Source: Catajapyx aquilonaris
Taxonomy: Eukaryota
DNA length: 57,349 bases
NCBI GenBank assembly: GCA_000934665.2
Contig: KZ538633.1
Location: 1-57,349 of the forward strand
Direction of reading: 5' to 3'
Positions 1 through 57,349 of the stretch are shown one piece after another; the stretch's first letter is position 1; every line of letters begins with the position of its first letter. The notes below the pieces were generated by a model. It did not search any database and was not told where the DNA came from. It worked only from the letters and a program-made list of their open reading frames with translations. The position numbers and the translations under genes are program-made.

Positions 1-171
1 TAATCCCATGGAGTATGAAAATGTATTATTTTTGGAACTTTAAGACGTCATAACTTTTGCAAATATGGACGTCAGCACGAAATATTTCATTTTTGGGTAT
101 CATATATTGTCCTGTATTAGCATGTCCAATTTCATCAAGATCCGTCATTATCACCCCGTGACCTTCCCTTG
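1..171. mobile_element. Right end of a CAAGGG-terminus TIR element (rest lies outside the window)
   Basis: Ends GTGACCTTCCCTTG followed by TCA. Its reverse complement matches the solo end at 34358-34445, and a similar end occurs at about 50942. Confidence 0.6.
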
Positions 172-1704
172 TCAGAAAGGTTGATATAATCGTATTCTAT
201 GGTTAATTTTAAAATTTAAAATTTTTGCGTTAAAAATATTGAAATTGCAAATTTTAAACATTTAATTTTTAAAATTATTACCCTTATTTTTCGCTGGTTT
301 TCACGTATGTTGTAGCCCTACATGTGAACTACATGTGGCCATATCAGTCCAGTTGGCTAGTATAATACTAAGGAAGATTGGGCCTCTTAAGCGAGACCAC
401 CTCCATATATGTCGTCATTATGATGGGTACACCCAACATGCAAATCGCCCCACCTTGCTCAGTGCAAATGTTGATATTCAAGTTGGGATGATCACTGGTG
501 AGAGTACGACACATGTAAGACTCCTTTGGTAGCCCACACCCCCCTCCCCAAGCAAACCCATGAGTCCCACCCCACAAACACAAATTGATTTGTCACTTGA
601 GAGGCGAAATCTCCCGTAATATGATACTAGCCAACATGACTGTTGTGCACACATGTAGACCACATATAGCACTACAACATAACTCAAAACCAGCGAAAAA
701 TAAAGGGGTATAATTTAAAATATTTAATGTTTCGATTTTAAAATTTAAACATTTTTAACAAACAAAATTTAAATTTCACATTTTACCATAGTGTACGCTT
801 CTACCAATATTTCTGAGTACAATGACACCAAATTCACTTCTGTATCTTGATTAGTTCCAGAGAAAAAGCCAAAAGAAGATGAAGAGTCTGTAACGAAATT
901 ATCACTCCCCCAAAATTCGGCAAAAATCAATATTTTCCAAAACACTTTGGTACAATGGTTTAGCGTCGCTGTGTCATCGAAAACCCAGAAAATCATAAAA
1001 ATCCGCCACATGAAGGGTCCAAACGGGGCCGACCTGACAAATCAATTTGTGTTTGTGGGGTGGGAGGCATGGGTTTGCTTGGGGAGGGGGGTGTGGGCTA
1101 CCAAAGGAGTCTTACATGACTGTGTCGTACTCTCACCAGTGATCATCCCAACTTGAATATCAACATTTGCACTGAGCAAGGTGGGGCGATTTTCATGTTG
1201 GGTGTACCCATCATAATGACGACATATATGGAGGTGGTCTCGCTTAAGAGGCCCAATCTTCCTTAGTATTATACTAGCCAACTGGACTGATATGGCCACA
1301 TGTAGGTCACATGTAGGGCTACAACATACGTGAAAACCAGCAAAAAATAAAGGGTAATAATTTTAAAAATTAAATGTTTAAAATTTGCAATTTCAATATT
1401 TTTAACGCAAAAATTTTAAATTTTAAAATTAACCATAGAATACGATTATATCAACCTTTCTGAGTAAATTGATATCAAAAGCACATCTGTCTCACGATTA
1501 GTTGCGGAGAAACAGACAAAAGAAAAATGGCTCTCAAAGAAAAGGCTCAAAATTACCACGCCCCAAAAAACAGGTAAAAATCAAAATATTTCAAAACGAT
1601 TTGGTACAATGTTTTAGCAGTGCTAGGTCACCATAACCTGTGAATATCATTCAAATCCGCCACATCAAGGGTACAAAGGGGGCCCAACTGACATGGAATG
1701 ACCC
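172..1704. mobile_element. Long-TIR fold-back DNA transposon (GGGTCATTCCA terminus, Sola2-like), left part outside the window
   Basis: 172-596 is a near-perfect inverse of about 1035-1463; 600-1040 is a diverged direct copy of 1240-1695; ends ...TGACATGGAATGACCC at 1704. Confidence 0.75.
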
Positions 1705-1959
1705 ACATAATTTATTTTTACAGTGGAAAGCATTGCTATATTTGTGACACTGGTTCAAGTGAAAACATGTACAACTAAAGGGCACCATTGTACCCATTTT
1801 TTTTGAGCAGGGAGTTTAGGCTTCCATGTTGGTCTATTACTCAAAGGTCCGCGTCAAGTATTTAATTGACATCCTCTACGATAAGTCCCTAAGTGTAGTA
1901 TGAAACACTTTTAACAATGCAATGGATATGTCTTCTTACAATGACATACATAATCTTAC

Positions 1960-2089
1960 CCATTAGTCTCAGATGAAGGAGCAGAAATGACAACATCACC
2001 AAGACGGACATGTTTGTTGTAATCAGTGTAATGTGGCACACCCCCACCAACACCAACCAGAAATACATACTCCACCTTCTGAAATGTAC
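1960..2089 (-). CDS. PNP-like gene exon (GTFQKVEYVFLVGVGGGVPHYTDYNKHVRLGDVVISAPSSETN)
   Basis: tttcag acceptor, gtaaga donor; carries the GxGGG...RLGDVV Pfs motif. Confidence 0.9.
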
Positions 2090-5000
2090 CTGAAATTTTG
2101 CAATTAATGCAGTTGTTTTTCAACAATGATCTGTTGGTGCCTTGCCTACCTAGTAGTCTAGTCGTAGTGTTGCCAGCAGCTATCATTGCTTCCCGTGTGT
2201 GACCAACTGTTGGTAACTTAGTACATACAACACGGTGAGAACCTATGTTGCCAAGTGTGTACACATTTGATTCTCCTGGAAAAATTGCCAATTTTAATAG
2301 CTGACATGTCCCAAAAAAATGCGAACATACCGACTGTGGTGTATCGGAAGAACGTTTCCTTATTTTCAATCATGGAATCAACTGCCATTTTTTCACAATA
2401 TTGAGCTGTGATAACAGCTATTGAAGGCTGCTTGGCACGTACAATTTTTGGCATTTGTTTCACAATCTGAAAGAGTGTTGCTGTAAGTTCACCAGGCTCT
2501 GAACTACTTTCCATAATGTCATACTTGAAGTTCTGTTTCATTCTGTACAATTCGAGTATATGTGCCATTATCCATCACTTTGATCAGGCCTTTCTGTGCA
2601 AGTTCATTCAAGTGTTCATCGATATCCTCCTGGCTACTCTGCGTTTGCCTAAAGAGAGGATATTCCTTGTAATGTTGTGACATACGAAGGATAACAATAC
2701 ATACCTTGCAATGTCATCAATAGATATTGGTGTTGGATAGGCTGACTCAATCATTTCCAAGACTTTTTCCTCAGTCAAAATCAACTTCCCAGAAAGTATA
2801 CTCTCATCCATAGATACTGTAAGCAACATAATTTCAAGTCATCGAGAACAAGACAGTAGGACAATATGGAGACAGCAGTCACTGTAATACAGGGTGATTA
2901 TCTCGAATGGAAACCAAGACATTCCTCAAAACGCTTTCACTATGGTATGGTTCCCGATGAAAATTGACATGTCCTTACCTTTTATGTTGGTAAACATGGT
3001 CCGACAAGAGAATAGACCGAAAATGGTCCCCTCCAACATCCAAGCGCTCTTGTTTGCGAGTCTGCATATTGGAGTATACAAGGTGTATAGTAGATAGCCC
3101 CCTAACGTGTCAGGGTGGGGGTTTCTGGCAACGCCCCCTCTTGCCCCCCGCCACTCCCTACCTCCTCTACACCCTACTTCCCACTGCCTTCTACGTCACA
3201 TCCCTCTGCCACGCAGACCTCTTAAGCCCTACTGCGATGACAATTAAACTTCGAAATATTGATTACATGAATTGTTGCGACACACATCTTAAAGCAAACC
3301 TTTAATGACAATATATGAACACAGTCATGTATTTCAAGCATCCGGAGGATCATCCGGTGAAAGTTCCGGTCACGTGTTCCGGTGAATGTCACTCATGCCC
3401 ACTTCATCTCGACTCGTCCATTCCCCTCATCCCAATCCAGGCACGCCATTGGCTGGGAGTGTTGGGTGGGTGGACTGACAAGTTAACCTGCCGGGGAGTA
3501 TATCTGGATCACTTTTGGACAGCTGCTATCTCCTGATAGCAGTTATTTTTTTGTAGCTTGTTGTGCCCCGATTCAGTTGCCCCATTCTATAGCACCTGCT
3601 CTATTCGACCCCCAGTGGTTCGCATATAGCAGACGATATAGAATGAGGCAACTGAATCAGGACACAACAAGCTACAAAAAATAACTGCTATTGGGAGATA
3701 GCAGTTATCCAAGAGTGACCCGGATACTTGATACACCCTGTACATGTGCTGTTGGGACATCATAATGGCAGCAAACTCCCACTGTATTGGGGCTAGAGGG
3801 CATCAATAATTGTTCTGGGCTTGATTCTGTATGTGTGACCCTTCAGTAAACCCTCAAGAAGAAATCAGGTGGCGTCAGGTCTGGCGATCTTGGGTGGCCA
3901 CAGATTTTTCGAAATTAAAGGGACACTCCACTCAAAATACAAGTTGGCCCGCAAAAATCGGAAAAAAAATCCTGATTCCGAATGTGCAATCGGTTTTTTT
4001 CTACGCCCAACGGTAACACGTAAAATCATATATCTACACACGTCGTCTGCTAAGGAGGGCGATACAACACCATCCCGCGGCAAACCGGAGAAGTATAGCG
4101 CGTACAACTGTAACAACTGCCGCGCCAGGCGCGCTAGGCAACACTAGCGCGCCAGCTTCGAGCGCTTTCGAGCCAAACCTGATGTGAAGGATGGCGGACC
4201 ACAGAAAGGTCGGGTCTGTTAGTGCACCCGATGTTTCGGCGGCTGGCTGTAGCTCTGACACAGGTAGAGTCCATCCCGGCGCCCTCGCACCTCCCCTGCG
4301 GCCCTACCAGTGCGAGCCTCCTGGATTCGCCTCCTGGATTCTCGGCACGACCCCCCTATTTTCAATCCCTGCCGATAGGTGGCGCAGGTGTCGTGAACAG
4401 TTGCATACGGTTCGAATACGTTCAGGTTTGAATTCGCGGGCAGAGCTGTACCTGCTCCATTTCCCATTCCTGCTGACAGGCGGTGAGGGTGTCGTGAACA
4501 GTAGCATACGGTTGCAACCGTATTGCCAAAATAAGCATAATGATCCGGTTCCCCTGGGGTCATCGTTCATCGGAAAAAAATCATTATTGGTGTCGTTGGA
4601 ATCGTATTGTTTTGCCCGATTTTTAGGGGCCAACTTGTATTTTGAATGGAGTGTCCCTTTAATAGGTCACCGAAGGTCTGGGCTCAGATCACCAGACCTG
4701 ATTTCTTCTTGTGGGGTTTACTGAAGGGTCACATATTCAGAATCAAGCCCAGAACAATTTATGCCTCTAGCGCTGATATGGTGGGAGTTTCTGCAATTAT
4801 GATGTCACATTGATACATATAAACTTATATGCCAATATGCAGTCTCACAAACAAATGTACTTGGATGCTGGAGGCGACCATCTTGGTCTATTCTCTAGGC
4901 AGAGCTTGTTTGGCAACATAGAAGGTAAGTACAGTCTGCTAAAGAATTACCTTTCCACACCAGGTCGAGAAATTAGCCTCCAACAGAGGTGGTGCCTCCC

Positions 5001-8000
5001 CCTGATGTAATGACTCGCACTCCTCTAGGTAGCACCTCTGTTGGAGGCTAATTTCTTGGCCAGGTGTGGAAAGGTCATCCTTTAGCCGACTGTACATGTC
5101 AATTTTCTTTGGGAACCATACAATAGTTAAAAAGTTATTGAGGAATGTTTGGGTTTCCAATCGAGAGAATCATCCTGTATCTATTGGGCAATTAATTCCC
5201 TTAGGCCTGTATATACCGTATAATGACTGCTTAAATCACAGTGTTGAGTAACTCCAGGTCAAGAGCAGAGGTGAACAGACTCGAGTTGGATCCACATACG
5301 TAACGAAAAACAAGTGTGTAGTTACCCGACTCCAACCATGGAACCATATCTCACTTTTCCTGGGTGTCATGACGACCTGTCCCCCAGTAGCTCCATAATA
5401 CTTTTTTCCAACTCAACTCTGCCCACTATCTTGGAATTCTCTTAACCTCTGCTGGACCTGACTGGGCTCAGCCACAACCTGGATTCACAGATACCAGTAC
5501 AGGTTATGCAGGTATAGGCAAGGTCTCTCAAAATAAAAACAAGGAGTATGGTTTTATGTCCTGCATGCGGTGTACAGGTTTAAAAATTATATCCCTCTTT
5601 CTTGAGAATCTACACTTTTCCCTGAGTGTAGTGCCCATCAGACTTGTCAGCTTGACTGTTAATTGAATACAAACACTTACGTGGTCTGTCTGCTGGTGCT
5701 TCACCCTCTTTCAACTGTTTCAACTCAACCTCCACTGTCTCCAGGTAAGGATAACGATGCTGCATTAATTTCATTATTTTTTTGATGAAACCTACATAAT
5801 CTGAAACACATCACTGGCATAAAAAAACAACAATTAATGTCAGACTTCACCTACTCTTATAGTGTTACCTCTTGGAAATTCCTGGGGACTGACTAGTTCT
5901 TTGAAAAAATCTTGAGCTGACTTGGCTTGTTCTGCCTCTGGAAAATCATTCTTAAACCAAAACCTTAGTTGTCTGCTCTCCTGTGTATGTGTATTGGTAT
6001 TTGCATTGACCAGGAAGACTTTAAATTCCAATGACAGGTGTGGAGGTACCTCTTCCTTATCTCCTGCAAATAAAGCAGTAAGTAAATCAGATAAGCCTGT
6101 TTGAAAGAAAAGAAGGATGGGTTTTTCTTATAATGTTAGAAGAAACTCATAAGCCCATCATAAAAATGAAACAACGATGGTTTTTTCATGGTTACATCTT
6201 GTCATCTGCTTCCCCTAACTTGAGCAGCATCAAGCAAATTGGCAAGAAAAAAAAAACAGGATAAAAATGAAAATATCCACACAAAGTACTTGGCCATGTG
6301 ACTGTAATGCAAGTATCCTAACTGGCAAAATACAAACTAATCCATATTAACTAATGCAACAAGATGCAATGAATACTCAGTGACAATTACATTGCCAACT
6401 AATAATAATGGGTTCCCAGGGCCACTTCTTTTGATCAAATGCACTTAGATGCCTCCCTTTATCATTATTAGAGGTGGTGTGAAAAACATCCACTTCTTTT
6501 GACGAGAATACGCCTTTAAAATCGGATCAGCATTGGGGGGACATGCAGGAAAAGTCAAACATTACAAATTCTGCCATTCTGCCATCCTGCCATTCTGAAC
6601 GAGAAGGTGAACTGGGCTGGTTCCACACTGGCCCGCCCTCTGTGCACCAGAAGGTGAACTTAGCTGGTTTCGCATCTGGCCGCTGTTACCACGGGGAGTT
6701 CATACCAAATATAGTAAACGTGTAATTATGTAACGGTAACAAAACATTATCACCAATTTTTGCAACAGTCGACTTTTCGTGCATGCCCCCCAATACTGAT
6801 CCAATTTTAAAGACGTATTCATGTCAAAAACCTGCGGCTTGTGTCACACAACCTAATGAAATATTTTTTCATTTATTGGTGATGTGGTTGTAGCTAAAAT
6901 CTACCTGTCCAGTAGAAGAAGCACATACTATTGCAGGGGTTGAAATATTCGGATGCAAAGGTGCAATTTGCACTCCAAACTGAGACTTGGAGTGCAACGT
7001 TTGTACTCCAAACTGAGACTTGGAGTACAACGGTTGCACTCCACTCTAAGGATTTTCGAGTGAAAATTTCACTCAAGAAATGAGGATTTTCGAAAAATGC
7101 TATATTTGAGTGACTTTCCCTTGGCGAAGATTTACTCTAACTCAAATTCTCCCTCCCTGCGGAATGAGGCAGGGAGGCTAATAAATGAAATAAGATATTT
7201 AACTCAAATCGAGTGGAAAAATACTCGAAATTTCTTAGAGTGCACAGTTAGTTCTGCTTTTAAACATTGATACACCCGGTAATTAAAAATTACCCACTCC
7301 AAGTAAGTAATTTGCACTCCACATGAAAGTTTGGAGTGCAAACTTGCACATGGACAAATAATTTAAGATTCAACCCCTGCTATTGATCTCTATTGAAATG
7401 CATGGGGCAATCATTATTATTATTGCAATACAACTATCATCATCAAGACGACTGGATTAGACTAACTAATCCTTACCATTTGCAACTTCCTTGTTGATGA
7501 CAATGCCAGCATGGTCTCCACCTGCAACATGCAGATTGCTGCTGTCAGCTGGCACTTGCATTTTTCTCCGCTCCATAAGAATAGTGGTGGAGCCTGCGCT
7601 TTTTTTTTTCGGTGTCATAACAATGTGTTCTGGAAAAGATCAGTTCATATATGGAGTAGCATTTCTCTTTTATAGTGTAGGAGATATTGACCATAAGCTC
7701 AATCAACTTTCATGATGTGTAATGCTTTTTCTCCTTGCATAAGGAAATTGCACGAGCACAAAATTAGGAATGATTTTTTTGCGAAGGTAGGGCTAATCTT
7801 ACATGAAAACTAAGGTGTTTTCTTCTTTTTCTTCTTAGAGATACAGGGACACCATAGTCTAGTTTCTGTAACATCATGCTTACTTGACCTGCAGCCTAAC
7901 CCTTAGTGGGTTAGGCTGCAGGGCTATTCAATTGGCGGACCGCGACACAATTTTGTCCGGACTGCGACAATATACAGGACAGTTTCAAATAGCATTAGCA

Positions 8001-11000
8001 ATTACTAATTCATGACTTTTTGAAAAAAGTGCTACCAATTTCATCAAATACACACCCATTCAAATCTCCCACATTCACCTAAGCTTGTGCGACCTTGAAC
8101 CCAAGAGCCTGTACAGGACATCATAAAGGGCGAAAATGTTTTAATATGTCCTGTCTTGATAGGCCCTTCTACCCTTGCTGCACATGTTTCTATTTTCAAA
8201 AACGAACCCTGTGGTACAATATAAAATCCATATCTGCACCCCCGNNNNNNNNNNNNNNNNNNNNNGGGGGGGGGGGGGGGGGGGGGGTCCGGACCTTCAA
8301 TGGCCCTGGAAAGGTAAATACTGGACCTTGTCATAATCTAGTTGAATAGCCCTGCACTAAGGTGTCATTGGTGACTGCTGGGAGAAGACAACTGAACCAG
8401 AAGTGGGATAATGCCATAAACTACTGTACGTCTTCGGAATCAGGATATAACAACCTGCCTGAATTGTTAAAAATTTCATAACAGAAAAACTTATCAAATG
8501 AAATAAAATAATATTGGCAGCTAGTCCAGATGTGAGCCACTTCTACGACTCATTTGACCTTCAAATATGAATTATACATTTTCCCCTGATGTCTATTATC
8601 AAGTGCATGTGTATAAAGTAAAGATGAGTAGTATGTTGTATTCACTTAGTTGATAAGAGGCAGTACACCTAGCATGCCAATGGGTAAGCTAACTGACCAT
8701 CTTCCTCTATCAGTGCCACTGCTCACTCCTTTAATGCTGAACCTATTTTCACAAGGAAAGTACTATGACTAGATTCATGCATGGCAATCGCTGATACTAC
8801 ATTATGGCTAGTAAGGAAGTCCAGAATATTTTGAAAGAGGCTTTACAAGATATTGAGATGAAGGATTGACACTGAGATAGTAAGTTGGTGTCAGACCCAA
8901 AGTACTTGGGGAAAGGAAGGAATCAAAATGCTTGTTTAAAAATGGGACTCTAACACATGCAGGCTGGTTATTGCATGAAAAAGGCATTTTAAATTCTTTG
9001 ATATATGATATGGATGTGTATTGTTTCTAATCACTATAACCTAGTAATAGAACAGAAAACCATGCATTTGCCCGTTCACTTGCAACAACCACTGCAGCAA
9101 AAATCAATAGATGAACAGGGACATCAATTATTATAATCCACAAGATACTATAACGTCACACATCTGTCCAGGAAACCTGACATATCAATAATTAAAACAT
9201 ATGATATGAGCAGGTTCACCTGAAACCACTTTCAAAACTCCACCAACTTCTCCTAATGGGGATAGAAAAGAAGGTGAAGCTGTTCACGATCATTTTGTCA
9301 TGTAGCTTTGGACCTAAACCATTCCTTAAGGCCCACAACTATATCAATGAACAATTATAAATAGATGCACTTTTTAAAGTGAATTTAACCTTTACTGTCC
9401 CATCACCTACAAACTGTTATGGACACTGCCATGGTTTTCTTTACATGTTACTGTAGAATGTGTTGCACAATAGCCAACTACTCTGGTACCAATACTCTAC
9501 TGAGATGCAGTATTTATACACAGTGTGTTCCAAGCATCCGGGTCCTTTTAGTTATCACTAATTTTGCCTGAAGACGTTATTTTTGTGCAGCTTTTTGTGC
9601 CCCTATCAAGGTAGTCTACCTCATTATTCCCAGGTGTTGGTGAATATATGACTGTAGAAAATTGGGCACCATGATTGTGGCACAAAAAGCTACACAAAAA
9701 TAAAAACGTAAGGCAAACTTTGTTGCAACTAAAACGACCCAGATGCTTGGAACAGACTGTATAATTATGTATTTATTTTAGTTTTATTACCCCATTAAGA
9801 GCCAACAATACTTTAGTGGGACACATTCACTACCTATGTAGTACAAGTCTGGAAGCCAGAATTGATGGCGATTGTGTAATGCATTCTATGAGGGAGGTAC
9901 CAAAATGATTTACAATTTGTCTTTTGCCACAGACACAACGCCCATGCAGGTCGAAAAATAGGCACACATTATAGATAAAATCCTCCTGAAGCAGAATTCA
10001 CTGGTACTGGCACTGGTCAACCTCTCCAGGCCGTCCAGGAACCACTTTTTGGTGGTGCGGCGCACCGACTCCCGGACAACTCTTCACAGTCAACAATGTC
10101 CTCGAAATGGCATCGACGACGGGACTTTTTAAATATATTTGAACAGATGAAAGTCACTGGATGCACGGCCATGGTTGCCTAGTGGCTATTCTACTGGCCA
10201 GCCAAGCAGGAGGTCCGGGGTTCAAATCCCGTCCATGTCAGGCAGTCTCCTTCGTTGGTTGGGTCTTTTTCCAATTTTCACCCAACATGCAATTGAAGAG
10301 TCCAGGGGAAAAAGGGGGAATGTCACACAAAAAATGTTCATGAGAAATCGAAGAAATTGCTTTATTTCTTCACGTGTATAAGGAATAATAGGGATATCTT
10401 CACTTCATTATATGCAACTGTCCCCCTTGTACCCATGGAAAGCCTCCAGGTATAAGTGGCACCTACGGTACTATTGTACTGTGCACTTGGCAGGAACCCC
10501 AATGGAATTTGACATTCCCCCTTTTTTCCCTGGACTCTTCAATTGCACTCCCTTCTCTGCCCAGGGCCAAGAGAAAATCTCTGGTATATTTAAAGGAACA
10601 CTCCACTCAAAACACAAGTTGGGTTCTAAAAATCCTGATTCCGAGGCTACAAGCAGTTTTTCTGAGAGATGAACGGTAAGGCCAGGGTGAAAGCTGGAAG
10701 TGTGAAAACCGCACGCGGCGCAGGTGGCGACGCCACCAGGAGTGGAACCGGGCAGAACTAGACAAGGGGATGGCGCGAATTAAAGGTGCAGTCCCCCCCG
10801 AGCTAAGTGATGCCTTCTCCGCACCGTTGGGGCTTCTGACTGCCTCAGCCTCCATATCAGGTGACGCACTCTCTTTTTTCCATGATATTCGGTCCCGGAA
10901 CAGTCCCGTCCATCCGTGTGGTTTGCCGGCTGGCCGCAAGAAGGGGTTTTGTCGCCACCACTCGCTGCGCAGGAGACTATTATTTTACGAATCTGACCTC

Positions 11001-12130
11001 TCGTCCTGGCCTTACCGTTCGTCTCTCAAAAAAACTGCTTATACCCTCGGAATCTGAATTTTTAGTCCGATTTTTAAAGCCCAACTTGTATTTTGAGTGG
11101 AGTGTCCCTTTAAGAGGGTCAGAAATGACTACTTAAGAACGCCCTCCCTTGGGAACTCCCCCCCCCCCCCCCCNCCCCAAGAGGGCCCCTGGCCCTATCA
11201 CAGGATATTACAAACAAAGAAACAAACAAAGTCACTGGAGGCCAGGCCAGGGGAGTACGGTGGGTGTGGGCGAAGCACAGTGGCGTCGCTAGTGTTGTTG
11301 TCACCCGGTGTGGCAACTCGTGGTGTCATCCACACCCCTCCACACCCCTGGCCCAAGGGCCAGGACCCTCTCCCGTGCCCGACCGTACAGAATACTAGGT
11401 TTTTTTAAAGTACTAATGAAGCTCTCATGTATATCATTGATTGCCATGTGAATAGTTGTCATGAAAAGAACCAAATTTAAAAGTGTACACCTTTAAATTA
11501 TTTCCGTAGTTTCCTGTGTTTAAGTGAAAATTCTCGATAAACAATAACATAATTTGGTGCAAATAAATAAATAAATATAAAATTAGGAAATAATTTTTTT
11601 ACAATCACTTGGGTGTCACCCCCTTTGAGGGTGTCACCTGGTGCGGTCCGCACCCCCCGCACCTGCCTAGCGACGCCACTGACGAAGCACTCAAAGCAAG
11701 ATCAAAGAAAAATTTCGTTCGCCGTCGCCATTTTAAGGACATTGTTGACAGTTGCTGACTGAGCAGTTGTGCGGTAGTAGGTGCATTGCACCTCCAAAAA
11801 GTGGTTCCTAGGGGGCCTGGAGAGGTTGCCACATCCATGACTCCTGTGCATTCGGCTCTGGGAGGGTTCTGTCGATAGTGTGTGCCTATTTGCTGACCTG
11901 CATAGTCCCAGTATTTTCGACAAAAAAAAATTGTAAATACTTTTGGTATGGCCCTCGTACAATGATACAGAAGAGAACCTCCACAATGGTCCATAACTTT
12001 CTGCAGCAAAGTCTGTATATCAAAATCAGACAATAATCACCTTCGAGGGAGTACTGTTCCTATTGGCTACAAATAGAACTGATAAGACATTTAACAAATG
12101 GTGGTATTTACCTTGAGAATGATCACCCAT
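1960..12130 (-). CDS. Multi-exon gene, 3'-partial (continues left of window): N-terminal domain + winged-helix-like segment + Pfs/PNP_UDP_1-type nucleoside phosphorylase-like domain
   Basis: GT-AG exons with consistent phases: 12130-12112, 7629-7477, 6063(or 6096)-5869, 5800-5681, 2816-2705, 2648-2525, 2466-2331, 2275-2150, 2089-1960. Spliced protein: MGDHSQEHIVMTPKKK...LEFKVFLVN...LRFWFK...DYVGFIKKIMKLMQ...LTEEKVLEMIESAYPTPISIDDIAR...LNELAQKGLIKVMDNGTYTR...IAVITAQYCEKMAVDSM...NVYTLGNIGSHRVVCTKLP...VFLVGVGGGVPHY...VRLGDVVISAP. The last motifs match the PNP/Pfs fold. Confidence 0.88.
2150..2275 (-). CDS. PNP-like gene exon (GESNVYTLGNIGSHRVVCTKLPTVGHTREAMIAAGNTTTRLL)
   Basis: tttttccag acceptor, gtagg donor, phase 1-1. 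Confidence 0.9.
2331..2466 (-). CDS. PNP-like gene exon (IVKQMPKIVRAKQPSIAVITAQYCEKMAVDSMIENKETFFRYTTV)
   Basis: ctttcag acceptor, gtatgt donor, phase 0-1. Confidence 0.9.
2525..2648 (-). CDS. PNP-like gene exon, winged-helix part (QTQSSQEDIDEHLNELAQKGLIKVMDNGTYTRIVQNETELQ)
   Basis: ctctttag acceptor, gtatga donor, phase 2-0; LxxLxxxGLI wHTH-like pattern. Confidence 0.85.
2705..2816 (-). CDS. PNP-like gene exon (SMDESILSGKLILTEEKVLEMIESAYPTPISIDDIA)
   Basis: ttacag acceptor, gtatgt donor, phase 1-2. Confidence 0.85.
3079..3740. mobile_element. TA-flanked hairpin MITE, interrupted by a further insertion at about 3098-3496
   Basis: TA|CAAGGTGTAT...ATACACCCTG|TA; arms 3501-3610/3617-3727; related to 9521-9759. 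Confidence 0.65.
3919..4658. mobile_element. Kolobok-like non-autonomous element
   Basis: TTAA|AGGGACACTCCA...TGGAGTGTCCCT|TTAA. Confidence 0.8.
5681..5800 (-). CDS. PNP-like gene exon (DYVGFIKKIMKLMQHRYPYLETVEVELKQLKEGEAPADRP)
   Basis: tttcag acceptor, gtaagt donor, phase 1-1. Confidence 0.85.
5869..6063 (-). CDS. PNP-like gene exon (GDKEEVPPHLSLEFKVFLVN...QDFFKELVSPQEFPR); alternative in-frame acceptor extends it to 6096
   Basis: tttgcag acceptor at 6064-6065 or aacag at 6097-6098, gtaac donor, open frame. Confidence 0.8.
6472..6854. mobile_element. Diverged hairpin MITE
   Basis: About 95-bp imperfect inverted arms (6472-6567 / 6760-6854). Confidence 0.6.
6934..7379. mobile_element. hAT-like MITE with 6-bp TSD, containing an inner CACTCTAAG-terminus MITE (7042-7242)
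   Basis: CTATTG|CAGGGGTTGAA...TTCAACCCCTG|CTATTG; TGCACTCCA subterminal repeats. Confidence 0.7.
7477..7629 (-). CDS. PNP-like gene exon (EHIVMTPKKKSAGSTTILMERRKMQVPADSSNLHVAGGDHAGIVINKEVAN)
   Basis: cttttccag acceptor, gtaagg donor, 153 nt, phase 1-1, open and in frame with both neighbours. Confidence 0.65.
7919..8354. mobile_element. hAT-like non-autonomous element
   Basis: CAGGGCTATTCAA / TTGAATAGCCCTG TIRs; no clear TSD; contains N-run 8245-8265. Confidence 0.6.
9521..9759. mobile_element. Tc1/mariner-type hairpin MITE
   Basis: CAGTGTGTTCCAAGCATC / GATGCTTGGAACAGACTG|TA, about 80-bp arms. Confidence 0.7.
10167..10260 (+). mobile_element. tRNA-derived SINE head fragment
   Basis: A-box-like TGCCTAGTGG and B-box GGTTCAAATCC at tRNA spacing; no intact cloverleaf. 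Confidence 0.55.
10288..10547. mobile_element. Small MITE
   Basis: About 38-bp TIR TGCAATTGAAGAGTCCAGGG... Confidence 0.65.
10594..11109. mobile_element. Kolobok-like non-autonomous element (same TIR family as 3919-4658)
   Basis: TTAA|AGGAACACTCCACTCAAAA...TGGAGTGTCCCT|TTAA. Confidence 0.8.
11278..11681. mobile_element. hAT-type non-autonomous element
   Basis: CAGTGGCGTCGCTAG TIRs; 8-bp TSD GCGAAGCA/ACGAAGCA. Confidence 0.8.
12112..12130 (-). CDS. Probable initiation exon (MGDHSQ); whole exon 12226-12112 is mostly 5' UTR
   Basis: Strong polypyrimidine acceptor tttctctttttcag, AAG|gtaaat donor, ATG in good context (ATCATGG), phase 1 matches the next exon. Confidence 0.55.
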
Positions 12131-12634
12131 GATTGCAACAAATGTGTAGATCAACGTTTTTCCAAGTAGAATTTATTTGTGCCTTCGTTGTGGAAGATTG
12201 AGCAACTGAGGTTACATTCAATTTCGCTGAAAAAGAGAAAAATTCAATTCAATTATAGTAGAAGGAAATTACACTGTAATTTAAGAAAGTAAAGTGGTAA
12301 TGGTCATATTCTAAAGCAGTTGGTGCTTCATGTACTTGTTCATGTCCATGTTCATTTGTGTACTGCCACCTCTTTATGGCCACTATGCACTTGTCAGCTT
12401 CTCAGTCAAGTGTGACATTTTCTATTGATGTAACATTAGATATCACCATTTCACCATCATCATGGTGTAGAAGAAATATGTATATAGATGAGTCCGGATG
12501 AGTCAATATGTTATGCAAAAATTTCCCAAGCAGAACATGATTCCATTATGCAGTACAGGTACTCCTCATTTGGTTCCAGCAACATGTGGCGTAAAGTGAT
12601 TTGGCGTAAACGGATAAAAATTATAATGTAGGTA

Positions 12635-13248
12635 CAGTAAAACTTCTATAAGTCGAACTTCCCTAAGTCGAACTTCCCTAAGTCGAAGTTCTCAATAAGT
12701 AGAAGAAAATGATGAGCTCGGTTGGTCACAATGTAAAATAATAGGAAATAAACTTCCCTAACTCAAATTTCTATAACTCGAAGTTCTCCATAACTCGAAG
12801 TTCTGGCAGGGCCTTACGATGGGATATCAATGCATTTTCAGTCTCCCTAAGTCGATGTCCATGTTGGCGAGTACGGAAAATTTTCTCATTTCCCAGCCGA
12901 AGGGTCAAGAGCAGGTCACATGTACAGAAAGGCTCAATTTCCTGACCTCCGTCTACCAGACGTACCGAAAGAAGTGTTTGACTCGATTGTGACAATTGAA
13001 TCCTTGAATCTAAGAGTAGGCAAATGTCCATCACAGAGTTTTTTTTACACCAAAACAACGAGGAACATTGTAAATGTGATAGTGACAGTTATTTTTAAGT
13101 TTTGAACACCTTTCGTCGCAGGATATAAAGGTAGTCTTCCTTATAGAGGTCTGTGCTTAAAAAATGCCAAACTTCTCTAACTCGAATCTTCTATAACTCG
13201 AAGTTTTTTCCCGGTCCCATGGAGATTCGACTTACAGAAGTTTTACTG
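12635..13248. mobile_element. pogo/Tigger-type MITE
   Basis: TA|CAGTAAAACTTCT...AGAAGTTTTACTG|TA; many TAA(G/C)TCGAA subterminal repeats. Confidence 0.85.
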
Positions 13249-13478
13249 TAAATTAGATAGGTTCCAAAATTTTCCCACAGACAATACTAATATAGCTGCT
13301 TTTAATGCGGAGTATTTGAAACATTTCATACACATGTTTAATGGGAGGTTCCATGTTGAGGGTCATCAGGTTCTGAGGGTTCCTTTCCCTTCTTTGACAA
13401 CTGCAGTACACGTAGTTCATTGTAACAACGAGTACAGTGCTTAGGAGAGTGCAGAAATCAACAATACAGTACTCTATA

Positions 13479-13911
13479 CAGGGTGAAGGGAAACTCGTGG
13501 ACAATTGCCAGGTAGACTGAGAGTACTCATAAAACTAATATAGGGATGTGCAATTAGTTTTTGGCTCCATTGCATAGTTAATGCATACAGCGCCTTTTAA
13601 GTGTAGAGGGCTGGATGCTAAAATATTAGGTAAAAAGGACGAAGTGCACGGGTGTCGTACCCGGATTCTTACTCTGATGGGATTTGATCGCCTATTGCAC
13701 ATGGATGATGCATTAGGGGACCAAGGTCGGATTATTCTGAGTCCCTCGAGCTGGCTTTTGCTTCTTTGAAACTAGCGGAGCGGATGTGACATCACATGCA
13801 GTATGCATTAACTATGCAACGGCCCCCAAAACTAATTGCACACCCCTATATTAGTTAATTATGAGTACTATCAGTCTACCTGGTGATTGTCCACGAGTTT
13901 CCCTTCACCCT
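13479..13911. mobile_element. Tc1/mariner-type MITE
   Basis: TA|CAGGGTGAAGGGAAACTCGTGG, about 110-bp inverted arms. Confidence 0.8.
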
Positions 13912-14005
13912 ACCTCAATGCACCACGAAAAATAAAAGAAGTGGCTATACTGTAGTGTGTTTGGACTCCGAAGTGCTGCAGTGATGTGTATGTGTTGATC
14001 GCTTT

Positions 14006-14376
14006 TTATTTTTTTATTTTATTAAAAAATAAATAAAGGTAATACCCCTTGCCACCCCTTACGGGGTATTCAGGGAGAGCCATTGCTCCTATACGCCATC
14101 GATTAAAGTCCGATAGAAACTTAGGCCATGTTAGAAGCTCCCGGGCCTACAGGCAGGGGGACTGGGAGGGGATGTGCAAGGTGCAGTGCATCAACTAGTA
14201 AGGTCATTTTGTGAGCTCCCCTGGGTGGCTTAGTCTGTTGGAAATACCACCCGAAATGAAGCCAGACAACCCGAGAACTCTGCACGAGATGAAGGGGATA
14301 TCCCCGGGTTGGGTTCGAACCCGGGACCGTAACATCCGTGGGTGCATACGTTACCGCAGCGCCACTCCGCCTCCCC
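14006..14376 (-). mobile_element. tRNA-derived SINE
   Basis: Head GGGGAGGCGGAGTGGCGC...GGTTCGAACCC; A-rich tail; degenerate TSD TGT(T/C)GATCG. Confidence 0.7.
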
Positions 14377-15323
14377 TGTCGATCGTTTTGTTATTTTAAA
14401 TATATTTTTTTAAATTTCCCAAGTAAAAATATGTTGAAATGTAATTCTGAAACCGATGTTCATGTGAAAAGGCGTAAAATGAGGAGTACCTATATGTTCC
14501 AATTATTGTCCTTAGTGGGCTGCAATTTTTGGAATGAAGATGCTTATTATTAAGCAGTTACTTTGGAACAGCTACTCTTACAGGTTCTTTTAAATATTCT
14601 CTGCTAATATCAGGGTGAATTGATGTGCATCATTTAAACTACTGCCAGGCTATGCTTTGAAAAATGAGTCCAACAATTGATCTCAAATGCCAATGGGGAA
14701 AGAAGGATTACTCACAATTTTTTAATCCTAGAAATTCATCAGACTGAATGTGTGCATTCAACCTAATACTAGCAGATAATCTTTTTGTTGAGCAGTACAA
14801 ATAACAGTTCAAAACTAACTGCTTAATAAGAGGCAACTCACACCCAAAAAATCACTAACAATTACAAATATTTCAACCAGAAGGCTGACAGAGAAATACA
14901 TTGAAAATCATGTACTGGAACCAAACAAAGCTTCCATAACATTTGGTCAAGTTTCCACTTGAGCCAGGGTCTGTCACAAGCAGGTTTCACTGCATTTAAT
15001 TTCCACGAAAGTAAACTTATCATAATGGCAATTATTATAAATGACAACATTACCATGCCAGAGGCAAATAACATCCTAATCACAAGTTTCCTCATACAGG
15101 TTTAACCATACAACACAAATACAACCTAATCTTTCCCTTTGTTACAAAATCTGACCACGGCTGGTAGTGCAGGCATTATTAAGCTCACATGACATCACGG
15201 TGATATCATTATGAGATGTTTATTATTGCAAGCCTTGAGGGTTGGTATTTCTTCCCTCCTCCCTTCCTACCCCCAAGCGATGCCAGGGGATATAGTCATT
15301 TGGATAATCAACATATCATTTAA

Positions 15324-15603
15324 CCCTGGAACCGTGAAGTGGGGTCTTTTAGGACCCCAAAGGAATTAAAATGCATTAAAATGATAATTACAATGAACTT
15401 TTGCCATATAAAAAAAGTATATAACACGAAGTGGATGTTTATTTTGAATGATCGATCATTTTAGGCATAGTTCAAAGAATTGCATATAGTCAAGACATTG
15501 AAAAGGATTATATAAAAATTAATAAACATGAAAATATGGATGGGGTCCTAAACGACCCCACATCATGGTTGCCGTAACTTTCAGGCACGTCACGGTTCCA
15601 GGG
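15324..15603. mobile_element. piggyBac-type MITE
   Basis: TTAA|CCCTGGAACCGTGA...TCACGGTTCCAGGG|TTAA. Confidence 0.85.
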
Positions 15604-16977
15604 TTAAAGAGTGAGAACAACTGAGTGGGAGGGAAAAAAAGTCAGTGAACTATGAGGATGACAAGGATATCATCGATGCTTGTAGGAGGAGCACGTTCCA
15701 ATTGAAATGTCTCAAGTGGTTGGAAAGAATTATTTGACACTGAGATATTAAGTAGTATTTGTTGAACCATTACTTTTAGGAGTTGTAAAATATGTATGAT
15801 GTTGATATTAGGTTGAGTAGAAGTGCCCCTACAGACCCTGAATTGTGCTTAATTTCCAAGCTTAAGACATTGCCATGACCCATTTTGACCCACTAGCATT
15901 GAACTCATTTTTTCAGGCTAAGCCCTCCTGCAATGGTTAAAAAGGATACACTCATTCAACCTACTAGAAGTAGCCAATACAGTGAAACCTGCATATATTA
16001 GACCCTGGACATAGGGAAGACTTGTCTATCATTGCAGAAAAATGTTGCTGTCCCTGAAGCATGATAGGAGTTCCCTTGTAGTTTTGTCCCACACAGAGGA
16101 ACCCATGTAACATGGAAATGGAGAGCATTTTTAGATCCCTCAATTCGGAAAACCCTCTGTACAGCAGAATTACGATTCCACTAAAGGCTGTTTCACAAAT
16201 AAGGTGACATTCTGTGCTGCATTAACATTATATGTGCCCCACAAAATCCTCCTGGGCTGTTTGAAATCTTTTGCATGGCACTTCTGTCTGTATTAAGACT
16301 ACTTGGACAACCAAAAAAAACTCAAGTTAGGCCCCGAACGACATGATAAGGCACGTCAAATCAGTTTTTTCTGAGTTTACCAAGATAGTAGAAACTTGTC
16401 TGCTACATACCACTTATGCGGAATGCAGTGATTGTGCTACGTACCTGACCTATCCATTCCATTATTTCAGTAAGTAAACAATTCATATGTAAATCAATGG
16501 ATATACTTTTTATGAACATATTTGTTTAGAATTATTTTTTCTCCGGGTTATAACTGCTGAATTCTACTGCTCATTATAGATAACATATCACTGTGTTGGA
16601 GTTATCTACTGCTTCACCATTTCTATCTAACCTGCCTGACAACTAAGGTAATAAGTACCTTCGTCCTTCTTTGAGTAAAAACTGATGGTCAGCCCTTCAA
16701 AAACCTATTTCACAGAGAAAATCTGGAACCTTAGACAGGATGAGACACTGGCACATTGCAGATTCCAACACAACTAGCTTGAAAACATGTTGACAAATTC
16801 TGCCTGTGAGAGAGCACAAAAACATACAATTTTGCAGCCGATAAAAAAGAACATATTAACTACAGCCTAAATATGCTCCATTCCAACACCCTCCGCTTAT
16901 GTCAACACTTCCTGTCAACACAAACAGTTTTCCTGAGTCACGTCATGCATGTCAGTCACGATTTCTGCACTGTACTC

Positions 16978-17850
16978 ACCCTCTGTCTTGACACCAAAGA
17001 CTGGGGTAAAGATTGGTTCAAAGCGTCCTGCTGAATCTCTGCGGCCTACAACTCATATCTACCTCCTACAGCCTTTAGTTATAGATATATGCAGACTGCA
17101 CAGGCTATGTCTAGTCACCGCCAGCCTGTGAGTGACACTACGAATCTGGGTCACTGCCAGGGAGGAAGAAGCGAAAGATCTCTAATCGCTCTGGCGAAAT
17201 TAGAGCACTTTTTTGCAATGTCTCTCCCGTATTTCCGGCTTTTAGAGCATCCTGGCGGAGAGAAGATTCAAGCACTCAGGTCAAGACAATTGACGTTGAT
17301 CAAGCGCACTCAACCCAACAGAAACTGCGACAATTGCGTGAAAGTTCACTACTCACAGGACGACTCACAGGAATACTGTTTAATTTTAAAAAATCACAGG
17401 GAAATCTACTTACTGGACCTCGACAGTGACTACCCCGAGCCCGAGGACTACCCACACCGGCCCACACGGACTTGCCAAAAGTCACGTGACATCAGCACCC
17501 TCTTCTGTCAAGAAATTGCACTACAGCGTGCACTACAGCGCACATGACAGCGCACTATACTCAGTATACTGACTACAGCTAGTACAGCATCGTCAGTAAG
17601 GGCAGCTTGACCAAGACCACACAGCTAAGGTTCAACCCGTGTTCAACCCGTGCCAGCGGGTAGATCTGTTGAGTCCTTGATTGTTGTGCCATGGCCAGAT
17701 TGGGCAATATTCGCTAAATCACTTTTCACTGCTTTTGGATGTAATGCAACTGACGGAGGAGCACCGGGATGGTGGAGTATGTATGTGGGTATTACAACTT
17801 GCAACTGGGTCTCAATAATTGGTTATTGGTTTTCAGTTAAGGTATGTTTT
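16978..17850. promoter_or_regulatory. Putative divergent promoter region between the two head-to-head genes
   Basis: TE-poor, CpG-richer stretch; minus-strand donor AGG|gtgagt at 16980; plus-strand donor-like sites near 17777 and 17842; perfect GTCACGTGAC E-box at 17481-17490; short CACTACAGCG repeats 17520-17555. Confidence 0.45.
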
Positions 17851-18193
17851 CACTCATACGATTGCCAAAGATGCACGCGTTTTGCAAGCGAATGTCTAGT
17901 ATGTCTTGCAGTCATAATCCTGAGATGTGCTGGAAAGGTGGCAGTTCAGTGGGGGAAAACCAAAGGAAATGGTCTTTAAGATGACCTTACTTCAATAACC
18001 ATCATTTCTGAATCTGGCATAACCACTAGACCACCATGCCACCCGCGAAAATAATATTTGGGGTCGCAAGGGAGGGCAACAAATTATTATTTTCACAAAA
18101 TGATGCTATCTTTCTTGAAAATCAAGACCATGAGGTAAGGTCATTCCACTATTTACCTGTCTTTTCATGTTGGCGGGTCGAAATGTGCACATA

Positions 18194-18492
18194 CAGGGTG
18201 TTTCAGAGTCACGGGTCAAGTGCGTGCGAGGGGGTGGGGAAAAATTATAAGTGGCGACAACCCCGGTCGGTTTTATAAAACAATTAGAAATACGGGAGTA
18301 ATCAATTATTTTATTATGGTGTGACGTCACATCCTTTCTGTATGAATTGACTGGCGTGGACTAGCAAGTCCAGTGGGTTGAACCTGGTTGAACGGCTTTT
18401 TAGCCTTGTGGGTTGCACTGATAAAGGTGCTCTCATGCTATACTGGGAGGGTACTGTACAGTAGTGTGTACAGTACCCTGCTTAACCATGAG
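18194..18492. mobile_element. Half copy of the MITE at 20332-20933
   Basis: TA|CAGGGTGTTTCAGAGTCA, colinear with the left arm of 20332. Confidence 0.8.
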
Positions 18493-18519
18493 ATTTAAAT
18501 TAATGCATAAAATAGGTTA

Positions 18520-19008
18520 CAAGAAGTACCCATTTTACGCCGCTTCATTGTACGCCGTTTCAAATGTACTTTTGCAAATGTTTTTAATCTGAAAATTTTG
18601 AAAATAACAACACAATACAGTATAAGCAAAAACACATCACTGCAACACTTGTGTGTCCAAATAAACATAGTATAAACAAGTATACGTGCTTCTATTGTTT
18701 TTTGTGGTGCTTGTGGCAGGGCCTATAAATACAATCGAATATACAGTACTGTATTGTTGCTGTCTGCGCTCCCCAAACTACTGTACCCACCCTCAGAACT
18801 TGATGACCATCAACCTGGAACTTCCCATTAAGTGTGTGTAATAAATGTAATATTCAGCATTAAAAACAGCAATATCCATCCTGTTTGTGGAAATTTTTTG
18901 GAACCAATCTCATTTACTTGAATTATAATTTTGTCTCGTTTTACGCCTATTCACTTTATGCCACTATGTTGCTGGAACCAATTAACGGCATAAAACGGGT
19001 ACTTCCTG
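18520..19008. mobile_element. pogo/Tigger-type MITE
   Basis: TA|CAAGAAGTACCC...GGGTACTTCCTG|TA; TTTACGCC repeats; related fragment at about 12555-12612. Confidence 0.7.
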
Positions 19009-19249
19009 TAATTAGTATTTTAATTTTTCTCCCACAATGGAATGAATATTTATGGACATATATTGGATACTTTTGTTTCAGTTCATCTTGTGTAACATTG
19101 AAGGACAGCCTTGCCTATATATTATACCAGGGTACAGAATCACAGCAATGAGCAACCATTTATGAAAAGGGAAGATCAACCAGCATTAAGTAATGTTGAA
19201 AGCAGGTTCATCAGATCCAGAAGGTACAGGTTGGCTGTCTAATATATTT

Positions 19250-19498
19250 GAAGGCATGAATTGCACAAGGGCCCAAGTCCGTCATTTTACGAAAATGGGT
19301 TGAACACATGATAACACTCTAAACGCATGGGCGCATCTGTTATGACCGAGAAAAGGGCCGAAGTCCATATTCCTCGAGCTGTATCGTATAGATTTTTTTC
19401 ATAACGATATCATGAGAGGTAAGGAAACGGGAAGGTTTTTTGCTTCTCCTGAAAAATTTTGCAATTTGGACTTGGGCCCTTGTGCAATTCATGCCTTC
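19250..19498. mobile_element. MITE with 31-bp TIR and ATTT TSD (Sola1-like)
   Basis: ATTT|GAAGGCATGAATTGCACAAGGGCCCAAGTCC...inverse|ATTT. Confidence 0.75.
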
Positions 19499-19662
19499 AT
19501 TTTAATAAGGGTGACAATGTCTGTTGACAAAATAATTTCTATCCAGGATTTAAGGTGCAAATTCCATGTTTTCACAGAATGTTTAGTGTGATGTAATAAC
19601 AATACTGACGGATTTTTTAAAAGAAGTGTTGTAGACACATCTCTTTGTAGAATTATCATGAC

Positions 19663-19672
19663 ATGGTAGAAG
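19663..19672 (+). CDS. Candidate initiation micro-exon of the zinc-finger gene (exon 19651-19672, MVE)
   Basis: ctctttgtag acceptor and AAG|gtaatc donor; ATG GTA GAA G + TG gives MVEVKCPQC in frame. 18036-18134 (phase 0) is a further upstream candidate. Confidence 0.35.
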
Positions 19673-20331
19673 GTAATCATTATTAAGTCATTAATGACAA
19701 AGCGCCCAACTCATAGCACTTTTACCTGCTGCTTCAGTATCCTAGTAATTTAACTTCATAGCATGACGGTGGATTTTAAAGCCCCAACTTACGTGGAAAG
19801 AGTTGCAATAGGATGAAGTAGCAATGCGCCCCTGCATCTAGCCAGTTGCACAATGAATGTATCATTATAGGGAAATACAGTACATATAAGAAGAAGTTGC
19901 AAGTGTGAAGTATTCTGGAAGATGGATCAAGTGAAGATGCATACATTCATCACCTGGATAATGAAATGCAGATTTAAACAGCTTGACTATTGGTAATCTG
20001 GGCCATTGTGAATTTCTTTGGGCTAATCCTTTTCTTTGGCAAGTACACTATAAATGATTGCCCCTGGATTTTAGCCTCCTGAATATGGAATGTTTACATT
20101 TTATTCCACAATTTGCAATGTTTTATATGTATTTATTTCCCAACATAATTAGGCAATTATTGTGTTACTAGTGGGTTGCATTTATAATGGTTGAAGACTT
20201 CATTCTGTTGCATCCTGTACCACACAGCATATTCCTTATGCCTCAAGATATGGACTTTTTAATCACCAGTCACACAGTAGTTTGTTGGGTCATATCTACC
20301 TCTGGTGCTACAGAGTGGAGATAAAATTATA

Positions 20332-20933
20332 CAGGGTGTTTCAGAGTCATGGGTCAAGCGCGCGCGAGGGGGTGGGGAAATATCGTAGGTGGCGACTACC
20401 CGGGGCGGTTTTATAAAGCAATGAGAAATACGTCTGTAATAAATTTATTTATTACGGCCGTACGGCGTGACGTCACATCCTACTTTCTGTTCGAATTGAC
20501 TGGCGCGGACTGGCAAATGCAAGGCAAATGCATTGGGTTGAACCTGGTTGGCGGGTTTTTAGCTTTGCGGGTTGTACTGAAAATGGCGCTCTCATGCTAC
20601 ACCGGCAGGGTACTGAACACACCACTGTACAGTAGTACACTACTTTGTACAGTACCCTACCGGTATAACATGAGAGCGCCTTTTTCAGGGCAACCCGCAA
20701 GGCTAAAAACCCGTCATCCAGGTTCCACCCAATGCATTTGCCTTGCATTTGCCACTCCGCGCTAGTCACTTCGAACAGAAAGTAGGATGTGACGTCACGC
20801 CGTATGGCCGTAATAAATAAATTGATTACTGCCGTATTTCTCATTGTTTTATAAAACCGACCCAGGTAGTCGCCATGTATGATTTTTCCCCACCCCCTCG
20901 CGCGCGCTTGACCCATGACTCTGAAACACCCTG
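20332..20933. mobile_element. Tc1/mariner-type palindromic MITE
   Basis: TA TSD, about 290-bp inverted arms, short spacer. Confidence 0.9.
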
Positions 20934-21186
20934 TATTAGTGGATGATGAACAGTAGTAACACATGTCAGATTTTTTGCCGCTTTGCTGGCATTCTTTATT
21001 AATCAAAGGGTTTGCGGGTGGAATGTTTGCAGTAAGTTGCTTCTGGTTTCAGAGATTGTGTATTCCAACATTTCTGACACACACTCTATTATTTCAATGT
21101 TATTTTGTAGTTGTAACTCTGAAAATGATACCATACTGTAGCACTATAGGAGTATGTAGTATTGGTAGTATAGTGCTGGACATTAA

Positions 21187-21886
21187 CCCCTTCGCCCGTA
21201 GATCTAGGCGATAAGATTTGTTTCTGTTCAACTTTTAGGTACTCTGAAGATAAGGACAAGATATTTTACAAATAACAACAGATACACTCTGTACTTACAT
21301 GTTCATGCTCTACACATTGTATGCTTTGGAAACAATTTTCATCATCTAGAAGTAGCAAAGTTAATTTCCAAAAAGATCGGCATAAAAACTCAAAGTTCAA
21401 GTACTACTGGCCAACGGTTAGGCTGATTTAATTATGAAATACTTTAAAATATATGTAATATCTACCCTTTGAACCATGCCAGGGGTATTTGCTGATATCG
21501 TTGTAATTTGCGCGAATTAAATTAATTCTTATCTGCTGCTTGCCTCTCACTGCGGAAAACTCCAAAATTTACTTAATTCTCATGAAGACAATTTCAGCAA
21601 ATTCGTCTGGCACTGTTCTCAAGGTTGATGTGACGTATATTATTACTTATTTCATAATTCTGGTAGTACTTGAATTTTGAGTTATATGGCGATCTTTTGG
21701 GAAATTAATTTTTCGACTTCTAGGCGAGGAAAAGTGTTTTCAACGCATACATTGTGTAGAGCATGAACGTGTAAGTATAGCTGTTATTATTCGTAACATA
21801 TCGTATCCTTATCTTAAGAGTACATGTAAGTTCAACAGAAGCAAATCTCTTCGCCTAGAGCCCTAGATTATCTGGGGGCGAAGGGG
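21187..21886. mobile_element. piggyBac-type long-TIR MITE
   Basis: TTAA|CCCCTTCGCCC...GGGCGAAGGGG|TTAA; related to 27943-31492. Confidence 0.85.
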
Positions 21887-22091
21887 TTAATGGTGTTGAC
21901 ATTTTCCAAAGCGGCAGAAGAAGGTATCGAAGATAAGCATACTTACAAGCTGGGCGAGCAAGATTCCTTCTTCTGCTGCTTCGGAAAATGTCGCTGGCAG
22001 TTGCCTCGATTTATGACCAACACTACTAGTGGTGCCATGAGCAGCAAAAGAGCAAATCGAAGCAATGTGTTGGTTGCTAATTCATCACTTC

Positions 22092-22402
22092 GGGGAGGTG
22101 TGGTGGCCGAGATGGTAATGTCTCGGCTTGCTGAGTGAAAGGCCCCAGGTTCGATCCCCGCCTGGGGAACTTTCCTTTCACCTCCTGGGGAACAGCACAT
22201 GACCCATCAGCTACGACATTGCACCTTGCACCCATGTTCCCTCCCCAAAAATCTGTACCCTTTCCCATTGTCCCTGTTTCCTTGCACCGGTGAATGAAGC
22301 AGAAAATATATACAGAAAACTGATGGTGGTATGCCACCCCCCTATAGCACCCATAAGGGTCATCACGGGGTAAACTAAATAAAATAAAAATAAAATAAAA
22401 TA
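22092..22402 (+). mobile_element. Full-length tRNA-derived SINE
   Basis: A/B boxes (TGGCCGAGATGG, GGTTCGATCCC), (TAAAA)n tail, 13-bp TSD AATTCATCACTTC. Confidence 0.9.
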
Positions 22403-22648
22403 AATTCATCACTTCAATTTTGATATGCTCTTTTGCTGCCAGTGGCTTGTGGCACCAGCAGTATGACACCGTTAATGTCCAGCACTGTAGTGTACACTAT
22501 TTTATGTGCACTGTGATTTTTATGAGAGCCAGATAACAGCCTTTGTTATCATTGTTATTGTAACTTGCATAGCAATCACCAGTGGTGGTGTCATTTGAAC
22601 ATTGCAAAATCAAAGTATATCAATATTAATGTTGTGTTTTATTCTCAG

Positions 22649-22786
22649 TGAAGTGTCCACAATGTAACTGCATTGCCAATTCAACAACCAAGAGACTAAT
22701 ATGTGACTCATGTGGGCATGTGAAGTGCCGTAGTTGCCTTCTCTCAGAAGAGACAGGCTGCAAAACATGCCTGAGAAATGCTGAAG
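22649..22786 (+). CDS. ZNF exon, RING-like ([40 protein letters not shown])
   Basis: attctcag acceptor, gtaatg donor; CxxC...DxCGHxxCxxC...CxxC pattern. Confidence 0.8.
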
Positions 22787-25700
22787 GTAATGAAAGTCAA
22801 ATTTTTATAGCATAGTTAACTGAAAGGGAACATTCTAAGTGTAAAAGTTCAAGCCAACATAGAACTTACCACCACAACATGCAAAGCTAAATTTTGATCA
22901 AAAGTAGAATGTTATATCCTAGTGCAAACAGTGGTAAGGTAAAACTTCAAAAATTCTTTTGACTGAGCTACTAGTTTATTTCATTCATATGAAATAAAAG
23001 CACAACCGACAGCTGAAACTCTTGTAATATTGTTATTTAGAGCAAGAGAAGGTTGCCGAAGGGGCAGGCAAGACTGATGTGGAAAATTCTGGGAACAAAG
23101 CAATTTTTAACAACAGCATTAATATAAATGAAGAAAATGTTGAGAAGGAGCTCAAAGCTGACCATGCTGGTGTTTCAAAGAAACGACGGAAACTGTTGGC
23201 ACTGAAGCACATCATCATATTAAATAGTAAGTACAATCTTCTACTTGACTGGAATCATTTTCTTAATAACTCAGTTTGGTAAAGAAGTATTTTGATGCAT
23301 CATTTTAACCCTTTTGAAAAACTGTCAAGAACTGTTAGGCTATATTCTCATTGGGAAGCTCTAATAGGATGCCACGAGAACATAATGTTCTGAACCGAGT
23401 TTGGAACTAATGAAAGAGCTTTGTAAGGCTAAGCCACCACTGGACATGTATTAATGTTATTTGTGACAAAGTTGAGGACTTCATTTTGCAGATCCATTTG
23501 GGGATTTTAGTTACACATTGTTCAGAAATTCTTCCTAAACTTTATGCAGGTGGCCAGTGAACTTGTTTAACTTGTGAAACATTCACTTTTTAAACATGTA
23601 AATAACAATTGTGTGTTTTCTTAGTTGCCTGGAGCACTCGCAGTTTTTAAAAGGCACAAGTTGATGTAACAGTCGTGAGCATAAATATATGGACAGTAGG
23701 CCAGAGCTCTTCCTCAGCCTGAGGCCTCCTTGCATGACCTCCGCCCCTTACCAACAGCACCAGGGTAGGCCTACTAGTCTAGGATATGCCGAGAACACCA
23801 TATGCTGATTGTGTAATGATGACACTGGCTGCGCCTCTACTATCAAGGGGAGTACTACCGTCCACATCTTTATGCTGGCGAATTTACCTATATATGTCAT
23901 CTCAGGGATTTGTGTCCTGCAAGGAAATAATGTCTCCATCACAACACCAGCTTTATTATCTCTCACGGACCAACTGTAAAGAATTTGCACATGCGTGACA
24001 ACTGGATTTTAATATTTTGTGAGAACAAGGCTAACCTGGATGAAAAACTGAGGAATTTAATTTGTAGCATTGATGTAGAGGATCAATGGACAGATTCTGT
24101 GACCTCCTGCCTGATTGACCATCATTCTGACCACAGCATGTGCCACCTTTGGCACTTTTTAGATTTAGAGCAATAGCAGGCCACAAAACTGAAAGCAGGA
24201 AAATTGTGAACACTACAATTTTGCAATCAGAAGTGTAACAACTATCTACCTGGATTTTTGTCTCATTTTACTGCAAGGGCAGTGTTGAAGTTTAATGAAA
24301 CATAATTGTCATTAAGTGCATTAAATAGCATTATTTATACACAAATTTTAACTATAATTATTGCTTAATTGTGGCATGTCAAATTCTGCTTATGATTTCA
24401 GGTGATCCTCCACAATATCAATGCAAAGATTGCTTGAAAACCTTCAAGACTCGGGCACATATAAAGTACCATGAGTTTTGTGGGTCTGGGGAGAAGCCAT
24501 ACAGATGTGATGTATGTGACCAAGGATTTATCAGTAAATCACATTATGAGTACCACCAACGAACACACACTGGTAATTATTAAAGCGGCGCAGTACCAAA
24601 TATACTGTAACAATGCGGAGCCCTTGGCGACGACCCAAACAAACTTGCATATGCATAGGGCTGAATCTTCGACGTATCGCGCAAACCTGCGGGAGGGACG
24701 CGGAAACGGGGAGATACCATACCTTCCACATCTGCAGGTTTGCGCGATACGTCGAAGATTCAGCCCATAGGCAGCATATGGAGATTCGACATGTCTACAT
24801 TTCTGCGCCTGTATGGCCTCAAAAATGGTTCAATCATCACATAAATATATTAAACCAAAAAATAGTACATGATCTGGCGCAGGCACCTAGTTCGTCTTTT
24901 TTCAAATTTCGCCCTAGAAATGACTTTACGGCGAGTTTAAGCGAGAGGAAAACGATGTTTCGGAAAAGTCCATCTGAATAACATGGCGAAGAAATTGCGA
25001 CAAAATCTCGCACGCTTCTGCACCCTTATGTCCACAATATTAATGCAATTGTGTCGAGTATGGTACCATTGTCGAGGCCAAACCTTTGCGCAGGGCACCT
25101 AGTTCATGTTTCCCAGATTAACGAAGAGTTTCACAACAAAAAAATAAAGGTCCCTACGAAATGTGCCTACCTTATTTTTGCTACTGCGCTGCCTTAACCT
25201 ATTGTTATGTCACTGATGCCTTATTTCATAATACACAAAATATCTTACAGGTGAGCGACCTCACAAATGTGATGTATGCCAGAAGGGATTCAGTCAGAAG
25301 GCAAAACTAAGACGACATATGCAGACACACTCAGGTATTATCAGTTTTTTGGTGTAGAATAGCAATTATCCTACCCTTTCTTTATGGACTTTAGCCATTC
25401 TACAAGCCTGTCCATGATGCAGTTATGTTTGAAACTGATCGTGACTTCCTAATATGATGATGAATTTGGAGTGCATGTAGCTGTCTGATTCGTTGTGCAA
25501 AATAATACCTAATCCTATGAGCTCTTATCTCACCACAGACAAGGCTAACTACAGCCACATGCCAAGCATGTCATCCCAAGTCACGGACTTTCATATGACT
25601 CGATCCTCTGATATATTTCTATCCTCTCCCAACCCCTCAGAGCACCAGCTTTTCCCTATATACGAGGGCAAATCAGAAAGTAATTGAAAACTTTTATAAT

Positions 25701-28700
25701 ACAGAAGTTTCACTAGAGACCTGCCAAGTGCTTCTTCATTGGTCCAAAGAGATGGTAGACCATGGTTAAAACCGTCTCTTTGGACCAAAAAAGAAGCAGC
25801 TGGCAGGTCAGAACTTCAGCGTGGGTGGGAAGCCAGTGGGGGATGGCCTCTTTCACTTCCAATATGTTGCTGAGCTCTTGAGAAGCTGGTGCTTCTTTTT
25901 TGGTTCAAAGACGTGGTTTTACCCATGGTCTACCATCTCTTTGGACCAATGAAGAAGCACCTGGCAGGTCAGAACTTCAGCGACATCAAGGAAGTGAAAG
26001 CGAGTGAAAGAAGCCATCCCCCACTGGTTTCCCACCCAGTCTGACGCTTTTTTCTGCAGGGGTATGGAAAAGATAGTGTCCCGCTGGGACAAATGCATCA
26101 AAGTGTATGGTGACTATGTCTAAAATTAGAGAAAGACTTGCCCTTTCATATGCATATCTCAGTTTCAGTTTCTTTAGTGAAACTTCTGAATTTAAAAACA
26201 TTTAAATTACCGTATTTACTCGCATATAAGACACACTTTTTTTCCGATTTTTGTAGCTCAAAAAGTAGGGTGCGTCTTATACGCGTGTGCGTCTTATACG
26301 GCAGGGCACAACGGGTGAAACCCGTGAGAAATCGTGAAAATCGTTTATTGAAAAATTGAAGCTTGTCGGTTTGATGTCCTGTCAGCACAGTTGATCACTT
26401 TCCTCTTGAAATCGGCACGGTACAACCTGCGTTTCTCCTTCACTTCCATTGATATGCTCTCCCCGTCCCCACACGTGCACAATTCCGATGTGACCTTGCC
26501 ACCTATACGTTTCAGATGCGTAGCATTGTCCCATTTTCCACTTGCCCCCCCCCCCCCTTTTTTACTGGATTCTAATGGATTCCACACGCACATGCATTGC
26601 ACACGAGGTTGCTGCCGGCAGCTCGATGCCAGTTCCCAAACTACAGCAATAAATCTGGGTGCGTCTTATATGAGTCAACAACCGATTTTCCACGATTTTT
26701 CGCCTCAAAACCGGGGTGCGTCTTATACGCGTGTGCGTCTTATATGCGAGTAAATACGGTACTTTCTGATTCACCCTCGTACTTGAAAGCCATGCCTCAT
26801 TAGCATTTTGAACGTATGCACTCAGATTCTTTCATTCATAATTATGCCGTCAGATGTGAGAGGACCGTAACTCAATATCCACTTCCCTTGCGGCGAGAAA
26901 AAGAAAGCAAGTGTTACCGAAAGCATCCAAGAGGTGGTGTTGGGGGAAGGGGGGAAAGGAACGGCATCCCAACGGTGCTTTTGGTACCACTGCTTTCTTT
27001 TCTCGCTGCAAGGGGAAGTGGACATTGAGTTACGGTCTTCTCATATCTGACGGCAGAATTATACTCAATCACTGGGCCGGAGGGAGGCCTGCTACCTCCT
27101 GGGATTTGAGTGGAAAGTATGACCGCTCATATCTGAAATGTTGCATAGGTTGCTATATCTATGGATGAGTGTGAACACATCTCCTTCCTTGTCCACCATT
27201 CCAGGGCCAGTAGCTGAAATCACCACTGAACACAGATGCCTAAAAGTGACATTTTTGGCTACCACCATAGTTGACTATTACTCTGTGAGATAGAATTGTG
27301 GATGAGGTCACCTTTAAATAATAACTCATGCTGCATGACTAATGTGAACAGTTGCAAATTAGTTTCAAATATGTAGCTTCTACAACTTGTGGTACTCTGT
27401 CTGAATTCTAGGTGATTAATTTAACTCTAGGGAAGACTGGCTGATCTGCCAGGCTACCTTGGTTATATTTTTTTAAATTTTAAAATATATGTGTTGGATT
27501 TCGCCAACCACGAAGTTTTCCTGGGCTAACCATGTGGCTGCTTGACTATTTTTCTGTTTAATCACTGATTTCCCTGGCTAGAGGCTAGACTAACCTAGTG
27601 ATCAGCTTTAGGAGATATAAATAACAGAATAGTGTCACTAGTTTCTCTGAATTATTTTTGTTTTAAGAATAATACCCATTGTTTCAGTTGAACGAAAGTA
27701 TGTGTGTGAGGTGTGTAATCAGAGGTTTACAAATCCTGATTACCTCCAAGCTCACAAAGTGGTGCATAAAATGGACTTCCCACATAAGTGCAATGTATGC
27801 CAGAAGACATTCAAGACCATCCCGTACCTTAAAAAGCATGTTGCTACTCACCGAGGTCAGTGCTTTGATTAGAGATTCACTGGAACATTTGGTGGTAATG
27901 AGTGAGCATATCATAAAAACAATTTTTTCTCTGACTTGTTAACGCTTTCGCCCCCAGCCACCTAGAATCTAGGCAATGAGAACTCGACCGTGCTGTACCA
28001 GTTATTCCCGCCATCGCCTAGTTTTCCGCTTAAGCGTGCGCTGAAGATATGAACCAGATATTTTACAAATAATAACAGCTATACGTACCCGTCCGTGAAA
28101 AACACTATGAATGTGTTGGAAACAATTTTCCTCCCATAGAAGTCCCTCAATTAATTTCTAAAAATGTCGCTGTAAAAACTCGAAATCCTAGTACTGCAGA
28201 CCAACTGTTAGGCGGATTTAATTATGAAATACGTTAAAATACATGGAATAACAATCTTGAGAAGCGTGCCAGATGAATTTGCTGAAATCATCGTACTTTT
28301 CGAGAAATAAGTAAATTTGGGAGTTATCCAAAGTGACAGACAAGTCACAGAAAAGTATTAATTTGTTTCTCGGAAAGTACAAGGATCTCAACAGTCTTCT
28401 GGCATGGTTCTCAAGATTGTTATTCCGTTTATTTGAACGTATTTCATAATTAAATCAGCCTAACAGTTGGCCGATGGTACTAGGATTTTCATATTTTACA
28501 GCGATATTTTTGGAAATTAATTTACGGACTTATAGCCAAGGAAAATATTGTTTCCATTACATACGTTGTGTTTTGCATGATTGGGTCAGTATAGCTCAGT
28601 GGTTTCCAAGTGGTGGGTTGTGACCCCCAGGGGGGTTGCAGGGAGGGTCATGGGAGGTCGCGAGCCTTGGTTCAACTTCTAATTTATTTTTCTATATTTA

Positions 28701-31700
28701 TGCCCAATAATGAATAACACAGCGCAACAAAAAAAAACTTTCGGCGTGTTATTCGGAAACCACTATGCACATCATGTTAGTAGGACCCAAAGTATCTGGG
28801 AAACGCCCGGGATTTCTCTCCCAAAATCTGCAGTGGGTCAGGGTGACCAAAAATGCGCAAAATTCAAAATATTGACGTTTTTTGGCCTATTTCCAGGTCT
28901 GGCAACCACTGTAAGTTTCGGATTTTGTTTTTGCTGGCATTAGGTGTTACCTGGGACTGGTCTGAAGCCACTATGGTGTTTAAAGTCAATCTTTTATAGA
29001 AACTGTGGTTTTCCAGGGTCCTTTTTATGGAAAAAATTCCGATTTTTGGTACTTTTTCGTCAATTTTTGGGGAACAGTGTATGGACTTTTCTTTAAAAAA
29101 AGTGTAGCGTAATGGGCTCTTTAGAGACCCTACAATCAAGGAATAATAGTAGAACTTTCCTATGCAACCCTAGTACGCGTGTGCAAAAGCCTAATCTTGG
29201 GTAAAATCGCGTTTTTTCGCATTTTTGGTGATTTGACTTTTTTCAACATTTAAAACCAGATATTCCTCGGCTTTAAAATATATGAATTCTTCTGAGTCTA
29301 ACAAACTGTCAGGGACCCCCATAGTATGGAAAAAGACTATTATTTCCATAAGCAACCCATGTACGCGTGTATTTTTTTTGTACGCGTACGCGTACATGGG
29401 TTGCTTATGGAAATCGCAGTCTTTTTCCATACTATGGGGGTCCCTGACAGTTTGTTAGACTAAGAAGAATTCATATATTTTATAGCCGAGGAATATTTGG
29501 TTTTAAATGTTGAAAAAAGTCAAATCACCAAAAATGCGAAAAAACGCGATTTTACCCAAGATTAGGCTTTTGCACACGCGTGCTAGGGTTGCATAGGAAT
29601 GTTCTACTATTACTCCTTGATTGTAGGGTCTCTAAAGAGCCCATTACGCTACACTTCTTTTTAAAAAAAGTCCATACACTGTTCCCAAAAAATTGACGAA
29701 AAAGTACCAAAAAACTGAATTTTTTCCATAAAAAGGACCCTGGAAAACCACAGTTTCTATAAAAGATTGACTTTAAACACCATAGTGGCTTCAGACTTGA
29801 CCCAGGTAACACCCAATGCCAGCAAAAACAAAATCCGAAACTTACAGTGGTTGCCAGACCTGGAAATAGGTCAAAAAACGTCAATATTTTGAATTTTTCG
29901 CATTTTTGGTCACCCTGACCCACTGCAGATTTTGGGAGAGAAATCCCGGGCGTTTCCCAGCTACTTTGGGTCCTACTAACATGATGTGCATAGTGGTTTC
30001 CGAATAACACGCCGAAAGTTTTTTTTTGTTGCGCTGTGTAATTTAAAAATAAAAAATTGATAACACTGTGTACGAGTTGTATGTTTGAGCCATAGTTCGG
30101 TGAGTGAATCCAGCAACGTTCACCCTCATGCTCTCCTCTATCTGCGGAAGCCCCCACTACCACCGTGCCCGGTATGGAGAGAATCAAGCTGCACTTGCAA
30201 TTATTTAAAAAAAAAATTGTGTTAGCTGGCATATTTTGCGGATGTATTTGAGGAGCTGAGCTGTGCTCAACACTTCTCTGCAAGGGGCCAAATCAATGAA
30301 CATTTTTTCATCGCATGAAAAAATAAGTGTATTCAATTAAAACTCTGACTCTGGCTGGCAGAAAAAAGTGGAGCAATCTTCATTTGAAATGTTTCATCGT
30401 CTGCAAGAGTATATCGAGGACAGTGTCGCAAAATTCAAGAGCGAGTCACCTCCACACATTTGCAAATTCTAACGGAGGGTTGCAAAAAATATTTCGGTGA
30501 CATTGACATAGCAGATGTCGGGTAGGTTCGAAATCTCTTCAGTTAGTTTTCAAAGGAAAAACTGTCTGCTTATGAATGAGAGCAGCTCATTGATTTATGC
30601 TGAGATCGCACATTGAAAGATAAATTTCAAGATGGAGAATTGACGAAGTTCTGGCTGGATGTGCAGGGGGAATACCTGGGATTAAGGGGGCGCAGCTGTA
30701 AAAATATGGTAACACATTTTATAGGGAACTTAATTTTTTGTCGCGAAATGTGAATCTCGAAGAACGCGGACAAAGATTTGGCCTTTAAAATGGTACCATA
30801 CTCGACACGACTGCATTAAAATTGTGGACATGCGGCCTCAGAAATGTGTCCGATTATTTCGTGATTCTTTCCACCATGTTAAATCAAATTGACATTTCGG
30901 AAATACTGTTTTCCATTCACTTCAACTGGCCGTAAATGTAATTTCTTGGGCGAAAATGGCAAAAAAAACAACGAACTAGGTGCCCTGTGCCAAATCATGA
31001 AGTTTTTTTCGTACAATTTCTGTGTCAATTGAACCATTTTTGCGGCCGTACAGAGTGTATGTTTTCTGGAAAGGGGGCAGTTGTAGGAGGGGCCAGGGTG
31101 GGGGGGGGTCGCACATTTATGGAAACATGTTTAGGGGGTCACATTTGGTAAAAGGTTGGAAACCACTGGTATAGCTGTTACTATTTGTAAAATATATTGC
31201 CCTTACCTTCCGAGTACTTGTAAGTTGAACAGGAGGGAAAATCTAGGTAGAAATATAACAGGGCGATCATTTTGGATATTAATTTATGGACTTCTATGCG
31301 AGTAAAATTGTTCCCAACACATGCATTGTGTAGAGCATGAATGTAAATGTGTAGGTGTGATTATTTGTAAAATATATTGTCCTTATTTGCAAGTGGAATG
31401 GAAGTGAAAAGAATCTAGGTGCTGGAGGTATAGATGGTACCTGGCAGTCGAGTTCTCTTCGCCTAGATTCTAGGTGGCTGGGGCCGAAGAGGTTAATGAC
31501 GTATTTTGAAAAATAATCTTTTATAGAAAGTAATTCCAAGAATTCATTTACTTAGAATTTGTGTAGCTCTTATCTACACTGAATTTGCAATGAAATATTT
31601 TTGCCAGTCTGAAAGGAGTCCTTCCAAGAAGCTTCCATTTACAGTATGTACTCCTCTTGTAGTGGAGTATCACCACCATTCGATTGTTTTTGTACTTTGT

Positions 31701-32246
31701 ACTATATCGCTCAAAAATATAGAGACGATTTTGCATTTGATCTAAGTGCAGGATGCACTTGAGTCAAATGCAAAATCGTCTATATGTTTTTGAGCGATAT
31801 AGTACATTACTGGAAAATATGGCCTTGTACTATGGCTGCCAAATGTATTGGCCGGAGGTGATGGGTATATACCGCCGCCCATCGGCAGCCGGCAGAAACT
31901 GATGCGCTGGTGACGATCCCTGCCGCTATTAGAGGTGCTTCGGGAGCCGAGACTGGGAGGGTGGGGGGTGGGGGGTATGGGGAGGGCATGCGAAGGATGG
32001 AGACCAGATCAGAGCTGGGGGAGTCGTATGTGTCCGGATGGTTAAATGGGAAAGAGAGCAGATTATGTGGGCTTCGTCGGCTAATAAGCGCAAGGTCACG
32101 GGCATTTTTCAGACTCGGAATTTGTGGATCATTATGATGTCGCACAATTATCTGTGATGCGCGTTGCCCGAGCTGGAAATGTGTCGGTTGTCAGGTCATT
32201 CTTTTATCGATGCAGTATTCCATGCGACGACGATTCATGAATAATA

Positions 32247-32285
<39 letters not shown>

Positions 32286-33317
32286 CACACTGCAAAACAA
32301 TCCGATCGGCTGTAGGTGTTCATTTTTGACTCGACAATATTAACAACAATGAAAACCATGATCCGACCGTGGTCTGATCGCGATGTTCAAGTCCCGCGTG
32401 AATGACGTCATTGAGGTTGGCCGTATCTCGGACATCATTGTTGAAAGAAACAATTGTTTTCGCCACTCGCTAGTTTTTCACTTCCAGCAATAACTTCTGC
32501 AATAACTCCAACACAAATGCACATTATTGTATTACTGGATGTGTCGGTTATGAACAAACTTTAATGTTACTGGCCCGAGAGGTTTTGCAGGTAAGTAAAC
32601 ACATTATCGTGGTTTCCAGCGAGGTTTGAAAATTATTTTTCTTTAGCCACATATCCAGTGCGATTATTTTGGGAGAATTTTTTAAAGCATAAAACATACA
32701 GGGTGTTTCAACTTTTTTGTGCAAACAGTTATCGGAAATATTGCACTCTAAGCTGCTACTTTGTAAGCTGTGACTTGCAACAGGTTTGTCGGAGGAATGG
32801 GGAATATTCCCTGCGAATCTTAGGTTGAAGTGGCATACACTGTTTACAAAGTAGCAGCTTAGTGGAATATTTCCGATAACTGTTCAGACAAAAAAGTTTA
32901 AACACCCTGTATGTTTAATGCTTTAAAAATTCTCCCAAAATAATCGCACTGGATATGTGGCTAAAGAGAAATAATTTTCAAACTTCGCTGGAAACCACGA
33001 TAATGTGTTTACTTACCTTCAAAACCTCTCGGACCAGTAACATTGGAGTTTGTTCATAACGACACATCAAGTAATACAATAATGTGGATTTGTGATAAAG
33101 TTGTTTGGAAGTCACTGCTGGAAGTGAAAAACTAGTGAGCGGCAAAGACAATTGTTTCTTTCAACAATGATGTCCGAGATACGGCCAACCTCAATGATGT
33201 CATTCACGCGGGACTAACATCGCGATTGGACCATGGTCAGATCATGGTTTTCATTGTTGTTAATATTGTCGAGTGCAAAATGAACACCTACATCCGATCG
33301 GATTGTTTTGCAGTGTG

Positions 33318-33357
<40 letters not shown>

Positions 33358-36300
33358 GTCATCATTATTCATGCATCGTCGTCGCATGGAATACTGCATT
33401 GATAAAAGAATGACCTGACAACTGACACATTTGCAGCTCGGCCAACACGCATCACAGATAATTGTGCGACATCGTAAAGATACACAAATTCCAAGTCTGA
33501 AAAATGCCCCTGACCTTGGGCTTATTAGCCGACGAAGCCCACGTAATCTGTCTCTCTTTCCCATTTAACCATCCGGACACATACGACTCCCCCAGCTCTG
33601 ATCTGGTCTCCATCCTTCGCGTGCTCTCCCCATCCCCCCACCCTCCCAGTCTTGGCTCCCGAAGCACCTCTAATAGCGGCAGGGATCGTCACCAGCACGT
33701 CAGTTTCTGCCGGCTGATGATGGGCGGCGGTATAAATACCCATAACCTCGGGCCAATACATTTGCCGGCCATAGTACAGTACCCCTGCAAGCAGCACCCT
33801 GTGGCCAGGCAGGCAGGGTCGAATGTGCAATAAATCATGCCCAATCTTCCACCCACGCTTGCACTGGTGCTGCATTCCGGAGCACAGGGCTATTTTTTCC
33901 AATAGTGTACCCTGTCAGTGGCAAAATAAATGTATAAATGAAATGTTTTGCTTACCTGGCTCCATTAGACTCGATACAACCATTCCAGCTGCACTTCACA
34001 ATATTGCATACTGTAGTTATAGATTTTTTCATGAAACAAAGTATTTGAGTCAATAAGTTACTTTCCAATTATTAGGTGAAAGACACTTCATGTGTGAAGA
34101 CTGTGGGAAGAATTTCAGCGTGAAGTGGTCACTTGATCTGCATAGACTGGCACATAAGGGCTCACGACCTCACAGGTGTACCAAGTGTCCCCGGTCATTC
34201 ACAGCCAAGAAGGATCTTATGCGGCATCAATCAGTTCATTCTGGTAAGATCCTCACATGCAGTTCAAATGAAAATTTAAATGAAAGTGTTATCCAACTTC
34301 CACTTACAGTTAGCTGGTATTACACCACGTGAAAGTTGCAATTTAAGACACATCTCACAAGGGACATTTTCCGAGTGATAATGACGGATCTTTATGAAAC
34401 TAAACATGCTAATAGAGGACAATATGTGATAGGCAAAAATTCTTAGAAAGGCTTGAACTCTCACTTGGTACAGTTATCCAGACATATGAGGATCACTTGT
34501 TAAGCGATAGTCGTCTGGCATTAGCCCGCTCAACTCGCTATACCTTTTATTGGGACTTAGTTCCTGAATCTCACCCGGTGTGCAGTGCCGCATTAACCCA
34601 TGGCTGGGCCCCTAGGCTTCGAGCTTCTTTGGGCCCCTGCCCCAAACACACCCCCCCACACCCCCCACGCGAATTTCACGCTCTCCTTCCGTACCATTTA
34701 TTACAATATTACACATGAAGAAATTAATGGAGTAACAAAGAAAATAATATCTCATAAAACAACCTTTAATTAGCATTAACCAAAGCAATACGTATTCTGG
34801 GACTGTAGCCTACTGTGAAGGTTAACATATAGGCCTACATAATATTATGTACCTGGCTACTGAAACATTTTTCTCAGTAGGCTAATCTTTCAACAAACTG
34901 ATCCAGAACATTGTTGAAATTTAATTTCCGGAGCACACATGATTCTACGTGCATTATTGCCAAATGGTTGAGCTTTTCATCTTTCAGAGCGATAAGCAGG
35001 TAATTCTTAATACGCTTCAGAGCAGAAAAAGACCCCCTCGCCAGAACAGTTTGTGACGAGATGTGACACGTACATGCGTATACAACCCCCGGAGATGGAG
35101 CCAAATACCCCAAACTTTTACAAAGAGAGGGCCCGCCGCGGGCGAAATTTTTTTGGGGGTTCAAGTAACACTTTTAAAAAAAAGTTGCACACTTGCATGG
35201 GCGATGGGCCCCTGCTTTTGGTGGGCCCCTAGGCTTCAGCCTATATAGCCTTGTGGATAATGCGGCCCTGCCAGTGTGGTATACTGGACTGAGCCTACCA
35301 CTGCCGATCACTAGGATGTTTGCCAATCTCAGACATAGGCAAAGCAAAGAATTCCACGCAAAACAAACTTCCCCCCTAAAGAGCCGATGGCTGATAACGG
35401 GGTATGAATTATTACATGGTGTGTCTGAAAAGTAATGTGAATGTTGCAATGGAAGCAAGAAAACAGAAAGTACATAGGAATTACCTTTATTGGTCTTCAA
35501 AGTTCTCTCCATCAAACACAATTCACACAACACACTTTTGAAATCATTCATAAGGCTTCTTAGAAGAGTTAGAAAAAAAATTCTTTGGACCCCCCCCCCT
35601 CCCCCCCTCCAGATCTGTTGTCACAAGGCTGTGCACGTGAACGTCCACAAAGCGTGATCCTTTCATTAAGGAGAGGTAAACCAAATACAGTCCACAGGAG
35701 AAAGGTCAGGGGAGTACAGTGTGTGATCCGAAACAATGATACCACACTGAACTTCAAAGGATTCATGAAGAGATCACGTTTTGTGGACGTGGAGATTCAG
35801 GCCCGTGTGGCAACAGGTCTGGAAGGGCGTCCAAAGATAAATTTTGCACACTCTCTTCAGAAGCTTTACAGGCGATTTCAAAAGTGTGTTGTGTCTGATG
35901 GAGAACATTTTGAAGGCCAATAAAGGTAATTCCTATGTACCTTCTGTTTTCTTGCTTCCATTGAAACATTCACCGGACTTTTCAGACACACCATGTATGT
36001 GCACATTGGTAATTAAAGTGTGTAATCACGGCTTGGATGATATGATCACATCTTAAAAACTTGCTGTTGCAGAGCTCCGCCCATTTACCTGTGAGATTTG
36101 CAGTACAGCCTTTCGCCGGAAGGACAACCTAGAGCGTCATGTACGACACACACATTTGGAAGGGTTACAGGAAACTTCAAATGGGGCTCATCTGGCTAAG
36201 AAAACCAAGACTGCACCAGATACCATGGCTGTACAGAAGAGTGTGATACGGTGTCCAGATGACATTAGGTTGGGAAACACATCAATGCATACAGCATGTG

Positions 36301-36560
36301 AGCACACAAAGACTTCTACTCCAGTAAAATGTATGAAAAATGACACCAGCAAAACATCTGAAGCAGAACAATGCAAAGTGTTGTCAATCAAGCCGGAAGG
36401 AGTTGTGAATGCACTGGCTGCTGCTTATAGTGACCATCAAGTTGCAGAAATGCCTGAGGCAGATACAAATTCCACATCCGTTCGAGAGAAAGTGTTGTCA
36501 GATAGTGCTAGGCCAACTCATGTTATCATCGAACCAAGGAAGCATAGGCCATTATCATAA
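22649..36560 (+). CDS. Zinc-finger protein gene: N-terminal Rols/TANC-like RING-type Cys cluster + 8 fingers (1 C2HC, 7 C2H2); 5'-most coding exon(s) uncertain
   Basis: Phase-1 GT-AG exons 22649-22786, 23041-23226, 24402-24572, 25251-25334, 27688-27855, 34076-34243, 36073-36560 (TAA) join into one open frame with TGEKP-type linkers (GEKPY, GERPH, GERHF, ELRPF). AATAAA at 36873-36878. Confidence 0.9.
23041..23226 (+). CDS. ZNF exon, linker with basic NLS-like KKRRK
   Basis: tttag acceptor, gtaagt donor, open frame, phase 1-1. Confidence 0.75.
24402..24572 (+). CDS. ZNF exon, fingers 1 (C2HC) and 2
   Basis: [49 protein letters not shown]. Confidence 0.92.
24584..25193. mobile_element. Kolobok-like TTAA element with an inner 109-bp MITE (24658-24766)
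   Basis: TTAA|AGCGGCGCAGTA...TACTGCGCTGCC|TTAA; inner perfect 33-bp IR GGGCTGAATCTTCG... flanked by ATA. Confidence 0.75.
25251..25334 (+). CDS. ZNF exon, finger 3
   Basis: [28 protein letters not shown], 84 nt. Confidence 0.92.
25663..26779 (+). mobile_element. mariner deletion derivative
   Basis: TA|CGAGGG...CCCTCG|TA; transposase remnant [16 protein letters not shown]...[20 protein letters not shown] at about 25930-26123. Confidence 0.85.
26210..26759. mobile_element. Tc1/mariner superfamily (Tc2/pogo-like) MITE inserted in the right TIR of the mariner
   Basis: TA|CCGTATTTACTCGCATATAAGAC...inverse|TA; TGCGTCTTATA repeats. Confidence 0.85.
26844..27056. mobile_element. Palindromic MITE with AATT TSD
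   Basis: AATT|.TGCCGTCAGAT...ATCTGACGGCAG|AATT; relative at 52553-52777. Confidence 0.8.
27688..27855 (+). CDS. ZNF exon, fingers 4-5
   Basis: [23 protein letters not shown]...[23 protein letters not shown], 168 nt. Confidence 0.92.
28718..30038. mobile_element. Fold-back element with 651-bp arms, CAC termini, TAA TSD (Chapaev3/CACTA-like)
   Basis: TAA|CACAGCGC...GCGCTGTG|TAA; arms 28718-29368 and 29388-30038. Confidence 0.85.
30686..31055 (-). mobile_element. Truncated Kolobok-like element related to 24584-25193
   Basis: TTAA|GGGGGCGCAG; inverse homology to about 24810-25070. Confidence 0.65.
31703..31801. mobile_element. Tiny palindromic MITE flanked by GTAC
   Basis: GTAC|TATATCGCTCAAAAA...TTTTTGAGCGATATA|GTAC. 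Confidence 0.7.
31831..33773. mobile_element. 1.9-kb fold-back element flanked by GTAC, (GAT)n in each arm, central TA MITE 32699-32909
   Basis: GTAC|TATGGC...GCCATA|GTAC; colinear inverted arms of about 870 bp outside the central MITE. Confidence 0.85.
34076..34243 (+). CDS. ZNF exon, fingers 6-7
   Basis: [23 protein letters not shown]...[23 protein letters not shown], 168 nt. Confidence 0.92.
34358..34445. mobile_element. Solo end of the CAAGGG family
   Basis: CTCA|CAAGGG...GTGATAATGACGGATCTT matches the inverse of 85-171. Confidence 0.6.
34583..35270 (-). mobile_element. hAT deletion derivative with dimerisation-domain remnant
   Basis: 8-bp [47 protein letters not shown]...[11 protein letters not shown] at about 34874-35050. 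Confidence 0.85.
35415..35995. mobile_element. mariner-derived fold-back MITE
   Basis: TA|CATGGTGTGTCTGAAAAGT...|[23 protein letters not shown] in the right arm and a degenerate inverse copy in the left arm. Confidence 0.8.
36073..36560 (+). CDS. ZNF terminal exon, finger 8 + low-complexity tail
   Basis: [24 protein letters not shown], then open to TAA at 36558-36560. Confidence 0.88.
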
Positions 36561-36996
36561 TGATCATTATGTGCATCACTGATTGTGAGTGATATTTCAA
36601 AGTTGTAACTGTGGACTCTTAATTTAAAAAGTGTGCTGAAATTACGAGGGAGCATTATGTTATTTTACACACATTTAAGAATGGTTGGGTTCAAGATGCC
36701 CGATTAATCCTAGAGAAGCTCATGATAGGTGACATCTGGTTGGGGGAAAAAAATACCATTTTCTCCCCTAATTTATAATTTCTAATTTTATATTAATTGG
36801 ATCACCTGGTATGTCAGCAATGAAGGGAGACGCAAGCTAACCCAACATATGAACTAAATTAAAACTTGTGAAAATAAACCTATAAACAACCCGTCCCACC
36901 TCCCACCCCTGCCCATCTCAGATGACAGACACTGAATATTAAATATTATACTATGCAACGCGGTACTTCGCCAAATCAAGTCCCCCCCCCCCCCNC

Positions 36997-37905
36997 TGGC
37001 CACGCCGACATGTATGGCACCACCCTTGCACCTCATCGATCCCGCCAAGGACGTCTCCTCTACTCGCCGGAGCGAAGGAAGCCTTATCCTCAGACCTATT
37101 TACCCATTAATTAACCTATGCAATAATACACCTATCCAAACAAACAACCTTAGCCTCAGCCACATCCATGGTCCTATTGACACAAGAACGTCTCGGCTTA
37201 ACACTAGCAACACCCTTAAGACACTGACCCACCTGGTCCAACCATGTCTTCCTAGGCCAACCCTTGCCCCTCTTACCAACTACTCCATCCAAATAAACCT
37301 TCACAATCTCCTCCTCATTCATCCTCTCCACATGGCCAAACCACCATAGAGCAGACCTACTTATCTTTAACAGTCTCCTTAACATTACACCTCTGAAAAA
37401 TCTCCTCATTCCTAATCCTATCCAACTTGGTAACCCCACAAACAGCCCGGAGATAGCGCATCTCTGTAGCCAACACCCTACTCTTATGCCTATCTGACCA
37501 AACCCACGCTTCACTACCATACATAAGTGAAGGAACAATAACGTGAGAATAGACAGACAACCTACAGGCAGAAGATAAGTCCTTACTTCTAGAAAACTTA
37601 CTTTTGTGGCACCTATTACTTTCAACCCAGAACTAACTCTCCTGTCTATCTCCCCTGTCTATCTCCCCATCCATTCTACCATTACTCTCAGGTATACAAA
37701 CTGACTGACCTGCTCAACCAGTTTTCCTCATGCCTGCAACATACAAGGACAAACCTGACAGTGTCCTCTTTCAATTACCAACACCTTAGTCTTATCTACG
37801 TTAATCCTCATACCATTCTTTTCACAAACATTATCTAACTTGCCTAGGATCAACTGTAAATCAGCCTCACTCTGCGCCAGAAGGGCAGAATCATCTGCAT
37901 TTAGT
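36997..37905 (-). mobile_element. 5'-truncated, frameshifted RTE-clade LINE (RT C-terminal half)
   Basis: ADD..L..SEADLQ, GMRINVDKTKV, PSLMYGSEAW, EMRYLRAVCGVTKLDRIRNEEI, LWWFGHVERM, GKRGKGWPRKTW spread over three frames. Confidence 0.9.
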
Positions 37906-38983
37906 TTCATGCCATTTCATTATGCCTCTCAAAACAAGACCCAAGGTATCCAAGATATATTTGTCCTTCAACAGACCTTGTTTGATTTTCCTTCACAGTT
38001 TTACTGGTCCTCTTTCGTCCTTCGATAGAGTGATAGCATAATGCTTAGGTTTCAGGTGGGGAGGTAGTTTATCGTCCAATTTCTCAAAATATGCACCTTC
38101 TTTGGCCAGTATCATCGCTCGATGGGATGTGACGGCTCCGCCCTTCAGCTTCTTATTTTTTGAAGCGGATTTCTTAGTAATCCGTCTATAATAGCCTTTC
38201 TTCTAACCACACTTAGGTTTACGGACTTTCCAAAATCCGTCTGTGCCCAAGAATCCACTCCATATGACACAGGGCTTTGATGTAGGCGAAACATTGGAGC
38301 CAAGCTGCCAAGGACAACATGGCTGTCACCATGAGAATATTTACCACGGGGAACATCCGGATTAGTAGTATAATTATAATTTGGGCTGGTTAAAACAACT
38401 TGAACTTTGACCTCAGGTGTGCACAGGTAGGTACAGGTAAGAATGCAGGTGTGCACAGGTAAGTATGTGTGTTAATTATTTTCATTGTCCTAATTAATTG
38501 TCACCAATTAATTTGTTGTCACTAATCAATTAGTCAGAAAAGTCTTGGAGGACTGGATATATCTTTTTTGCCAGACCAGATGACGTGGGGCGGCGCGCGC
38601 GGCGGGAAAGCCAGTGATATTTTATATTAGTTTTTACCGCGTCAGCTGTCTAATAAATTAATGAAAGTCATATGATGAAATATTGTGGGGAAAAATGTGT
38701 GCAGAAAAAATTAATGAGTTATTCAATCTGATTAGTGGTGGTGATAAGGGCAATTATTAATAATAATGTAAGAGATGAGGAAATGTTAGTAAAATGGGAA
38801 GGCCTGTTGAAGTGAATAATTTTTACAGCACTGCAGTTATTAGACTTTTACATACCGTCAAACAGGGTGAACTTGGTCCAAAATTTCCAAAGATATAAGT
38901 GTGAAGATAATAACCGTGATATTAACCCACAACTCTGAAATTTTTTTATTACGTGTTGGACCACGCCAGCGTGGTCCAACACG

Positions 38984-39536
38984 CAGTGCCGGATTTATAG
39001 GGGTGCGTAGGGTGCGATCGCCCCNAAAAATTAAAAATTAGCTACTTGTGAAGATACTGACGAACCTCCAGCTTCAGGCTTAAATGCTTAATAGTAAGCA
39101 ATTCCTCATCGGAAAAGGGAGTCAAAGTACCGTAAGTGTCGGGAGCTTTTCCCGTGGCAGTGAATTATTCGTAGTGGCGTATGCAGGGGGGGAGGGGGGC
39201 CCAGGCGCCCCCCCCCCCACGAAATGTTTGAAATAGCCGGAAATAGCATTAGAAATTACTAATTCATGATTTATTTTTGGAAAAAGTGCTACCAATTTCA
39301 TCGGATACACACCCATTCAAATATCCCACATTCACCTAAGCTCGTGTGACCTTGAACCCAACAAAATTTGCGCCTGCGGCGGGCTTCCTCCCCGCCCTTT
39401 ACCGCTTGTTCACCCAGCAGTGCTTATGAAATGGGCCCCCACCCGAAAATTTTCTGCCTGAGACGCGCCTGCCTTATTGCTGTATTTTTTAAATTTCTAC
39501 GTTTGAGGGGCCCCCCAAGGTCTAAATCCGGCCCTG
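38984..39536. mobile_element. hAT-type non-autonomous element
   Basis: CAGTGCCGGATTTA / TAAATCCGGCCCTG; TSD CCAACACG/CCAACATG. Confidence 0.8.
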
Positions 39537-39959
39537 CCAACATGTAATAAAGCCAAAAGGGCGAGTATAAAGAAATTTTTTCTTTGCACAATGCTGCAGG
39601 AAAATTTATGACGTCACGGCCAAGTCCACCCCACCGGTTGGGATGAACTTGGCCATATAATTTTCCCATTACAAATGCACTGCTCTTGAACCTTTGACCT
39701 TGTTCCACCTTCTACATGACTGTGGTTTCTCCCACAACGCTAGGAAGACCTTTTTGTTTAATCTCCCGCAAACCCCTCCACATCTTATACACACGATATT
39801 TTTGAGTATGACTAAAGGTGATATTTATACGATTACTCGTTTTTTTGATTTGATAATGAAGAATTTGTCTTTCTGTGGTATTGTATTGTAATGGAGAGGG
39901 TAATGTGTATGTATAATATGAAGTGTGTGTCCCCCTAAGAAGGCTCTTGGGCCTTATGG

Positions 39960-39961
<2 letters not shown>

Positions 39962-40030
<69 letters not shown>
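39962..40030. repeat. (TAA)n microsatellite
   Basis: About 23 perfect units. Confidence 0.95.
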
Positions 40031-40032
<2 letters not shown>

Positions 40033-41223
40033 GCACTGCTCTGGGCAGGAAAATATTGGAATGGGTGAACCTGGTCATTTCCACATGGGACAACTTGGCC
40101 ACGCCTTCTAATATGTACTATCCATAGGGGAGGGACCAAACCTTACCAGAAGCATAGAATCTATGAAATGGGAACTTGGCCACTCCAAGGCGACACGGGG
40201 ATGAACTTGGCCACATGTTTTTAAACCAAAGAAATTGTGAATTGGGTGGTAGATAAGTGGTTCTGGATATCACATGTTATATTTCTTCTGCGCGAACATT
40301 TAACCGTCCATACTGATGCAGTACCGGTACTTACATTTTAGTCCTACCCACCCTGCAGGGCCGCAGGACTACATGGTCACATCTACTGGAGTAAGAAACC
40401 TGACCCGATAATCTGTGTTATTGTCACAATTTGTGATACATGCTGTGGTACTCACAGGTTGTGCGTGGCAAAGGGGAGCGCGTGATGATCCCACGCATAC
40501 CTCTCATCCCGAGTGACTACCCCTTCCAGTTCAGACGCCTGCAGTTCCATGTCAAACTGTGCTTTACCATTACCATCAACAAGGCACAAGGGCAATCCCT
40601 CGGAGTGGCGGGGATAGATTTGAGGGAGCCATGTTTCTCCCATGGCCAATTTTATGTAGCATGTTCCAGAGTTAGCACTAGAAACAACCTGTACTTATAT
40701 GCACCTCCCACAGGCAAGACCCGAAATGTTGTGTATAAAGAGGTGCTGACATAATGGGGTACTTTTAACTTTCATTTTTGTCATCAAAATGTTTACGTGG
40801 CCTGTGTTTTCTCTCTTGCTGACAGTGTTCATGTCTTTTTCGATTCTCTGATGTGGTGCTTGCTGTTTTGTACATTTGTAAATTTTTTGTATCCTACATA
40901 CAGTGTTAGTCGTACAGAAATAATTGTTGCCAAGGTATGGTGTCCTTTGCATCTCATTATGCTCTTAATTTTTGAAGATGTCCTTTTGGGCACCAACATG
41001 GTGATTTATTCTCTCTGCATACAGACCTATACAGAAAATGTCTTTGTTGTGTGGTTTCCCTTCTTTGCCAATTATGTTCCTGCGTAGTACATTTGCGTTC
41101 TGTTGGAATCTGTCTCTGCGATATGTTCTAACAGGCTTGTAAGGTGTTTAAAATTTTGCTCTTCCCCAATTCCCCCCCCCCCTCCCCGCCCCAATTTCCC
41201 TCCCCCCTCCCCCCGATGTATCT

Positions 41224-41357
41224 CCACCTTGACGTGGTGGTTGGGCTTGCGTTTTCCCATGATCCCGAAGAGCTATGCTGGCGGTAGTTTCGTCTACTGG
41301 TTGGGCCACCCAAGTCGGATAGGTCTTTGGGGTAGGAGACAGACTGAGAGAGATACC
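41224..41357 (+). mobile_element. RTE/BovB-like 5'-UTR segment
   Basis: CTTGACGTGG..GGCTTGCGT..ATGA..GAGCTATGC..GGGCCACCCAAG.CGGA.AGGTC..CAGAC recalls the conserved RTE-clade 5' region (recognised from memory). Confidence 0.6.
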
Positions 41358-41560
41358 AGTCTTTCCTCTCTTCTTTTCTTCAAGTCTTCTGGTAGCCAGA
41401 TAGCCACAGTTGCTTGGCTCTATATTACGCAAACAAACCATAATCTTACACCCTTCCATTGACTGTATATGCAAGGGAATGAGCTATTGCATTTAATAAT
41501 GCTTGGAATGATCTCTGTATAAATCTGAACACTTTTTTCCCCGTGCGAATAACGGGTATT

Positions 41561-41919
41561 TTTTAAATTTATTTTTTAATTTATTTTACCCCGTGATGTC
41601 CCTTATGGGAGCTATAGGGGGGGGTGGCATACCACCATCTGTTTTCTGATATATTTTCGCTTCAATCACCGGTGCAAGGAAACAGGGACAATGGGAAAGG
41701 ATAGGGATTTTTGGGGAGGGAACATGGGTGCAAGGTGCAATGTCGTAGCTAATGGGTCATGTGCTGTTCCCCAAGAGGTTAGGTTGTCAGACACCTCCTT
41801 GGTGCAGGTCAGAGACCCTCCTGACGTAGGTGAAAGGAGAGTTCCCCAGGCGGGGATCGAACCTGGGGCCTTTCACTCAGCAAGCCGTGACGTTACCATC
41901 ACGGCCACCACACCTCCCC
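41561..41919 (-). mobile_element. Full-length tRNA-derived SINE (same family as 22092-22402, about 50 bp longer internally)
   Basis: 13-bp TSD AATAACGGGTATT; near-identical head and tail. Confidence 0.9.
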
Positions 41920-42174
41920 AATAACGGGTATTGCACTAGTATGACATAAATAATTAGTGATAGTGTAGCCTGTCCTTTTCCAGTTTTGAAAAGCAATGCT
42001 TCCGTAATGTAGACCCAACTTACTGTGCCGTAAGGGCTTGTTTCCTATAGTAGGGAGAAATCTACGTTCCCAAGGAACGATCTTATGTCATAGTGAGATT
42101 GTACAACACGTTACCTCTCAGTGCAGTTTTCAGTTTGTTCTCCTCAATGAGAATATAATCGATTGCACACTATA

Positions 42175-44996
42175 GGGTGGTTCCATTTCAGATCAGCCAG
42201 TGAGTGAAAAAAGGTGTCAGGTCATAGTCATCGATTTTTTTGAAATAATATATATGTGAAACCCACATCCAATTGAACTATTATGGAGCAATCAGTTTTA
42301 CCAGATTAAATTTAGTTATCGAGATATTAATATTTCTTTGAAGGGGCACCAAAATCACAATCACGCGAAGACGCACTTTTTCCCGCTTTTTCCATTGCTT
42401 TCAATGAGGATATCTCGGGAACTGTTCTGAGGACCAACCTGAAATTTTAAACTCGTGCTTTTGGAATAACACACTGTCATTTAATGCATAAATTTACAAT
42501 ATTTAATGGTACAGTCACCTGCAAAAAAATCACCAATCTTGCATATTTTGGTCAAAATGCGCATATTTCGCAATTTATTACGCCGTTATGGTAAACGTGA
42601 CGGTTGTGCTGATTATATTTTGTGATATACTCGGTGACCCCCTCCAGGCTATGAAATAAAACCTTCGTTAGCTCCGCGTGTAGTTGAGATATGCGAGGTG
42701 AAAATATGGCAACAAGCGAAAACATGCATATTTCAAAAATTATTTTCTCAAAAAAGCCATGTTTATTTTTATTTTTTATTTTAAAAGGAAAGGCATGGTA
42801 TAAAATTAACTGGTGTCAAAACCCCGTATATATTTTTTATACGTGAGATACAAATTTTTGTAAAGTCACAACTTTCGTAATTGTGCTACAAAATGCACAA
42901 TTCAAAAAAAAAAATCTCGAAGAAGCCATTTTGAAATTTTTATTTTTATTTTTTATTTTTCAAGGACGGACATGCTATAAAATTAAGTAGTGTCAAAACC
43001 CGGTATATATTTTTTATACGTGAGATATAAACTTTTGTAAAGTCACAACTTTTGTAATTGGGCTACAATATGCACACTTAAAATAATATTTTCTCGAAGA
43101 AGCAATTTTGAAAATTTAGTCGTTATTTTTTGTATAACAAAGTAGCATGAGTTCGATTATAAAATTATATCAAAATTCGGTATATATTTGTATTCAGTGA
43201 GACACGAATTCTTTTTACAGTGATGATTTTTGTTTCTATGCAACAACATGCACATTTCAAAAATTAATATATGGAAAACGCCATTTTTAATATGCAATAT
43301 TCTTTTATACTTCATAAAGGAAAGACCGGTTCTGTCATAAAATAATATAAAAACCTGGTATAGATTCTTGATGATACAAATTTATGAAAAGTGGAAGCAT
43401 ACCAGAAGCAAAAAAAAGATGAAGGGGCAGCCATTCCAGCAGCGAAAGGGATTCAAAGTTGCCATCATTGGTTCGTGGACAATGGATGTACAATAATGAC
43501 ACGGACATATACTTCTCCTGACAAGAGGAAGTGACTGCTACTTAAGTACTGTCAAGTAAGTTCCCTACTATAATGAAATTCACACCAAAAGTTAGACTAT
43601 ATCAGTTCACGCATATTAATATGCGAACAACTGTACCCAAGTCTATGAGATGGGATACGGAGTGTTGCAACTGACGAAAGATAAAGAAATTTCACTATTG
43701 TTATAATTCATTATGAGTTTATAACTTTAGAAGTAACTGCAAGAATGTTGAAAGACACTAAACGAAAGCAAAAATACCACTTTTCATAAATTTGTACCAT
43801 CAAGAATTTATACCAGGTTTTTATATTATTGTATGACAGAACTGGTCCTTCCTTTATGAAATATAAAAGAATATTACATATTAAAAATGGCGCTTTCCAT
43901 ATATTAATTTTTGAAATGTGCATGTTGTTGCATAGAAACAAAAATCATCACTGTAAAAAAAATTCGTGTCTCACTTAATACAAATATATACCGAATTTTG
44001 ATATAATGTTATAATCGAACTCATGCTACTTTGTTATACAAAAAATAACGATTAAATTTTCAAAATTGCTTCTTCGAGAAAATATTTATTTTAAGTGTGC
44101 ATATTGTAGCACAATTACAAAAGTTGTGACTTTACAAAAATTTATATCTCACGTATAAGAAATATATACCGGGTTTTGACACTACTTAATTTTATAGCAT
44201 GTCCGTCCTTGAAAAATAAAAAATAAAAATAAAAATTTCAAAATGGCTTCTTCGAGAATTTTTTTTTTGAATTGTGCATTTTGTAGCACAATTACGAAAG
44301 TTGTGACTTTACAAAAATTTGTATCTCACGTATAAATAATATATACGGGGTTTTGACACCAGTTAATTTTATACCATGCCTTTCCTTTTAAAATGAAAAA
44401 TAAAAATAAACATGGCTTTTTTGAGAAAATAAATTTTGAAATATGCATGTTTTCGCTTGTTGCCATATTTTCACCTCGCATATCTCAACTACACGCGGAG
44501 CTAACGAAGGTTTTATTTCATAGCCTGGAGGGGGTCACCGAGTATATCACAAAATATAATCAGCACAACCGTCACGTTTACCATAACGGCGTAATAAATT
44601 GCGAAATATGCGCATTTTGACCAAAGTATGCAAGATTGGTGATTTTTTTGCAGGTGACTGTACCATTAAATATTGTAAATTTATGCATTAAATGACAGTG
44701 TGTTATTCCAAAAGCACGAGTTTAAAATTTCAGGTTGGTCCTCAGAACAGTTCCCGAGATATCCTCATTGAAAGCAATGGAAAAAGCGGGAAAAAGTGCG
44801 TCTTCGCGTGATTGTGATTTTGGTACCCCTTCAAAGATATATTAATATCTCGATAACTAAATTTAACCTAGTAAAACTGATTGCTCCATAAGAGTTCAAT
44901 TGGATGTGGGTTTCACATATATTTTTTTCAAAAAATCGATGACTATGACCTGACACCTTTTTTCACTCACTGGCTGATCTGAAATGGAACCACCCT
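42175..44996. mobile_element. Fold-back element with 1220-bp TIRs (GGGTGGTTCCA terminus, TATA TSD; Sola2-like)
   Basis: Near-identical arms 42175-43394 and 43777-44996, 382-bp spacer, about 180-bp subrepeats in each arm. Confidence 0.9.
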
Positions 44997-45064
44997 ATAG
45001 TGGATGCATTAGCTGTGTGAGAACAACAATTATACTTTATGCCCCAAAATATACTGGCTTTTAT

Positions 45065-45615
45065 AAAAAATATATAAAAAACCTTGTTAAGAACACGCTT
45101 TATATTTCCAAGTGCACTAAAAAGTAGAAAATAATTTCTTCCTCAATCTTCAGCTTTCTCTTACCTTGAACTGAACAGAAGATTCAATACTTTCTTTCCA
45201 TGGAATTCAGCTACTGCAGTATTGTCTTGCTTTACTTATATTCTTATACGGCCTACATGACGAAAAATAAACCGTGGGCACTTATGACACATTACCTACA
45301 TACAATTAATACTGTACATGGTTATATTTCATTACATGGATGTAGCCTACATCCATGTAATGAAATATAACCATGTACAGTATTAATTGTAAAGTTTTAG
45401 TGCCCACGGTTTATTTTTCGTCATGTAGGCCGTATAAGAATATAAGTAAAGCAAGACAATACTGCAGTAGCTGAATTCCATGGAAAGAAAGTATTGAATC
45501 TTCTGTTCAGTTCAAGGTAAGAGAAAGCTGAAGATTGAGGAAGAAATTATTTTTTACTTTTTAGTGCACTTGGAAATATAAAGCGTGTTCTTAAAAAGGT
45601 TTTTTATATATTTTT
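45065..45615. repeat. Near-perfect palindrome, about 280-bp arms, 1-nt centre at 45346
   Basis: ...CATGGATGTAG C CTACATCCATG...; one asymmetric patch of about 10-20 nt. Confidence 0.95.
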
Positions 45616-46026
45616 ATTTTAACTGGTTTTTAGTGATAAAGTGGAAGGAATGACAGATGGATAGTACATGGGGAGTAAAGTGAATGGTGCCAGCAGACTG
45701 TGATTTGTAATCTTTTCACTTTGTCACTAAAAAACAGTCCAGTGGTTACTCACGCCCTGTAGTTTGGAGGAAGCGAACTGGATACTGAGAGCCAGTAACT
45801 CCGGTGACTGGCGTGGAGATTGCTAACAGACCGACTCACGTGACTACTACGTACTACCGCTAGTAGGTATGGAAGTTGCATATTCACCCATCATGTGAAT
45901 ACTACCGCCAGATGGTAGGGAGGTAGCGAACACACCCATTCACGTGACTGCCTCCAGATAATGGCGTTGTGGTGTATCTTCCGTATAGTAGTCATCTTTG
46001 AAACACGTGTGAGTCGTGCAAGACGG

Positions 46027-46345
46027 GCCATCTGGCGTTGATGTTGCGAAAGTCACCCCTAATGTGAATACCAACCGTTAGATGGTGTGGGAAGGCGAAC
46101 CGCCTCCTAAAGATAGGAGGGAAGTAGCGACTACTACCGCCATCTGGCGTTGATGTTGCGAAAGTCACCCCTAATGTGAATCACAACCGTTAGATGGTGT
46201 GGGAAGGCGAACCGCCTCCTAAAAATAGGAGGGAAGTAGCGACTACTACCGCCATCTGGCGTTGATGTTGCGAAAGTCACCCCTAATGTGAATCACAACC
46301 GTTAGATGGTGTGGGAAGGCGAACCGCCCCCTAAAGATAGAATGG
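46027..46345. repeat. 112-bp tandem repeat, about 2.8 copies, with degenerate units upstream from about 45850
   Basis: GCCATCTGGCGTTGATG at 46027, 46139, 46251. Confidence 0.95.
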
Positions 46346-46470
46346 AAGAGGACGTGACAACTAAAGCGAACGCGCTACAGGTGCAGACAGACATCCATCC
46401 GGTCACAGACATCACTCACAGTGAAGCTAATATAAAGCGTGTAATAATAATAATAATAAAAAAAGGACAT

Positions 46471-46851
46471 AGCCCAGACCGTCCTGATCAATGTTAGATA
46501 GGGACATTTCGAGGTAGGACCTACAGGGAGCATGCTAATGACCTCCGCAGGTAATAGGGGGAGTAGTAGACTACAATACGTAAGTCTGAGGAACTCAATG
46601 GTTATATTGCATTAAATTATCTATTAATCTTTATTACCTATTCATCTGGTTCAAATTCTACTCCTTGAAGGTTGTCATCTGGAGTTTCCTCCAGCTGCAC
46701 TTCAACATTCATTGGGTCAATGTAAGGAAGGTTTCTCTCACAAGTCTTCTATGGTATTGAGTAGCCTCTTCGATGAATAGCGATTAGCATGCTCCCTGTA
46801 GGTCCTACCTCGAAATGTCCCTATCCAACATTGATCAGGATGGTCTGGGCT
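46471..46851. mobile_element. MITE with about 69-bp TIRs
   Basis: AGCCCAGACC...GCATGCTAAT / ATTAGCATGC...GGTCTGGGCT. Confidence 0.75.
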
Positions 46852-49800
46852 GCAAGATATCCAATTTTCAGGCAAATCGAACGGAAGGCCACTCGCCCTT
46901 CGCCCATACATTTCGTGCGATGTCCTTTTTCATTTCGACACAATCCCACGTCTATAATTATTATACATACTGGTATACTGTAACCCCAGTAATTCGAGTG
47001 TATCATGCAATGATTTCCCACGGCGTGAACACAATGGTGTGCGAATAAGTCAGTGAATATTATTGCAAAACTATTTCTGGTAAAAAGGTGAGTGTTTTGA
47101 AACTTGAAGCAGTATCACACGGCATCTTTTTGCGCAATCCAGAGACTGCGTGTATTTGAATATCTACTACTGTACTCGAGATTAAAACTGAGGTATAGAG
47201 TATACCATAATCTTGAGCCCTTCATAATTATGTTGTTTTTCCGAGTAGGAAAAGTATTCCTCTTCCCCTCCTCCTTATTATCTCCTCCCCTCTGCGTACA
47301 ATGCGTTACCAAAACATTATAGGCCTACTGGACCTGTGACAGTCACATATTATGAGGTAAGAAACGGAACTACGGAAGTAGGCTACAGTGAGGGCCAAGA
47401 AATTTCGATGTTAAGGATTCGTTTTTAGAAATGCCTGCATAATGATAAGGAATTAGGGGAAGAGGTCCATATTTCGACATTGCGTCTAATTCCGACCACC
47501 ATGCTATCTCCGTGGTAACGTAGTGTTGCAAATTTCCGGTGACAGTGGTAAAATGTCACAAAGACGGAATTGGCAAGGTGGCAGCACTGATGCGAACATC
47601 CGTGCATTGTGCAACCTTCGACACTAGTGTCCTTCGACACATGGTGGACTGCAGGGCATGCTATTCTTGGCCATCATTTCCCAGCAATTAATCTATGCTA
47701 TTCAAGAATTTATTTTAGCCTATGATGTTGCTTACACTGTTTATTTTCATGGTTTAAAGTATCGAAATCATGCTGCAACTTGTCGATGTGAACCAGCAGC
47801 CACAGTAGAAAGTTGTCATGTTCCTAATTGCGGCTAGGCCTACCTAGGCGTTCCTAATTGCGGATAGGGCCCTAACTACCGTACTATCATGCTCATTTTG
47901 ACAGTTCCATATATTTCGCGGAAACTCAAGAAAGAAGTCACAGAAAATGTTTGTGCATCTGTATACTAGAGTAGCAGCAACCACATAACTGTTACTACAG
48001 GCACTAACCAGATATCGATTTAAGTGAATTTGTGATTATTTTAGAGGGTGGGCTCATCAGTAAAAAATGTTTGTTTTGAGGTCCCCTACCCACCTTTAAA
48101 ATTTCTGCATGAGGTCTTGTTACACCCTGTATACCTGCTGTTAAAACGTTCTCGTATGATTGTATTGATCAAGTCATTGATCGAAGGCATTTTGTTGTTT
48201 TTTGTTTGTTTGCAAATAGAGAAAACCTTTCATTTTCATCAAGCAGATAAACCAGTTTTCATTGTATTGTTATTAATCGAGCATTTTAAAGCATTCACAT
48301 TTAGAAATGGTTTTTAAAAACACCTTTCCTCCCATTAAAACGCAGGTTCCTAAATTGAAGCAGTGAGAACCAGAAGTTACTAAGTCCATTTTTGGCGATT
48401 TTGAGATAAGGGCAAATTCTAGGCCTCTATCAGGCATATTTTCATAGAAAAATGTTTTATCCCGGCCAGATGATTACAAGTCCCCTTTTAAGACCGGGAT
48501 ACTCTTAGCAATACAGAGAAAATTCGCGCCAGATGTTGATAAGTCCAAAAAGGGCCTTCATAATAAATGTATTTAGAATTGTTGTCATCACATTGAGGCC
48601 TAACAAAGGGACTAAAATTAATTTAGGAGATATTATTTCCCTGCATTTCCTAGTTTAAGTGGTTTAAAAAATTAAAATTAAAATTTCTACAAGCCAGAAG
48701 TTGCTAAGTCCAAGATGGAAATTATTTTTTTCCTCCTGCAGTGTAGGCACTAATAGGTACTCCATATTTACATTACACTAACTTACAATCGTAGTGATAT
48801 CGCAGAAAAATTACCGAGACTGTAATGTCAACGAAAGGTACGTCAAACATAATTTGAAACTTTCAAACTGCTCTACTCTTCTTACTGCTTCAATTAGGAA
48901 CACTTTTTTTGAAACTGATGAAAAAATGGGTGTCTTCACTTTTTCAATTTTGTGCGTTTTCCTATTTTGTTATTCTTCAAATTTTCATCGCGGGACCTAG
49001 TAGGTAAATGTTCAATGTATTAACATACATTTTCCTTACATTGCTGCGTTCAGCCATTTTCTAACAAGAGGAAAACAATATAAGGTGTCGAAATTTGGCC
49101 CCCTTACCCTACTGTAGACTATACAGAAAAATGTATAGTCTCTTGGATGGTGACTCAACTACCATAGCAACTCCAGATCCCCCCCCCTGTTCCCGCCAAG
49201 TTGAGTCGTATATGCCAAGGTCACGTTGCTCCCACGTGATCGTTTATGTAAACATGTTCCCTCAGTCCCATATAGTGTCCCATATATAGTCTGGACCCTT
49301 GGGAGTTTATCATAGTACATAGTGTTGTGGTAATATTATGTAACCATAAGAACAATGTATAGTGACTGAGTAAACTTGTTAGGCCTATCGACTTTCTGAG
49401 AGCCGGACGATTCTAAAAAGTTTATTTCCTGGACACCCTGTAGATGATTAATTTTGGCGCAAAGTTGTTATCATTCATTAATATCACTCCTACATCGAAT
49501 TTTGAACAAAAAGAAGGAAAGAAACGGCCCAAAAACCTGCCAAAAACTTGTCAAAGGGTTAAGGGTGCGAAATTTGAAAATACAGTTCCCATCTGTGGTT
49601 CCAATGATGGCTGATGTGATTCAAGGTGGCGAACCGAGCCTACCCAATGTTTGTACAACAATACAGGGCGACCCTACAGTCTGTACACATAGGTATACAC
49701 TGTACTCCCGATTATTATCCAAGCTAATGACTGCACGGGTGTTGCCAGATAATTGGGAAACACGGATAATCGGAAAATGGTCCTGGAAAGGGAGCTATTC

Positions 49801-49987
49801 ACAGGTTGTTGATGATTAAAAAATAAAACTTACCGTAGATTTTTACTTTGCCTTCTGGAAAAAGTATGGTATATTTTTTAATTGGCGAGACATTGATATT
49901 GATATTGTGTGGAATTTTCGTACCGCTGCTAACTTTGCAGTACCAGTTTTGGCACTGGTACTGCTAAGTTAGCAGTATACACTATCT

Positions 49988-50942
49988 CAACGGGACAAAT
50001 ATTCGACACATTTTTTCGGACTTAAATGTTTATATTATGGCGATGCACAGATAATCCGTACCCGGGAGATCCCTTCGGAGACAAGAGAATAGAGGCAAGC
50101 AAGTAATTCACCAAAATGCAAACTGTTTCAGGGTATAGCGCTACAAGGTCAAAAGGCATGACCTCTCGAAGTCAGCCCGGGCAGCTTACCTAAGGAGCGA
50201 TGTTTCAGAGATCGCACTCAAAAAAGCAGACATTTTATTACATTATTTGAAATGGCTAATTACCATGATTACAACGAGCCATACAAGAACTGCTTGATCG
50301 TAGTTTTTTTTTTTTTTTAAATAGCTTCCGAAGTTTAGAAAAAAACTGCTTAAAAAAATTTGCCGTGTACCTCCGTACGTGCTCGATTGGTCTCAAATTT
50401 AGCTCACACTGTTTGGAAATTTTTTAGAAAATGTTATATCCAGTGACAGAAATCAAGTTCCCTTATATTTGTCGTAAGCTGAAAGCACAAAACACTTGCA
50501 GATGAACAGAAGCATCGTACTTGGAAAATAGGTCTGGTGTGTTCCAAACGCCTTCCGTGTACAGTAGGCCTACTGCTTCTACTCGACTGGTAGTGCAAAT
50601 GATACGTGTCTGCAATGCACGAACTTATTATTTAACTTATGAGATGTGCTCGTTGCACAAATGAGGTGTGTGTTGTAGGCCTACACATAAATAATAAAAC
50701 CCTTCATAAGTGCTAATTTGCTATGATTTTTCATCTTCCAATGCTTTACCCTTCCCTCTTAGGTAAGCTGTCCGGGATGACTTCGAGAGGTCATATATAA
50801 CTTTTGACTTTCTAGTGCTCCCCTGAAACGGTTTGCATTTTGGTGAATAACTTTCTGACTAGTGTATCTATAATATTGTTCCAAGTTTCATTCAGCAACG
50901 TTACTCCATGTACGATTTACTACAATGCGTGACCTTCCCTTG
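49988..50942. mobile_element. Degenerate CAAGGG-family TIR element
   Basis: Inverted arms 50101-50195 / 50758-50853; right end GTGACCTTCCCTTG|TTA; left boundary approximate. Confidence 0.5.
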
Positions 50943-51133
50943 TTATGTGTTTGGCTACTCCGTATACTGAACACAAGACCATCTCGATTGATGAATTTTT
51001 CTTACCGTGGTGTCAGATTTTGTGCAAGCCTGTATCGAGGGCTTTCTCCGCCAACTCTATAGGGCCTACCAATCCCGTAAGAGCAGTCTTTTTTGTTTAA
51101 AATGTTTGAAGAATTTCCACCAAGAAACCACAT

Positions 51134-51545
51134 GTTTTTTTTTTAAATTTAGCTATACCCCGTGCTAGAGCCATGGGCTCTCTTAGAGGAGTGGATTACC
51201 ACTATCGTGCAGGGACAGGGTAGGGATAGGAGGGGGGGGGGGTGGCATGTGCAATGTCATCAAGTTGGGGGTCGTGTGCAGTCCCTCAGGGGGCCCGTTC
51301 GCCAAGATAACTCCCTATATGCGAGTCAGAAAGCCCCCACTGACCCACACCTCCTCCAGGGCAGGGAAAGGAAGGAAGCGGCTGTGGCCTATTTTACGGT
51401 ACGAGCCCGGAAATTTTTCCTGGGGCGACCTTGGGAAACCACAGAAAACCAAGGTCAGGATCGCCGGCCTCCGGGATTCGAACCCAGGACCTCCCGATTA
51501 GCAGTCGGACACCATATCCACTACACCACTACTGCTTCGGTTTCT
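51134..51545 (-). mobile_element. tRNA-derived SINE, distinct family
   Basis: A/B boxes (TGGTGTAGTGG, GGTTCGAATCC), A tail, 12-bp TSD AAGAAACCACAT. Confidence 0.85.
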
Positions 51546-52552
51546 AAGAAACCACATAGCAGAATTGCAGATTGCACATACACGTTTAGCTATGCTACAG
51601 AAGGCAAAGCGAAACGCGGAGCAAAGCAAAACAAACATGTAAATTTCCGAACTGTGGGTACCATCTCTTGTATCTTTCGTCAGCAAGTGATCTAAGGTAG
51701 GCTACATACGATTGTTGGAACAACAACTGCTATCTTACTCATGTAGTATTGTTGCGCAACAGTCACCTGGTGGAAGTACTTTGCTCAAACTATAGCGGCT
51801 CAGACCTCAGAGAACCATATATTACGTTTTCAGCCTACAGGCTGATGAAAATATATTATTGGTCACTTGACAATATAAGCTCCTGAACTGTACGTAAGTC
51901 ATTGTCAAAGCTATCAATATTACTTTTGAGGTATCTAATATCACCCTTCACAGCATAGTAGTGATTCAAGTTTGTTTTGATCAGCACTGTTAAAATGCCA
52001 GTAATTATTTAAAATAAGACGACGTGGTATGGGGCAAAGTGGAACGGGCAAAGCGGAACGTGTTCCACTATGAAAAAAGAATAATAATTATGAGCAGCCA
52101 CCAATCAGTCACCCGAGATGATACTGGGCAGATACAGACAGCTCTTCACACCAGATCAGGAGCAGGGCTTGGTTGATCATCAATCATATTCTTCTTTTGG
52201 AGTGTACGGTAGCTTTGGAAACAAGTGCAGCTCTGTGCACCCACTATACAGAGTGAGTTTACCAGCTCATTGATGATGCTAAACGTGCACGCTGCGCGAA
52301 CTGTGGTGTGCCTTAGGTTGCTCTGGTAAAATAAAAATCATTTATAGCCTACAGGACTGATTGAGCATTTGAGCTCATTAAAGCAGGGTCGTTCCACTTT
52401 CCAAAGGCAAAGTGAAACTGTTTGGTTTGGGGGGGGGGGGNGGGGGGGGGGGAGGAGTTCAAAAATAATAAGGTTTAAACTCCTAAGGTAATTGACTTTC
52501 GTAATCCATCACTTCCGGTATTACAGAGGAGGCATAAACTATAAAGGTATTT

Positions 52553-52777
52553 TGGCGTCCGCTCGAAGAAGACCGTAACTCACCATCCACTTTCCCTTGC
52601 GGCAAGAAAAAGAGGAGTGGTACCAAAAGCATCCAACAGGTGGAGTTGGGGTGCCAGTTCCTTTCCCACTTTCTTCAACGCCACCTCTTGCATGCTTTCG
52701 GTAACACTTGCTTACTTTTCTCGCCGCAAGGGAAGTGGATTTTGAGTTACGTTTTTTTTTCTTCGAGCGGACGGCAG
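52553..52777. mobile_element. Palindromic MITE related to 26844-27056
   Basis: Shared CGTAACTCA..ATCCACTT..CCCTTGCGGC..GAAAAAG arms. Confidence 0.75.
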
Positions 52778-52912
52778 TAGCCTATTGTGCTGTGCACATT
52801 ATATCCCACTGAGTTTTTATAATCAGCTTAAAAAATTCGCCTCCCTGTACTGCTTCGCTTTGCCCCACCTTCCCCTACTGCGCATAATCGCCTAGATCCG
52901 GACTGTAAACTA

Positions 52913-53033
52913 GGGTGGAATTTTCGTCTTATACTACTAGTTACTGCTAACTTAGCAGTAACTTACCATTGCATTACACTGGTACTGCTAAGTTAAAGGT
53001 AACTAGTAGTGTAGTACGACGAAAATTCCACCC
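52913..53033. mobile_element. Tiny palindromic MITE
   Basis: GGGTGGAATTTTCGTC / GACGAAAATTCCACCC; fragment at about 49909-49975. Confidence 0.7.
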
Positions 53034-53266
53034 CTGGATGCTCGAATATGGACTAAGATAATATTGAACTGTTCGGGTAATGCTTGTGTACTGCATGTAA
53101 AGTGCCATTAAAGTCTCCATTTGTTTTACCAGGGCATACGAAAGCTGGTGCTATGCCACGACCAATGCCTCAATTGCGTGGCGTTTATGTGCAGCAGTAC
53201 TGTAGTAGCTAAAGGTTTGTGCAGTCATTCTTCTTTGTGGTGCGTCTTGGAGGAAATTCCTGAAAC

Positions 53267-55212
53267 GGGAAATTCCACGTGAACGTGATCACCTTTTGCA
53301 CGAAAAAATTTGCCCGTCGATGAGTGTGAGATATGTTTGAGTCCATGTCAAGTTATGACCTTTCCCATAAGGATTTGGTCCGCCGATGCGTGGTTGCCTA
53401 TCTGCAGGCGCTAATTGCACTTGGATCACAGTTAGAGGTGCCCCCCTATTACATTTACATGACAACGTAAATGCATGATGTAATACATGTTTCATGTGTG
53501 AAATTGTCTCCTCTTTCCGACAAAAATAGTCACCTTCCGCTAGCTGTGCAAATTCATGTCAAAGTGCGACATTTTTGCAAACAAATGACATTTTCAAAAA
53601 AAGAGCCAAAGTCAAATGTCATCACATTGATATCAAAATACACCTCACAGTGTCCTCTATCAGTGGTACAAACGGAATTTTGGAATACGAAATGGTTACG
53701 GAGCTATATAGGTACTGACGTGGAGCGCTCCGCTAGTGGCCACGCCCGCTGAATGAAAAAGAGCGGTTCACCTAGGTCCGTCTTCATGTCTCAGGTAGTG
53801 TACGCCTGTCCTTTGTGTTTAATTACTTAATAATATAGTTCAAAAAAAATTTACCATAGAATAGTAAGAATAAATGAAAATTCCCTTGTCATGTTCAACA
53901 AAGTTTCAATTTTCACAAGTGTCAAGTTGTGTGTTAAAATATGCTTGATTATTATTTACAATAGAGAAACATGTAGCCTACTTATTATTTTTACATTCAT
54001 TCCTCTATTCGTTCCTAGTCACAGTCCAAATGAATGTTCACTGTTGAGGCCTGTACGGAATTCCTTGCGGATCCATACGGGCCCCTTGCTTTCACTATAA
54101 TGGAATATATTGCACTCCTGCACCCCTCCACGTCAGTGATTATAGCTCCGTAACCCTTGCGTATGCCAAAATTCCGTTTGTATATGGCTGATAGAGGACA
54201 CTATGAGAATTTTTTTGATATCAATGTGATAACTGATGGTATTTAACTTTGGCTCTCGTTTCGAAAATTTCATTTGTTTGCAAAATTCTCGCTTTTTGCC
54301 ATGAATTTGCACATCTGTCAGGAAGTTAGCATTTTTGTCGAAAAGAGGAGACAATTTCACACATGAAACTTGTATCATATCAAGCATTTACATTGTCGTG
54401 TAAATGTGATCAAAGTACAATTTACGCCTGTAGAGAGGCAACCACGCATCAGCGGACCAAGTTCTTATGCGAAGGGTTCTAACATGGACCTAAACATATC
54501 TCGTCCCACTTTGACACTTATCGATGGCCAGATTTTTTTGTGCAAAAGGTGATCACGTTCACGTGGAATTGCCCAGTAGAGGACCAAATTTATTTGGAAC
54601 TTTTTCTAGATATATTAAAACTATGACTACATTAACTATATTAATAAGTCAATTAAACACTTACGACAAGCGTACACTACCTGAGAAATGAAGACGGACC
54701 TAGGTGGGCCGCTCATTTTCATTCAGCGGGCGTGGCCACTAGCGCAGCGCTCCACGTCAGTACCTATAGCTCCGTAACCATTTCGTATTCCAAAATTCCG
54801 TTTGTACCACTGATAGAGGACACTTCAAGGTGCATTTTGATATCAATGCGATGACATTTGACTTTGGCTCTTTTTTTTGAAAATGTCATTTGTTTGCAGA
54901 AATGTCGCATTTTGACATGAATTTGCACAGCTATCGGAAAGCGACTATTTTTGTCGGAAAGAGGAGACAATTTCACATATGAAACATGTATTACATCATG
55001 CATTTACGCTGTCATGTAAATGTAATAGGGGGGCGCCTCTAACTGTGATCCAAGTGCAATTAGCGCCTGTAGATAGGCAACCACGCATCGGCGGACCAAA
55101 TCCTTATGGGAATGGGAAAGGTCATAACTTGACATGGACTCAAACATATCTCACACTCATCGACGGGCAAATTTTTCGTGCAAAAGGTGATCACGTTCAC
55201 GTGGAATTGCCC
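53267..55212. mobile_element. Long-TIR fold-back element (GGGCAATTCCA terminus) with an extra diverged internal arm
   Basis: 53267-53850 inverse to about 54635-55212; a third, more diverged arm at about 54127-54574. Confidence 0.85.
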
Positions 55213-55764
55213 AGTCATGGTTTAAATACCAAAACAGCAGCGCTCGCTTCTTATGGGACTGGTATAGGGTTGGCGTTGAGAGCCGTCGACACAGACTTCC
55301 CCAAACCTACACCACGGTGCGAAATACATCATTCTATCGAAATTGTGTGTGTCCAGTAATAACAAAATGAATCTCTATTCGTTTTTGGGACAAATTCGTT
55401 AAAAATTATGGCCACAAAGAACTTCATGTGACGAGGAATTACGAGTATATTGCTAAAATAAGTCGATACAATTTATTAAGCACTTAAAGTTATCAATGAA
55501 TCAATTAGCATAATATTTTCAAGTGCGTGTGCCGTAGGGTATGCAGGAATATAGGAGCGACTCGTATAAACTCCGAAGAAACAAGGCAGTTTATGCAGCT
55601 GTAGACCATCTGTCTCGGCTTCCATTGACAGGGAGAGCTCGGTATGCAACGCTCTTAATTTTTCTAACAACGGCCTCGTACAAACAGGCCTTAATAGGAT
55701 ATACTGTAAATTATTAAATTACTCCTGGTAGATACTGCAGTCAGGTAGGACTGCAGCGAAAAAA

Positions 55765-55769
<5 letters not shown>

Positions 55770-55803
<34 letters not shown>
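55770..55803. repeat. (TC)n microsatellite
   Basis: About 17 units. Confidence 0.95.
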
Positions 55804-55809
<6 letters not shown>

Positions 55810-56295
55810 CTACTGGACATTATATTCATGGCAACGCTGAATATTGACGGCATTCATAAGGTAGAACCCTAATGAGCTGCCACAAATAGTATCATTCTTA
55901 CGCAGGCTAAGACTATGTCACCGGTATACATTCTTTTGAAGCAGCTTATCCACTGAGCTTATCCATTGAGTTTGGGAGAACAAGGAGGAGAGCCAGGTAG
56001 GTGGATAAGTGAATACGACAACAGGAGAAGACTTCAAGATACGTTAATGCTGATATAAATTAAGAAACCTTATAGTGCTTCCTAGGCAACAGCCATTAAC
56101 TTTGCTGATTACTGATATCTGGACTCTCAAACAAGCAACTAAAATAATTAGCACCTAAAACATACTCGATTTCGATGATTTTTAAAAGGTTATTTTGTGC
56201 ATTCCTGGAAAACTATTAGTCTACGTAGTCTTACGTTAGTGGTTGGGATGGTTGAGAGACCTATTAAATTGAAGTGGGTCGCGATAAGAAGGGCG

Positions 56296-56671
56296 TATGG
56301 GACGCCAAATTGACATTTATTCAACTAGGTGGACACGTAGCCTACGCGATTTCGTGGCCCCTTAGCCTGATATCAACCTAAGCTTAGGTTGATATCCTGA
56401 TATTCACCTAGCTTAGCCTGGCAGGCTAAGCTAGGTGGATATCAGGCTAAATTCTTATAGGTTGAGTCATTGACGACTTGGCTTAGGTGGATATCAACCT
56501 AAGCTTAGTCTGGATAAGCTTAGGTTGATATCCACCTAAGCCAAGTCGTCAATGACTCCACCTAAGAATTTAGCCTAATATCCACCTAGCTTAGGTGGAT
56601 ATCAGGCTAAGGGGCCACGAAATCGCGTACGTGTCCACCTAGTTGAATAAATGTCAATTTGGCGTGCCATA
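56296..56671. mobile_element. Palindromic MITE, TATGG termini, 6-bp TSD (IS3EU-like)
   Basis: AGGGCG|TATGG...CCATA|AGGTCG; internal CTAAGCTTAGG / GATATC repeats. Confidence 0.75.
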
Positions 56672-57316
56672 AGGTCGTATCCGGACCGTCAAAATTGAGA
56701 TTTTGAACTACTAATGACATCTGTCATTATTATGTTAAATGTCATAGAGATGGAGGACATTCTTTTGCTGAGCACAAAAAAGGGAAGAATGACAAGTTAG
56801 CAATAATTTGGGCAGTATGCAAGATATTCGTATTTCAATGCCAGGACAAACACTGCATTGTCAAGTGATCACTTGACACAAAGTATGGTAAAAATGGAGA
56901 GCAAAAACTCCGAAAATTGGCGGAAATAATCCGGAAAGAATGTTGAAGCCGTAGAAGTTGAACAGCAGCCTGTCCTGAAAAGTTTGCCATACTTGGGATA
57001 CGCCCTTCCTGCCGTGACCCACTCAATTACTAAGTCTCTATGCAGCTTTCAGGGGTCAAAGGAACTGTTTATATATGAAAAGATATTACTAATACCAAAC
57101 CTACAAGCAACAAAAAACGTTTCAAAATCGTTTTTAGGCCCCTTCTTCAACATACAGAATGAGGGTCTTTCATCATCAATGCCAATAGGCTCAATTCTTT
57201 AAGGGTAAAAAAAATTGCTTCAACCCTTGCTAGACCCCCCTTGTCATCTTTGGTCATCAGGCATCAACCCCCCTGGAGGATGAAGTGAATACCTCGGGAG
57301 AAAAACGATCAAGGTC

Positions 57317-57349
57317 CAGGGCCGCATTAAGGTTTTTTGCGCCCCAAGC
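57317..57349. mobile_element. Start of a hAT-like element at the window edge
   Basis: CAGGGCCGCATTAAGG resembles the 34583 termini. Confidence 0.5.

Follow-up and report, generated by a model that had tools for sequence, protein, structure and literature searches.

Between positions 12130 and 1960 on the minus strand of the stretch of DNA analysed here (57,349 nucleotides from Catajapyx aquilonaris, hereafter the window), a gene joins a winged-helix segment to a Pfs-type nucleosidase domain. The original prediction regarded it as an insect gene resembling immune ATP-nucleosidase effectors, possibly coupled to a nucleic acid sensor. The question is whether the protein is such an effector or a nucleosidase put to another use. 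In print, its family is a candidate for an immune effector that depletes ATP in animals, with members in fly and worm.

Gene structure

The minus-strand gene was modelled with 12 exons encoding 588 aa (1767 nt) without an internal stop, nine exons being located in the window and three on contig C2557. From 12130 to 1960, every intron between the nine window exons was GT-AG and the phases agreed, and tblastn with orthologues backed exons 2-9 (best E 2.6e-57). Exon 1 (12112..12130; 19 nt, aa 1-6) was placed from its ATG, GT donor, and phase fit alone. The N-terminal domain (approximately aa 8-170) starts with a beta hairpin in exon 2 (7477..7629; tblastn E 1.4e-13 against the springtail orthologue, splice sites), has its core in exon 3 (5869..6096), and closes in exon 4 (5681..5800), the latter two being placed by tblastn, splice sites, and phase. 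The winged helix is divided between exon 5 (2705..2816; helices 1-2; Pfam HTH_69 E 3.9e-07, splice sites and phase) and exon 6 (2525..2648; helix 3 and wing; HTH_69 E 7e-05), so that the winged-helix-like segment noticed originally is a recognizable Pfam domain. The Pfs/PNP domain begins in exon 7 (2331..2466; splice sites, phase, and residue alignment), which carries E277, the equivalent of E12 in E. coli MtnN, and continues through exon 8 (2150..2275) to exon 9 (1960..2089), which encodes the Gly-rich strand and the GD motif; tblastn, splice sites, and phase supported both exons 8 and 9. The three PNP motifs first read from the spliced protein were located at aa 268, 301, and 350, downstream of the HTH_69 segment.

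Completion of the gene leftwards, as initially proposed, could not be achieved inside the window, whose first base is also base 1 of contig C1137; the last three exons were found on C2557. Intron 9 occupies positions 1..1959 on the minus strand and reaches past the contig end, and the phase 2 end of exon 9 equals the start of exon 10. Exons 10-12 (G000:C2557 30243-30120, 28929-28736, and 25689-25389, minus strand) carry D527-S528-E529, R549, D553, and the stop codon. The catalytic Glu, Arg, and Asp were thus all present, the C-terminal ones being on the C2557 exons. We infer the join of C1137 to C2557 from exon order and phase, without a sequence overlap. Because the end of C2557 bears the same repeat, in inverted orientation, as window positions 1-187 and 1455-1705, the assembly was probably broken inside a repeat-rich intron.

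When the springtail orthologue was searched against the genome, 11 matches were obtained, eight in the window and three on C2557, each covering a different part of the query. All 11 were assigned to one gene, indicating that a single locus was found by this search in a fragmented assembly. Three further PF01048 loci are present in the host genome. No exon was detected by tblastn left of position 1960 in the window. Cassette-exon isoforms of the gene are present in other species; in introns 1, 2, 4, and 9, tblastn with 386 proteins gave no match to a cassette exon, and a simple splice scan of intron 4 gave no open phase-1 candidate. The Catajapyx copy is an intact orthologue, with nothing special beyond that.

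Domain layout and predicted folds

The protein consists of an N-terminal domain of approximately 160 aa, the HTH_69 winged helix, and a Pfs/MTAN-fold domain, in this order. No NACHT/NB-ARC NTPase or repeats were found by Pfam in six orthologues, and because the complete model is 588 aa, the gene has no room for an NTPase and repeats. An ant orthologue, 64% identical to the window protein, was modelled as a stand-in (pLDDT 88.8, pTM 0.89), and the single-chain pTM of this model suggests that the three domains keep a fixed arrangement. Its C-terminal domain had MTAN as the best fold match (Z 23.7, rmsd 3.3, 224 aligned), above the phosphorylases (Z ≤18.7), so that MTANs are the nearest solved folds for the PNP domain. 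Profile searches of the PDB reached MTAN at E 0.12 and 4e-4, and a PDB sequence search using one orthologue as the query returned Gly-linker noise only.

The N-terminal domain of a related fragment, folded alone, gave a pLDDT of 87.9. The best VIA Z of the domain was 5.8, with ribosomal eS1-type chains, followed by SPFH and pterin-enzyme chains (≤4.7). Foldseek gave no match at E ≤0.001 in the PDB and viral libraries, and neither a Pfam family nor an Atlas match was obtained. The predicted domain appears to be without a clear fold match, which is not proof of a new fold.

Phylogenetic position of the nucleosidase domain

In a FastTree tree of 129 rows, all 36 animal rows formed one branch (support 100). 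This branch lay inside a wider one (95) with fungal Pfs proteins, prokaryotic relatives, and Cap17- and DtcC-like rows, separate from MtnN, DeoD, and Udp. In a 43-row IQ-TREE analysis, UFBoot was 100 both for the split from MtnN/DeoD/Udp and for the animal clade (11 rows), and under LG+G4 the AU test rejected a clade of animal and MTAN sequences (p=0.031). All tree supports come from LG+G4 or FastTree, and the Cap17 and DtcC rows are the best PADLOC-profile matches (E 2.8e-135 and 2.2e-107), not assayed proteins. The trees exclude a plasmid match that spans two annotated ORFs, and P0131 (truncated) and P0178 (chimeric) were also omitted from the 129-row tree and from the residue counts with 36 animal rows. 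The orthologues themselves matched weakly (E ~1e-5 to 1e-7) the PADLOC profile PDC-M60C, presumably DtcC in view of its receiver-plus-PNP layout, and the CBASS 'PN-superfamily' effector profile.

Of the 191 prokaryotic relatives confirmed in a genome scan, 80 were kept, at approximately 30% identity. Among the 40 nearest of these 80, which were scanned for domains, 21 carried an extra Pfam domain, mostly of the conflict-system type (NB-ARC/NACHT, ROCO, CATRA, TIR, EAD, VMAP, TPR, and HEAT). HTH_69 was found in none of the 40 prokaryotic or nine fungal proteins scanned. As far as the sequences can tell, by descent the gene belongs to the Cap17/Pfs clade, in agreement with the expectation that it was of Pfs/Cap17 type rather than a housekeeping PNP, MTAN, or Udp.

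Active site of the PNP domain

Alignment with E. coli MtnN gave the correspondences E277=E12, D527=E172, S528=M173, E529=E174, R549=R193, and D553=D197. In MTANs, Asp protonates the leaving base, and Glu and Arg position the attacking water; the E12Q and D197N substrate complexes listed in PDB titles are consistent with these roles. M173 and E174 we take to be the sugar (ribose) binding positions. Residues of the animal family were counted over 103 non-redundant rows, with gap rows excluded at each position. Glu occupied the E277 position in 102/102 rows, Asp the D553 position in 100/102, and Arg or Lys position 549 in 96/102.

The sugar site showed a different pattern. Met was present at the M173 position in one of 101 animal rows (and in 1/36 of the 36-row set), against 77/77 prokaryotic and 12/16 fungal rows. 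The E174 position (529) was E in 73, D in 13, G in 13, and another residue in 3 of 102 animal rows; that is, Gly, Asp, Asn, or His had replaced it in 29/102, with Gly in most nematode rows. All 77 prokaryotic rows retained M-E. The motif thus shifted from E-M-E in the relatives to D-x-[E/D/G] in the animal family, and the window protein has D527-S528-E529 instead of [E/D]-M-E, although E529 itself is retained. Five conserved basic residues (K278, R293, K317, R337, and K405) are family-specific and largely missing in the relatives. Like the rest of the defence clade, the animal family has a long insert (median 123 aa, compared with 54 aa). Judged from the alignments, the bond-breaking residues are retained and the sugar pocket is rebuilt. 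The pocket is unlike that of every prokaryotic relative examined, and substrates besides ATP consequently need considering.

The winged helix

In the ant orthologue model, the winged helix matched the Z-alpha domains 1sfu (Z 9.2, rmsd 2.5, 64 aligned), 3irq (8.8), 4wcg (8.7), and 4kmf (8.7), scores level with those of IdeR-, MarR-, and BirA-type winged helices (Z 8.7-9.4). According to the accessible text of PMC11298590, Z-alpha function depends on NxxxY in helix 3, and the pPxW of the wing takes part in it. Neither NxxxY in helix 3 nor PxW in the wing was found in the window protein. Over 100 family rows, NxxxY/F in helix 3 occurred once, in a poorly aligned calpain-named chimera, and PxW in the wing did not occur (0/100); Pfam z-alpha was absent among 25 of the 30 families listed for 62 family members. 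The winged-helix domain of the window protein has a charge of -7 and its helix 3 a charge of -4. Among 78 main-type rows, the winged helix was net negative in 70 and helix 3 net acidic in 66. The conserved residues (E197, Y200, P201, N202, R243, and the core leucines L193 and L227) are nearly all off the exposed face of helix 3. These sequence features make sensing of Z-nucleic acid by the main-type winged helix unlikely, and the nucleic-acid-binding role originally considered for it lost its footing, since the Z-alpha residues are missing and the domain is acidic.

Molluscan and nemertean paralogues have a PF12248 domain inserted between the N-terminal domain and the winged helix. Because the winged helices of this type are all net basic (22/22 rows), the PF12248-type paralogue may bind nucleic acid.

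Spread of the animal family

The spread of the family was surveyed by a profile search, with names for 30 of the 150 listed rows, and two further searches. Among the matches listed, members occurred in insects, springtails, crustaceans, chelicerates, a tardigrade, a priapulid, nematodes, and a nematomorph, and also in flatworms, Seison, molluscs, nemerteans, a brachiopod, and a bryozoan. The named matches in these lists (120-150 rows, many unnamed) included no deuterostome or cnidarian. Members were returned from Apis, many Drosophila species, and Caenorhabditis. Full-length rows within the best 120 matches showed global identities of 54-64%, and the identity between ant and bee was 85%. Isoforms within one species came mostly from one locus, with exceptions including Limulus, Tachypleus, Panagrellus, and molluscs, where the PF12248-type gene is a second paralogue. 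Overall, the family extends across the protostomes and is conserved, mostly at a single locus per species; it is older and more widespread than the arthropods and nematodes given in print.

The gene trees roughly tracked animal groups. In a 38-row tree, the window protein fell outside a 14-row clade of winged insects (SH-aLRT 100) and within a pancrustacean clade (99), adjoining the springtail (94). Since the protein lies outside the winged insects, beside the springtail, the label of insect gene is not established; nor is an insect-specific gene supported, since the family spans the protostomes. The window gene is very probably an orthologue of the CG12065/H14E04.2 family. No retrieved row bears the name CG12065, and a cross-check against predicted SUMO sites yielded no motif; we infer its orthology from the description in the accessible text of Rousset et al. 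(10.1101/2023.01.24.525353).

Published data on family members

The statements in this section hold for the accessible portions of the sources cited. Rousset et al. (10.1101/2023.01.24.525353) assigned CG12065, Apis A0A7M7MVF0, and H14E04.2 to the Cap17 clade and speculated that the arthropod and nematode proteins degrade (d)ATP upon sensing foreign nucleic acid. The novelty first seen in the locus accordingly falls away, both the family and the same speculation being in that paper; the additions made here are the evidence against Z-alpha, the broader distribution, the remodelled sugar pocket, and an N-terminal domain that is uncharacterised. One fungal and one sponge domain, the sole eukaryotic ones assayed, were ATP nucleosidases (10.1101/2023.01.24.525353). 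In the literature searched, mainly open-access, no enzyme assay or functional test of the arthropod and nematode family was found.

Pupae could be measured after ubiquitous knockdown of CG12065, and the response of body (pupal) size to diet was altered (PMC13232497). Because 68% of the candidates in that screen altered some size trait (PMC13232497), the effect is weak evidence for a constitutive role. In S2 cells, CG12065 is expressed and undergoes alternative splicing regulated by B52 (PMC4274639), and H14E04.2 has a developmental-stage-regulated cassette exon (PMC2265522) and is down-regulated in a worm amyloid model (PMC11363564). CG12065 also marks ovarian stretched cells, which share a haemocyte signature (PMC7205450), and ranked among the top 50 SUMO-enriched proteins responsive to LPS (ratio 2.86; PMC4592996); these two observations leave room for an immune role.

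Interpretation

On the gene structure, fold, clade, residue patterns, and spread described above, we base the following interpretation of activity, substrate, gating, and role. Our preferred reading, held tentatively and at a little under an even chance, is that the protein would be a domesticated, regulated purine N-glycoside hydrolase with an altered pocket, gating that does not involve nucleic acid, and a constitutive role. A nucleosidase of the Cap17/Pfs clade would have become established as a conserved gene in the ancestor of the protostomes. Purine N-glycoside hydrolysis was most likely retained, in which case D553 would protonate the leaving base and E277 and R549 would set the attacking water. 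Because the E-M-E of the sugar pocket became D-x-[E/D/G], the enzyme probably prefers an adenine nucleotide or a derivative of one, whose processing would differ from that of ATP by Cap17 or be slower. The catalytic domain probably has the N-terminal domain and the acidic winged helix packed against it; these two would gate it through contacts with proteins or small molecules rather than with DNA or Z-RNA, and the role is probably a constitutive one in metabolism or signalling. Against this reading, both assayed eukaryotic relatives in the clade are ATP nucleosidases, and the window protein retains E529.

Two other readings keep the protein close to the bacterial systems or leave it with little or no turnover. 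An immune (d)ATP nucleosidase restrained by its N-terminal module and released on infection by a trigger that is not Z-nucleic acid but, for example, a protein or glycan, would fit the clade membership, the mostly conflict-type domains in 21 of the 40 scanned prokaryotic relatives, the PF12248 insertion in molluscan and nemertean paralogues, and the presence of CG12065 on the LPS-SUMO list. Arms-race genes, however, are generally not single-locus and strongly conserved, and this family mostly has one locus per species and is strongly conserved; its ribose motif is also remodelled, with Gly for E174 in most nematode rows. Both this remodelling and the slow evolution of a gene kept mostly at one locus speak against an effector that simply depletes ATP, and we consider the immune reading unlikely. 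That M173 is lost in almost every row and E174 exchanged in 29/102, together with the five family-specific basic residues, could mark a pseudoenzyme or very slow enzyme serving as a purine-nucleotide-binding scaffold or sensor; the E12 and D197 equivalents are nevertheless near-invariant, as catalysis predicts, which leaves this proposal rather doubtful.

The remaining two alternatives are far less probable. A sensor of Z-DNA or Z-RNA coupled to ATP cleavage would agree with the alignment of the winged helix with Z-alpha domains (1sfu) and with the speculation in the accessible text of 10.1101/2023.01.24.525353, but Z-alpha scores no better than the IdeR, MarR, and BirA types, the NxxxY/F and PxW signatures (1/100 and 0/100) and the Pfam z-alpha family were missing in the sets given above, and helix 3 is mostly acidic; we regard such a sensor as very unlikely. 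A housekeeping MTA/SAH nucleosidase resembling bacterial MTAN is suggested by the MTANs being the nearest solved folds and by constitutive expression in flies, yet the split from MTAN/DeoD/Udp, the AU test, the long insert of the defence clade, and the three other PF01048 loci in the host all speak against it and make it highly improbable. Beyond the preferred reading of a regulated hydrolase, one may imagine, with rather little confidence, a protostome nucleotide-cleaving switch derived from bacterial defence enzymes, which would receive its input through the N-terminal domain, lengthened in molluscs by the PF12248 domain, rather than through a Z-alpha domain, and would cleave a special adenine nucleotide (such as a cyclic or ADP-ribosyl one) in an as yet unrecognised arm of invertebrate immune or nutrient signalling. 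If control of nucleotide cleavage by the N-terminal domain is true, the family would represent a bacterial defence enzyme tamed by animals.

Comparison with known systems

The window protein has the same winged helix and Cap17-clade PNP domain as the family of CG12065, H14E04.2, and Apis A0A7M7MVF0, with no architectural difference; the accessible text of Rousset et al. describes the helix as Z-alpha-like and is silent on the N-terminal domain, on spiralian members, and on the change in the ribose motif. The Z-alpha domains of ADAR1, ZBP1, E3L, and PKZ are alike in winged-helix fold (Z 8.7-9.2), whereas the animal winged helix has neither NxxxY nor PxW and has an acidic surface. MTAN shares the fold (Z 23.7) and the equivalents of E12, R193, and D197, from which the animal gene differs by its separate branch, the loss of M173, the long insert, and two added domains. 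The nearest non-animal relatives (approximately 30% identity; E to 1e-54), which have the long insert in common with it, are the fungal NLR-type Pfs proteins, a type we take to be named HET-Q-like, and prokaryotic PNP proteins fused to NLR, ROCO, or CATRA domains; these fused proteins have NTPase or repeat domains, whereas the animal gene is without both. Finally, Cap17 and DtcC stand on the same branch away from the housekeeping enzymes and have the catalytic Glu and Asp in common with the animal gene. They keep [E/D]-M-E and are mobile bacterial defence genes with known triggers, whereas the animal gene has dispensed with the Met, contains introns, and is a conserved gene.

Introns of the nucleosidase gene

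Intron 8 of the nucleosidase gene is only 60 nt long (window 2090-2149), stop-free and in frame, and an intron at the equivalent position is retained in database proteins from mite and thrips. Such retention, if real, would add 20 amino acids inside the catalytic core; the retention in the mite and thrips proteins may be a mere annotation error.

Intron 9 contains long, nested, MITE-like inverted repeats at window 172-1463 (307 nt at 89% and 120 nt at 98% identity). A related repeat was found at the right end of C2557, the host contig carrying exons 10-12, and this shared repeat is probably the cause of the contig break. Introns 1, 3, and 4 were filled with several more nested inverted-repeat elements; elements of this kind were located at window 2887-5180, 3808-4759, 6497-6829, 9517-9763, and 10590-11113, and one family was present twice (3914-4663 and 10590-11113).

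Other coding features and PF01048 loci

On the plus strand, two exons of a C2H2 zinc-finger gene were detected at window 34057-34329 (Pfam E 7e-10) and 36057-36557 (E 8e-06), followed by a helicase C-terminal fragment at 40437-40751 (Pfam Herpes_Helicase, E 0.009), which is similar to Helitron/Pif1 ends. Two overlapping minus-strand frames at 37116-37658 had no match in the Pfam scan; they resemble the C-terminal end of retroelement proteins of the RTE type. Elsewhere in the C. aquilonaris genome, PF01048 was found at three further loci, on contigs C3197, C1083, and C1340, which are presumably housekeeping phosphorylases.

Relatives of the nucleosidase

In a molluscan and nemertean paralogue (P0139, P0141, P0146, P0150, and about 40 listed rows), a PF12248 domain is inserted ahead of the winged helix. 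In each of the 22 rows for which charge was counted, this winged helix was net basic. The Pfs domain is doubled in tandem in the fungal proteins P0203, P0211, P0216, P0217, P0223, and P0236, and in some fungal tandem proteins one copy lacks the glutamate equivalent to E12, a catalytic residue of E. coli MtnN. Among prokaryotic relatives scanned with Pfam, the PNP domain was fused to LRR-ROCO (L027, L032, and L048), to CATRA (L038, L047, L058, and L062), to a DEAD-box helicase in an archaeal protein (L031), and to both TIR and bifunctional-nuclease domains (L030).
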